From a virus (Duplodnaviria > Caudoviricetes): a stretch of DNA of 50,379 bases. Made by a program: the position numbers and the translations under genes. How positions within the stretch are numbered: the first letter of the stretch is position 1; every line of letters starts with the position of its first letter. The stretch lies in IMG/VR virus record IMGVR_UViG_3300035049_000200, positions 1-50,379 of that record, one strand, 5' to 3'. The notes beneath the pieces are model-generated. The model was not told the origin of the DNA, ran no database searches, and saw only the letters and a list, made by a program, of their open reading frames with translations. Below, in pieces: positions 1-50,379 of this stretch.

Positions 1-105
1 GGGATGGTTTTATTGAACCAACTTTAGCCGAGATAGCTTTGTGGTGTGATGAATCTTGGGCAGATGAAAGTATGCTTGGGGATGACTGTAGTTTGATTAT
101 TCCTA
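1..105. repeat. Direct repeat copy 1 (copy 2 at 48371-48475), 103/105 identical
   Basis: Read directly; mismatches at repeat positions 9 (T vs C) and 14 (T vs A); the copies diverge after ...GATTATTCCTA. Confidence 0.95.
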
Positions 106-221
106 CTTTAGAGGGAGCGATGAAATGCAGTAAGGGTGATTGGATAATTAAAGGTATTAATGGAGAATTTTATCCTTGTAAACCAGATATTTTCAAAAAA
201 ACATACGAGGAAGTTAAATAA
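1..221 (+). CDS. 3' part of a conserved small phage protein (TLEG...[21 protein letters not shown] family, PGDYG-like); its 5' end is at 48313
   Basis: Motif in ORF 39..221; the frame is open to the window start and matches ORF 48313 through the repeat. Confidence 0.75.
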
Positions 222-234
222 TAAATTGCTTAGG

Positions 235-429
235 ATGGATATTATAAGTTTCATTTTTGGGGGGATTTGGGGGGCGGGACTTTGTTTGTGGATAATTTTA
301 TCAATTTTTAGCGAGAAATTAGTTGATTCAAAAGGTAAAACAATATGCTTATGCAAACCCTTAAAGGACTCCTCGATAAAAAAAGGAGAGACAAAAACAG
401 TGAATCTAAAGATGGAAAAAGAAGACTAA
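235..429 (+). CDS. Small membrane protein
   Basis: MDIISFIFGGIWGAGLCLWIILSIF hydrophobic N-terminus; likely true start inside ORF 160..429. Confidence 0.5.
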   Translation: MDIISFIFGGIWGAGLCLWIILSIFSEKLVDSKGKTICLCKPLKDSSIKKGETKTVNLKMEKED

Positions 430-647
430 AACATCAATTTCAAGACATCGCTTTAGATTTAGCTCAAAGGTTTAAAGTTAATCCTCAACAAAAGAAGATT
501 CTATTTAGTTTTATAAAAAACAAACTAGAAAAAGGGCAGTGGTGGAAGGTCAAAGAGGTCTCAGAGTATATGGAACTAAAGGACATTAAGTCTCTCAATT
601 ATTTTATGGCAGCGTTTAGAAAAAAAGAAAATGATAAAGATAAATAA
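345..647 (+). CDS. Hypothetical protein, C-terminus weakly DnaD-like
   Basis: KSLNYF motif loosely resembles the DnaD YxxxI helix; overlaps the next gene. Confidence 0.5.
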   Translation: MLMQTLKGLLDKKRRDKNSESKDGKRRLKHQFQDIALDLAQRFKVNPQQKKILFSFIKNKLEKGQWWKVKEVSEYMELKDIKSLNYFMAAFRKKENDKDK

Positions 648-903
648 AGACAAGACAAGAAAAATGGTTTGTGATATAATTGAATTATGGAACACTGGTG
701 TTTATCATAAAAAAATTCACGCCAGAAACAAACTTCAAATGGCTAAATCTTTTTTAAAGCCAAAGACTTATAATTATTTAGCTGACAGAATGGGAGAGGC
801 TAGAGTCCCAGACCCAGATGGGAGGTCTTTCACAGAACAATCAGAAGAAAGAGATATTTTAAAAGATGCCCAAGGTTTATTTGGGGGTAAAATAATAGAC
901 TAA
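631..903 (+). CDS. Hypothetical protein
   Basis: ORF tightly packed with its neighbours. Confidence 0.65.
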   Translation: MIKINKDKTRKMVCDIIELWNTGVYHKKIHARNKLQMAKSFLKPKTYNYLADRMGEARVPDPDGRSFTEQSEERDILKDAQGLFGGKIID

Positions 904-904
904 T

Positions 905-1489
905 ATGAAAATATTAAACCTTTATGCAGGTATCGGTGGGAATAGAAAACTATGGGGAGATAAACACGAAATAACAGCAGTCGAACACGACCCCAAGATA
1001 GCCAAAATTTACCAAGACTTTTTTCCAAGCGACAAAGTTGTTGTTGGTGATGCCCATCAGTATTTGTTAGAACATTTTAAAGAGTTCGATTTTATTTGGA
1101 GTAGTCCTCCTTGTCCGAGCCATTCAAGGATAAGATTTTGTTCTGGAGTAGGAAGTGGGCAAAATGAACCTATTTACCCTGAAATGAGTTTATACCAAGA
1201 AATTATTTTTTTAGATAATTACTATAAAGGTATATATTGTGTTGAGAACGTGATACCTTTTTATAAACCATTAATTAAACCACAGAAAGTTGCTAGTCAT
1301 TTTTATTGGGCTAATTTTGAAATACCTGATATAAAAGTTGAGAAAAGATGCCATTTAGGAACAATAGCTGAACTTCAAAAAAGGAAAGGGTTTGATTTAT
1401 CTAATTATAAAGGCATAGACAAAAGAAAACTATTAAGAAATTGTGTAGAACCAGAAGTAGGATTACATATTATTAACCAAATAAAATGA
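905..1489 (+). CDS. DNA (cytosine-5) methyltransferase, short phage type
   Basis: Motif I LNLYAGIGG, catalytic SPPC, motif VI ENV. Confidence 0.9.
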   Translation: MKILNLYAGIGGNRKLWGDKHEITAVEHDPKIAKIYQDFFPSDKVVVGDAHQYLLEHFKEFDFIWSSPPCPSHSRIRFCSGVGSGQNEPIYPEMSLYQEIIFLDNYYKGIYCVENVIPFYKPLIKPQKVASHFYWANFEIPDIKVEKRCHLGTIAELQKRKGFDLSNYKGIDKRKLLRNCVEPEVGLHIINQIK

Positions 1490-1809
1490 AAGAAACTGAG
1501 GTTCAAAAGAAAATATTAAATAAACTGAGAGAGAACAAAGTCTTCTGTTGGAGAGTTAATAATATGGGTGTGCCAGACCCTAGAATTAAAGGAGGTTGGA
1601 GAAAACAAACTGGGTATAATATGCCAGGAATGTCAGACATTCTTGGTATTTTTAATAAGAAATTTTTAGCTATTGAAGTGAAAGCCCCTGGAAGAATTAA
1701 AAATGTTTCAGAAACCCAAGAAGACTTTATTAAGAAGGTCAAGAAAAACGGAGGAGTGGCTTTTGTGGCGGATAGTTGGGAAGTGGTTAAGAAGAAATTA
1801 AAATTATGA
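1486..1809 (+). CDS. VRR-NUC / Holliday junction resolvase-like nuclease
   Basis: ETEVQKKI...PGMSDI...AIEVK...SETQEDF PD-(D/E)XK pattern. Confidence 0.88.
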   Translation: MKETEVQKKILNKLRENKVFCWRVNNMGVPDPRIKGGWRKQTGYNMPGMSDILGIFNKKFLAIEVKAPGRIKNVSETQEDFIKKVKKNGGVAFVADSWEVVKKKLKL

Positions 1810-1973
1810 AAAATAAAAGACCAATAGAATATAGATTTAGAACTAGGTTTTTCTCTGAAAATTTGAGGGAAGAAAATGTAGTTATATTCGTACCAAGTGT
1901 TGAGCTTATTGATGATGATGATGATTTCCCTAGTGAATCCATTAAATACATAACAAGAAGGAAAGATGAATAA
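1806..1973 (+). CDS. Hypothetical 55-aa protein (not in ORF track)
   Basis: ATGA overlap with the upstream stop; MKNKRPIEYRFRTRFF...DDDDD...RRKDE; overlaps the next start. Confidence 0.6.
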   Translation: MKNKRPIEYRFRTRFFSENLREENVVIFVPSVELIDDDDDFPSESIKYITRRKDE

Positions 1974-2361
1974 TATACCGCCAAAATTAAGAAATGAGTT
2001 ATCAAAAAAGCCTTTTTATAACAAATGTGAAAGAGGTCGATTAGGGTTCACAAGCGAATGTGAGGGAAGAATCACCTGGGAACATGCTATTTATTATGCT
2101 GGGAAGCAAGTTCAAGAGGAGTGGGCAATAATCCCTCTTTGTGAATACCATCATTCTGTTGGAAAATGGCAAAACAATGGAGGAATTAATAAAAGATTAA
2201 ATGAGTGGATAGCTTTAAGTAGATTATTTGATTTAGAAGAAGGGGAATTTAATAAGATGCAGAAAAAATACCCTAAAGCAATCATGGAATGGAGAAGAAA
2301 GTTAATATTTTTAAAGAAAGTTTATGGGAAATACAAGCAAGCTCCTGAAGAAAGATGTTAG
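1966..2361 (+). CDS. HNH-like (Ref-like) nuclease
   Basis: C..C, WEHA, IIPLCEYHH motifs. Confidence 0.7.
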   Translation: MNNIPPKLRNELSKKPFYNKCERGRLGFTSECEGRITWEHAIYYAGKQVQEEWAIIPLCEYHHSVGKWQNNGGINKRLNEWIALSRLFDLEEGEFNKMQKKYPKAIMEWRRKLIFLKKVYGKYKQAPEERC

Positions 2362-2941
2362 AAAAGCTTACTTTAGTGGCAATTTGAACAAATTTTTGGC
2401 GAAACTCCAAGAAGAGGAGGTAAATCCAGAGGATTTAGAGAAAATAGATAAATATTTAACAGAATTTAAAGAGGAGGAGTTAGCCATCCTGAATGACTTC
2501 AAGGAATATTTGCCCAAAAACAATGAAAACAAAGCCCCAACTGTTGATGAACTATTTCAACAACTTACCCCAGAAAAAGAAGCAAAAATGGAGGAATGGC
2601 TGAAAAATATGGATGAGATGATGGAAAATTGTATTAAGTTAGTTAGAGAACAGAGAGCTAGAATTTCAGAAGGGAAATCTATTGATTCTAAGAAATTTTT
2701 AGATTTAGGTTTATTTTTAATTACTAATAAGCTTTGGTTAGATGATGTTTTAGTTTATAGAGAGCTTTTATATAAGAAAAAAATTATTAAAATAATTGAT
2801 GAATACCATATTAGTCGGAGAGAGGCTCAAGATAGGGCGGAGATTACTAGAGAATATTTTGAATATAAAAGCACTAAGAAAAAATTAGATAATTTAGAGG
2901 AAATTTCAATATACGCTAAGAAATATCAGGGAGGATTTTAG
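2324..2941 (+). CDS. Hypothetical helical protein
   Basis: 205-aa ORF with charged helical composition. Confidence 0.7.
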   Translation: MGNTSKLLKKDVRKAYFSGNLNKFLAKLQEEEVNPEDLEKIDKYLTEFKEEELAILNDFKEYLPKNNENKAPTVDELFQQLTPEKEAKMEEWLKNMDEMMENCIKLVREQRARISEGKSIDSKKFLDLGLFLITNKLWLDDVLVYRELLYKKKIIKIIDEYHISRREAQDRAEITREYFEYKSTKKKLDNLEEISIYAKKYQGGF

Positions 2942-2975
2942 TTCCTTGAAATTAACGTTTATAAAAGGAGGGAGT

Positions 2976-3134
2976 ATGGAATGCCCTTATTGCAACAAAA
3001 AGGGAAACCATATCGTAATTACGAGCTTCTACAATCTTATTAAATTACGGTGTGCGGTGTGTGGTAAAGAATTTTTTATCGAGAGGAGGGATAATGAAAA
3101 AAAGTTGCCAAAAATGCCCAGTCCACGGCATTAA
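2976..3134 (+). CDS. Small zinc-ribbon protein
   Basis: CPYC...CAVC; strong SD AAAGGAGGG before the ATG at 2976. Confidence 0.7.
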   Translation: MECPYCNKKGNHIVITSFYNLIKLRCAVCGKEFFIERRDNEKKLPKMPSPRH

Positions 3135-3240
3135 GATTTATTTAAATTACCGGATGTATTACCTGTGTCCTATCTGTGGCAAGGAATACAAATTAAATTA
3201 CAATACTGGCAAACTTGAGGAGGTGTTTAAGCCTCGGTAG
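3094..3240 (+). CDS. Small zinc-ribbon protein
   Basis: CPVH...CPIC; SD GAGGAGGG before the ATG at 3094. Confidence 0.7.
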   Translation: MKKSCQKCPVHGIKIYLNYRMYYLCPICGKEYKLNYNTGKLEEVFKPR

Positions 3241-3248
3241 GAGGGCTT

Positions 3249-3482
3249 ATGAGGATTAAGAAATTCGGGCTTTGCCCAAAATGTCTTGAGATGAAAAACC
3301 TAACTTTTCATCATATTTTTCCTCTTAGGTTCTTTAAGAATAAAAGGAATGGTGCGATTTTAATGCTTTGTAGGGATTGTCATACAGAACTTGAGTTTTT
3401 AATTCCTCAAAAACCTCGTTTGTCCAAAGAAGAATACATTAAAATTTGTATAAATTTTCTAAAGGAGGGAAAAAATGACTAA
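3249..3482 (+). CDS. HNH endonuclease (small)
   Basis: CPKC, TFHHIFP, LCRDCH; SD AGGAGGG. Confidence 0.8.
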   Translation: MRIKKFGLCPKCLEMKNLTFHHIFPLRFFKNKRNGAILMLCRDCHTELEFLIPQKPRLSKEEYIKICINFLKEGKND

Positions 3483-3663
3483 AAAGAGAGATTGGCATCG
3501 TCTTAACCCGAGTGTTGAAGATTGTGATATTGAACTGGATTACAACACTTTCACAGTTCGGGCTAGAATAAAAGGCAAGAGTTGGGAATATAGGAAGTCT
3601 GTTAATGTCAGGCACGCCTTATCTATCGGCGAAAATATTTGCTGGGAACAAAGTAAACGTTGA
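3475..3663 (+). CDS. Hypothetical protein
   Basis: SD AAAGGAGGG; overlaps the upstream stop. Confidence 0.7.
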   Translation: MTKKRDWHRLNPSVEDCDIELDYNTFTVRARIKGKSWEYRKSVNVRHALSIGENICWEQSKR

Positions 3664-3665
3664 TT

Positions 3666-3703
3666 AAAAAAAGGGAGATTGTATTACAATCTCCCTTAAA
3701 AAA
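3666..3703. terminator. 13-bp perfect inverted repeat, terminator-like (U-tract on the minus strand)
   Basis: AAGGGAGATTGTA-T-TACAATCTCCCTT flanked by A runs. Confidence 0.7.
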
Positions 3704-3724
3704 AATAATTATTAATTTTAAATT

Positions 3725-4636
3725 ATGAAACTTTATTTAATAGCCCATAATAACGAGAATTTAGTTAAAGAGGGGGATAAAGTTAAGAGGTATGAAACAG
3801 CGGTCGCTACTATTGGGACTGCCAACGGTCAGTATAAAGCACATTGCCATTTTTCTATTTCAGTTGGGTTGTCCGAAACAGAATTAAGAAACTATGTTAA
3901 TGGGTGGAAAAAAGATGAAGTCAAGAAACACTATCTTGACCCTGTTGCTGAGGTTAATCTTAATATGATGTTTGATTATCAAATGGACTTTGGCGGTTTG
4001 GGTTATGATTATCTCCAACCTTATGTGAATTCTGAGGGTGAGGTTGTTGGTTATCATCCAGCAATAGATTGTAATGGAATTAAAGGTGGTGACACTGATT
4101 TAGGATATAGAATAAAATCTCCAGTAGATGGTGTGGTCGTTAGAGTTACTGATTGGGGCAAGGGATGGGGCAAGGTTGTCCTTATAAAAGAAGATGAAGA
4201 CACTATGAGTCCAGAAAACCAGGCTTTTTATAATAACAAGTTGAGTAACCACGGCTGGGAAGATTTAGAAGACTGGGTTGAGGGAGCTAGAGAATATAAG
4301 GAAGAAAGAGACGAAGCCAGGGAGAAGAAAGATAAATGTAAAAACGAGTTGGATAAAATTGAAGAGAAAACCAAAAAAGAAATGGCTTTGGTTTGTGGAG
4401 AGAAGATTGATTTATTGACTAACGCTTGGGAGAGAAGATTAAAAATTGATTCAACTAATTTAAAAGAAAAACATAAAAAAGAGATTAATAAACTTAAAGA
4501 TGAACACCAAAAAACAATCGACAATTTAGTCAAAAAACATAATGATTATATTAAAAACCGTAAGCCTATGAAAACAATTCCTTTAACTTGGGGTGAAATT
4601 TTAAGAGCGATTTTTAATAAAATAAAATATAATTAA
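3725..4636 (+). CDS. M23/LytM-family peptidase (probable endolysin), circularly permuted, with C-terminal coiled coil
   Basis: AH..VKEGDKV..G..HCHF..YLDP (aa 7-73) precedes HPAID..SPVDGVV..GWGKVVLI (aa 111-154). Confidence 0.85.
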   Translation: MKLYLIAHNNENLVKEGDKVKRYETAVATIGTANGQYKAHCHFSISVGLSETELRNYVNGWKKDEVKKHYLDPVAEVNLNMMFDYQMDFGGLGYDYLQPYVNSEGEVVGYHPAIDCNGIKGGDTDLGYRIKSPVDGVVVRVTDWGKGWGKVVLIKEDEDTMSPENQAFYNNKLSNHGWEDLEDWVEGAREYKEERDEAREKKDKCKNELDKIEEKTKKEMALVCGEKIDLLTNAWERRLKIDSTNLKEKHKKEINKLKDEHQKTIDNLVKKHNDYIKNRKPMKTIPLTWGEILRAIFNKIKYN

Positions 4637-4836
4637 TGTTAAGAGAGATTAACGAGAGTAGTTATAAAAAAACTATTAGACTTTTAGAAAAAGAAAAAAG
4701 AGAAATAACTAGACTTATGTCGAATCAACCTTTAGATTTAAAATATAGATTAGGTGATTTAAATTACTGTATTGCCTTTGTTAATCTAGCTTTTAAGGAA
4801 TCGCAAAGATTAAAAACTCAGCATAAACTGTTCTAA
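4636..4836 (+). CDS. Hypothetical protein
   Basis: TAATG coupling to the upstream gene. Confidence 0.6.
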   Translation: MLREINESSYKKTIRLLEKEKREITRLMSNQPLDLKYRLGDLNYCIAFVNLAFKESQRLKTQHKLF

Positions 4837-4840
4837 ACTC

Positions 4841-4869
4841 TTGACAATAATTTAGCAATAGTGTATGCT
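4841..4869 (+). promoter_or_regulatory. Sigma70-type promoter
   Basis: TTGACA-17-TATGCT, intergenic. Confidence 0.75.
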
Positions 4870-4901
4870 CATTGTAAGGTCGTAACAAGTAAAGTAAAAC
4901 G

Positions 4902-5108
4902 ATGACATATTTTCTTTCAGCTTTATCTATTTTTGTTTTATGGGGGGTTGGTAATAAATGGAAATGGATTTGGGCGGTGGGGATTTTCAGTCAATTTGTT
5001 TGGTTTGTTTTTATCTATCAAACTAAACTCTATGGATTGATACCTATGCACATTGTTTATCTTGGCTTGTATATTATTAACTTAGTTAAATGGATAAAAA
5101 AAGGTTAG
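4902..5108 (+). CDS. Small PnuC-like membrane protein
   Basis: About 3 hydrophobic segments; W..G...Q..W......LYG pattern and terminal W-basic tail. Confidence 0.6.
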   Translation: MTYFLSALSIFVLWGVGNKWKWIWAVGIFSQFVWFVFIYQTKLYGLIPMHIVYLGLYIINLVKWIKKG

Positions 5109-5167
5109 TTCAAAAAAAAGAGGTAAAAGGTTTGTCAGGAACAATTAAATTTAAAGGAGGCAAGGCA

Positions 5168-5899
5168 ATGAGAACTCGTGAGGAAATTAAAAATTGGTCT
5201 AGCGAACTTGAGATGGAAACTAAACTTGGTGTTAAGAAGGCTTATGAAATTCTTGACCCCGAGGAACTCCCCCTCAATGTCAAAAAAATGATTTTTGACG
5301 ATTTTTACCCTGTGGCGATGTCTGCTTTCAACCAGAATAAGTCTGTTCAGTTTGAAGCGGATGTTTTTAAACATCTTTTTGATGTTGATGGTCTTATCCT
5401 TGTTTTCAATGATGATGTCGGTTATTCCGAAGATGAAAATGTCGTTGAAAGAGGGATTGCCTTCAGAACCTACACTAGCTTTGATACTCCATTTGGCGGA
5501 GCTATGTATATTGAGGGAACTGCCGTTGACCCCAATTATCAAGGCTATGGTTTTTATCAGGCTTTTACTAAAAATACTGTGAACGGGTTTACTTTTATCA
5601 CTTCAAGGACTCAAAACCCTGTTGTGGTAACTGCCCTTAACAGAATTTTCGGTAAAGTTGCCCCGATTGTCTGCGACCCTGTTTTCAGGGAAAGAGCGAT
5701 TGAAGTTGGTAAAATCCTTGCTGATAAATTGGGAATGGATAATTATAACGAGCGGTTGATGGTTTCCAAAGGTTTTTATGGGAAAGCCCTTAATGGACTG
5801 AAACCTCGGATTAGCAACGAAATCCAGGGGAAAATGTCTAAACTCGTAAATGCCGATAACGGCGATTGTTTAATTGCGGTTTGTGAAAACAACCTGTAA
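5168..5899 (+). CDS. GNAT-fold acyltransferase
   Basis: YIEGTAVDPNYQGYG acetyl-CoA-binding motif A; SD AAAGGAGG before the ATG at 5168. Confidence 0.72.
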   Translation: MRTREEIKNWSSELEMETKLGVKKAYEILDPEELPLNVKKMIFDDFYPVAMSAFNQNKSVQFEADVFKHLFDVDGLILVFNDDVGYSEDENVVERGIAFRTYTSFDTPFGGAMYIEGTAVDPNYQGYGFYQAFTKNTVNGFTFITSRTQNPVVVTALNRIFGKVAPIVCDPVFRERAIEVGKILADKLGMDNYNERLMVSKGFYGKALNGLKPRISNEIQGKMSKLVNADNGDCLIAVCENNL

Positions 5900-5904
5900 A
5901 AAGG

Positions 5905-5942
5905 AGGGGGATTAAAAATAATATTTAATCCCCCTTTATTCT
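5905..5942 (+). terminator. Intrinsic terminator-like hairpin
   Basis: AGGGGGATTAAA / TTTAATCCCCCT followed by TTATTCT. Confidence 0.7.
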
Positions 5943-5968
5943 AAAAGTATATTTTTAAATAAAAAACG

Positions 5969-6460
5969 ATGAAGAAAAAAAATGATATACCTTTTACTGA
6001 GAAGGCTTATATGACAACTAGGCTTGATTATGGTTATACTCAAGAAAAAATAGTTGAAATGTTAAAAGAAATCGGTATTCAAGAAGTTAGGATAGTTCAA
6101 GAGGGGAATGACTATGTCTTAGATTTTATGGCTAAAATGAGAAAGAATGAAGCTCCTAGAATGGTTAGGATTAATATACCTTATACACCAGAACTAACTG
6201 AAACGCTTAAACAAAAACAACATAAGAAAAATGTTTTATTTAGAGTTTTGTTTTATCACTTGAAAGATAAGTTTGTTGCCATTAACAGAGGGTTAAAAGA
6301 ATTTGAAGAAGAATTTTTGGCGGATTTAGTAGTCCAAGAGGGAGGTCAGCTTAAAAGATTGGGAGATATTATTGTGCCAAAATATAAAAAGATGTTGAAA
6401 GACGGTGATGTTGCCGTATTTAAAATTAACGGGAAAAAAGATGAAGGGAATAATAATTAG
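5969..6460 (+). CDS. Conserved phage protein of unknown function
   Basis: R.LFYHLK.K..AI..G...FEEEFLAD pattern recognised from phage hypotheticals. Confidence 0.75.
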   Translation: MKKKNDIPFTEKAYMTTRLDYGYTQEKIVEMLKEIGIQEVRIVQEGNDYVLDFMAKMRKNEAPRMVRINIPYTPELTETLKQKQHKKNVLFRVLFYHLKDKFVAINRGLKEFEEEFLADLVVQEGGQLKRLGDIIVPKYKKMLKDGDVAVFKINGKKDEGNNN

Positions 6461-6926
6461 AAACGAGGAGGGGAATGAAGTTAAAATTGAGTTTAGGGAA
6501 GGTTATTTGTGTTTTGAAGACAATAATGAGGTCAGTGAAGTCAAAAAAACAGTTGAAAAACCAAAGACAATAAGCCTTAAAGGGCTTGATAAATGGAAAA
6601 ATAATAAATTTTTTAAACATATTAGCAAGAGAGCCAGAAATAATCCTAAAAAAGTTTTTAAACATAAAACTGCGAGAAAGACTTATTACAAAACAGGCGA
6701 AGAAATAATGGCAAAACAAATTGAGGCTTTAGAAGAAAAGAGAAACTCAATTTATACTATTAGTGATAACGGAATGTTTAGGTATGTTAGAAATAGAGAA
6801 ACGGGGGGGAATGTCAAAAGAAAATATAATTTTAAAAAGAAACCCGCCAAAGAGCCAGAAGTTGAGGTAGTTGATGATTATGAAGCAAACGGATTAGTTA
6901 AACTTAACCAAAACTTGAATGAGTGA
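6441..6926 (+). CDS. Basic hypothetical protein
   Basis: ORF 6405..6926; likely start MKGIII at 6441. Confidence 0.65.
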   Translation: MKGIIIRNEEGNEVKIEFREGYLCFEDNNEVSEVKKTVEKPKTISLKGLDKWKNNKFFKHISKRARNNPKKVFKHKTARKTYYKTGEEIMAKQIEALEEKRNSIYTISDNGMFRYVRNRETGGNVKRKYNFKKKPAKEPEVEVVDDYEANGLVKLNQNLNE

Positions 6927-6957
6927 TAGAATAAATTATAATTATTAAAGTAAGAAA

Positions 6958-7026
6958 ATGTGGGAATTTCTTTTCGTTTCGGGTGGATTTTTATTGTTTT
7001 GTGCTATAATGATAACAGTAGATTAA
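6958..7026 (+). CDS. 22-aa hydrophobic micropeptide
   Basis: MWEFLFVSGGFLLFCAIMITVD after an A-rich leader; fills the intergenic gap. Confidence 0.4.
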   Translation: MWEFLFVSGGFLLFCAIMITVD

Positions 7027-7047
7027 ATTTAAAAATTAAAAAAAATT

Positions 7048-7332
7048 ATGCCAGATAGAACTTATTGGGATTTAACCAAATTAGAAAAAGTTGAATTGAA
7101 CAGTGATTATTTTAGATGTCCTCGTTGTCAGTTTGACAAATTTGAGTATAAGTCTAACCCAGATTTTTTTTCAGGAGCTAGTGATAAAAAATATAGGCAA
7201 GTTTGCAAAGGTTGTGGGGAGGTTATTTTAAGTGATGATAGGTATATGTTGCAAAGAAGCCGATACATTTTATATAGTGAGTATTTAAAAACTCAAAAAA
7301 AAGGCGATGAAACTAAAGAAGAAAAAAGATAA
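7048..7332 (+). CDS. Zinc-ribbon protein
   Basis: CPRC...CKGC. Confidence 0.7.
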   Translation: MPDRTYWDLTKLEKVELNSDYFRCPRCQFDKFEYKSNPDFFSGASDKKYRQVCKGCGEVILSDDRYMLQRSRYILYSEYLKTQKKGDETKEEKR

Positions 7333-7603
7333 GTATTACCCAATTTGGTTTGAAAGTGATAATGGAGAATTTGCGATTGGGATTTTGAATTATTTATTTG
7401 AATTAAAATGTCTTCAAGTTTTACACAAAGATGATGACAGATTTTTTGTTTTCAAAGAATACAAAGGTTATAATAATGATGAGCTTGGAAAACTATTAAA
7501 AGAATTGACTAAAGTTTTTGAGAAAATACCTAACGATTTAAAAGGGGAAAATTGGAAATTTATTGATGACAAATTGCCAAAGATTGATAGGAAGTATTTG
7601 TGA
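7307..7603 (+). CDS. Hypothetical protein
   Basis: ORF overlapping the upstream gene. Confidence 0.65.
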   Translation: MKLKKKKDKYYPIWFESDNGEFAIGILNYLFELKCLQVLHKDDDRFFVFKEYKGYNNDELGKLLKELTKVFEKIPNDLKGENWKFIDDKLPKIDRKYL

Positions 7604-7641
7604 TAGATAAGCTATTTTTTAGACTATTTTATAATAAAGAC

Positions 7642-7670
7642 TTGACAACAAACAGACAATATGCTAACCT
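7642..7670 (+). promoter_or_regulatory. Sigma70-type promoter (extended -10)
   Basis: TTGACA-17-TAACCT with TG; inverted repeat AACCTTG/CAAGGTT overlaps the -10. Confidence 0.7.
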
Positions 7671-7712
7671 TGGAAATATCAAGGTTTTTTGTTTTATAAT
7701 TAAATTAAAGTA

Positions 7713-7847
7713 ATGGAAGAAAAACCAGAAACTATAACTGTTTGCGAACTTGAATGTATTGTTTTGCCAAATGGCGAAATTTTATGTAAAGGTAAAACGA
7801 TTGGTTATTTTGAAGAGTATAAAGAATATCTAAAAATTAAAGAATAA
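7713..7847 (+). CDS. 44-aa hypothetical protein
   Basis: MEEKPETITVCELECIVLPNGEILCKGKTIGYF...; first ORF after the promoter. Confidence 0.65.
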   Translation: MEEKPETITVCELECIVLPNGEILCKGKTIGYFEEYKEYLKIKE

Positions 7848-7849
7848 CA

Positions 7850-8011
7850 ATGAAGATTAAAGATTTAAAAAAGATTTTAGAACAAGGAAATGATGAGGCT
7901 GAAGTTTATATACCAGGATATGACGGAAGCCAAAGAGATTTAGATATTGGTTATAATTATGATGATTTAGGGGATTTAGATTTGTATATTATAATCGGAG
8001 AAGATAGATAA
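7850..8011 (+). CDS. 53-aa acidic hypothetical protein
   Basis: MKIKDLKKILEQGNDEAEVYI..., a common phage small-protein start. Confidence 0.7.
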   Translation: MKIKDLKKILEQGNDEAEVYIPGYDGSQRDLDIGYNYDDLGDLDLYIIIGEDR

Positions 8012-8028
8012 TTATTAAAATAAAAACG

Positions 8029-8637
8029 ATGAAGACTTACAAAGAAACAATTGAAAAGCCGATGTTAGAAATTGGTTATGACTTAATGGGAGATAACCCT
8101 AGAAATTGGGATAATTTAGGTTGGTTTATAACTTGTGAGAGTGATTATATTAGTCCCGATGAATACCCAGAATTGAGGGATTGGATTAAGAAGACTGGCG
8201 ATGAAGCTAGTGATGTTAAAGAACATATTGAAAAAATTAAGGAGTTTTTTAATGAAACTGATGAGGAAGTTTTGGCAATTTACCCAATTACTAGATTTGA
8301 ACACGGGGTGGTTAAGTATTTTTTAGGAACAAGCAACGGTTTTGATTATTCTAATTGTGGTTTTTATATTATCACAAGTGATACTATCAAGGCTTATGGG
8401 CTTAGTAAAAAAGAATTAAAGGGTAATACTGAAAAAATAATTGAGGGTGAGCTTAAAATGTATAACCATTATGTTAATGGTGAAGTTTATTTTTTCAAGT
8501 TATATGATGAGAATGGTGAAGTTATTGAGAGTGGTGGTGATATTTTTGGAGATTTAGATGATGTTTTTGAGGAGATTAAGGGTTATTTAGGCAAAGAATG
8601 GGAGAATGAAGATATGAATGATTATTTTAATAATTAA
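8029..8637 (+). CDS. Acidic early-region phage protein, function unknown
   Basis: NPRNWDNLG...EHG...ELKMYNHYVNGEVY pattern. Confidence 0.8.
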   Translation: MKTYKETIEKPMLEIGYDLMGDNPRNWDNLGWFITCESDYISPDEYPELRDWIKKTGDEASDVKEHIEKIKEFFNETDEEVLAIYPITRFEHGVVKYFLGTSNGFDYSNCGFYIITSDTIKAYGLSKKELKGNTEKIIEGELKMYNHYVNGEVYFFKLYDENGEVIESGGDIFGDLDDVFEEIKGYLGKEWENEDMNDYFNN

Positions 8638-8647
8638 AAATTATAGA

Positions 8648-8983
8648 ATGAACAAACAAGACTGCAAAAAATTTAGAGAATTATACCAACAAGAATTTGG
8701 GAATGGTAAAATAGATTGCAAAATTGATTGTGTAAAATTACTTATTTTTTTACAAGATTTAGATTTAGAGTTTGAAATTTTAGATTTAAGTGATAATCAA
8801 GGCAATTATTGGTATGAAGTAAGAACTGGATTTGAACACAATGATAATAATTATTATTCTGTTGTATTTAATCACGATTTTAGGTTTTTGCTTGATGAGT
8901 ATGATTGTGATGATGTTTTGGAGTTGATAGATGATTTAGAATTACAGGCGGAAAAAGTTAGGATGTTATTTATCAATAATTAA
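8648..8983 (+). CDS. Acidic hypothetical protein
   Basis: ORF 8618..8983; likely start MNKQD. Confidence 0.7.
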   Translation: MNKQDCKKFRELYQQEFGNGKIDCKIDCVKLLIFLQDLDLEFEILDLSDNQGNYWYEVRTGFEHNDNNYYSVVFNHDFRFLLDEYDCDDVLELIDDLELQAEKVRMLFINN

Positions 8984-8988
8984 GTATT

Positions 8989-9201
8989 ATGTATTACGCA
9001 CTTTTTGATTTACAGACATTAAACTATTTGAATACTGGAAAAAATAGTAAGAGCATTAAAGAGTTAAAAGCCGATTTTATTGATTATATCTCTATTGATT
9101 TTGATGATGAAAAAGATTTAGAATTTGCCAAAAAAGAAACAATGGAGAATTTGGCGGATATGTGGGAGTTTAGAATAGACAAAAGCAGGGTTAAATTTTA
9201 A
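8989..9201 (+). CDS. Hypothetical protein
   Basis: Packed ORF. Confidence 0.7.
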   Translation: MYYALFDLQTLNYLNTGKNSKSIKELKADFIDYISIDFDDEKDLEFAKKETMENLADMWEFRIDKSRVKF

Positions 9202-9207
9202 TTCAGA

Positions 9208-9705
9208 ATGATGAAAAAAATTATAAAATGCGGATATTGTGGTAAAACTATAATTATAAAAAGTCCAAACAATAATCAAAAATTTTGTTCCGCTAGTTGC
9301 CAAAGAAAAAATGATTATTATTCTAAAAATCTTAATGAAAAGCAAAAGGATTATAAACAATCAAGGCTGATTAGGAAGTATGGTAAAAAAAATTTAATTC
9401 AATGTAAGATTTGCGGTAAGTGGTTTAGGCAAGTTGGAAGCCATATTACGCTAACCCACGGCTTGACGGCTAGAGAATATAGAGAGGAATTTGGTTTTGA
9501 TGTCAAGCGTGGACAGTTGCCAAAAGATTATAGAGAATTAAAAGCTGAGTTGGCGTTTGAGCGTGGTGGTGTTAAGAATTTAAAAAATGGTAAGAAGTTT
9601 TGGTTTAAAAAGGGTGGTAAAAATGTTGGGAGATACAAAAGAAGTAGTGAAACACTGAAAAGATTAAAACAGCCAAGTTTTATAAAGAAAGACACTAAAA
9701 AATAA
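9208..9705 (+). CDS. Zinc-finger DNA-binding protein with a Ros/MucR-like domain
   Basis: CGYC..FCSASC plus IQCKICGKWFRQVGSHITLTHGLTAREYREEFG. Confidence 0.75.
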   Translation: MMKKIIKCGYCGKTIIIKSPNNNQKFCSASCQRKNDYYSKNLNEKQKDYKQSRLIRKYGKKNLIQCKICGKWFRQVGSHITLTHGLTAREYREEFGFDVKRGQLPKDYRELKAELAFERGGVKNLKNGKKFWFKKGGKNVGRYKRSSETLKRLKQPSFIKKDTKK

Positions 9706-9752
9706 TTTTTAAATTAAGAACAATAAGAGAGTTAAATTTATAAAACAAAACG

Positions 9753-9830
9753 ATGAGCCAACAGGAAAAAGATATTTTGATTTGGATTATTTTTTTAATA
9801 GCTTACGCAATAGTTTACTATTTATTATAA
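9753..9830 (+). CDS. 25-aa single-TM micropeptide
   Basis: MSQQEKDILIWIIFLIAYAIVYYLL with the AAAACGATG start context used by other genes. Confidence 0.55.
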   Translation: MSQQEKDILIWIIFLIAYAIVYYLL

Positions 9831-9844
9831 CTATTTTTAGGCTT

Positions 9845-9878
9845 AAAAACGGTGTTATTTTATATAGCACTGTTTTTT
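9845..9878 (+). terminator. Intrinsic terminator
   Basis: AAAAACGGTGTTA / TAGCACTGTTTTTT. Confidence 0.7.
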
Positions 9879-9881
9879 CTA

Positions 9882-9910
9882 TTGACAATAACTAGACAAT
9901 AGTATATAGT
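9882..9910 (+). promoter_or_regulatory. Sigma70-type promoter
   Basis: TTGACA-17-TATAGT. Confidence 0.8.
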
Positions 9911-9937
9911 GGTAATTATAACTTTTAATTTAATAAA

Positions 9938-10267
9938 ATGATTTTCGGAAGCAAACAATTTAAGAACGGGAAAGTTGTTGGATATTTAGAATTTAACAGT
10001 GGTAAAAAAGTCTTTTTGAACCAAGATGAGCGTTTTGAGTTTTTGGACAAAGTCGAGTATTGGAAATTTGCGGAAAGGCTTGATTTTCAATCTGAAAAAG
10101 ATAATGAAAAAGCCAAGTTGTTAGAGCAAGTTAAAAGAATTGACGCAATAACTAACAATATCAATAAAATTAAAGAGATTGAAAAGAAAAGCGGGGTTGA
10201 TAATGAACTAGTTTATGAAATACACTTAGAGCTTGAAAAATTGGCGTTAGATATTGAAAATTATTAA
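9938..10267 (+). CDS. Hypothetical protein
   Basis: ORF after the promoter. Confidence 0.75.
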   Translation: MIFGSKQFKNGKVVGYLEFNSGKKVFLNQDERFEFLDKVEYWKFAERLDFQSEKDNEKAKLLEQVKRIDAITNNINKIKEIEKKSGVDNELVYEIHLELEKLALDIENY

Positions 10268-10283
10268 ATTTTAATTTAAAACG

Positions 10284-10703
10284 ATGGAGCAAGTAATAAA
10301 AACAAGTTATTTTGATAAAGGGAGCTTTATTGAAACCGATAGTTGGTTTGGTGATGTCTATTTAGTTTTTAAGAAGCCATATTTTAAGAAGCAAAACAAT
10401 TTTGGAAATGCTAAATGGAGATACCACCGAGAAGTTAGTGATAAAAATATAGCTGATTTAATCAAGGGGAAACAAAGAGATGTAACTTTAGAATTTAACG
10501 AGGGGTTAAAAATAACTAAACAAGGAAAGCAGGAAATAATAGAAAATAATGATTTTGTGATAAATTATCATTATTGGGGATTGATTTTTTATTTATTAAA
10601 TAAAAAAGTTATAAACAAAATAACTAAAATAAACAATATAATTTATTTAAAGAGTTTTGATGATGAAACTATTGGAATTTTGAGGATGATTGAGAGATAT
10701 TAA
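10284..10703 (+). CDS. Hypothetical protein
   Basis: AAAACGATG start context. Confidence 0.75.
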   Translation: MEQVIKTSYFDKGSFIETDSWFGDVYLVFKKPYFKKQNNFGNAKWRYHREVSDKNIADLIKGKQRDVTLEFNEGLKITKQGKQEIIENNDFVINYHYWGLIFYLLNKKVINKITKINNIIYLKSFDDETIGILRMIERY

Positions 10704-10713
10704 ATAACTAAAA

Positions 10714-10753
10714 TTGACAATACACTTGACAATATTTTTTAATGTGTTATAAT
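10714..10753 (+). promoter_or_regulatory. Promoter with tandem TTGACAATA
   Basis: TTGACAATA at 10714 and 10726; TGnTATAAT at 10745-10753 (16-nt spacer). Confidence 0.8.
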
Positions 10754-10801
10754 CTCAATAGTTAGTTATTTGACAATTTATTTTATAAGTAATTTAAAAC
10801 A

Positions 10802-11200
10802 ATGAAGAGCGAAAAGAAACTTTTGGCAATTTTTGAGGAAGCCAAGAACAACAAGAAGACTAAACGGGATTATTATTATAATTTTAATAGTTTTCAAGAT
10901 GATTGTAAAAACTTTTTAAAAGACATTAGGAATAATAAAGTTGTAATGGCAATGCGGGTTAGTCGTTCGGGAACGATGAGGCGATTTAATGTTAATAAAT
11001 ATAATATGCTATTGAATATTTGTTATCACGGCAAAATGGACTGGAACGAAGTTAAAGTTGGCGGTTGTGGTATGGATATGAGCTGGCACTTATTATTTAC
11101 TACCTGCGAATTGATAGCTACTAAGGGAGAGATTGATAAACATTTATTAAATTCTAAATGTAGTAGTCAACAATTATTAGTGGACAAAGAACTTTTATAA
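10802..11200 (+). CDS. Conserved phage protein (VSRSG...GCGMDM family), function unknown
   Basis: RVSRSGTMR and VGGCGMDM motifs. Confidence 0.8.
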   Translation: MKSEKKLLAIFEEAKNNKKTKRDYYYNFNSFQDDCKNFLKDIRNNKVVMAMRVSRSGTMRRFNVNKYNMLLNICYHGKMDWNEVKVGGCGMDMSWHLLFTTCELIATKGEIDKHLLNSKCSSQQLLVDKELL

Positions 11201-11228
11201 TTTATACTATATAATTAACTTTATTCTT

Positions 11229-11366
11229 ATGATTTTGTTTAGAATTAAAAAAACTGGTGAATTCTTTTATAGTAATTATATTGATTATTTTAACAATTTT
11301 GTTTCAATTGGAGATTATAGAAACAATAAATTGATTAAATTTTCAGAGGTTGAAAAAGTTGATTGA
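11229..11366 (+). CDS. 45-aa hypothetical protein
   Basis: MILFRIKKTGEFFY...FSEVEKVD; fills the gap. Confidence 0.55.
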   Translation: MILFRIKKTGEFFYSNYIDYFNNFVSIGDYRNNKLIKFSEVEKVD

Positions 11367-11392
11367 TTGTTATTATAATTAAATTTGTTTTT

Positions 11393-11488
11393 ATGTCTGA
11401 ACCAAAAATTGATGATATAGAATTGAGCCTTGATGAGGTTGCGATGGCGGAGTCAATGGGACTAGAAGATTACATTGACAATGATTAA
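11393..11488 (+). CDS. 31-aa highly acidic peptide
   Basis: MSEPKIDDIELSLDEVAMAESMGLEDYIDND (11 D/E). Confidence 0.55.
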   Translation: MSEPKIDDIELSLDEVAMAESMGLEDYIDND

Positions 11489-11503
11489 ATTAGTTGATAT
11501 AAT
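11475..11503 (+). promoter_or_regulatory. Perfect consensus promoter
   Basis: TTGACA-17-TATAAT with extended TG. Confidence 0.85.
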
Positions 11504-11509
11504 TTAATT

Positions 11510-11576
11510 AGATTAAGATTGAAATTTGTTTTTGTTTTTGTTGCAAGAAGCCCTAGTTTAAAGACTGGGGTTTTTT
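11510..11576 (+). ncRNA. Candidate ~65-nt small RNA
   Basis: Consensus promoter followed almost at once by a terminator, with no ATG between. Confidence 0.45.
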
Positions 11577-11582
11577 GTTTTT
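11545..11582 (+). terminator. Intrinsic terminator
   Basis: AAGAAGCCCTAGTTT / AGACTGGGGTTTTTT plus T tract. Confidence 0.8.
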
Positions 11583-11865
11583 GGCGGGAAATGTTTTTTG
11601 ATTGGTTTTTATAACTACTAATTTATCAATTATTATATAGTATAAATTATAATAGATTTAATTTTCTTTTAATTTATTGATTTAGTTATTTTTATTGTCT
11701 TTTGTAGGTTGTTGATTGCTTTTCTTTTTGGCTTGATTATATGGTTTTATTGTGATTAAGGGGTTATTTAATGATTTTAAAGTTTGTTAGAATGGATTTT
11801 GATGGGTTGTTTTGGGGGCTGGAAGTCTATTATTACCCAAAACAAGGCTTTTACAAAAAAGAGAC

Positions 11866-11895
11866 TTGACATTTTAGTTGAATACAAGTTAGAAT
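11866..11895 (+). promoter_or_regulatory. Sigma70-type promoter
   Basis: TTGACA-18-TAGAAT. Confidence 0.6.
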
Positions 11896-11901
11896 AAAAG
11901 C

Positions 11902-12092
11902 GTATAAAGTAATTTAGGCAATAAGTAAGTGGTCGTTAGTCTTCTAAACGGCTATTAACCTTATTGTCTCAATCTTTATACAAGCACCTTAAAAGCCAAC
12001 AGTTAATAGCCATTTATAAGATTAAAGCACCACTATATATAGTGGTGTTTTATTATATAAACATCTAGTTATTGATTATTGGCTTATTTAAG
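11902..12092 (+). ncRNA. Candidate structured RNA made of two long imperfect hairpins
   Basis: Hairpins 11902-11981 and 11988-12092 with several G-U pairs on the + strand, directly after a promoter. Confidence 0.5.
12028..12047. promoter_or_regulatory. 20-bp perfect palindrome, NrdR-box-like
   Basis: CACCACTATATATAGTGGTG; core CACTATATATAGTG fits acaCwAtATaTwGtg. Confidence 0.5.
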
Positions 12093-12101
12093 AGGTTGAG
12101 T

Positions 12102-12129
12102 ATGTCGCACAATCTACATTTTGCGACAT
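12102..12129. other. dif-like tyrosine-recombinase site (11-6-11)
   Basis: ATGTCGCACAA-TCTACA-TTTTGCGACAT; arms 10/11 inverted; 17/28 identical to E. coli dif. Confidence 0.6.
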
Positions 12130-12595
12130 AAAACAATCCGACCCCCAGGGGGGTGGCAATTTAAATATAGTTACTTGACCCCTCTCCCCCTCTCCACTTT
12201 CCAAATAAGACCTTTTTTAAACTCTAATAAATCCCTTAAACAAGCTAATAAACTAAGATTTTCTGATTTTTTATTCTTTAATCGTTACTAGGTAAATTTT
12301 CTAAAAGTAGGTAAATCGTTTTCCCCCAAAAATTTTTACAAAAAGGGAAAAAGATAATCCTCTGGAAGTATAATAAATAAGCCTAAAAGATGAAATTTTC
12401 TAAAATTTCTAAATTTACAAAAAAGATTAGTTTTAAGTGGTATAAGTTGATTATTTTCTTCGAAAAATTCCCGTATAATTTTATAAAAAAAGGCTTAGAT
12501 AAGGCAAAAAGATTTTTTAATAAAGTAGTCTGTTTTATTGTCAAGTCAGAAAAGAAAAACAAAAAAAGGCTTAAATAAGGTAATTTTAAATATTT

Positions 12596-13249
12596 ATGGC
12601 TGTTAAAAAGCTTCAAGGAAAAAGAGGCAAGGATAAAAAGAAGAGAAAAAAGAAAGATTTTTCGAAACCAGTTGCACTTAAAAATCAAGAATTGGAGTTT
12701 TGGTTTGAAACATTTGATATGGTTGAGGAGAAGATGAAGGATTATATTGAAACTCCCAAGGTTAAGAAATATTTGAAGGATAATAGTAAGGGGAGAGCTA
12801 CTAAGTTGTCTTTACAGGAATTTATTAAGAATGGGTTGAAATATTTTAGGAAAGCTATGGAGGCAGGTAGGAGCTTCACTATTAGTGGTTTATGTCTTTA
12901 TTTGGACATTTCTACTACTACTTTTATAGCGATGGAGCAACAAGGGAATAAGGCTTACGTGAATGATGCTTTTAAAGTACCAGCACTAGCCTTTAGGAGT
13001 TTAATAGGAATGTTTCATGAGGAAATGGGTAATCGAAAAAGTAATCCTATTTTCCACATGTTTGCGTTGAAGTCTATGAGAGGAGGGTTTCAGGAGACTT
13101 TGGATGTCAATATTTATAGTAATCACGGGACGGGGCTATCTCAAGATGAACGGGAGAAATTAAGAGCTAAAGTTAGGACTTTCTCAGAAAAAGAACAGAA
13201 ACCCCAATTAGCAGGTAAAAGCAGTTTGAAATATGGCAAAGACAGTTAA
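12596..13249 (+). CDS. terS: Terminase small subunit
   Basis: TISGLCLYLDIS HTH-like motif of P22 gp3-type TerS; IF.MFALK; directly upstream of TerL. Confidence 0.8.
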   Translation: MAVKKLQGKRGKDKKKRKKKDFSKPVALKNQELEFWFETFDMVEEKMKDYIETPKVKKYLKDNSKGRATKLSLQEFIKNGLKYFRKAMEAGRSFTISGLCLYLDISTTTFIAMEQQGNKAYVNDAFKVPALAFRSLIGMFHEEMGNRKSNPIFHMFALKSMRGGFQETLDVNIYSNHGTGLSQDEREKLRAKVRTFSEKEQKPQLAGKSSLKYGKDS

Positions 13250-14768
13250 ACAAGAGCAGTTAGAGGCTCAATTGGAGGAATTGCTATCGGATGCTAACCC
13301 AGTTAAGCTGGCGAAGTTCTTTCAGAAATTTAATGATATGGATGAACTGGCGATTAAATGTATTATGTGGGGACATACATTCATGCCAAGTTATTTTAAT
13401 AAAGAGACCCCTCAATTCCATTATGAATTAGTTAAGAAGTTCTTTTCTTATAAGAATGAGTACACTGCTTGTCCTCGTGGATTTGGTAAAACTACTCTAG
13501 TTCAGCTCTGTATAGCGTTTAGCTGTGTAGTAGGGCTAGATGAGTTCATAGTAGTCATCGAAAAGAGTGCCACTGAAGCTGGTGAAGTCCTGGAAGCCTT
13601 AAGAGAGACTTTCAAGGATAGTGATAATGTCTTAGAGGTTTATGGAGATTTAACTAAGATTTCGCCTAGATTGAAGATTAGCTCAAAAATGAAAGATACT
13701 ACTGGAGACTTCATTGTTAATGGAGTTCGATTGAGAGGAAAAGGCTATGATACTCCTATTCGAGGTTTGAAATCTCGTCATACTCGACCTACTAGGATTA
13801 TTCTGGACGATGTTGAGTCAGATGAGCATATTGAGAACCCTGACCAGCGATTGAAGTATTTGCAGAACTATACTAGAGGAATTATTCCAGCTACGGAAAA
13901 TGAGGTAGGTACTATTAAGATGTTTGGAACTATTTTGCACGATGATTCCTTGCTCCAGACTCTGATTAATTCTCACGAAGGAATGATTTATAGGGCTTGG
14001 GACAATCAAAGGAGATTATTATGGGCTAGTAACTGGACTGTAGAGAAGCTAGAACAGAAAAGGCGAGATATGTCAATAGAGGGCAGGTCAGATGCAGCCT
14101 TCTATCAGGAATATTTCAATGAACCAGTCTCAGAAGAAGACCAGATATTTAAAAGAGAGATGTTTAGATATTTTAATGATTTACAGTTAGACAATGTACT
14201 TCTAAAAAAACCTCATAAGTTCTATATAGTAGTTGACCCAGCGATTTCTAAGAAAGAAACAGCTGATTTCACCGCCATAATGTGTGTTCTGGTCAATACT
14301 AAGAACGAAATGTATATAGCAGAGATGATTAGGGAGAGATTATCTCCGGTTGAGACCATTAAGGAACTATTTGGAATGTATGAAAGGTGGCTTCCCGAGA
14401 AGGTGGGAATTGAAACAGTTGCTTATCAGAAATCCTTAGTATATTTCATAGAAGAAGAAAAAAAACGGTCTCACTCCACTGTAAGCTCTATGAGGATTCA
14501 AGAAATCAAAGCTGATACCGATAAAGAACGTAAAATTAAAGGTTTACAACCTAGATACGCCATCGGCAGTGTCTATCACAGGGAAAATGACGAGAATACC
14601 AGAGTCTTGGAAGGCGAACTCCTCCGATTCCCTAGAGGTTCGACAGATGACTTAATAGATGCTTTGGCTAGTGTAATTCAAATGGTTACTCCAGCCAGGA
14701 AGCCAGTCACTGAAACATATACTAAGTGGGATAAAGTCCGTGAAGGTAATTCCCATGTAAGCTATTAA
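13233..14768 (+). CDS. terL: Terminase large subunit
   Basis: Walker A PRGFGKT, Walker B IILDDVE, nuclease VVDPA...DDLIDAL. Confidence 0.95.
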   Translation: MAKTVKQEQLEAQLEELLSDANPVKLAKFFQKFNDMDELAIKCIMWGHTFMPSYFNKETPQFHYELVKKFFSYKNEYTACPRGFGKTTLVQLCIAFSCVVGLDEFIVVIEKSATEAGEVLEALRETFKDSDNVLEVYGDLTKISPRLKISSKMKDTTGDFIVNGVRLRGKGYDTPIRGLKSRHTRPTRIILDDVESDEHIENPDQRLKYLQNYTRGIIPATENEVGTIKMFGTILHDDSLLQTLINSHEGMIYRAWDNQRRLLWASNWTVEKLEQKRRDMSIEGRSDAAFYQEYFNEPVSEEDQIFKREMFRYFNDLQLDNVLLKKPHKFYIVVDPAISKKETADFTAIMCVLVNTKNEMYIAEMIRERLSPVETIKELFGMYERWLPEKVGIETVAYQKSLVYFIEEEKKRSHSTVSSMRIQEIKADTDKERKIKGLQPRYAIGSVYHRENDENTRVLEGELLRFPRGSTDDLIDALASVIQMVTPARKPVTETYTKWDKVREGNSHVSY

Positions 14769-14776
14769 AAAAAATT

Positions 14777-16612
14777 ATGGAGGAAGAAAAACAATATAAT
14801 TACGAACCCAACAAGAAGCAGGTGGAAGCCATTAATCGTGTTTATAACCGATTTGAGGACATGCGAGATGAGCGGGATAAGAAACGAAGGGAGTTTGATG
14901 GCAGGACTATTACTGAATATGTTAATGATAATGTAGATGCCTATAATGGAATCGTCCCAGATGAGATTAGAGAGACTAAGGAGGCTTGGCAGTCACTTAT
15001 ATTCGACCAGAAGACTAGAGCTAAAGTTAAGGCTACTGTGGCTAATATAGCTGCTGCTAGACCTTACATCAACATAGTTGGGGTCAGTAGGCAGGATAAC
15101 AAGAAGGCTGCTGACATGAGGCTGGTATTCGAGGACACTCATAAACAAGAAGAAGGCTTCTATAAATTGTACTTACAAACTCTATCAGCCTGTGTTAAAG
15201 GAACTGTAATTGTTGAAGAAGGCTACAAGGAGGTTAAAAAAGAAGTTAAAGAGATTACTGGTTTCAATCACGAAACTGGAAAGGCTAAGACCAGAAAACG
15301 TCAGATTATTGAAGGAGGTTGCGGTCATGTCTATGGAGATATTGTCCCTTTGATGCAGTTCTACCCTAATGAGAACTCAGCTGAGATTGAACATGACTGT
15401 ATTGTCTTACAATACATGGATAAAGAGGAGTTCGATAAGGTCTATGGTGGGTATGAGGAGGCTAAATATGTAAAACCAGGGATTTATACCGAAGAGATTG
15501 AGAATGTTAAATATAAGCAAGTTGGAGACGACAGAACCGATATTATAGAGATAATGAAGTATTACAATGAAGATATTGATGAATTCATTGTTCTAGCCAA
15601 CGGAGTTTGGTTGAATCCTCAAGATAAAGATGAAGTTTGTCCTTTGCCATTCAATCACAAAAGACTACCCTTCGTTAAAACTGTTTACGAAATAGCTGAT
15701 GAAGATGAGTTCTATGGCAAAGCTCTACCAGATATTATGGCTGGAGAACAAGAGACTATTAATGCCTTGCTTAGAATGACGGTTGACCAAGAAGTTCTTT
15801 CTATTCATAAGCCGATTATGTTAGGTGATGGGGCAGAAATGGATTCTTATCAGATGTTCCCAGGCAAGACCTTCCGAATGACTGGAGATGTTAATCAAGC
15901 TAAAGAGCTTAATATTTCAGGAACTCAGCAATCTACCTTCCAGGTGTTGGAATGGTTGGATAAGAAGTCAGATGTTAATACCGCTATTGGTTCAACTCAA
16001 ATGGGAGTCCATAGCGGAAGAAAAACAGCCAAAGAGGCAGTTATTTTGGATGAAAACGCCAAGAAATTATCAGGAAATTTCAAAGTATTTATTGAACATC
16101 TATTATTTAGGCGAGCGAAGTTGAGAGTTTCTAATATTTGTCAGTTCTATAAAGAGCCGATTCAATATGTAGTTCTTAAAGATAAGTACGGAAGTCCGCT
16201 TAAAGACAGGAACGGCAACAAGAAGACTAAACCTAAATATAGAGAAATCACGGTGGATGACACTGGCAAGAACCCTTTCTGGATAGATGTCACCCCTGAG
16301 ATGTGTAGTTCTAAATATACTGTCAGACTTAATAAGGATGTTGAACCACCAACCACCAGACAGGAACTATTGCAAGTAGCAACAGCTCTATTAGAGGAAT
16401 CTAAGGCTAACCCATTGATTGATGCTGATGAGGCAACTATCAATTTCATTATTAGGTTAGGATTAGACCCTGATAGATTTTATATAAAGCCTGACCCTAA
16501 AGAGATGCAAAAAACCATGGAAATGGGTCAAGTGCCACCGCCAGGAGGGGGCGTTAATCAACCTAATGCACCAGTAACTGGAGGGATACCAGGGGCAGAA
16601 GAACTATTATGA
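14777..16612 (+). CDS. Portal protein
   Basis: 611 aa after TerL; LPFV...FYGKALPD..Q...N motif; Q/P-rich C-terminus. Confidence 0.9.
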   Translation: MEEEKQYNYEPNKKQVEAINRVYNRFEDMRDERDKKRREFDGRTITEYVNDNVDAYNGIVPDEIRETKEAWQSLIFDQKTRAKVKATVANIAAARPYINIVGVSRQDNKKAADMRLVFEDTHKQEEGFYKLYLQTLSACVKGTVIVEEGYKEVKKEVKEITGFNHETGKAKTRKRQIIEGGCGHVYGDIVPLMQFYPNENSAEIEHDCIVLQYMDKEEFDKVYGGYEEAKYVKPGIYTEEIENVKYKQVGDDRTDIIEIMKYYNEDIDEFIVLANGVWLNPQDKDEVCPLPFNHKRLPFVKTVYEIADEDEFYGKALPDIMAGEQETINALLRMTVDQEVLSIHKPIMLGDGAEMDSYQMFPGKTFRMTGDVNQAKELNISGTQQSTFQVLEWLDKKSDVNTAIGSTQMGVHSGRKTAKEAVILDENAKKLSGNFKVFIEHLLFRRAKLRVSNICQFYKEPIQYVVLKDKYGSPLKDRNGNKKTKPKYREITVDDTGKNPFWIDVTPEMCSSKYTVRLNKDVEPPTTRQELLQVATALLEESKANPLIDADEATINFIIRLGLDPDRFYIKPDPKEMQKTMEMGQVPPPGGGVNQPNAPVTGGIPGAEELL

Positions 16613-16935
16613 GGAAACGATTATTAAATTTGTTCTTTAGGTTCTATGAATCTAAAAGTTACAAAAAGTTGAATGAGAAAAAGATTAATAGGATGTTTAA
16701 TTTTCTGGCTAAACGGAAAGAAACCAAAGAATTTGGAGATTTCCTAAGGCAATGTGCCAATGCTTATCAGAATAAGTTCCTTTACACCCAAGAAGAGAGC
16801 TTTAAAGGCTCAGCCTACGCCTTCATTACTTTAGCCGAGAAGTTTGAAGACCATACCCCTAAGAAGAAAATGAGGGAAGCTGCTAGACAAAAGAAAGCTG
16901 TAGGTAGTAAGAAAAATAGGATAGTAAAATATTAA
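16609..16935 (+). CDS. Hypothetical head-module protein
   Basis: Between portal and scaffold; ATGA overlap. Confidence 0.7.
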   Translation: MRKRLLNLFFRFYESKSYKKLNEKKINRMFNFLAKRKETKEFGDFLRQCANAYQNKFLYTQEESFKGSAYAFITLAEKFEDHTPKKKMREAARQKKAVGSKKNRIVKY

Positions 16936-16998
16936 TAATTAATTTAAGCCATCGCTGGAAGCCACCAGCAGTAACAAAACAGGTTAGGCTCAAAAATT

Positions 16999-17772
16999 AT
17001 GGAAAAAAAGAAAGTCGAAGATGCTTCTAATAAAGAAGCGGAGACAAAAGAAGATGACAAGAAGAAAGATGATTTCGTCAAAGAGGGAGAAAAAGCGGAT
17101 GCTAATAAATACAATCAAGCCTTGAGAAAGGCTCGAGAAGCCGAAGCTCAAAAGAGAGAGCTAGAGGAAGAATTAGCAAAAGTTAAAAAAACTCCCGCCA
17201 AAAAAGAGACTCCTCCTCAAAAGAAAGAGGAAAAGAAAGAAGAAGAAGATGATGAGGACGATTTTTGGAAAGAAGATGATGATAAAAAGGAAAAGAAGGT
17301 TGACCCAAATCAAGCTTACGACCCTGAATACATCAAAAGCTTAGTTGACGAGAAAATCAAACCCTTCATGGAATCTGAATCGAAGAGAATCCAAAGAGAA
17401 AGAAGAAATGCTCGTTCTGATTTCTATGATTCTCATCCTGAGTATTTAGAAGACCCAGATAAATGGGCTGAACTCTTAGATGAGATGAATGGTTCTATCA
17501 GACCAAGTGGAGATTATTATCAAGACTTGGAGAAAGCTCATAGGATTCTTGGAGGCGAAGACTCAGGCAAAACTCAAATTGAGAGAAAGCAAAGAGAAAT
17601 CGCAAATCAAGCGGGCAATAGTGGTGGAAATACCCAGAAAACTACTCCTAAAGGTCAAGGCGACTTGGACTCTATGGATAAGAAAGTTATGGAAGGGACG
17701 GGTGTTTCAGCCGAAACAATCGAAGCTATGAAGGACATGCAAAAGAAAGGTCTTCTTAGCCTAGAATGGTAA
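16999..17772 (+). CDS. Capsid scaffolding protein
   Basis: Highly charged coiled coil with an acidic tract, upstream of capsid genes. Confidence 0.8.
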   Translation: MEKKKVEDASNKEAETKEDDKKKDDFVKEGEKADANKYNQALRKAREAEAQKRELEEELAKVKKTPAKKETPPQKKEEKKEEEDDEDDFWKEDDDKKEKKVDPNQAYDPEYIKSLVDEKIKPFMESESKRIQRERRNARSDFYDSHPEYLEDPDKWAELLDEMNGSIRPSGDYYQDLEKAHRILGGEDSGKTQIERKQREIANQAGNSGGNTQKTTPKGQGDLDSMDKKVMEGTGVSAETIEAMKDMQKKGLLSLEW

Positions 17773-17803
17773 CCACTCATAATTAATCTAATTTAATAAA
17801 GCT

Positions 17804-18343
17804 ATGTTAAAATTTGCACGAAGTATCGGTGGTGTCGGGCGAAAACTAGTTTTAGTTAATCTTGGTGTATCCCAAACCTTCGAGGTTGGTGATGCAATTG
17901 AGGTTTACCAAAACGGGGTAGCTACCTTAGGGGCTGCTGCTCAACCTCTTTTGGGGGTTATAGCTTCTTTCGCTGATGCTAACGGTAACATTCTACCAGC
18001 TCCTGCTGTTGTAGCAGGTACTGCTAGTGGTAACGATGTGAGACAGGTAACTACTGATGCTACAAACTCAGATGGTTACTATGCTTTCGTTGATATTTCA
18101 AAAGATTCAGTTTATTCAGCTGAAGTTAGTGGAACATTAGGTACTACTAACGACTCTGACTTACCTGGAGCTAGATTGGATATTAACTCTGCTGGTGCTG
18201 AATATGGTCAGTTGTTAGAAACTACTGCTACCAGAACTATCGGGACTCCTGCTAATTTCTATTCATTAGGCAAAGACCCTAACGATTCAACTCGTTTAAT
18301 GGTTTCTTTGGCTATGAGCGAAATTGAAGGTGTCAAGGAATAG
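17804..18343 (+). CDS. Capsid decoration / minor head protein
   Basis: G/A/T-rich beta protein between scaffold and MCP. Confidence 0.65.
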   Translation: MLKFARSIGGVGRKLVLVNLGVSQTFEVGDAIEVYQNGVATLGAAAQPLLGVIASFADANGNILPAPAVVAGTASGNDVRQVTTDATNSDGYYAFVDISKDSVYSAEVSGTLGTTNDSDLPGARLDINSAGAEYGQLLETTATRTIGTPANFYSLGKDPNDSTRLMVSLAMSEIEGVKE

Positions 18344-18386
18344 TATTCCTTAAAGAGTGATTTTTAATTTTTAATTAAGCAAAACT

Positions 18387-19397
18387 ATGAATGTTGAATT
18401 ACGTTCAAGTTGGGGCGAAAGCTGGATTAAAGGGACAGGAGCAAAATTTGTGGAAGCTTACAACCAAGCTGAAATGGCTTATTCTTTAGGGATAGAATCT
18501 GCCTTGGGAGTTGAAGCTAATAAAGCGACTGCTCTGTTCAAACAAAAAAATTCAGACAAAGCTGAGGAAACCCTTACCAGCAAAACTGGTGTAGGATACC
18601 CCCGACTTACTGATGAAGGAGAAGACTATGCAATGGACTCCAGACTACCTGGATACAAAACAGTCTTTAAATTTATCAAAAAGACTAATGGTGTAGAAAT
18701 CACCGAAGAATTCAAAGATGACCGAGATAAGGATTTACAAGACAAGTTTGATGAAGCTAGAGATATTCATATTGGATTCAAAATGGAATTCGATAGAAGT
18801 GCTTTCAGTGTTTTCAATTATGCTTTTACTGCTCAATCTAGTTTACCTTCAGATGTAACTTATTACTCTGATGGAAAACCTCTTTGTTCAGTAGGACATC
18901 CTCGAAAAGACGGAGGAACTGCTCAATCTAATGCTTCCGCAACTGGAATTGTATTAAGCGAGCCTAATTTGGAAGTAGCTAAACAAGCCCTAAGACGACA
19001 ATTAGATGATAGAGGTTTGCCAATGGCTATTGGAAGTGGACGACTAATGTTGATTGTCCCCGATTCTTTGGAAAAAACTGCTTACATTTTGACTAACTCT
19101 ACTTTGAGACCTAGCACAGCTAATAATGATGTCAATATTTATGACGGAACTATGACTGTTGTCTCAACCAAGTGGATTAATAGCCAAAACGGAGGTAGTG
19201 ACACAGCTTGGTTCTTAGTAGATGCTCTTTATTCTCCATTTATCTTCTATCAACGACAAGGTGTAAAAAGCCGAGTCTATGTAGATAATAAGAATAAGAA
19301 TACTATCTACGATGCTGCTGCCAGATGGCAAGTTGGCTTCAAGAACTGGAGAGGTGTATGGGGAAGTAAAGGTGATGGTGCTGCTTACTCAAGCTAA
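18387..19397 (+). CDS. Major capsid protein (Mu gpT-like)
   Basis: DGKPLCSVGHP, LMLIVPDSL, TAWFL, R...GFKNWRGVWGSKG motifs; 336 aa. Confidence 0.9.
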   Translation: MNVELRSSWGESWIKGTGAKFVEAYNQAEMAYSLGIESALGVEANKATALFKQKNSDKAEETLTSKTGVGYPRLTDEGEDYAMDSRLPGYKTVFKFIKKTNGVEITEEFKDDRDKDLQDKFDEARDIHIGFKMEFDRSAFSVFNYAFTAQSSLPSDVTYYSDGKPLCSVGHPRKDGGTAQSNASATGIVLSEPNLEVAKQALRRQLDDRGLPMAIGSGRLMLIVPDSLEKTAYILTNSTLRPSTANNDVNIYDGTMTVVSTKWINSQNGGSDTAWFLVDALYSPFIFYQRQGVKSRVYVDNKNKNTIYDAAARWQVGFKNWRGVWGSKGDGAAYSS

Positions 19398-19407
19398 GAA
19401 GGAATTA

Positions 19408-19538
19408 GGCTATTATAGCCAGTTTCAATACCCAATGGAGAGAGGGACTTCGACTACCCCTCTCTCCCAACAGGGTAAAAAGGGGTTTAAGGTAGTCGCT
19501 GAAAACCTCTAGGCAAAGTAAAGTCATTAGGCTTGAAA
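19408..19538 (+). ncRNA. Structured intergenic RNA with a loop-loop (kissing) interaction
   Basis: Stems GGAGAGAGGG/CCCTCTCTCC and AGGGGTTT/AAACCTCT; loops CGACTAC(C) and GGTAGTCG are complementary. Confidence 0.65.
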
Positions 19539-19563
19539 TGCTAAATATAATTAATTCAAAAAA

Positions 19564-20532
19564 ATGATTACTAATTTTCCAAACGGAGTTTCTTCATTCG
19601 GAATTCAATTACCTTCTGGAGACTTACCAGCCACCAAAGGTAAATACATTTTCGTTGATTACGGAAGTGGGAATGATGGAAATACAGGGAAAAGTCCTGA
19701 AGAAGCGGTGAAGACCATTTCTCAGGCTTACTCAATGGCTACTACCAATATGGATGATGTTATCGTTCTTATGGGTAGTTCAACTCACGTATTAAGCTCT
19801 ATGCTAACTGTTAGCAAAAATAGAGTTCATTTTGTTGGCGTTGATGCTTCAGGAGGTAGAATGTTCGGTCAAAACGCTAAGGTTTCCTTAGGTTCTACGA
19901 CTGCTGCTACTGACATTGGAACTATGCAAAATACTGGTGTTAGGAACTCTTTCCACAACATCAAGTTTATGAATAGTAACGATGTTGCTGAAGGAATCTA
20001 CTGTGTCGTAGAAGCTGGTGAGTATGCTAAATATACTAACTGTGAATTCTACAAATCTACTGACTTAGATGTTACTGGAGCTGCTGAAGTAGCTAATAAT
20101 GGTGACTCTGCTCAATGGATTGGTTGCACCTTTGGTTCTAGTGCTAACATCATTGCTGATGCTAAAATTAGACCAAATATGTTGCTAACTGGTGGAATTG
20201 TCTCTGGTAAAAAATGCCGAGATAACTACATCCAAGACTGTATCTTCCTATCAAAAGCTGGAGGAAACGAGCATGTTGCTATTTATGGAGCGAACGCTAC
20301 TGATGTTGAAAGAATGTTCTTAGTTAAAAACTCAGTATTCTACAACAACATCTTGTCAGTTGCTACTCCTGACCACGCTGTTGGTTTTGGTGCTGCTCAA
20401 ACTGAAGGTTGTGTAATCTTGAAAGATTGTACTTCAGTTGACCATACTGTAATGGCTCAGGCTGCTATGAACATCTATGTCGATGGAGCTGTTCCAACCT
20501 TCGCAACAACTGGTGTTTCAGTTGCTAGCTAA
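19564..20532 (+). CDS. Virion protein with a right-handed beta-helix (pectin-lyase-like; head fibre?)
   Basis: FVD...GNDGNTGKSPEEAVKTISQA...DVIVL start motif; repeated NC.F/GC.F strands. Confidence 0.75.
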   Translation: MITNFPNGVSSFGIQLPSGDLPATKGKYIFVDYGSGNDGNTGKSPEEAVKTISQAYSMATTNMDDVIVLMGSSTHVLSSMLTVSKNRVHFVGVDASGGRMFGQNAKVSLGSTTAATDIGTMQNTGVRNSFHNIKFMNSNDVAEGIYCVVEAGEYAKYTNCEFYKSTDLDVTGAAEVANNGDSAQWIGCTFGSSANIIADAKIRPNMLLTGGIVSGKKCRDNYIQDCIFLSKAGGNEHVAIYGANATDVERMFLVKNSVFYNNILSVATPDHAVGFGAAQTEGCVILKDCTSVDHTVMAQAAMNIYVDGAVPTFATTGVSVAS

Positions 20533-20557
20533 TTTATTAATTAAGTAAATAAAAGCT

Positions 20558-20722
20558 ATGGCTAAGAAAAAAGAAACAAAGAAAGTCAAAAAAGCTGAAC
20601 CAGTAGTTACAGATATTGTTAAGGAATACTTTGAAAAAGATGGTGTTCCAATGGTAAAAATTACTGAATATGTTGGGAAGAAACCGACTGCGGTCAAAAC
20701 CATTCCAACTACAGAAGAATAG
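20558..20722 (+). CDS. 54-aa protein (not in ORF track)
   Basis: MAKKKETKKVKKAEPVV...PTTEE; same AAAGCTATG start as the 17804 gene. Confidence 0.7.
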   Translation: MAKKKETKKVKKAEPVVTDIVKEYFEKDGVPMVKITEYVGKKPTAVKTIPTTEE

Positions 20723-20767
20723 ACTTTTTTTAGGTGAGTCAACGGTGACTCACCACTAAAGAAGTTT
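20721..20767. terminator. Strong intergenic hairpin
   Basis: GGTGAGTCA-ACGG-TGACTCACC core extended by AGACTTTTTTTA / TAAAGAAGTTT. Confidence 0.55.
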
Positions 20768-20819
20768 ATGCCAATTATTAGGAGGGAAGGGCGGAAACCT
20801 AATTAATTAATAAAATTTT

Positions 20820-21248
20820 ATGGAAACAAGTGTAAAACCAGAAGAAAAGTTAGAGACTTCTCCTAGTACCACTTTGAATGTTCAAGAAGAACAAGAAGTT
20901 GAAACAAAAACACCAAAAGAACAACTTGAAGAAATTCAAGAGACTGATGAAGACATTTACAAAAGAGCCAAGGCTGAGGAAATGGATTTAATCTCAAAAT
21001 ATAAGAAAGACAACCTTCACCCAGAAGAAGAACAACCTGCCTTGATTATGAAGGATGAGTATGGTCAAGATGTCCCTCATCTTTTAATCAACGATAAATA
21101 TATCCCAAAAGTTCAAGCTGACGTGATGATTCAAGAAAAGAAAATTATCATAGAATACCAAAAACTTGAAGCGATGAAGGAAGAATTAAAAAGATATAGA
21201 AAATTAGGTAAAGAAGTTTTAAAAATTAATAATAAAAAAAATGGCTAG
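20820..21248 (+). CDS. Acidic hypothetical protein
   Basis: E/K-rich ORF. Confidence 0.75.
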   Translation: METSVKPEEKLETSPSTTLNVQEEQEVETKTPKEQLEEIQETDEDIYKRAKAEEMDLISKYKKDNLHPEEEQPALIMKDEYGQDVPHLLINDKYIPKVQADVMIQEKKIIIEYQKLEAMKEELKRYRKLGKEVLKINNKKNG

Positions 21249-21510
21249 AGAAATTTTGCATGATGAAAAAGGGAAAGCTTACAGCGTTAGTTCTGCTAGA
21301 AGATTTGATGCGGTAACAACAGATGATGATAACGAAATCGCTGAGTTCAAAGCTCTTTATATTGGAGGTGATGGTGATGTTGTGGTTGTTAATAGTGAAG
21401 GAGATGAGGAAACTTTTATCGGGCTAACCGCTGGTTCGATTCTACCTGTTTATGGCGTTAAAGTTAAAGAAGCAACAACTGCTACAAATATTGTGGCTCT
21501 AAGAGATTAA
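21241..21510 (+). CDS. Small virion protein (spike-base-like)
   Basis: ALYIGGDGDV...TF.GL.AG.ILPV..KV.TTAT.IVAL pattern. Confidence 0.75.
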   Translation: MAREILHDEKGKAYSVSSARRFDAVTTDDDNEIAEFKALYIGGDGDVVVVNSEGDEETFIGLTAGSILPVYGVKVKEATTATNIVALRD

Positions 21511-21519
21511 TAAAAAACT

Positions 21520-22695
21520 ATGATAGGAACAAATCTATCAATATTTACTAAAATCCCTTTAAATTTGTCAGGAGGAGGAGGAGGGGGAGGAATTAATTGG
21601 GAAGAGCTTGTTGTAACCCAAAAAGATGTTGGTGAATTTCAAGATGGTGTCAGTTTAAATTCTACTTACCCTTGGACTGGGTTTATGGTAGATGAAAATC
21701 ACATAGCCATTATCTATGATTATAATTATGTCAGAATAAAAATTTATCAAATCAATGAAGACCGCACTTTATCTTATGTTGATGAAACTTCTAAAGATTT
21801 AACTACCTCTTATGGTGGTGAAATGTCAGCTGTGCAAATTGATGCCACTCATTTTATAATGGCTTACAAAGAATACGGAAGCGATGGTTTTATCGACACT
21901 TATTCTATAGACCCTGAAACTTATCAAGTTACTGAACTAGACAGTATAGAGCATGACTATAGTTTAGGAAGAGTCAACTCGTTAGCAAAAATAGATGATA
22001 CTCATTTTTTATTATCATACGCTGGTGGAGAAGGACATTTAAAAGTTTTTTCTATTGACGAATCATATAATATTACTGAAGGAGATGTTATATCAACAGA
22101 TTACGGGGCTTCTTCTGGAAGTTTGATTAGATTAACTTCAAGTAAATTTATCCAAGCGGTTGATGGTAGCAATGATAAAGGGATGGTTCTTAGTATAAAT
22201 ATCAATGAGTCTTATGAAATATCGATAATTGATACGCTTGAGCAGAGTGCTGGAAACTCTAATTACTATAATTGTCTTGATAAAATAGATGATACCCATT
22301 TTTTATTGGCAACCATGTCTGAGTTTTATGACGATAGATTTATTTTTCCAGCTTTTTTTAAAACTTTTTCTGTAGATGCTTCTTACGATAATATTACAGA
22401 AACAGACAGTTTTCAAACTTTAAGTGAAACATCTGGTCTTTATTATTTTGATGTAGTTAGTATGGATTCTAACCATTTTTTAATTTCTTGTAAGGATAAC
22501 ACTAGCAGTGGCGAGCAAGTCGTCAAAATTATTGAATTAGCCGATGATTATTCAATTACTGTTCTTAAAACTCAAGTTGTTGACACTGAAGCTGCTTATT
22601 ATTCTAAACTGATAAAAATAGATGAAACCCATTTCGCAATTTTCTATGCTGGAGCTGACTCTGATGGATATTATAAAGTTTATGAACTTTCTTAA
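21520..22695 (+). CDS. Repeat (beta-propeller) virion/adhesin protein
   Basis: About 7 repeats of (K)ID.THF hydrophobic; short N-terminal anchor and Gly7 linker. Confidence 0.75.
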   Translation: MIGTNLSIFTKIPLNLSGGGGGGGINWEELVVTQKDVGEFQDGVSLNSTYPWTGFMVDENHIAIIYDYNYVRIKIYQINEDRTLSYVDETSKDLTTSYGGEMSAVQIDATHFIMAYKEYGSDGFIDTYSIDPETYQVTELDSIEHDYSLGRVNSLAKIDDTHFLLSYAGGEGHLKVFSIDESYNITEGDVISTDYGASSGSLIRLTSSKFIQAVDGSNDKGMVLSININESYEISIIDTLEQSAGNSNYYNCLDKIDDTHFLLATMSEFYDDRFIFPAFFKTFSVDASYDNITETDSFQTLSETSGLYYFDVVSMDSNHFLISCKDNTSSGEQVVKIIELADDYSITVLKTQVVDTEAAYYSKLIKIDETHFAIFYAGADSDGYYKVYELS

Positions 22696-22699
22696 AATT

Positions 22700-23006
22700 A
22701 TGAACAAAACACTCTTGCATAAAGAAATCATCACAACCACGGCAGTTGATGGATAAATCTCAGTAAACACTGAAAGGATTGAAGGCATGTGTCGCCAAAT
22801 CATAGTATCTCCCGCAACTGCCAGTACTTCTTACACAATTAAATTATTAGATAGCGATGATTTGGTAATTTTTGAAACCGATACTGAAACTGGGGATTAT
22901 TGTGAGCTTACTGATTTACCCGTTAGAGGCGTGACCAATGTTCAAATTTTAAACATCACCAACTATAACAGGGGCTACAGCTAATGTAGCAATAGTTTAT
23001 GAATAA
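22700..23006 (+). pseudogene. Disrupted small virion gene
   Basis: ATG 22700 in frame with ORF 22787; TAA at 22754-22756; apparent C-terminus TSPTITGATANVAIVYE* in another frame near 22950. Confidence 0.65.
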
Positions 23007-23021
23007 AAATTAATTAATATT

Positions 23022-23060
23022 ATGGCTTGTAAAAAAAAGAAAAAACGTAAGAAGAAATAA
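23022..23060 (+). CDS. 12-aa polybasic peptide MACKKKKKRKKK
   Basis: AT-rich leader like neighbouring genes; fills the gap before 23078. Confidence 0.5.
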   Translation: MACKKKKKRKKK

Positions 23061-23077
23061 TTAAATAATTTAAGAAA

Positions 23078-24412
23078 ATGATTCTCAAATTCAAAAATCA
23101 AAGGGTTATTAATGACACAACCCCATTTTCACAGATAACAGATTTTGTTGAAGCTTCAGACACTACTATTACTGTCCTTTCTGATGAAGGTTTTTCTGGT
23201 GCTAACAACCATGTTCTTATTGGTGAGTTTGGGGATGAAAATTCTGAAATAGTATCTTTTACCAGTGCTACTGGGAATGTCTTAACTGTGGCGGCTGTTG
23301 CTAAAGACCACCCAGCAGGTACTCCCGTTAGACTAATAAAAGCTGACCAAGTGGAGTTCTTCCGTTCTTCTACGGTTGGCGGAACTTATTCTTCTTTATC
23401 TAAGGTTGACATAGACCCAGAATCTTTAGTAACAACTTATGAAGATACTACTAATTCCACTGGGTTCGGGAAAGCTAAGCTTTATAATTCTGATGCTACT
23501 GCTTATTATCAAGATTTTTGGGAAATAATCAAATATAGTGGGGATAATAGAAAAACTAGAGGTTTTGTTAAAAAAGTGGCTAAGGCTAGACAAAATGTTT
23601 ATGATAACGACCCAGATATAACTGAAGACTTTTTAGATGACCTTGTGACAGAATGTGATGAAAGAATCAGGGAAGAGAAAATTAATTGGAAAGAAGAATT
23701 TAAAGAAGTCACTGTTGAAACAGCAGTCGGTCAGACTTCCTATGACGTTTCTTCTTATATTAAAGAACAGATGACTGCCAGCAACTTGCTTTATGCTAAG
23801 TGCGATGGAGAAAAGATAGCAATAACCACTTATGATATTTTTCTTTCAGAACTTGGGAATGCTGTCAAAACAGCGTTAGCTGATGATGTCGCTACTACAG
23901 ACACTACTATTACGGTAGATGATTCTTCAGATTTGGCGGATGAAGGGTCTATTATAATTGGAACTGACACTATTTCTTATACTGACAATGACCGAGATAC
24001 TAATATTTTATCTGGTGTTACTGGAATTGACTCTACTCACAGCACTGACGATGAGGTTTGGCAAGGAGCTTTAACTGGAACTCCTAATTTAGCGACTATT
24101 TATAACGGCTATCTTTATACCTATCCCTTAATTAATGAGTCCGATAAAGCTAAAACTATAACTGTTTTATATTCTGAGAAATATACTCACATTGACTCAG
24201 ATTCTGATGAGTTGTCTTTCCCAACATTTTTGTATGTTGATTTCCTAAGAGCTGGGATTGCTGAAAGAAAAGGAGAAAAAGATGCTCAGTCTTTGGAGAG
24301 AAAATTTGAAGTTAGCTTAATCAAACATAAAAACAAAGATGTCTCCCCTGTGGAGACTGGGTTTAAGCCTAATATGGTTTATCCTAGCAGTCGCAGAGGG
24401 AGCTTAGAATAA
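23078..24412 (+). CDS. Head-tail adaptor (podovirus gp11-like) with extra small beta domains
   Basis: T.VGQTSY...GTP..ATIY...LYTYP adaptor motifs; position before the nozzle. Confidence 0.7.
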   Translation: MILKFKNQRVINDTTPFSQITDFVEASDTTITVLSDEGFSGANNHVLIGEFGDENSEIVSFTSATGNVLTVAAVAKDHPAGTPVRLIKADQVEFFRSSTVGGTYSSLSKVDIDPESLVTTYEDTTNSTGFGKAKLYNSDATAYYQDFWEIIKYSGDNRKTRGFVKKVAKARQNVYDNDPDITEDFLDDLVTECDERIREEKINWKEEFKEVTVETAVGQTSYDVSSYIKEQMTASNLLYAKCDGEKIAITTYDIFLSELGNAVKTALADDVATTDTTITVDDSSDLADEGSIIIGTDTISYTDNDRDTNILSGVTGIDSTHSTDDEVWQGALTGTPNLATIYNGYLYTYPLINESDKAKTITVLYSEKYTHIDSDSDELSFPTFLYVDFLRAGIAERKGEKDAQSLERKFEVSLIKHKNKDVSPVETGFKPNMVYPSSRRGSLE

Positions 24413-26331
24413 TGCTCAAGCAATTTATTTGGCAGGAAGTCCTGTCGGGGTTTAACGAAGAAGTCATCATAAGTAATAAGCCTACTGCTTTATATCAGGC
24501 GTTGAACGCTGATATGGAAAAACAACCTGGTTCTTTGAGAAAAAGAAAAGGTTACCAAATATTTGGTTCTCAAATCACTAGCAGTGAAGATATTCTTGGT
24601 TTGTTTGATTTTGTCCAAAGTGATGGCACTAGAGTCCCTTTAGCTGTTATTAATGATTCAATTGCTATCACCAACGCTTCTTATTCAGACCCTGACGTTA
24701 CTTTAACAGTTGCTTCTGGTCATGGAATTGTCGCTGGAGATACCATAACAGTTTCTGGACTAGCTCCTACTGGCTATAACGGAACATTTGAAGTAGCTTC
24801 AGTAACCGCAACTGAAATTGTTTATTCTAAAACTGGCTTAGCCGCTTTGACCACGACGACTGGAACAGCTAACTCTTCAAAGATAATGTATTATGATTCT
24901 GGTTGGACTTTAGCTGATAAAGGTTATACTGAAGATAAAGAAGTTAGGTTTGCAACTTTTGTAGATTATTGCTTTATGACGAATGGAGAAGAATTAAAAA
25001 CCTCAGCTGATGGTCAAACTTGGTCAACTACAAATCTTTTAAATACTATTGATATTTCAGCAGTAGCTTACTCAGACCCTACTGTTGTACTGACTGTCTC
25101 TTCTGGTCATGGTGTAGTGGTTGGTGATGAGATTGTTGTTTCTGGGCTAGCCCCAAGTGGTTATAACGGAACTTTCACTGTTACAGAAGTTAACACTACA
25201 GAAATACATTATTCTTCAGCTGGTTTAGGAGCTGTGACTGATGAAGAAGGTTCTTTAACAGTCCAATTCTCTTTGCCTGCTAATGATGTTTTAGAGTACG
25301 GAAATTATTTATTTTTAATAGGCATTGAAGGGTTTAGGTCTGACATTTTATGGAGCAATGTCCCAGCCAAAAATGATTCTGATGAATATGTTATTGATTG
25401 GAACAGGAACAATAACGTTTCTATTAGACTTGGTGATGGTGAAGAGTTGATAGCAGGACAAGAATATAGAGGAGCTTTGTATTTATTTAAAAATAGTTCT
25501 ATTTCAAGAACTATAACTCCTGTCGCTTCAAATGGAGTTAAAAATTTATCAAGCAATATTGGGGCTAACAGTAAAGATTGTATTCAAGTTGTTTCAGGAC
25601 AAATGGTTTTCTTTAATGATGGGAAAAGAAATTCCAAAAAAGGATTTTATTCTTTTAATTCTTTAGCAGATGCCGAACCTCAGATTATTTCAGAACCAGT
25701 CCAGCCTTATATAGATGGAATGACCGCTGGTCAAACCATAGTATCTGGAGTTATTAATGATTTATATGTAGCTTATGTTGGTTCAGTCACAAATCAAGAA
25801 CATAATATTAATATTACTAATTGTTATCTTGTGTTTAATGCCAAGACTAATCGTTGGTTAGGGGCGTGGAGTTTCGACCACCCAGCTAAAAAAATGGCTT
25901 TATTAACTATAAGTAATGTAACTAAGCTTTATTTTGGTGATGATGACGGAACAGTTTGGAAAACTGATGAAGGGAATCGAGACGGCTATAAGGATGCTCA
26001 AACTCCAGGTTCTCAGATAGTTCTTGATGTAATAAGTCATCCTTATGACCTTACTAGAGGGGCTAAGGGTTACCGAGAAAGTTATATGAAAAGAAGTCTC
26101 CAACAACTTTATTTAGCTGGGGATAGGCTGGATAACTGCAAACTTAGGTATCGTTTTGATAAAAGATTATCAGAAAAAGGAGGTTGGGAAACAGTTGATG
26201 GAATGAAAAATCCAGTTCATAAAGCACCTTTTAAGAGAACTGAGGCTCATTTATTTCAATACCGAATAACTCATAATGGTGAGCAGGAAAATGAACCAAT
26301 TATTAGAAAGTTAATAATAGAACATGAATAA
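24412..26331 (+). CDS. Tail nozzle / stabilisation protein with two inserted repeat domains
   Basis: NADME..GSLRKRKG start, LYLFK, LYFG..DG.V; duplicated HG...GD.I.VSG.AP.GYNGTF.V domain. Confidence 0.8.
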   Translation: MLKQFIWQEVLSGFNEEVIISNKPTALYQALNADMEKQPGSLRKRKGYQIFGSQITSSEDILGLFDFVQSDGTRVPLAVINDSIAITNASYSDPDVTLTVASGHGIVAGDTITVSGLAPTGYNGTFEVASVTATEIVYSKTGLAALTTTTGTANSSKIMYYDSGWTLADKGYTEDKEVRFATFVDYCFMTNGEELKTSADGQTWSTTNLLNTIDISAVAYSDPTVVLTVSSGHGVVVGDEIVVSGLAPSGYNGTFTVTEVNTTEIHYSSAGLGAVTDEEGSLTVQFSLPANDVLEYGNYLFLIGIEGFRSDILWSNVPAKNDSDEYVIDWNRNNNVSIRLGDGEELIAGQEYRGALYLFKNSSISRTITPVASNGVKNLSSNIGANSKDCIQVVSGQMVFFNDGKRNSKKGFYSFNSLADAEPQIISEPVQPYIDGMTAGQTIVSGVINDLYVAYVGSVTNQEHNINITNCYLVFNAKTNRWLGAWSFDHPAKKMALLTISNVTKLYFGDDDGTVWKTDEGNRDGYKDAQTPGSQIVLDVISHPYDLTRGAKGYRESYMKRSLQQLYLAGDRLDNCKLRYRFDKRLSEKGGWETVDGMKNPVHKAPFKRTEAHLFQYRITHNGEQENEPIIRKLIIEHE

Positions 26332-26839
26332 CAAGAAAGATTTTTTAGAACCAGTTAACCAGGACTATCTTGGGATACCCATCAGGGAAGAGCGTCCTAT
26401 TATCGACCAAATTCTTAAACAGGAAATTTATAATCAAGAAACTGTTGAAGACCCCAACGGGACTTACCGACAAATTGAAGCAATAGTTGTTGAACCTTCA
26501 ACGGCTTTAACTACTGGAGACAATAAGGTTACAGTTACAGTCCCTTTTGATGGTGAATTGGTAGCAACCCATGCTTTTGTAAGCACAGTTTCTTCTTCTG
26601 GAGTGGTGGAAGTTTCTTTGCAAAATAAAAACAATCAAGAAATTATTGTTGGTTGGATAAAAATTCCAGCAAACTATAATGGTTCTGAAAGTAGTACGAC
26701 CACTCCATTAATAGACCCTCGTTATTCTTCTTTCAAAAGGTACGACCAAATTAAGATAAATATTGATTCTATCGGAACTGGCAGTAAAGGGTTAGTAGTT
26801 CAGTTATATTTTATAGTTAATAAATTTTATATAGAATAA
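26324..26839 (+). CDS. Tail-associated protein
   Basis: LTTGD...V.VPFDG...IDSIGTG.KGL.V beta-sandwich pattern. Confidence 0.65.
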   Translation: MNNKKDFLEPVNQDYLGIPIREERPIIDQILKQEIYNQETVEDPNGTYRQIEAIVVEPSTALTTGDNKVTVTVPFDGELVATHAFVSTVSSSGVVEVSLQNKNNQEIIVGWIKIPANYNGSESSTTTPLIDPRYSSFKRYDQIKINIDSIGTGSKGLVVQLYFIVNKFYIE

Positions 26840-28783
26840 ATGGCAATGACAATAAGAGATTCTATCTCTGACGTATTATTAGATTATACAGCAGGAACTT
26901 CAACTGGGGGTGATGTTTTCGTAGATGGCGACTATGCCTATGTTGTTACAGGGGCTAATAACACATTAGTTATTTTAGATGTTTCTGATTCTGACAACAT
27001 TTCGATAGTTGGTTCTTTAGATAGTGCTGACCTTGGAAGAGCTTACGCTATTTATGTTGAAGGCGATTATGCTTATATAGCCTCTGATTATACGATTGGT
27101 ATTTATTTAAGGCTTGTCATAGCAGTGGTAGATATTTCTGATAAAGCTAATCCCACTTTTGTTAGAAGGTCGTCTTCTTCTGGTATAACAGGATTAGCTC
27201 CAGGCAAAATTTTTAAACAAGGAAATTTTTTAATAGTCGGTCATCCAGCTGGATACATGGTGGGTTTTGATATAAGTATCGAAGGGTATCCCTCTTATTC
27301 GTGGTCTTCAGAAGACGTTGGGTCATTACTTGGGGCTACTATCGATGAAGATGGATATGCTTACGGGATAGACACGACTTATTCATTGAAAACTTTTGAC
27401 CTTCGAGGTTATAATTCAACTTTCTTTGAAAAAAGTGTGCAGTATGAAAACGTCTCTAGTAAAATAGTTTTTTATGGTTTTTATATGTATGTGGTTGGAG
27501 ACCGATATTTAAAAGTTTATTCTATTTCAACTGGAGCTGAAGTTGGTTCGATAGATGATAATGCTTCTTTGGACGATGCCACTCATATTGAAATTAGCGG
27601 GTCTTACGCCTTTGTTTTTGCGAATAGAGAGCTTCATTCTATTAGTTTATCTGACCCAACTTCGCCTTCAATAGTAGATTCTGTTTCAGTTAATAGTTCA
27701 TACGCAGATGTTTCTGAATTTGTTATTTATGGGAATTATGCCTATATAGGATGTTCGGGAATTAATATAATAGACATTTCAGACCCTACTAATATGTCAA
27801 AAACAGATGGTACAGGTAGTGGTGTAATTTTTACCAGGGGAGCTACTAATGGTTCTTATTATTATGGGATAACTTCATCAATTAATTATATCTATGCTTA
27901 TGATGTTAGTGATAAAAATAATATTTCTTACGAATCAAATCTGTCTATAGCTTCTGGGACAAACTTGTCTTTTTTGGCTAGTTCTTCTTATTTAGTTTTA
28001 ATAGGAAGTTCTAATATTTATGTTTATGATGTTAGCGACCCCTCTTCTATGTCGTTAGATTCTACGACTGCTGTTGGTTACACTGTTTATAGTGCCTATA
28101 AAGAAGGTAATTATGTTTATGCTACCACAAACGATGACAATTTCTTACGGATTGACGTTTCTAATTTAAGCAGTATAACTATTACTAAAATTTTTAGAAT
28201 TAATTATGGAAAAATTTCTTTAAATTCGACTTATTTCGCTATTTTAGGAGGAAGCTCTTCTGACGGTAGAATTACTTTACTTAAAAGAACTTCTTTACCC
28301 GCTACCACCACAGGGGATGTTGTCGGAACTTACACTAGCTCAACTTATATACATGGAACAAGTGGGTTGAGATTTTTAATGCCTAATAATAACGGTTATA
28401 TCTATCATCCACTAGCTCAAAGATTGTCAGCGTTGGATAATTCAACTCCTTCTTCTATAAGTCTCGCTGGCAGTTTGTTGGACACTACTGATTTTTCCAA
28501 CCTTACTGATGTTTACGCAAACGATGATAATGACTATGTTTTAGTTTCAGATTCGGGTAATAATTCTTTACATGTTATAAACGCTTCTAATAAGGCTTCT
28601 ATGACTATAGTTGATACTTTAACTGAAGCGACTAATTTAGCTAGTGTTTATAAAATGTATATAACAAATCAAAAGGCTTATTGTTTAATGGATTTAAGAT
28701 TTACAGTCGTTGATGTTTCAGATTACACCCCTGCACCACCAACTCCCTCAACTACCTTTGTTCCTAAAGTTATGGTAATATAA
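26840..28783 (+). CDS. LVIVD-repeat beta-propeller protein (receptor-binding candidate)
   Basis: Many V.GDYAYV...LVILDVSD / IIDISDP repeats. Confidence 0.85.
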   Translation: MAMTIRDSISDVLLDYTAGTSTGGDVFVDGDYAYVVTGANNTLVILDVSDSDNISIVGSLDSADLGRAYAIYVEGDYAYIASDYTIGIYLRLVIAVVDISDKANPTFVRRSSSSGITGLAPGKIFKQGNFLIVGHPAGYMVGFDISIEGYPSYSWSSEDVGSLLGATIDEDGYAYGIDTTYSLKTFDLRGYNSTFFEKSVQYENVSSKIVFYGFYMYVVGDRYLKVYSISTGAEVGSIDDNASLDDATHIEISGSYAFVFANRELHSISLSDPTSPSIVDSVSVNSSYADVSEFVIYGNYAYIGCSGINIIDISDPTNMSKTDGTGSGVIFTRGATNGSYYYGITSSINYIYAYDVSDKNNISYESNLSIASGTNLSFLASSSYLVLIGSSNIYVYDVSDPSSMSLDSTTAVGYTVYSAYKEGNYVYATTNDDNFLRIDVSNLSSITITKIFRINYGKISLNSTYFAILGGSSSDGRITLLKRTSLPATTTGDVVGTYTSSTYIHGTSGLRFLMPNNNGYIYHPLAQRLSALDNSTPSSISLAGSLLDTTDFSNLTDVYANDDNDYVLVSDSGNNSLHVINASNKASMTIVDTLTEATNLASVYKMYITNQKAYCLMDLRFTVVDVSDYTPAPPTPSTTFVPKVMVI

Positions 28784-28802
28784 TAGTAATTAATAAAATA
28801 AA

Positions 28803-29591
28803 ATGGCAAAACTATCAAGACGGGAAGCCTGGGCTGCTAGAACAGGCAGAAGCAAATATGAATATAAAGATTCCGCAGAAGGCAAAGCTGTTAGCAAAAT
28901 CAAGGATTATTATGATAAACGCCTTGATTTTGAAGACCAAGCTGCTGACCTGAAGCAGGAACGACTTGAAAAAGACTTCAAGAGAATTATGAAGGAATTT
29001 GGCTATGCCGAAGAAGACCTTCTTGAGGATTACACCAAAAATATTAGGAGACTGGAAGAAAATAAAGAAACTGACATTGAAGAATTAAACTATTATTTAG
29101 ATACAACTAGAACTAGAACTCAAGAAGACACTGATACTTCATTACAAAGAGAATTAAGAAATTTCCAACTTAATATGGAACGGACTCAGGAGAGTTTAGC
29201 TGCTAGGAATTTGGCTTTTTCTGGACTTAGTGGTGTTAGAGGCAAAGAAGAAGGTCTAGTTGAAGAAGGTTATGAACAAAATGTTGAAGACATTACCAGA
29301 ACTTCTCAACGCTCTTTTCAAGACTTGGATAGGTTGGAATATACTAAAAATATGGCTATTGAAACCCAATATGGTAGAGACATTGAAGATACCAAAGAAG
29401 CCAAAGAAAGAGGTTTAAGAGATATTAAGCTTGGCAAGAAAAAAGCTGAAACCCAGTATGATTTAGGAGCTAGAGAGCTTAATATAGCCGAAGAGCGAGA
29501 AGAATTTGAAACTGGTGCGGCTAGAGACACTGACCTTGCTTTAACGGCTGCTCAGTTCTCGCCTCAATATTTAAAAGAGCGATACGAATAA
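28803..29591 (+). CDS. Internal virion / ejection protein (helical)
   Basis: Coiled coil with LAARNLAFSG motif; position. Confidence 0.6.
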   Translation: MAKLSRREAWAARTGRSKYEYKDSAEGKAVSKIKDYYDKRLDFEDQAADLKQERLEKDFKRIMKEFGYAEEDLLEDYTKNIRRLEENKETDIEELNYYLDTTRTRTQEDTDTSLQRELRNFQLNMERTQESLAARNLAFSGLSGVRGKEEGLVEEGYEQNVEDITRTSQRSFQDLDRLEYTKNMAIETQYGRDIEDTKEAKERGLRDIKLGKKKAETQYDLGARELNIAEEREEFETGAARDTDLALTAAQFSPQYLKERYE

Positions 29592-29607
29592 TCAATAATA
29601 TAAAAAA

Positions 29608-30777
29608 ATGCCAAATCCATATACAGGAGAAAATTATTTTTACGAAAAAGACCAACCTACTTCACAGCGTGGGGCTGTTCCAGCACCTGAAGGACAAAGT
29701 GTGCCTTCTGCCGAGGATATGAATAAAACCATTGCCAAATACAGCAAAGGGAATCCAGAATATGAAGCGACTTTAAAAAAACATGTTGCCAATTATCTTG
29801 GTTATGAAAACTTTAAAAAGTCTGGTGGTGGAGTCCCTCCAACTTCCGAACCTTCTAAAGAAGCTCTCAAAAGAATGGGTGGCGGAGAAGCTACTAATTA
29901 TTTGAGAGGAGATATTACTCCAGGTGGAGTTAGAAGTTTAGTAGGAGCTGGAATCGATTACCGAAACTTAGAACAATCTCTTAAAGAAAAAGAAGCTAAG
30001 GCTAGAGCGGCTGGAAGTGCTGATATGAGCGAGGTCTTTGCAAATTTGAGTGGGTTTGAAGAAAAAGATGCTTTGGATAAAGCTATTAAAGGATACCTTG
30101 GCAACCCAAGAGATGAAGATGGAACTTTTAAAAGCATTGAAGAATTAGAAAGAGAACTAGTTGGAGCTGTAACTGGCGGAGATGCTCAATGGACTGAAGA
30201 AGAAGCTAAGCAAAGAATAAACCAAAGAATTCCCGACGCTCTCAGAGAGGATTGGCAGGAAAATTATTACAAAAGTCTTGGTTACACTAATACTCAAGCT
30301 GAGGACTTAGTAAAATATGATAGATATGTCAAAGGAGAAATGTCAGAATCCGAAGCTGAATTATATAGAATAACTGACCCGACTTTTGCTGGAAAAGCTG
30401 AAGCCATGAAGTCTATGCCAGGTTTAACTAAAGAGATGAATCAACTGAAAACTGGAAGCCCAGATTCTTTAACTTTTATTGAATTGAGGCAGAAATATCC
30501 AAATGTTACTCCTGAGTTAGTTAAAGAAGATTATATGACAGCTGCCAAAGAAGATATACAAGCTATTCTTGCAGATAATCAGTTCAATTTAATCTCGACT
30601 GACCCTGAAACGGGAGAAGTTATTGTTCCACCCTTGCCATCATTTATGGGGAGCGAAGTGGTTAAAGATGTTAAAACCAGTCTGTCTTCTATGTACCAAG
30701 GGGCTTTAACAACTCCAGAAATAGATAATTTGCTGTATCAATATTATAGACAGCAAATTCAGCAAATTAATCAGTAA
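29608..30777 (+). CDS. Internal virion / ejection protein
   Basis: Position before the giant protein. Confidence 0.55.
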   Translation: MPNPYTGENYFYEKDQPTSQRGAVPAPEGQSVPSAEDMNKTIAKYSKGNPEYEATLKKHVANYLGYENFKKSGGGVPPTSEPSKEALKRMGGGEATNYLRGDITPGGVRSLVGAGIDYRNLEQSLKEKEAKARAAGSADMSEVFANLSGFEEKDALDKAIKGYLGNPRDEDGTFKSIEELERELVGAVTGGDAQWTEEEAKQRINQRIPDALREDWQENYYKSLGYTNTQAEDLVKYDRYVKGEMSESEAELYRITDPTFAGKAEAMKSMPGLTKEMNQLKTGSPDSLTFIELRQKYPNVTPELVKEDYMTAAKEDIQAILADNQFNLISTDPETGEVIVPPLPSFMGSEVVKDVKTSLSSMYQGALTTPEIDNLLYQYYRQQIQQINQ

Positions 30778-30786
30778 AGTAAAAAG

Positions 30787-33700
30787 ATGGGTCTTTATCA
30801 ATCTACATTAAAAAAACCTGAGATAAGAACTCAGAATAATATAGAACCTCCAGAAGCAGAAGAAAAAATGCCTGGTTTTGGTGACTTCCTAAAGTCTTCT
30901 ATTTATAGAAGTGCAAGAGGATTAGTCGGTGGTTTAGAAAAAGCTGGGATGGGAATTGAAACAATAGGAGAACGTATGACAGCTGAAAATCCGCTTACTG
31001 CGTTTGATTCGACAGAAGCTTTTAAGAAGAAGTTTGAGACCGAGACTAAAGCCCCTGATGTTGTGAAAACAGAAGAAGATATTAAACGAGAAGAAGCTAG
31101 AAAAAAATTCTTTGAACCAGCTGATGAGCTAGTAAACAAAGGACTTAATATAGTTGGTGAAAAAGTTGTTAAACCTTATGGAAATTTGATTAAAGAAGGA
31201 TACCAAGCTATTAATGAAAGTCTAGCAAAAGGTGAAGAAAGTTGGGTTCATAAATTCTATCGACAACCTACTACAGATGAAGAGGGAAAAATGAGATGGG
31301 GTTATGTTTTACGACCTGATGTTGCTTCCCAATATGTATTTGAAATGATAGGTCAAATGTCTCCTGCTCTAGGAGCAGCTTATATTACTGGTGGGACAAC
31401 TCCAGTGGCTGTTTATATGGGGAGTGTTGAATTAGGAAGTTCTTACGACGATTTTAGCCAGAGTTTTGCAGCTCAAGAAGGTGTCCCTGTTGAAGAATTA
31501 TCAGAAGAGAAGAAACAAAAAGCCTTTGAACAAGCGTTTCTTTACGCTGGTATTTCAGCTTACCTAGAAAAACTTCCTTTTGATGAAGTAATGAAAACAG
31601 GAATAAGACCTACTCGCTCTTTTGTTCAAAAAGCTTTGAAAGAAGCTCCTTTAGATATGTTAAAGCAAGCTGTGAAAGAAGGTGGGACAGAAGCTGCTCA
31701 ACAATTTACTCAAAATGCTATTGCTAAATACGGCGGAGCAGACCCAGATAGAAATCTTATGAATGGCGTGGTAGAAAGTGCTTATGCAGGAGCTGTTACT
31801 GGTTTGGCTTTTGGTGTGATTCCTTCTATCACTTCAGAAAGGGCGACACCTCAGCAACAGCAAGCTATTGATAACATCCAGCAAACCAAGCAACAATATG
31901 CACAAAATTTAAAAGATAAAAAGGCTGGAGATTTATTTAAAAAAGGCGAAAAAATAGCTGAAGTTCAAAGAACTCTAGCCCAGGATGATGCTGTTATGTT
32001 TCAAAAAATGGGCGAAACTGAAATTATGCAGGATGGAAGGCTTAAACCAGCAGTTGTTAAATATCGGTTAAATGATGTTTCTCAAAAACTTGAGAATATA
32101 GCTGGGGAAAAAGGCAAACAAATCGCCAAGTATGTTGAATCTATGGTTAAGCCTCAGGAGTTCAACAGTTATAATGAATTTACTGCTGCGGTGGAGAAAT
32201 CTTTAATAGAAGCCTTGCCTCCAATGGAAGCTAAAAATTTTTATGAAACTCTTCAGAAAGAAATGAAAGAGCCAACAACTTTGGAAACCAAAACACCAGC
32301 TGAAACTACTAATATTTCTGTCGAGCAAGCTAAAATAGAAGGCGACCCTGTTCATAACATGATTATTGATAATATTTCTAGGAATGGAGAAATTAATTTA
32401 AAACAAACAACAGCACCAATATCTAGAATTAATTATGACACTGGTTTCCAAGACGCTGATTTTGGGACTGACCCACAATCCACAAATGCTTTAGCTCAAG
32501 TTAAAGCTGGAGAAATCAAGCCCATAGTAGTTAAATTAGTGGACAGTCAATTACAAGTTCAAGATGGCAACCACACTTTATGGGCTTTAAAACAGTTAGG
32601 TAAAGATGTCGCTGAAGTTATTGTTGCAGAACCAGATTTTAATGAGGCAGCCCCACTATTTACTCAAAGAGAGACCGTTGAAGTAGTCCCTGGAAGAGAG
32701 CAGGTTGCTTCTCCCCAAGTCGAGCAAAGAGTTAAGGGACTAGCGACTGAATTACAACAAGAAGGAGAAACTCTCCAACAAACTGAAGCTCAAATAACAA
32801 GAGGAGAGACTCCCACTGTCGCTCAAGGTGTAGCAACAGCTCAAAACATCATTCCAAGAGAAGGAATGCGGTATGTTTATAAAGAAGCCCAAAGACAAGG
32901 TGTAGCCGATACTTTAGGAAAAGGAATGAGTAAAGCTCTAAGTGAAAGTGAAATAGCTAGTTTAAAACCAGCACAACAGGCTGTTTTAAGAATGGGGTTA
33001 GAGAGCGTTGCCGCCAACGAAGGGATGGCAGAAGGAGCTATTATCCAAAATATTCAGAATTTAGGGGGTTTAGTGCCTAAAGTTGCTGAACCTGCTCAAA
33101 CTTTTGCTAGTCGAGAAGAAACTTCAGCGGAGGTAACGGCTGAAGCTAAGAAAGCTGAAATTCCTGAGATACCAACTAAAAAATTAAGTGAACTCGACCA
33201 GACTATTAGAACTGATGCTACTCCAGAAGCTCGAGAAGAAAGAGCTGTTTTAAGAAAAGAAATATCGTCAAAACTAAAAGAAGGAGCTACTACTTTTGTG
33301 AATGTTAAGGGTGGTAAAAATAAGGCAGATGCTTTCTCTTTATCAGTCAAGAAACTTTCTAACGGAAAGCATGGTTTTGCTATTACAATGAATACTCCTG
33401 GAAATAGTCGAGCAATAAATTATGTAGGTAAATTTTCTACTGCTGATAAAGCCAAAAGAATGGGAGTTCAAAGAGCAATTAGAATGGTTGAAGCCGCTAG
33501 ACAAGCTGGAGTTCCAGTTGCTGGATTGAATAAAATAAAAACAGCTTTGATGCAGGCTAACAAAAAGCTTGGTAAAAGAGCCTTGCCTACTGAAAAAATT
33601 CAAAAGGTTGTAAAAGAAACTAGAAGCCAAGTAGCCGAAAGAGAAAAAGAAGCTGCCAGAAAATTAGCTGAAAGAGATAGAGCTGAAAGAAAACCTGGTA

Positions 33701-36700
33701 AAAAAGAAATAAATAAATATGAAGAACATATTGATAAATTTGAACACATGGAGCTTCCAGAGATGGTTAATATAGTCAAAGAACTAACTGGCAAAGCTCC
33801 TTTCTTGAAAAAATTTAGAGAAAGACAGGCTGGTGTAGTTGGAGGAATGTTTATGCCAGCTTCTGCCAGAATCGCTATCAACCCAACTATTGCTTCCAGC
33901 GAAAAAGCCGTTAGTCAAACCATGGCTCATGAAATAGGTCATTTAGTTGACTTCTTACCTGATAATACAATGAACCGAGGAACTCTATTGGGAAGAGTGC
34001 TTACTTTGCGGAATTTTATGAAAAAAAGTTTCGGAGATTTAACAGACCAAACTATGAGGGATGAACTTTGGGCTTTATCCCAAGAGTGGAGACCTGTTGG
34101 GCAAAATCCTTCTGATTCTTTCCTGAAATACAGAAAAAGTTCTCCAGAACTTTATGCGGATGCTATTAGCGTAATGCTTAACGACCCTGATTTACTTCAA
34201 AGAACAGCCCCTACTTTTTATAAGAATTTCTTTAAATACCTAGATAGAAAACCTAAAGTTAAACAAGCCTTCTTCGATACTTGGGAAATTATCAATAAAG
34301 GTGAGGAAGCCTTATTATCTAAACGGCAAGAAACTATTTATCAAATGTTTCAAAAAGGAGAAGAAGTTTTTAAAATTAAAAGAGAGGAAAAAGACGAAGC
34401 TAAATATAGTATGGCTTTTAAATTAAAAACTGAACTGATTGATAGGAATCAAATAATGATTAATAAGGTTAATAAAGCTAAAGCTGAAGGCAAAAATGTT
34501 TCTGATGAGACTAATCCTATTTATTTCTTGGAGGAATATAATTACATGGCTGGGAAAATTAAAGCCTTTGTTGAAACTGAAGTTCAGCCTATTTTAGCAA
34601 CTCTTCAAGAAAATGGGCTAACTTGGGAAAATTTCGGTGAATTAATGCTTTTAGAAAGAGCTGCTAACGAGCGAGGTAAAATGGCTAACCCAGGCGGATT
34701 CAACAAAAGAACAGCTGAAAATCAAATTGAGTTCTTGAGAAACAACTTAGGAAATGAAAAATTTGAATTATTAAAATCTCAAGTAAAGAAATTCAGACAA
34801 AGCACTGATGTTGTATTAGTCGAAGCTGAAAAGTCTGGTCTATACACTCCTGAGATGATGGAGACAATCAAAGCTAATAAGAGTTATGCTACTTTCCAAG
34901 TAGTAGATTATTTGGAGGATTATGTCCCAGCTTCAATTAAAAAACAAGTTGGAACTTATGCTGATGTTGCTAATCCTGGAACTTCAACTGTGATGAAGAT
35001 GATTAGTATTATCCGAGCAACTGAAACAAACAACGCCAAAAATTCAATGGTGAAATTCTTAAAAGAACATGAAGCTGATGAAATCCAAGAAGCAGATACT
35101 GTTTATGATGGTAAAATTCATAAAGCAGTTGAGCCTAAAGAAAAAGGGAAAGGTTTATTTACTGTTATGGAAGAAGGCAAGGTTGTTGGATATTATATGG
35201 ATTCCTATATGGTGGATATTTTTGATAGAAATGCCACTCAAACTAACAGCCAGTTTTTTATTCCAGTTCTGAGAACTATCAACCAGAAATTAACTAGACC
35301 TCTATTAATTCAATATAACCCTGGCTTTATGGGGTTCAACTTGGCTAGGGATTTTTGGAGATTCTGGAAAAATTTACCAGACATGGGTTTTATCGAATCT
35401 TTTCAAAGATATAAGGGAGCGGTTAAACCTGCTATGGCTAGAGTTCTTGGTAAGTTTGACCCGCTTATTAATGAGATGGAACAAAATGGTGTTTTAAGCA
35501 TCACTTACAATGAAATAGTTTCAGGTCAAGATACTTTGGATGCTCAAATTGATAGGGTTATTGAAAAATCTGGAGTAACCCAAATGACTCCTAAAAAAAG
35601 AAACAAAATGCTAGCTCCTTTTATGGAAATTTTGGACTTTATTGATAAAACTGGGCAAGTTGTAGAAACTTTACCGAAAGTAGCTGGTTATCAGTATTTA
35701 AAAGAATCTAATATTTTCTCCGAGAAAGAGATGCGGAGCTTCGTGAGGACTTCTATCGGGTCACCAGACTTCTTCAGAAGAGGTTCTGGGTATGGTTGGA
35801 CTAATGAAGTGTTCTTGTTTTCTAACGCTATTAAGGAAGCAATCAGGGCTGATGTGAGTGTTATGAAAAATCCTACAACTAGGAACGGTTATTGGATGAA
35901 AACCGCTACTTCAACTTTTGCACCGAAGATTCTTATGTTGGCTGCCGCTGGCGGACTTCTAGGAGAACCTTTAAAAGAAATGTTTAAGAACATTTCAGAA
36001 TATGACAAAACAAATTATATTTGTGTGCCTCTTGGTGTTGATAAAAATGGCAAAACTATGTATTTGAGAATCCCTCTTGATGAAACTGGTAGATTTTTAG
36101 GAGGAATGTTGTGGAAGACTATGACTTTTGGTAAAAGCGAAGAAAGTATTGGAGCTAGTGTAATGCAGTTATTATCTTATACAGGTGGTCAATTACCTAG
36201 TCTTTCTCCAGTTCTTGATACAGCAGTTGCTGCTAAACAATATGCTCAAGGGAAAAATCCTTATGACTTCTTTAGAGGACGAAGTATTATTCCTGATAGA
36301 GAATTTCAAGCTGGAGGTATGGATGCCTTTAAGCCATTCCTTTTGTGGTCTTTCCAAAATATGGGGGCGAATGTTCTCCTTAATTTTAACGTTCTTGAAA
36401 AAACTCCTGGAAGTAAGACCTTCGGAGAAAAAACCTTAGAACTTCCTGTTGTAAGTAATTTCTTTGGAAGATGGATGAGAATTTCTGATTACGGTCAAAT
36501 CGAAGAAGCTAGAAGAATCAATTCTAAAACTCAAAAAGAAAATAGCCAAAGGTTAATTAAATGGGAAAAAGAAATTAACAAAGCTGTTAGAGAATATAAA
36601 GATGGTGATTCTGGACTAGGACGTAGGTCTCAGATAGAAAGGAAATTAATTAAAGAACTTTTAGGAGATAATCCTGACTCAAGACAAGCCAGTTATATTA

Positions 36701-36900
36701 AGAACAAATTCCAAAAGACTATTTCTAAGGGGTATAGCGACACTAAAACCAGAGCGGTTTTGTCAGCTTATACAAATGATGCTAAGATAAAGATACTAGA
36801 AAAATATAAAAAAGAGCTGTCAGCTGTTGAATTTAAAAATTTCTTGAATGATTTAAAAGAACAAGGGATTATAAGTAAAACTGTTTATAGTGAATTTTAA
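30787..36900 (+). CDS. Large polyvalent (DarB-like) ejection protein: ParB-like domain, zincin HEIGH, LPD38-like C-terminus
   Basis: EGGTEAAQ; IKPIVV...QDGNHT (aa ~593); AHEIGH (aa ~1048)...ELYAD; YLRIP...N..FFRGRSIIP. Confidence 0.8.
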   Translation: MGLYQSTLKKPEIRTQNNIEPPEAEEKMPGFGDFLKSSIYRSARGLVGGLEKAGMGIETIGERMTAENPLTAFDSTEAFKKKFETETKAPDVVKTEEDIKREEARKKFFEPADELVNKGLNIVGEKVVKPYGNLIKEGYQAINESLAKGEESWVHKFYRQPTTDEEGKMRWGYVLRPDVASQYVFEMIGQMSPALGAAYITGGTTPVAVYMGSVELGSSYDDFSQSFAAQEGVPVEELSEEKKQKAFEQAFLYAGISAYLEKLPFDEVMKTGIRPTRSFVQKALKEAPLDMLKQAVKEGGTEAAQQFTQNAIAKYGGADPDRNLMNGVVESAYAGAVTGLAFGVIPSITSERATPQQQQAIDNIQQTKQQYAQNLKDKKAGDLFKKGEKIAEVQRTLAQDDAVMFQKMGETEIMQDGRLKPAVVKYRLNDVSQKLENIAGEKGKQIAKYVESMVKPQEFNSYNEFTAAVEKSLIEALPPMEAKNFYETLQKEMKEPTTLETKTPAETTNISVEQAKIEGDPVHNMIIDNISRNGEINLKQTTAPISRINYDTGFQDADFGTDPQSTNALAQVKAGEIKPIVVKLVDSQLQVQDGNHTLWALKQLGKDVAEVIVAEPDFNEAAPLFTQRETVEVVPGREQVASPQVEQRVKGLATELQQEGETLQQTEAQITRGETPTVAQGVATAQNIIPREGMRYVYKEAQRQGVADTLGKGMSKALSESEIASLKPAQQAVLRMGLESVAANEGMAEGAIIQNIQNLGGLVPKVAEPAQTFASREETSAEVTAEAKKAEIPEIPTKKLSELDQTIRTDATPEAREERAVLRKEISSKLKEGATTFVNVKGGKNKADAFSLSVKKLSNGKHGFAITMNTPGNSRAINYVGKFSTADKAKRMGVQRAIRMVEAARQAGVPVAGLNKIKTALMQANKKLGKRALPTEKIQKVVKETRSQVAEREKEAARKLAERDRAERKPGKKEINKYEEHIDKFEHMELPEMVNIVKELTGKAPFLKKFRERQAGVVGGMFMPASARIAINPTIASSEKAVSQTMAHEIGHLVDFLPDNTMNRGTLLGRVLTLRNFMKKSFGDLTDQTMRDELWALSQEWRPVGQNPSDSFLKYRKSSPELYADAISVMLNDPDLLQRTAPTFYKNFFKYLDRKPKVKQAFFDTWEIINKGEEALLSKRQETIYQMFQKGEEVFKIKREEKDEAKYSMAFKLKTELIDRNQIMINKVNKAKAEGKNVSDETNPIYFLEEYNYMAGKIKAFVETEVQPILATLQENGLTWENFGELMLLERAANERGKMANPGGFNKRTAENQIEFLRNNLGNEKFELLKSQVKKFRQSTDVVLVEAEKSGLYTPEMMETIKANKSYATFQVVDYLEDYVPASIKKQVGTYADVANPGTSTVMKMISIIRATETNNAKNSMVKFLKEHEADEIQEADTVYDGKIHKAVEPKEKGKGLFTVMEEGKVVGYYMDSYMVDIFDRNATQTNSQFFIPVLRTINQKLTRPLLIQYNPGFMGFNLARDFWRFWKNLPDMGFIESFQRYKGAVKPAMARVLGKFDPLINEMEQNGVLSITYNEIVSGQDTLDAQIDRVIEKSGVTQMTPKKRNKMLAPFMEILDFIDKTGQVVETLPKVAGYQYLKESNIFSEKEMRSFVRTSIGSPDFFRRGSGYGWTNEVFLFSNAIKEAIRADVSVMKNPTTRNGYWMKTATSTFAPKILMLAAAGGLLGEPLKEMFKNISEYDKTNYICVPLGVDKNGKTMYLRIPLDETGRFLGGMLWKTMTFGKSEESIGASVMQLLSYTGGQLPSLSPVLDTAVAAKQYAQGKNPYDFFRGRSIIPDREFQAGGMDAFKPFLLWSFQNMGANVLLNFNVLEKTPGSKTFGEKTLELPVVSNFFGRWMRISDYGQIEEARRINSKTQKENSQRLIKWEKEINKAVREYKDGDSGLGRRSQIERKLIKELLGDNPDSRQASYIKNKFQKTISKGYSDTKTRAVLSAYTNDAKIKILEKYKKELSAVEFKNFLNDLKEQGIISKTVYSEF

Positions 36901-36915
36901 TAAATAATTAAAATT

Positions 36916-37140
36916 ATGGAGAAAATAAAAACCTTCTTTACGGAAGATAAAACCGGGATTCAAATTTATTCATTCCTAAAAACCTACATTGTAATTTTTA
37001 TTGGAATTTATTATTATGGAATTAGTGAGGGAGGGAAAGAAATTTTTGATTTAGTTTTTATAACTGAGGTCGCATCTATTTCTTTCACTGCCGTTATCAG
37101 AAATATTTGGAAATTACTAACAGAGAACAATGCCAGATAA
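36916..37140 (+). CDS. Putative holin
   Basis: 74 aa, two hydrophobic segments, after the structural module. Confidence 0.55.
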   Translation: MEKIKTFFTEDKTGIQIYSFLKTYIVIFIGIYYYGISEGGKEIFDLVFITEVASISFTAVIRNIWKLLTENNAR

Positions 37141-37444
37141 TATCGACCAAAAAGAGCTTTATAACCTGCTTAGAGAAAGTGTTAAAGCTAATACGACTAA
37201 TGCTGAGTCCACTAAGGCTATCGCTAAAGTTTCAGCAGAACTCAAAAATTCAATGTGTAAAATGAATGACGAATTTGTTTTACATAATCTTCGACAAGAA
37301 GATGTTGCTAAGGATATTTCTATTATTAGGAAACAATTACTGAAATGGGTACTGACTTCAGTGATTGTAATTTTCACGCTTCTTGGAGGGATAGTTATAA
37401 CAAAAGCCTTAGGGTTGGATATTGTTAATTTAATAAAAAGTTAA
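37130..37444 (+). CDS. Coiled-coil protein with C-terminal TM (lysis-associated?)
   Basis: Coiled coil followed by WVLTSVIVIFTLLGGIV. Confidence 0.6.
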   Translation: MPDNIDQKELYNLLRESVKANTTNAESTKAIAKVSAELKNSMCKMNDEFVLHNLRQEDVAKDISIIRKQLLKWVLTSVIVIFTLLGGIVITKALGLDIVNLIKS

Positions 37445-37454
37445 AAAATTCGGA

Positions 37455-37772
37455 ATGTTGTTAGAACCCGCTAATTTGGAAATCATAGCTATTGTTTTAA
37501 TAGTTTTAGTCTGGATTGAATTATTAATAATAACTCTCAGTTATTATATAGCTTATAAAATAAAAAGAACATTTGGCGTATGGTCTTTTTTAATTTATTT
37601 TAGTGCTTCAACTTTAATTTACTTTCTATTTTTTTTCAGGATGCTGTCTCAATATTTAAGAGGGGAGGGCTTCTTTGAAAGTTGTGCTGTTTTTTTCATA
37701 ATAATCAACATCTTCAGGTTTATTACAGCGGGAATTTTACTAGTTTCAATTTGGAAACAAAACGACAAATAA
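37455..37772 (+). CDS. Three-TM membrane protein
   Basis: Hydrophobic segments. Confidence 0.65.
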   Translation: MLLEPANLEIIAIVLIVLVWIELLIITLSYYIAYKIKRTFGVWSFLIYFSASTLIYFLFFFRMLSQYLRGEGFFESCAVFFIIINIFRFITAGILLVSIWKQNDK

Positions 37773-37773
37773 G

Positions 37774-37802
37774 TTGACAATGTTTTATCAATATGCTAAG
37801 CT
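37774..37802 (+). promoter_or_regulatory. Sigma70-type promoter (extended -10)
   Basis: TTGACA-17-TAAGCT with TG. Confidence 0.75.
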
Positions 37803-37812
37803 AAGACTATGC

Positions 37813-37947
37813 CATATCGGTTTGAGTCTAATTAGTTTTCATTTTGTTTTCTTTTTATTTATTTTAAAACTCAAAACTGGTATGTTTATAAGAAGCGTGG
37901 GGGAGAGCCTTAAAGTTTTTATTTTTTGCTCCTCCCTCCTTCTGATA
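37813..37947 (+). ncRNA. Structured leader / sRNA: two hairpins with U-rich loops
   Basis: CATATCGGTTTGAGT / ACTCAAAACTGGTATG; second stem about 37886-37947. Confidence 0.5.
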
Positions 37948-37961
37948 ATTAATATCAAAAC

Positions 37962-38390
37962 ATGAAAAAAGTTAAAAAATCAAAAAAAAGACCTAAAGAA
38001 GGTCAATATTATAGTTTGAGACAAGCTGTAAAATATTCCAGTATGAAATCTAGGGAATTTTTTTCTATTTATGTAAATCAATATTTAGGGGCAGATTGGT
38101 CTGTTGGAAAAATTTGGGTTAAAAAATTTATTAATCCTAAAACTGGGAACACTTCTTATCGTTATATTATTTCTGGAGAATGGTTGAAAGAATTCAACAA
38201 AAGATACAACTCAGGGGAGTTAAGAATTTTCAATATAAGTGAAAAAACTAAACCTATTAAATACACTCTCGATGACATTAGAAGTTATTGTAGAAAAAGA
38301 AAAATTTATACAATTGAAAAATTTTTAGAAATTAAACAACATGAAGAAAACCAACAAAAAGAAAAAGGTGTCATCTCAGGCAAGCTCTAG
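37962..38390 (+). CDS. Putative DNA-binding protein (excisionase/MerR-like HTH)
   Basis: YYSLRQAVKY...YRYII..EWLKEF; basic. Confidence 0.6.
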   Translation: MKKVKKSKKRPKEGQYYSLRQAVKYSSMKSREFFSIYVNQYLGADWSVGKIWVKKFINPKTGNTSYRYIISGEWLKEFNKRYNSGELRIFNISEKTKPIKYTLDDIRSYCRKRKIYTIEKFLEIKQHEENQQKEKGVISGKL

Positions 38391-39225
38391 TTTTTATTTA
38401 TTAAATACCGAGTCTAGTCATTGGTATTTTATTAAGAACGAAGATTTCCCCAATGGAGTGGAAATGCCTTCAGCGACTAATATTCTGAATTTATTCCCTA
38501 ATCCTAATTTGGATTATTGGAAAGAGAATACTAGCCCAGAAGAAATTAAACAAAAGCAAGAGGATGGGAAAATGTCTGGTTCTAAGGTTCATCACTGTTG
38601 TTTTTTGTTAGCTGTTGGTGAAGAAATAAACCCAAACATAGGGCTAACTAAAAACCAGATTAGAAAACTTCCACTAGAAACAAGTGAAGATAAAGCCAAA
38701 GATGATGAACTTCTTTTTTATTTGAGTTTACCTTTAAATAAAAGAGAATTTAGAGGAATTGAGGGGTTCGCTAATTTCTGGGAGGAATATAAGCCTATTT
38801 CTATTGGGAAAGAAATGAAGGTTTATCATAAACACCTAAGATATGCTGGGACTTTAGATTGGGTTGGTTATTTATGGAATAAAAAAACTAAAAAATATGA
38901 ACTTTGGGTTATAGATTATAAAATTTCTAATAGCCACCAACGTTCTTATGAGTCTCAAGGGGTCGCTTATTTAAAAGCTCTTAATTCTATGTATAAAAAG
39001 CCAATTAGAGCTAGGGTAGGAATCTTATATCTAGGTAAAACTACCAAGAAAAGATTTCAATTAAAAGAAGTTACGGAAACTAAACGAGCCTGGGATGATT
39101 TTATTTTAGTCAAGAAGCTTTGGCATTCTATTAATCCAAATATTTCAGCTCCTTTAATAGAATTAAAAGACAATGTTTCAGTTGATGTTTCATATAAAAG
39201 GAAGGGTAGAATAATTAAATTATAA
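38341..39225 (+). CDS. PD-(D/E)XK exonuclease (Cas4/RecE-like)
   Basis: PSAT.IL, GSKVH, YAGTLD, VIDYK, Q..AY. Confidence 0.88.
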   Translation: MKKTNKKKKVSSQASSSFYLLNTESSHWYFIKNEDFPNGVEMPSATNILNLFPNPNLDYWKENTSPEEIKQKQEDGKMSGSKVHHCCFLLAVGEEINPNIGLTKNQIRKLPLETSEDKAKDDELLFYLSLPLNKREFRGIEGFANFWEEYKPISIGKEMKVYHKHLRYAGTLDWVGYLWNKKTKKYELWVIDYKISNSHQRSYESQGVAYLKALNSMYKKPIRARVGILYLGKTTKKRFQLKEVTETKRAWDDFILVKKLWHSINPNISAPLIELKDNVSVDVSYKRKGRIIKL

Positions 39226-39241
39226 TAAATAAGAAGAAAAA

Positions 39242-40180
39242 ATGGATTCAAATTTAATGAGAGAGGCAGGTTTAGGAGGCGGAGGTTTTAACACTTATAG
39301 GAATGTTACTGTTGATAATGGCAGTGATATTTCTGGTAAGGATGCTACGGGAGACTTCGTTGAAGTTTCTTATAATGACAAAGACGAAAGAGAAATTAAA
39401 TCTTTCGGTAAAGAATTAACAGGAGTAATTTTAAGTTCTAAGGCTCTTTTAACTTTTAGAGACAAAACTCAAACCAAAAAGAAAGTAGCTGAGTCAGATG
39501 AATTTAATCCGTTGATGACTAAGAAAAATGATGGGGCTAAGGCGTTAATCCCTATTTATCAACTAGATTTTAATGGTCAAAGAAAGAAAACTCCCGATGG
39601 TAAAATGGTAGTTAATTACGCTTTTTATGACGATTTAAAAACTGCCAAAGAAAAAGGAGTTAAGAATATGGATTATACTTACACTATTGTTGTTTATTTC
39701 TTAATAAAAGATAGCAGTGAGTTTGACGGAGAAATAATTAAGGTTAAATTTAAAGGAGCTAGTAGAGGAAACTTCTTTGATTTCCAAAAAAGAATCTGGA
39801 AAGAAGGAAGACTTTCAGCTCCTAAAGTAAAAACTAAGATTAACACTTATGTTGAAAAAGAATATGGTAAATATGCCATTTCCTTTTCTCCCGTTCTTCG
39901 TGAAGATGGTCAAATAGAACAAATTGAAGACGATGGAGCTATTGAAGAAAAAATTATTGGCTTAGTGACAGAGGCTCAAGATAGACGGTCTAATTTCTTG
40001 CCACCAAATGAGGAAAATTTAATGAAATTTATAAGTGAACCTCAACCAACTTCACAAGCTCAACAACAAAATATTCAACAAACCCCTTCTCAACCTCAAG
40101 AAGATTTACCTCCAGTTGACTCTTACAATATTGAGGAAGAACCTGATGATGAACTAGACCCTAAAAATATACCCTTTTAA
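39242..40180 (+). CDS. ssDNA-binding / recombination protein
   Basis: Q/P-rich linker and SSB-type acidic tail DDELDPKNIPF; next to the exonuclease. Confidence 0.7.
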   Translation: MDSNLMREAGLGGGGFNTYRNVTVDNGSDISGKDATGDFVEVSYNDKDEREIKSFGKELTGVILSSKALLTFRDKTQTKKKVAESDEFNPLMTKKNDGAKALIPIYQLDFNGQRKKTPDGKMVVNYAFYDDLKTAKEKGVKNMDYTYTIVVYFLIKDSSEFDGEIIKVKFKGASRGNFFDFQKRIWKEGRLSAPKVKTKINTYVEKEYGKYAISFSPVLREDGQIEQIEDDGAIEEKIIGLVTEAQDRRSNFLPPNEENLMKFISEPQPTSQAQQQNIQQTPSQPQEDLPPVDSYNIEEEPDDELDPKNIPF

Positions 40181-40188
40181 AAGAAATT

Positions 40189-40530
40189 ATGAAAAAAAAA
40201 GAAACAAGTAAACAACTCCAGGCTAAATTAGATTTTGCCGAACAGGTTAATGAATATTTCCCTTTCCTAAAAGGCAAATATAAAATATTAACTGGAATAA
40301 CAGTTGACCCAAACGGGAACGAATCGGGAACTCTTGGAATTGAAATTTTTAGCGACAAAAAAGAAGCTCAAAACATTTCATTGGAGACTTTCTTCAGAGA
40401 AAGAATTAAAAAGGTTTTAACAGCTGAAGTTTTAAACCAAAATGAAAAATTAAGGTATGTTAATTCTAATATGGAGAAAACCATTGATAGATTAGAGAGA
40501 CAGGTTAAAAAATTAAAGAAAAAGAAATGA
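40189..40530 (+). CDS. Hypothetical protein
   Basis: Packed ORF with C-terminal coiled coil. Confidence 0.7.
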   Translation: MKKKETSKQLQAKLDFAEQVNEYFPFLKGKYKILTGITVDPNGNESGTLGIEIFSDKKEAQNISLETFFRERIKKVLTAEVLNQNEKLRYVNSNMEKTIDRLERQVKKLKKKK

Positions 40531-40748
40531 AAAAGACTTTCAAGAGCGGTGATATTACTTTAAAAGTGAGAAACTATAAAACTGGAGTTGTTGAAGTTTC
40601 TAGGGGAAAGGAGCTTATTTTTGTAGGAGAAAATCCAACAATGCTTTTACATATCCATACAGTTTTGACTAAATTAGCGATGGAACTTAATAAAAACGAA
40701 GAAGAATTAAGAAAGTTAGATAAAAAAGAGAAAACTATTAAAAAATAA
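40527..40748 (+). CDS. Hypothetical protein
   Basis: ATGA overlap. Confidence 0.7.
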   Translation: MKKTFKSGDITLKVRNYKTGVVEVSRGKELIFVGENPTMLLHIHTVLTKLAMELNKNEEELRKLDKKEKTIKK

Positions 40749-40751
40749 ACG

Positions 40752-41138
40752 ATGAAAAAAGATGAGGTGTTATTCACTTTAAGAAAGCCTGAGTCTGAGG
40801 CTATCTATGGTGAATTTAAAAAAAGGATGGATAAGAACTACTGTCCGTTTTGTAATAGAGATTTAATGAGAAGGGAGTTTAAATACTGGATAATTGTAGA
40901 AAATAGATTTCCTTATGATAAAGTTTTCAAAAGACATGATATTTTAGCTTGTAAACGACATATTAAAGAATGGACTGAAATGACTAAGGATGAATGGGCT
41001 GAGCTTAAAAGCATTGAATATCAAATAATGAATGGGGAGGTTGGAGATTATAATTTAGTCATAATCAATGTCCCTAAAGACCGTAGTATCCCGAGACATT
41101 TACATTTTCATTTAGCAACTTATAAAAATAGAAATTAA
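40752..41138 (+). CDS. HIT-family nucleotide hydrolase
   Basis: CPFC, NRFPY, H.L..KRH, HLHFH triad. Confidence 0.88.
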   Translation: MKKDEVLFTLRKPESEAIYGEFKKRMDKNYCPFCNRDLMRREFKYWIIVENRFPYDKVFKRHDILACKRHIKEWTEMTKDEWAELKSIEYQIMNGEVGDYNLVIINVPKDRSIPRHLHFHLATYKNRN

Positions 41139-41224
41139 CCCTTGAATAAACTTACGATGCTGGATTTGGTCAGTACTGAGCCTGCACTTAGAGGGTAGTA
41201 ACAGTTTTTCTAGGGTTAGTTTTT
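41133..41224 (+). ncRNA. Branched intergenic RNA structure (possibly a terminator)
   Basis: AATTAACCCT / AGGGTTAGTT closing stem with two inner hairpins, then a T run. Confidence 0.4.
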
Positions 41225-41240
41225 ATCTTTATAATAAATT

Positions 41241-41774
41241 ATGTCAGATAACTTTGACAAAATTAAAAACGACCCAAAAAAAATTAAAGAATGGGCTAAA
41301 AAAGAAATAGATGAATACAAAAAACTTCTTAAAACAATGGAAGGTAAAAGTCATTCATTAAAACCTAATAAAAAGGCAGTGATTGTCGATTTAGATGGGA
41401 CTTTAGCTCACATGGTTAATAGAGAACCTTTTGACTGGGATTTAGTTGAAAATGATGAAGTTGATAAAACTATTAAAGAGCTGGTTGATTTTTTAGCAAC
41501 TAAATACATAATCCTAATAGTTTCTGGCAGGGATGAGTGTTGTCGAATGGAAACTATGTATTGGATTCACAAAAATAAAATCCCCTGTAACGAACTTTAT
41601 ATGAGAGAACATAAAGATAAACGAAAAGATTTTATTGTTAAAAAAGACCTTTACGAAAGTAACATTAAGGATAATCATAATGTTTTATTTGTTTTAGATG
41701 ATAGAGACCAGTCCGTTAAAGGTTGGAGAGATTTAGGACTTAAATGTTTACAAGTTCAGGAGGGTAATTATTAA
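41241..41774 (+). CDS. HAD phosphatase, T4 PNK 3'-phosphatase domain only
   Basis: DLDGTL, SGR, LYMR...D..VK, DDRDQ; no P-loop kinase domain. Confidence 0.9.
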   Translation: MSDNFDKIKNDPKKIKEWAKKEIDEYKKLLKTMEGKSHSLKPNKKAVIVDLDGTLAHMVNREPFDWDLVENDEVDKTIKELVDFLATKYIILIVSGRDECCRMETMYWIHKNKIPCNELYMREHKDKRKDFIVKKDLYESNIKDNHNVLFVLDDRDQSVKGWRDLGLKCLQVQEGNY

Positions 41775-41782
41775 TATAAAAA

Positions 41783-42049
41783 ATGATTAAACAAGCAACT
41801 GAATTTGAAATAATAATAGAATATAACACCGAAATGGGTGATAAAATGTCAAAGTTTATAGCTGGAGCTGACCTTGGTATTGAAGAAATTCGACCAGACC
41901 CGATAATTATCACCTGCTCAACTACCACTAAGGTTGATAAAAAATATAAAGATGATTTAATTAAGAGATTTAAAGAGGCTAAATTTAATGGAGTAATTAT
42001 TAAAGATGTTACCGTTAGTGTTAAAAAAACTTTTAAAACGTTAAAGTAA
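41783..42049 (+). CDS. Hypothetical protein
   Basis: Packed ORF. Confidence 0.7.
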   Translation: MIKQATEFEIIIEYNTEMGDKMSKFIAGADLGIEEIRPDPIIITCSTTTKVDKKYKDDLIKRFKEAKFNGVIIKDVTVSVKKTFKTLK

Positions 42050-42053
42050 AATT

Positions 42054-42239
42054 ATGAAAATCGAAGTAACTGATGTAGAAGAAAAACCTAGTGTAATACT
42101 AGATGATGAAGGATTCAACGCTCCTGGATTTTTAACTGTTAATGGAGAAGATGTTCATATAAACGAACTCTATCCAGCCGTGAAGGCTTTTAGAGATAAA
42201 TATTTTGAGGGACTTAAGAGGGAGAATTTAATGGAATAA
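42054..42239 (+). CDS. Hypothetical protein
   Basis: Packed ORF. Confidence 0.7.
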   Translation: MKIEVTDVEEKPSVILDDEGFNAPGFLTVNGEDVHINELYPAVKAFRDKYFEGLKRENLME

Positions 42240-42243
42240 ATTT

Positions 42244-42408
42244 ATGGAAAAAAATTTAAAATGCGAAAGTTGCGGGAAAGCAGATAAAACTGTTTCAAAA
42301 AGAAAAGTTAGAGAGGATGGCGTTGTTGGTTATTACGAGGTAGAAGTTTGTTGGTGTAATGAGTGTGTTAGAAATCATTACAGATTTTTATTAGAAAACT
42401 GGGGTTAA
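42244..42408 (+). CDS. 54-aa zinc-finger protein (not in track)
   Basis: CESC...CNEC. Confidence 0.7.
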   Translation: MEKNLKCESCGKADKTVSKRKVREDGVVGYYEVEVCWCNECVRNHYRFLLENWG

Positions 42409-42432
42409 AAATTAATGAAATAATCTAAAACT

Positions 42433-42591
42433 ATGAATCAAATCGCTTTATATTTTAAAATTCTAGTAGTGTTGACTTGGTTTTTGGGGTTCTTTGCTCC
42501 ATTAAATGTTAAAATTATTCTTTGGGCTATCCCTGCTGGTTGGGCTGCTGGAACTGTTATAGCTGAATTAATTTTTTATCTAAAAAAATGA
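42433..42591 (+). CDS. 52-aa two-TM protein (not in track)
   Basis: MNQIALYFKILVVLTWFLGFF...; ATGA overlap with the next gene. Confidence 0.65.
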   Translation: MNQIALYFKILVVLTWFLGFFAPLNVKIILWAIPAGWAAGTVIAELIFYLKK

Positions 42592-42845
42592 AAAAAGAAG
42601 TTAAATTTTGCGAAATAGAAAAATTCGAATATAAAAATGGAGTTTTTGAGGCAGGTTTATTAAAAAATAGCCCTCATAAATGCGATAAAATATACCTAAG
42701 GATTAACGATTGGTTTTTTCACTTAAGAGATGATGAAGTTTTTGCAATAATTAATGGACTATCAAAAGCTCTTTGGTCTGAATTTATTTTAAAAAAAGAA
42801 AAAGGAAAGGTAAAATGGAAAACTTTAGATGAATTAACTAAGTAA
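42588..42845 (+). CDS. Hypothetical protein
   Basis: Packed ORF. Confidence 0.7.
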   Translation: MKKEVKFCEIEKFEYKNGVFEAGLLKNSPHKCDKIYLRINDWFFHLRDDEVFAIINGLSKALWSEFILKKEKGKVKWKTLDELTK

Positions 42846-42854
42846 TCTAAAAAA

Positions 42855-43025
42855 ATGAACCAAGAAGAATACGAAGATAAGATTATTGATTTAGAAGTTG
42901 AAATTGATGACCTAGAGAAAAAAATAAAAGAACTAGAAGAAAAATTAGAAGAAGTCACTGAAGATAGAGATAGATATTACGACACTTTAGATGATATTGA
43001 ACGGAAAATTAAAAGTTCTTATTAA
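42855..43025 (+). CDS. 56-aa acidic coiled-coil protein (not in track)
   Basis: MNQEEYEDKIIDLEVEIDDLEKKIKELEEKLEEV heptads. Confidence 0.7.
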   Translation: MNQEEYEDKIIDLEVEIDDLEKKIKELEEKLEEVTEDRDRYYDTLDDIERKIKSSY

Positions 43026-43030
43026 AACCC

Positions 43031-43059
43031 TTGACAATATTTTCAGAATTATTTAAACT
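43031..43059 (+). promoter_or_regulatory. Sigma70-type promoter
   Basis: TTGACA-17-TAAACT. Confidence 0.7.
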
Positions 43060-43065
43060 ACAACT

Positions 43066-43590
43066 GTATTCATTTTATTTTTCTTCGAAATTTTAAATTC
43101 TTGTTTCTCGGGCTGAAAAAGAGCATTGTACTGCTAATTCTCAGCCCGAGGTTAGTGGTACAATGTTCTTTTTTTATGGAGTTTTGAGTTGATTTGGCTA
43201 AGTGTTTCTTCATTGTCACCCCTAGCCAAATCTATTTAGAACTTTAAATCTGACGAATAGTAATTGTAAGAAGAAAGTCTTTTGGTTTCACCCCTTTCTA
43301 CTTTTTTCTTACAATTGCTCTTTGTCCTAGTAAGATGGCTCTGTACCAATTGGGCTTTTACAACAAAGAGTTTTGACACGATACGACCGACCGACGGAAG
43401 CAAACTTTTATTATTTACATTTTTTACTTAGCGTTGAGCTAAGACCACTGGCTGAAGCAGTGATATACTTCGGCGGGGCTGGAAAGGTGTGAAGGATGAA
43501 AGGGGAACAACTTCTTGAGGGAGGGAGAGGAGAAGAAAAACATAAAAAAGGAGTAAGGGTTTATGTAGGGGCTAACGCCCTGCAAAATAA
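43066..43590 (+). ncRNA. Candidate large structured non-coding RNA (~520 nt)
   Basis: No ORF of 60 aa or more; interleaved A-B-A'-B' stems, two 23-27 bp hairpins with G-U pairs, more hairpins, G-rich 3' part. Confidence 0.65.
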
Positions 43591-43610
43591 AAATTAATTA
43601 ATACAAAAAA

Positions 43611-43796
43611 ATGACCCAAAAACCTCGAGAAAGTTATAAAACTAGGTATATAAGAATGAGTGATATAACTTGGGCTAGGTTGAAGAAATTAAAAAAAAAG
43701 AGTGGAAAAACTTGGAATTTATTTATACTAGAAGATTTAATATTAAGAAATGGAAAGACTAAAAAAAGAGATAAATCAATTACAGAAAAGAAATAA
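43611..43796 (+). CDS. Ribbon-helix-helix (CopG/Arc-like) DNA-binding protein
   Basis: TRYIRMSDITWARLKKLK..SGKTWNLFI. Confidence 0.7.
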   Translation: MTQKPRESYKTRYIRMSDITWARLKKLKKKSGKTWNLFILEDLILRNGKTKKRDKSITEKK

Positions 43797-44142
43797 GGAA
43801 TATTTAGATAAATTAAGAAAAAAAGCGACTAAAGCTGAAGTTGAGTTTAAAAAAATACTAGATGAGTTAAATGTTTACTATATTTTTCAGAAAGGATTTT
43901 TTGGGGATAGGTATCACTGTATAGTAGATTTTTATTTACCTAAACCTAAAAAGCTTTGTATCGAGATTGACGGGGAATATCATTTAAAAAAAGACCAAAT
44001 TATTAAAGATGAGAGAAAGAGGAAATTTTTAGTTGGGGTTAGAGGTTTTAAATTATTAAGATTTAAAAATAAAGAAGTTTTAAATAACAGAAAAAAAGTC
44101 AAAACTTATATTAAGAATTTATTAAATAACAATGAAAATTAA
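43750..44142 (+). CDS. DUF559 / Vsr-like endonuclease
   Basis: TKAE, IVDFY, IEIDGEYH, D..R..L...G.KLLRF.N. Confidence 0.9.
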   Translation: MERLKKEINQLQKRNKEYLDKLRKKATKAEVEFKKILDELNVYYIFQKGFFGDRYHCIVDFYLPKPKKLCIEIDGEYHLKKDQIIKDERKRKFLVGVRGFKLLRFKNKEVLNNRKKVKTYIKNLLNNNEN

Positions 44143-44641
44143 TGTTTACACCGATGGAGCGACAGTAGGTCATAATGGAAAACTAGGAACAGTCAAAGAA
44201 GTCGGTTTAGGAGTTTATATAGAGATTAGAGATTTAGAGGTAACAGAAGATTTTGGACATTTAACGACTTATTTAAAAGGAAATTTGGATTTTTCAGTAA
44301 GTGAAAAAAAGAAAGGAATTTCAAATAACGAAGCTGAATTTAAGGCTATAATTCTAGGGATAAGAACAGTTCTTCATTTTTTACAATCAATGCAATTAAA
44401 AACAGAAACCGCTATTATTAAATTCCACTCTGATTCTCAAATTATAGTTAATAGAATGAATGGGAGTAGAGCTAAAGGTCGATACGCTAATAAAAGAATG
44501 GATAATTTCCAAGACCAAGCTCTTAAACTTGTTGGGGAACATTTTACTAAAGAGCTGGTGAGTTTTAATTGGATTCCACGGGAAAAAAATGAGAAAGCTG
44601 ATGAGCTTTCTAAAAAGGCTTGTGAATTAACTTTAGAATAA
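44132..44641 (+). CDS. rnhA: Ribonuclease HI
   Basis: YTDGA, NNEAEF.A, SDSQ, WIPREKN..AD.LS. Confidence 0.92.
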   Translation: MKINVYTDGATVGHNGKLGTVKEVGLGVYIEIRDLEVTEDFGHLTTYLKGNLDFSVSEKKKGISNNEAEFKAIILGIRTVLHFLQSMQLKTETAIIKFHSDSQIIVNRMNGSRAKGRYANKRMDNFQDQALKLVGEHFTKELVSFNWIPREKNEKADELSKKACELTLE

Positions 44642-45381
44642 TGGCTAATAGTGTTTTAAAAATAAAACCTAGTGATGATATTTGGAATGATGATTTTTTA
44701 TCTCAACACATAGGGAAACGTGTTGTTCTTCGTTGTAGGGATGGAGAGATAATTGATGATTATTTACATGAGAACGGGGCTGGTAGTCTAATAGTCGGAG
44801 ATTGGTGTGTAGGTCAAGGTGGAGACCCTTTTTCTTTTTTTGAATATTTAGAAATTGACGGAGATAGTTTCACTATGAGTTATACGTCAACTGAGACATG
44901 TCTTAAAGAAAGTGATTTAGCAACAGCAAGAGCAATGTTAGAGGGAAATAATTTACATAATAATTTAAAAATGGTAGATGAAGTAGTAGAACTACCTAGT
45001 GAAATAGAAGGAATTGATAAATCTTTAAGAGAAAGATATTTAATGATAGGTAATGAAATTTACAAACAATCCAAAAAAGAAGATGGTGGTTATTGTATAA
45101 AACAAATTATTGCCGATGAAGCTGCTGAGTATTTTAAAACTCAGTCAGATTTAAATAATTTAAGTATTAAAGAAAAAATTATGAATGTAATTAAAAATGC
45201 GTTTAAATCAAAGGAGGACAGGGCTTTAGAGTATTATAATTTTGGTAGAGTTGATAATTTAAACGATATTGGTTTGGAAGAATTTCTATCATTTTTATGG
45301 GAAACTGCTGATAAAGATACTAAAAAAGCGTTTTTGAAGTTAATTGTTGATAGATATAAAGAAGACAATAGATGCAAATAA
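44641..45381 (+). CDS. Hypothetical protein
   Basis: Coupled to both neighbours. Confidence 0.7.
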   Translation: MANSVLKIKPSDDIWNDDFLSQHIGKRVVLRCRDGEIIDDYLHENGAGSLIVGDWCVGQGGDPFSFFEYLEIDGDSFTMSYTSTETCLKESDLATARAMLEGNNLHNNLKMVDEVVELPSEIEGIDKSLRERYLMIGNEIYKQSKKEDGGYCIKQIIADEAAEYFKTQSDLNNLSIKEKIMNVIKNAFKSKEDRALEYYNFGRVDNLNDIGLEEFLSFLWETADKDTKKAFLKLIVDRYKEDNRCK

Positions 45382-47009
45382 AGAAATTCAGGACAAAATA
45401 TCATAAATATCTATTTCAATTTGATTATAGCCCTTTTATAGTTGAAAAGGTTAAAGAAATTCAAGCTTCGCTTCCAGGGACTTGGAAGGATTTAAATTTT
45501 AACAAAGATGAGGAGCAGGTTAATACTGGTTGGGTATTTTCCTCCCTGGAAGCATACGATTTGATTTGTGAGGAGTTTGAACCCATAGTTGATACAACAG
45601 TCGAAGAAGAACTCGAAACGCTTAGAGAGGAAACTGAGGAGCAATTTAAGCGGGAAGAAAAAATAGCTGAGGTGAAAAACAAGAAATTGAAAACTGATTT
45701 GAAAATTCCAACCAAAATACCGCTATTTCCGTTCCAAGTTGAGGCGGTTGATTTCGTTGAGAAAGTCGGGGGAAGGGCTTTAATAGCGGATGACATGGGA
45801 ATGGGAAAAACAATTGAGGCGATTGGTTATGGGGTTTACAAGAGGTGTAATAGGGTTTTAGTGATTTGCCCTGCTTCTGTTAAAGGAAACTGGAGAAACG
45901 AAATAGAGAAATTCGGTGGGATAAAAGCTAACGTGCTGACTGAAACTGAAAATCGAGGCGGTTGGGAGATTATAGGCTACTCAAATTTGGATAAGTATTG
46001 GGACTATATTCGGAAAGAAGATTATCAATTAATTGTTGTGGATGAGTGCCATTATATTAAATCTAGGAAGGCTAAAAGAACTAAAAAAGTCTTGAGGTTA
46101 TTAAAAGGAGCTGAAGACACTATATTTTTAACAGGGACTCCAATTCTTAATAGACCAGCTGAAATTTATAACATTTTCAATTTTATAACTCCGATGGAAT
46201 TTTGGACTCCTAATGGATTCGGAGCAAGATATTGTGGGCTTACTCAAACACCTTACGGATATTGGGATTTTTCAGGCTCTTCTAATTTAGATGAATTAAA
46301 AGAGAGAATGAGTTGGATGATTAGAAGAAATAAAAAAGAAGTCCTAGAGCAGTTGCCAGATAAAACTATCAATGTTGTTGAGACTAAAATGAAGGACTGG
46401 TCAGAATATAAACAGATTCTGAAAGATTTCAAGGGTTGGATTAAAGAAAACGATTTAAATAAGAACGCTATTTACGCTGAAGCTCTTACTAAAGTTAGTT
46501 ACCTTAAACAGGTTGTTGTTAAAAACAAGGAGATTAAAGGAGAGTTAGACAACTTGCTGGAAGCTGGGAGGAAGGTTATAGTTTTTAGTCAGTATAAGAC
46601 AGTGATTAATGAATTGAGCAGGGATTATTTTAGTAAAAGTGTTATACTTACAGGAGACACTCCAGAATCAGAAAGACAAAAAAATGTTGATAGATTTCAA
46701 TCTGATGATTCTTGTAAAGTATTTTTCTCAACAATTAAAGCAGGGGGCGTTGGGATTACTTTAACTGAAGCTGATGTAGTTTTATTTACTGATTTATCTT
46801 GGACTCCAGCTGACCACGAGCAAGCGGAAGATAGAGCTTACAGAATTGGTCAAAAGAACAATGTTAATGTTTATTATTTAATAACTCCGAAAACCATTGA
46901 AGAGAAAATTTGGAAAATGTTGAAACGGAAGGAAACTATGATTAAGAAAATTATGGAGGGTGAAAAAGCTAGAAAAGTCCATATTAAGACATTAATAAAG
47001 AATTTATGA
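45372..47009 (+). CDS. SNF2-family helicase (SMARCAL1/HARP-like)
   Basis: ADDMGMGKT, DECH, LTGTP, GVGITLT, QAEDRAYRIGQ. Confidence 0.95.
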   Translation: MQIKKFRTKYHKYLFQFDYSPFIVEKVKEIQASLPGTWKDLNFNKDEEQVNTGWVFSSLEAYDLICEEFEPIVDTTVEEELETLREETEEQFKREEKIAEVKNKKLKTDLKIPTKIPLFPFQVEAVDFVEKVGGRALIADDMGMGKTIEAIGYGVYKRCNRVLVICPASVKGNWRNEIEKFGGIKANVLTETENRGGWEIIGYSNLDKYWDYIRKEDYQLIVVDECHYIKSRKAKRTKKVLRLLKGAEDTIFLTGTPILNRPAEIYNIFNFITPMEFWTPNGFGARYCGLTQTPYGYWDFSGSSNLDELKERMSWMIRRNKKEVLEQLPDKTINVVETKMKDWSEYKQILKDFKGWIKENDLNKNAIYAEALTKVSYLKQVVVKNKEIKGELDNLLEAGRKVIVFSQYKTVINELSRDYFSKSVILTGDTPESERQKNVDRFQSDDSCKVFFSTIKAGGVGITLTEADVVLFTDLSWTPADHEQAEDRAYRIGQKNNVNVYYLITPKTIEEKIWKMLKRKETMIKKIMEGEKARKVHIKTLIKNL

Positions 47010-47212
47010 GAGAAAAAGACCTAAAACTCTATGATATTCCAGAAAAGAGTAAAATATATGAGAAGGTTCTTGATGGGAGTAGTTATTTCATTTTTGACCA
47101 TTTAGATGGGATGTATAGTTATTGTATATCTGAAAAAGGGGCGGTGATTCATTTAAGTGCTTCTGCACCATTGAGAAAATATAAAGATGGTTTCAAATTT
47201 AGAGAAAAATAA
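47006..47212 (+). CDS. Hypothetical protein
   Basis: FDHLDGMYSYC; ATGA overlap. Confidence 0.7.
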   Translation: MREKDLKLYDIPEKSKIYEKVLDGSSYFIFDHLDGMYSYCISEKGAVIHLSASAPLRKYKDGFKFREK

Positions 47213-47418
47213 TGAAAGTTTGTTCAAAGTGTAAAAAAACAAAGTTTTTAAGTGATTTTTATAACGACTCAAGATATAAAGATGGAAAAACCTGTTATTG
47301 TAAAGAGTGTCAGAATAAGTCAGCCAAAAAATCCTTGAATAAAATAGACCCAAGAGAAGAATTAATTAAAGAGGGCGAAGAAAATATAAGGAAGATTATT
47401 CAAAGATATGGTCATTAA
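47212..47418 (+). CDS. Zn-binding protein (like the N-terminal finger of HNH/EndoVII proteins)
   Basis: CSKCKKTK.LSDFY...DG...CKEC. Confidence 0.75.
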   Translation: MKVCSKCKKTKFLSDFYNDSRYKDGKTCYCKECQNKSAKKSLNKIDPREELIKEGEENIRKIIQRYGH

Positions 47419-47433
47419 TTTTAAATAAAATTT

Positions 47434-47631
47434 ATGTATGAACCAAAAATTAAGATTATTTCAACTAAAGATTGCAAAACAGTAGAGGATATTGAGAATT
47501 TATTCAATAGAGAGTTGGAGAATTTGTCGGGTAGCTTAGATGGAAATTTTAAATATTATTATCAGATTCAAGATATTAAGAAAATGTCGATTGGAGGGGA
47601 AGAGGTATTTTTAATAATTTATGAAAAATAA
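47434..47631 (+). CDS. Hypothetical protein
   Basis: Packed ORF. Confidence 0.65.
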   Translation: MYEPKIKIISTKDCKTVEDIENLFNRELENLSGSLDGNFKYYYQIQDIKKMSIGGEEVFLIIYEK

Positions 47632-47834
47632 TGTCAAAAGTTAAAGTAAAACAAGAAATCTCTCTTGAAGACTTAGAGCGGTCTGTAAACGCTTTGGAAC
47701 ATTTTATAGAAGAGACTACATCTTCTCTTGATAATGCAGTTGATAGGTTAGATAATGTTAAAAAGATGACTATGTTGTTAATAAAACAACGGGATGATTT
47801 AGAATTAAAAGAAAAAAATGGACAAGATAATTAA
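47631..47834 (+). CDS. Coiled-coil hypothetical protein
   Basis: TAATG coupling. Confidence 0.65.
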   Translation: MSKVKVKQEISLEDLERSVNALEHFIEETTSSLDNAVDRLDNVKKMTMLLIKQRDDLELKEKNGQDN

Positions 47835-48087
47835 TGTTATAATTGGGATTTTAGGTTTTGTTAGTATAGTTGCGGTTATGATTTTTGCGTATTGGGTGTT
47901 TTGGTTGATGTTTAAGATTGTTACTGAGGTTGACACACCTAAAGAACAGCCCAAAGAGCAAAAAGTTTTTGTTTCAGAAAGACTTGAAGAATGTGAAAAT
48001 AAAGGCGGGAGGTATAGTTTATTTTATGTTGATGGGGAATATTTAGAAAGTTGTAAAACTGAAGAAGTTAGATTTGATGACTTTTAA
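47818..48087 (+). CDS. Membrane-anchored protein
   Basis: N-terminal TM; C..KGG...C. Confidence 0.7.
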   Translation: MDKIINVIIGILGFVSIVAVMIFAYWVFWLMFKIVTEVDTPKEQPKEQKVFVSERLEECENKGGRYSLFYVDGEYLESCKTEEVRFDDF

Positions 48088-48103
48088 AAATTAAAATAAA
48101 ACT

Positions 48104-48313
48104 ATGGGCTATGGCGGTCAACAAAATCAAGATTTCCTTTATATGCTTCATCAATGCAAACATTGTGGTGATTGGTTAAATGACAAAGGATTTGTTAATT
48201 TAACAAGAAATCCTAAAATCAAAACTAAGAGAGGGGTTTATTGTAATAATTGTCGAACAGCCCTTATGAGAGCTAAGATGGATAAAGAAAATAAGAATTT
48301 ATTTAAAAAGTAA
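48104..48313 (+). CDS. Zinc-finger protein
   Basis: CKHC...CNNC. Confidence 0.7.
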   Translation: MGYGGQQNQDFLYMLHQCKHCGDWLNDKGFVNLTRNPKIKTKRGVYCNNCRTALMRAKMDKENKNLFKK

Positions 48314-48546
48314 TGAGAGAAGGTATTAAGAGATTTAAAAAAAGACCAATGGAAGTTGAGGCTATTCAATGGGATGGTCTTATAGAACCAACTTTAGCCG
48401 AGATAGCTTTGTGGTGTGATGAATCTTGGGCAGATGAAAGTATGCTTGGGGATGACTGTAGTTTGATTATTCCTAATCTCCAACAACGACTGGAATTTTT
48501 TAATAGAAATTTTGCTGATGTTGCCAGCTTGGATTATACTTTTTAA
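48313..48546 (+). pseudogene. 5' half of the PGDYG-like gene fused to unrelated sequence at 48475
   Basis: FKKRPMEVEAIQWDG N-terminus; loses the TLEG..GEFYPC C-terminus present at 106-221. Confidence 0.7.
48371..48475. repeat. Direct repeat copy 2 of bases 1-105
   Basis: Read directly. Confidence 0.95.
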
Positions 48547-48561
48547 CTTTAACGATATAAA

Positions 48562-49041
48562 ATGAAAACAATAATTTTAGAGGGAAACAAAGTCCAAGTC
48601 TCAGACGAAAGCTTTGAGGCATTAAAAAAGAGTTTGATTAAAGAGGAGAGGTGGGTGCCAGAATATGAGGATGATTATTTTTATGTTGATAATATGGGAG
48701 ATAAAGAACATTCTACTTGGCAAGTTTTTAGTTCTGATTACTTCCGCCTTGGTCAAAACAACGTCTTTAAAACCGAAGAAGAAGCCGAAGCCCACGCCAA
48801 AAAACTCCACGCTATCTCTAAAATAACTAACTACTGCTGGGAGAATGGGTTGGCTAAGGAGTGGGTAGCCGGGGAAGAGAATTGGTATATTTTTTGGGAT
48901 TCAAGGACAAAAGATTTTTATATTAGCTGGAATACAAAGGAAAAAGCGTTATTTATATTACCTTACCTAAAATCAAAAGAAGCCTGCATAGAAGTTATTG
49001 AAAAATTTGAAGATGAATTAAAGTTAATTTTTGAGGTATAA
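48562..49041 (+). CDS. Conserved phage hypothetical protein
   Basis: W.P..YFY...D..R...NVFKTEEEA...Y.KSKEAC..VI pattern. Confidence 0.8.
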   Translation: MKTIILEGNKVQVSDESFEALKKSLIKEERWVPEYEDDYFYVDNMGDKEHSTWQVFSSDYFRLGQNNVFKTEEEAEAHAKKLHAISKITNYCWENGLAKEWVAGEENWYIFWDSRTKDFYISWNTKEKALFILPYLKSKEACIEVIEKFEDELKLIFEV

Positions 49042-49058
49042 TAAATAAAGAAAACAAG

Positions 49059-49586
49059 ATGTTTTACAACAAATTAAAAAAAATTTTAGAGTATAAAGAC
49101 CACGTGATGGTTAGAAGAGAGGATGGAAATTATTGTGTGTTTTCAAGTGTTAAAGATGAGGAAGGAAATTTTAGAGTTAGTAGTTGGTATTACAGGGAAT
49201 GTGCTAAAAAGTATATAGCTGATTGTTATGGTGAGGGTAAGGAGTATATAAACAGACTCGCCAAAGAACAAAACTGGCAAATAGTAGAAATGTGGGACAA
49301 CCCAAAAAAGCGGTTTCACCCTGGAGACAAAGTCAAAATAGCAGATAATGCGAAGGAGTTGTGTGAGGAGATTGGTTTGGATTGGGATAAAACTAAACAA
49401 GCAATAATTGGCATGGTTTGCGAGGTTGATGAAAACGACGGAGGTGATTATTGGGTTAAAGATGAAGAAGACAATTCTTGGCTTTTCCCCCACTCAGCTC
49501 TAGAACCTGTATTTGACGAAAAAGAAGATAAAATGCAAGAAGCTATGGAGTTACTTAAAAAGAATGGTTATAAAATAATAAAATAA
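49059..49586 (+). CDS. Hypothetical protein with an SH3-like domain
   Basis: FHPGDKVKI...IGMVCEV...YWV...WLFP..ALE. Confidence 0.75.
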   Translation: MFYNKLKKILEYKDHVMVRREDGNYCVFSSVKDEEGNFRVSSWYYRECAKKYIADCYGEGKEYINRLAKEQNWQIVEMWDNPKKRFHPGDKVKIADNAKELCEEIGLDWDKTKQAIIGMVCEVDENDGGDYWVKDEEDNSWLFPHSALEPVFDEKEDKMQEAMELLKKNGYKIIK

Positions 49587-49590
49587 ATTT

Positions 49591-49722
49591 ATGAAAATAA
49601 TTAAATACAAGTTAATCCCTTTTTGGAAGGGAACGGAGGTAGCCCCAGATAATTATGTTTTGATAAAAAAAATAAAAATATTTGGTGTTGTGTTGTTTTA
49701 TTTGTCTAAAATTAAAGAATAA
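49591..49722 (+). CDS. 43-aa hypothetical protein
   Basis: MKIIKYKLIPFWKG...; fills the gap. Confidence 0.5.
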   Translation: MKIIKYKLIPFWKGTEVAPDNYVLIKKIKIFGVVLFYLSKIKE

Positions 49723-49724
49723 TA

Positions 49725-49976
49725 ATGTTAAAAGAATTCACAATAAAAGTAAAAATGGAAAACAGATGGATTCCTCACTTCCTTGGAATGCTAAAGGCAA
49801 TGCAGATACTCGGTGGAATAGGTTCAAGCAGATGGATAAAATTTTATGCAGATGGGGATGGAGATTTTCGACCAAAATTTGAAACAGATATAAAGATTGA
49901 ACCAGTCGAGGTTAAAATTGGAAGTAAACAAGAAGGCTGGAATGGTGAGGTGAAAACCGAGTTTGATGCAGGTTAA
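49725..49976 (+). CDS. Conserved phage protein (G.SR...FYADGDGDFRP)
   Basis: Motif recognised from phage hypotheticals. Confidence 0.75.
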   Translation: MLKEFTIKVKMENRWIPHFLGMLKAMQILGGIGSSRWIKFYADGDGDFRPKFETDIKIEPVEVKIGSKQEGWNGEVKTEFDAG

Positions 49977-50005
49977 ATAAAAGTTTAAATAATTAAAGAA
50001 TAAAG

Positions 50006-50242
50006 ATGATTTGTAAAATATGCAACAAGGAAGTTCCGGGCGATGGGTATTGCGGGGAACACTCATCAGGCGGGTCTAATTATTCAGAAGAATTAGAAAA
50101 ATGTTATGATATTATTGAAAACCTTAAAGTTACTGAAGCTTGGGAAAAGTTAACTGATTATTTTTTTGAAAAATACCATATGAATAAAGATGAAGTAACT
50201 GATTATTTTATAGATAATTTTATTAAAATTAACAAAATATGA
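50006..50242 (+). CDS. Small Zn-finger protein
   Basis: CKIC...YCGEH. Confidence 0.65.
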   Translation: MICKICNKEVPGDGYCGEHSSGGSNYSEELEKCYDIIENLKVTEAWEKLTDYFFEKYHMNKDEVTDYFIDNFIKINKI

Positions 50243-50379
50243 TTAATCTGACAAAAAGACAAAAAGAAATATATGATTTTTATTGGAATAAAGATAATTG
50301 GAAATTAGTTCCTCCGACATTTGTTGATGTGAAAAAGAAGTTTGGATTCAAAAGTAATCAGACAGTAGCTGGACATATA
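50239..50379 (+). CDS. LexA-type DNA-binding domain protein, truncated by the window end
   Basis: LTKRQKEIYDF...PPTFVDVKKKFGFKSNQTVAGHI. Confidence 0.8.
   Translation, partial: MINLTKRQKEIYDFYWNKDNWKLVPPTFVDVKKKFGFKSNQTVAGHI

Follow-up and report, generated by a model that had tools for sequence, protein, structure and literature searches.

The question raised by this locus is what fills positions 43026-43610 of a phage genome, the only gap longer than about 100 nt between 38 and 50 kb, as the initial annotation had already pointed out. The window analyzed here is the whole of a 50,379-bp phage contig, which is rated as linear and 57% complete, carries nearly all of its genes on the + strand, and includes terminase, portal, and capsid genes (Pfam, PHROGs). 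The sequencing runs that bear this contig are oil-field metagenomes (22 DNA runs, with no RNA run among them), and the phage and its AT-rich relatives are presumably associated with Patescibacteria. The gap is followed by a 61-aa gene and genes encoding a DUF559 nuclease, an RNase H, and an SNF2 helicase. The non-coding element is likely an RNA, and its core recurs in some thirty phages and mobile elements that are unrelated to each other. It likely represents a structured RNA family that has not been described before, has an unusual zipper, and recurs in replication modules; its function is one that we infer.

The longest + strand frame inside the gap has 49 aa, and 43060-43600 is non-coding. 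This segment folds at -174.5 kcal/mol, with a z score against shuffles of -6.55 on the + strand vs -4.22 on the - strand, and G-U pairs account for 30 of 180 pairs in the + fold vs 13 of 148 in the - fold. The earlier observation that imperfect pairs are mostly G-U on the + strand holds for stem B/B', which has 19 Watson-Crick and four G-U pairs without a mismatch; the 43259/43319 helix has 15 Watson-Crick and two G-U pairs. The helices that had been proposed at 43107-43173, 43178-43245, 43252-43326, 43330-43361, 43427-43443, and 43564-43584 all appear in the predicted fold. A further hairpin, at 43446-43462, proved to be just a 5-bp option; the fold favors 43451-57 paired with 43468-74, which is backed by the natural variant G43472A (U-G pair to U-A in this interior hairpin). 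Variant contigs contain three stem changes, all of them pairing-preserving G-U/A-U swaps, and three loop changes, and are single contigs at depth 2-3 in which sequencing errors are possible. The other two stem variants, A43269G and G43273A, preserve pairs in the 43252-43326 hairpin, the 3' arm of which can alternatively pair with 43544-43559. The ends of the element can also be paired (43065-81 with 43589-605, 13/17), and a terminator scan found no terminator-like site at its 3' end. Positions 43665-43679 are complementary to 43221-43235, and therefore the RNA fold may extend into the downstream ribbon-helix-helix (RHH) gene, where an imperfect inverted repeat is found at 43621-43681.

Searches for known RNAs agreed with the first reading, in which the element was not recognized as a tRNA, tmRNA, RNase P, or intron. 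ARAGORN gave no tRNA or tmRNA match in the window, and no Rfam 15 family, including RNase P, introns, GOLLD, and ROOL, reached its gathering score; the best weak match in the window had an E value of 0.071 (22.7 bits vs a cut-off of 80). Rfam likewise gave no match at the element in the 32 related loci scanned. Matches away from the element were tRNAs, RNAI in ColE1, and a hammerhead in one member, L123, where a type II hammerhead ribozyme match (39 bits) lies at 2345-2409 on the - strand, about 1.2 kb 5' of the element. GOLLD, ROOL, HEARO, and ARRPOF resemble the element in size class and phage setting and differ, as do other Rfam families, in that none of them matches the window or these loci. 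A published set of viral candidate RNAs from IMG/VR comprises molecules of 29-151 nt (PMC10690425); six of its nine supplementary files hold no match, and a fragment may be listed in the other three. No description of the zipper motif turned up in the literature searched.

Features of the element and adjoining genes in the window
Feature	Position	Strand	Remarks
Promoter-like site, sigma-70-type	43031..43059	+	Predicted; transcript start predicted near 43066
Stems A/A' (10 bp) and B/B' (23 bp), then T-run	43107..43175	+	Predicted attenuator-like switch
Long hairpin	43178..43245	+	Sequence not conserved; different hairpins plus a small hydrophobic ORF in L001
Long hairpin	43252..43326	+	Kept in L001, 72% identity over 43264-43398
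Small hairpin	43330..43371	+	43363-43371 also pairable with 43317-43325
GA zipper and closing stem, 5' strand	43384..43400	+	Three CGAC units
Interior: long stem and three-way junction	43401..43510	+	Hairpins 43427-43443 and 43451-43474; same shape in L001
Closing stem and GA zipper, 3' strand	43511..43527	+	GAG GGAG GGAG
Purine/G-rich tail, predicted R-loop-prone	43528..43567	+	43470-43570 is 41% G and 7% C
Small terminal hairpin	43564..43584	+	Predicted fold
61-aa ribbon-helix-helix-like gene	43611..43796	+	Predicted regulator of the upstream promoter
RNase H gene	44132..44641	+	Pfam RNase_H, E 8.6e-08; phrog_531

The TTGACA-17-TAAACT site with which the gap had been said to begin is present and matches the consensus at 10 of 12 positions, a level that is by itself that of chance: 67 such sites were found in 36-50 kb vs 59.6 expected. 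Across the family, promoter-like sites of at least 10/12 lie 120-650 nt 5' of the core in 7 of the 13 AT-rich members with enough upstream DNA, and the background elsewhere in the same loci is 0.10 per 530 nt. The stems noted just 3' of the promoter are indeed present and interleaved (A 43107-16 with A' 43141-50; B 43116-38 with B' 43151-73), and are alternatives rather than a joint pseudoknot, because the interleaving leaves no connecting loop. A true pseudoknot at 43107-43173 was thus ruled out, as no loop could span the 23-bp helix. A/A' is completed first (-24.7 kcal/mol, 43100-43151), B/B' is stronger (-33.2 kcal/mol, 43100-43180), and a T-run stands at the end of the latter. The interleaved arrangement occurs once in the 50-kb contig, and the same stem architecture with unrelated sequence is found just 3' of the promoter in L001 and L086. 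A mutually exclusive terminator/antiterminator geometry followed by a U-run was predicted in 3 of 31 loci, namely the window and these two; the terminator scan omitted 43107-43175, as the loop is longer than 8 nt. As modeled, these interleaved 5' stems do look like a cis-acting switch.

The most conserved part of the element, at 43384-43400 and 43511-43527, had been missed by the initial annotation. Here, CGACCGACCGAC (43384-43395) opposes TGAGGGAGGGAG (43516-43527), so that C-G pairs alternate with predicted tandem G·A pairs, and the stem closed by this zipper covaries and encloses a junction with two hairpins. Tandem G·A pairing was deduced from predicted 2x2 loops. All members have the same core layout, which consists of CGAC repeats, GG, an interior of 75-138 nt, a pyrimidine pair, and (A/T)GAG GGAG repeats. 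The repeats oppose each other as C·A, followed by repeated A·G, G·A, C-G, and C-G, the core GG pairs with the pyrimidine pair, and the stem then extends through free sequence. Such a helix, in which two C-G pairs alternate with tandem G·A pairs over three to four units, is an unusual conserved RNA architecture. The 43-kb element has the only three-unit zipper in the whole contig.

Relatives were gathered from several searches. A close relative, L001, was obtained by an SNF2 search; it has the synteny of the window, the same series of domains, and a fold z score of -9.69. Its leader contains a 29-codon hydrophobic ORF (L001:3722-3811). An RHH search of viral contigs returned three loci, of which the L001 contig was relevant and L092 and L093 lay outside the comparison. 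Six pattern scans built on motifs common to the window and L001 gave 34, 46, 77, 19, 15, and 15 hits, or 206 in total, most of them due to chance. The scan with 19 hits was that of genome contigs and yielded one member (L171, the same element as L107). From the 206 hits, 30 distinct members, window included, were chosen by eye on the basis of extended repeats and context, and the list is open to bias because stem lengths had been seen before it was fixed. Duplicates were dropped (L036, L082, L091, L099, L110, L127, L139, L169, L171, L193, L199, L214, L216, and L230). For L205:3008-3120, a locus scored as chance, folding predicts both stem and zipper (P 0.84, 0.93), and it may be an overlooked member.

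Covariation among relatives, which had been proposed as a check, was supported by paired changes in the 30 members. Zipper positions 1-8 are largely imposed by the search patterns, whereas position 9 swaps as a pair (C-G in 23, G-C in 2, A-U in 1, and C·A in 4; n=30). At pairs 3-6 of the closing stem, which the patterns do not fix, 86 of 120 cells pair vs 48.0 in a swap null (maximum 66 in 20,000 swaps); with the ten GC-rich members collapsed to one, 59 of 84 cells pair vs 32.0 (maximum 49). In a 14-member alignment, 93.7% of cells pair and 11 double changes are seen, and none of 500 shuffles scored as high. Unconstrained folding predicted the zipper with P>0.5 for 28 of the 30 members (P 0.98 in the window) vs 2 of the 27 chance loci that contain these two motifs. 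With DNA energy parameters, which may undervalue G·A pairs, the zipper was not predicted. The 40 nt 3' of the zipper are enriched in G in 29 of 30 members, an excess that may come partly from ribosome-binding sites and the search pattern.

The members comprise phages and integrative elements with 27-64% GC; signs of the latter are a serine integrase in L149 and a nearby tRNA in L149 and L167. The 5' parts of the element are not conserved across subfamilies. An AT-rich subfamily of integrative elements (L107, L149, L156, and L167) has a 5' domain of its own about 100 nt 5' of the zipper, which appears to covary and may include a pseudoknot, and a second, inner GA zipper occurs in L107, L123, L149, and L156. 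Blastn gave only short chance hits, both when the element was searched against cultured phages and when GC-rich members were compared with plasmids and phages.

The genes that follow the core point to its setting. The RHH-like protein of the window has no family match of its own (Pfam, PHROGs) and aligns with the first downstream gene of eight other members, four of which match Arc-like PHROGs. A small RHH-like gene is the first one downstream in 10 of 30 members, and one such protein passes the RHH_1 cut-off. In L015, L106, L107, L114, L149, and L156, a short palindrome overlaps the RHH start codon or lies 5' of it, and is a candidate RHH operator. RNase H adjoins the element in 3 of 30 members, from two lineages (the window, L096, and L001); the gene is split over two frames in the last (L001:4778-5223). 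The RNase H of the window is predicted to trim an RNA-DNA hybrid to a primer. HNH and HTH genes are also found downstream across members, and a whole ORF lies between promoter and core in L086, L107, and L149.

In 7 of 30 members, the C-terminal half of a phage replication initiator is encoded downstream as a stand-alone ORF. Six of these (L095, L096, L121, L192, L196, and L197) have an ORF of 113-196 aa, 80-1,600 nt downstream, which matches only the C-terminal part (about 155-290) of replication-initiator/DnaD-like PHROGs; the seventh is G005 (L193/L170). In the complete genomes G001 (= L197) and G005, the C-terminal fragment is the only phrog_270 match, with frames of 135-139 aa. Among the ORFs scanned in the other 23 members, no initiator fragment was present. 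A genome-wide search that covered two families found no HTH_36 match over the cut-off in the 57%-complete window or in five member genomes. A search with the initiator fragments yielded five new loci, namely four full-length initiators (272-353 aa) and one fragment, L232. The zipper was absent from all four newly fetched full-length initiator loci, and no zipper or unusual fold was found upstream of the stand-alone C-terminal initiator of L232; the coupling of zipper and initiator fragment is therefore not strict. A non-coding gap precedes the initiator ORF of L232 (2145-2495), with the same short motif directly before the gene, and is perhaps another origin type.

Scans of 40 window proteins by Pfam and of 30 by PHROGs detected no polymerase, primase, or initiator, and the missing initiator proves little because the contig is only 57% complete. 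Positions 345-644 encode a 100-aa all-helical protein that may be a stand-alone DnaD-like domain and has 13 homologues of 88-144 aa. This is a weak lead: comparison with DnaD gave an Atlas value of 0.82 and a TM of 0.64, both below the bar, no Pfam, PHROG, or PDB match was obtained, and the best BFVD match had an E value of 1.8. A longer homologue was not found either, which is weak evidence.

Since the core lies, in several cases, exactly at the point where the initiator is missing its front half, it probably takes over the start of DNA copying from the protein. We consider it an even chance that the element contains the conserved single-strand-folding core of an RNA-primed, ColE1-like replication origin that works without an origin-binding initiator protein. 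RNA polymerase would start near 43066, and the A/A' vs B/B' switch would set, by attenuation at 43107-43175, the number of read-through transcripts. The read-through RNA would fold into the zipper rod with its G-rich 3' tail kept free, and this tail would re-anneal with the template, forming an R-loop directly ahead of position 43611. A 3' end for priming would come from run-off or from RNase H, which this phage itself encodes; the G-rich tail and the RNase H gene are compatible with a predicted persistent RNA-DNA hybrid that RNase H would cut and Pol I would extend. The displaced strand would then allow helicase loading, in GC-rich relatives via the stand-alone C-terminal initiator domain, or via a host protein, and the co-transcribed RHH protein would repress the promoter, thereby limiting copy number.

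The element was compared with ColE1 and eight related origins. As in ColE1/pMB1, where RNA II has ~550 nt (PMC8683028), promoter and gene are about 540 nt apart. Further likenesses are the predicted alternative 5' folds, the G-rich 3' part, the link to RNase H, the apparent lack of an origin-binding initiator in the clearest relatives, a small regulator gene directly downstream, and, for the GC-rich subfamily, three short motifs in collinear order. In contrast, RF00106 (RNA I) matches ColE1 but neither the window nor the members, and no antisense promoter is conserved (the single antisense site, 9/12 at 43291-43263, is not matched by one in L001). The regulator is RHH-like rather than Rop/Rom; no Rop was found among the 36 best profile hits of the downstream protein family, of which 18 have weak RHH-type Pfam matches. 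The element is found in phages and integrative elements, whereas ColE1 origins are confined to five gammaproteobacterial orders (PMC8683028).

Tests for common descent gave mixed results. An nhmmer profile of 11 GC-rich members had no match in ColE1, and a motif chain with a 12-nt block was not significant against it (26/60 and 6/60 nulls as high). A version with an 8-nt block, trained on the 11 GC-rich members and chosen post hoc after the 12-nt version had failed, placed its best chain in the whole of ColE1 within RNA II (918, 1080, and 1108). Nulls were as high in 4 of 120 cases for ColE1 and in 0 of 300 for each of three enterobacterial 1-kb loci; the chain was not significant for Aeromonas, Vibrio, and Pasteurella plasmid origins. 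With reverse training, members had a median of 10.1 vs 3.9 for 114 chance loci, and the window, at 4.3, scored as chance. The common upstream motif sits in a different pairing context in the predicted ColE1 fold, and no GA zipper was found in the nine ColE1-type loci. Homology to ColE1 RNA II is thus only suggested, for the GC-rich subfamily alone and by a post hoc test. The element may work like ColE1 and is only a possible member of that family.

The first reading had left a choice between a large ncRNA and a complex leader; an undescribed structured non-coding element, headed by a putative promoter and with one-strand selection, is supported, and the relatives point beyond both options to a replication-origin role. 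That it is a cis-regulatory 5' leader only, in which switch and zipper control the RHH and replication genes, for instance by protein binding and without priming, is unlikely. Such a leader would fit the constant position of the element 5' of co-oriented genes, the place of the RHH gene as the first of these in a third of the members, and the attenuator-like stems of the window, L001, and L086. The downstream genes are, however, heterogeneous (RHH, HNH, RNase H, initiator fragment, and HTH), a whole ORF separates promoter and core in three members, and the missing N-terminal half of neighboring initiators would be left unexplained. The proposal of selection on RNA rather than on DNA palindromes is supported by covariation and the natural G-U/A-U swaps, but the same covariation and strand bias fit folded single-stranded DNA. 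Exposed by transcription or by a passing fork, the + strand might then fold at an origin into a signal for assembly of a primosome or primase, which we regard as rather unlikely. Strand bias and covariation cannot separate RNA from single-stranded DNA, because in an R-loop the strand that is displaced is identical in sequence to the RNA. The replication context would be the same, and DNA, too, forms stable tandem G·A pairs; against it stand the G-U share of the + fold, the three G-U/A-U variants, and the failure of DNA parameters, with their possible bias against G·A pairs, to predict the zipper.

A free trans-acting ncRNA of early operons, such as a decoy or scaffold for a GGA- or double-strand-binding host protein, would account for the promoter-like site, the pairable ends, and the large size; the lack of a terminator-like 3' site, the fixed place in replication modules, and 5' parts that vary between subfamilies make it improbable. 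Despite the fact that CGAC and GGAG repeats are simple and that chance explains most pattern hits, a fold formed by chance, or the remains of a decayed gene with low-complexity repeats, is very improbable. Chance folding is already contradicted because the core stem covaries, and the z scores of the window and L001 also speak against it. A decayed gene was ruled out, as an open frame across the core is absent in 26 of 31 loci.

For the RNA-primed origin, partial precedents are available in other systems. Lambdoid initiator genes with an internal iteron origin (O-like, DnaD-like) hold the same position in the replication module, before a helicase loader or helicase, as seen in L096 (element, RNase H, DnaD-like, DnaC-like) and L213 (DnaB 1.3 kb downstream); here, by contrast, the N-terminal half and iterons are replaced by a non-coding fold, and the C-terminal part alone is kept. 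We know of no conserved large RNA fold for oriF and oriG of phage T4. At these R-loop origins, a promoter-driven transcript forms a persistent hybrid that starts replication (PMC12599619), as would be the case for the window element; T4 supplies its own replisome, unlike the window with its lack of polymerase and primase among the scanned proteins. Prophages of mycobacteriophages with RNA-based origins are a further precedent (PMC7157519). The cluster A phages RedRock and LadyBird have a RepA-less phage replicon that needs a non-coding transcript, but their origin regions have no zipper and adjoin parABS, from which they are directed away; no parABS was seen by the window element, and no Par match was found among the 40 (Pfam) and 30 (PHROGs) window proteins scanned.

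Many uncultured phages show no recognizable replication initiator. A bolder reading, doubtful though not far-fetched, is that, in widespread replicons of phages and integrative elements, an RNA fold now stands in for the DNA-binding half of the initiator. An R-loop-tethered transcript would use its zipper to dock the helicase-loading C-terminal domain of the initiator or a host equivalent, forming a ribonucleoprotein initiator; the RNA is possibly a distant relation of ColE1 RNA II, in a setting far from gammaproteobacterial plasmids. If the elements are indeed origins, a short searchable RNA motif for initiator-less origins would explain how replication starts in such phages, the range of RNA-primed replication would reach far past that of ColE1 plasmids and cluster A mycobacteriophages, and compact replicons might be obtained for hosts without genetic tools.

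Several other features of the window were observed. Bases 1-105 are 98% identical to 48371-48475, where the 48-kb copy switches to a different C-terminus; this duplication points to either a circular genome that bears an insertion or two variants wrongly joined. A second large ORF-poor region, at 11200-12596, lies 5' of the terminase small subunit gene; there, TTGACA-17-TATAAT occurs at 11475, a hairpin resembling a terminator lies near 11555-11575, and a 26-nt segment (11846-11871) is 88% like 43353-43378. Finally, 30787-36900 encodes a 2037-aa protein with no PHROG match and, as seen in its translation, a HEIGH zinc-peptidase-like motif; it is probably a virion injection protein.
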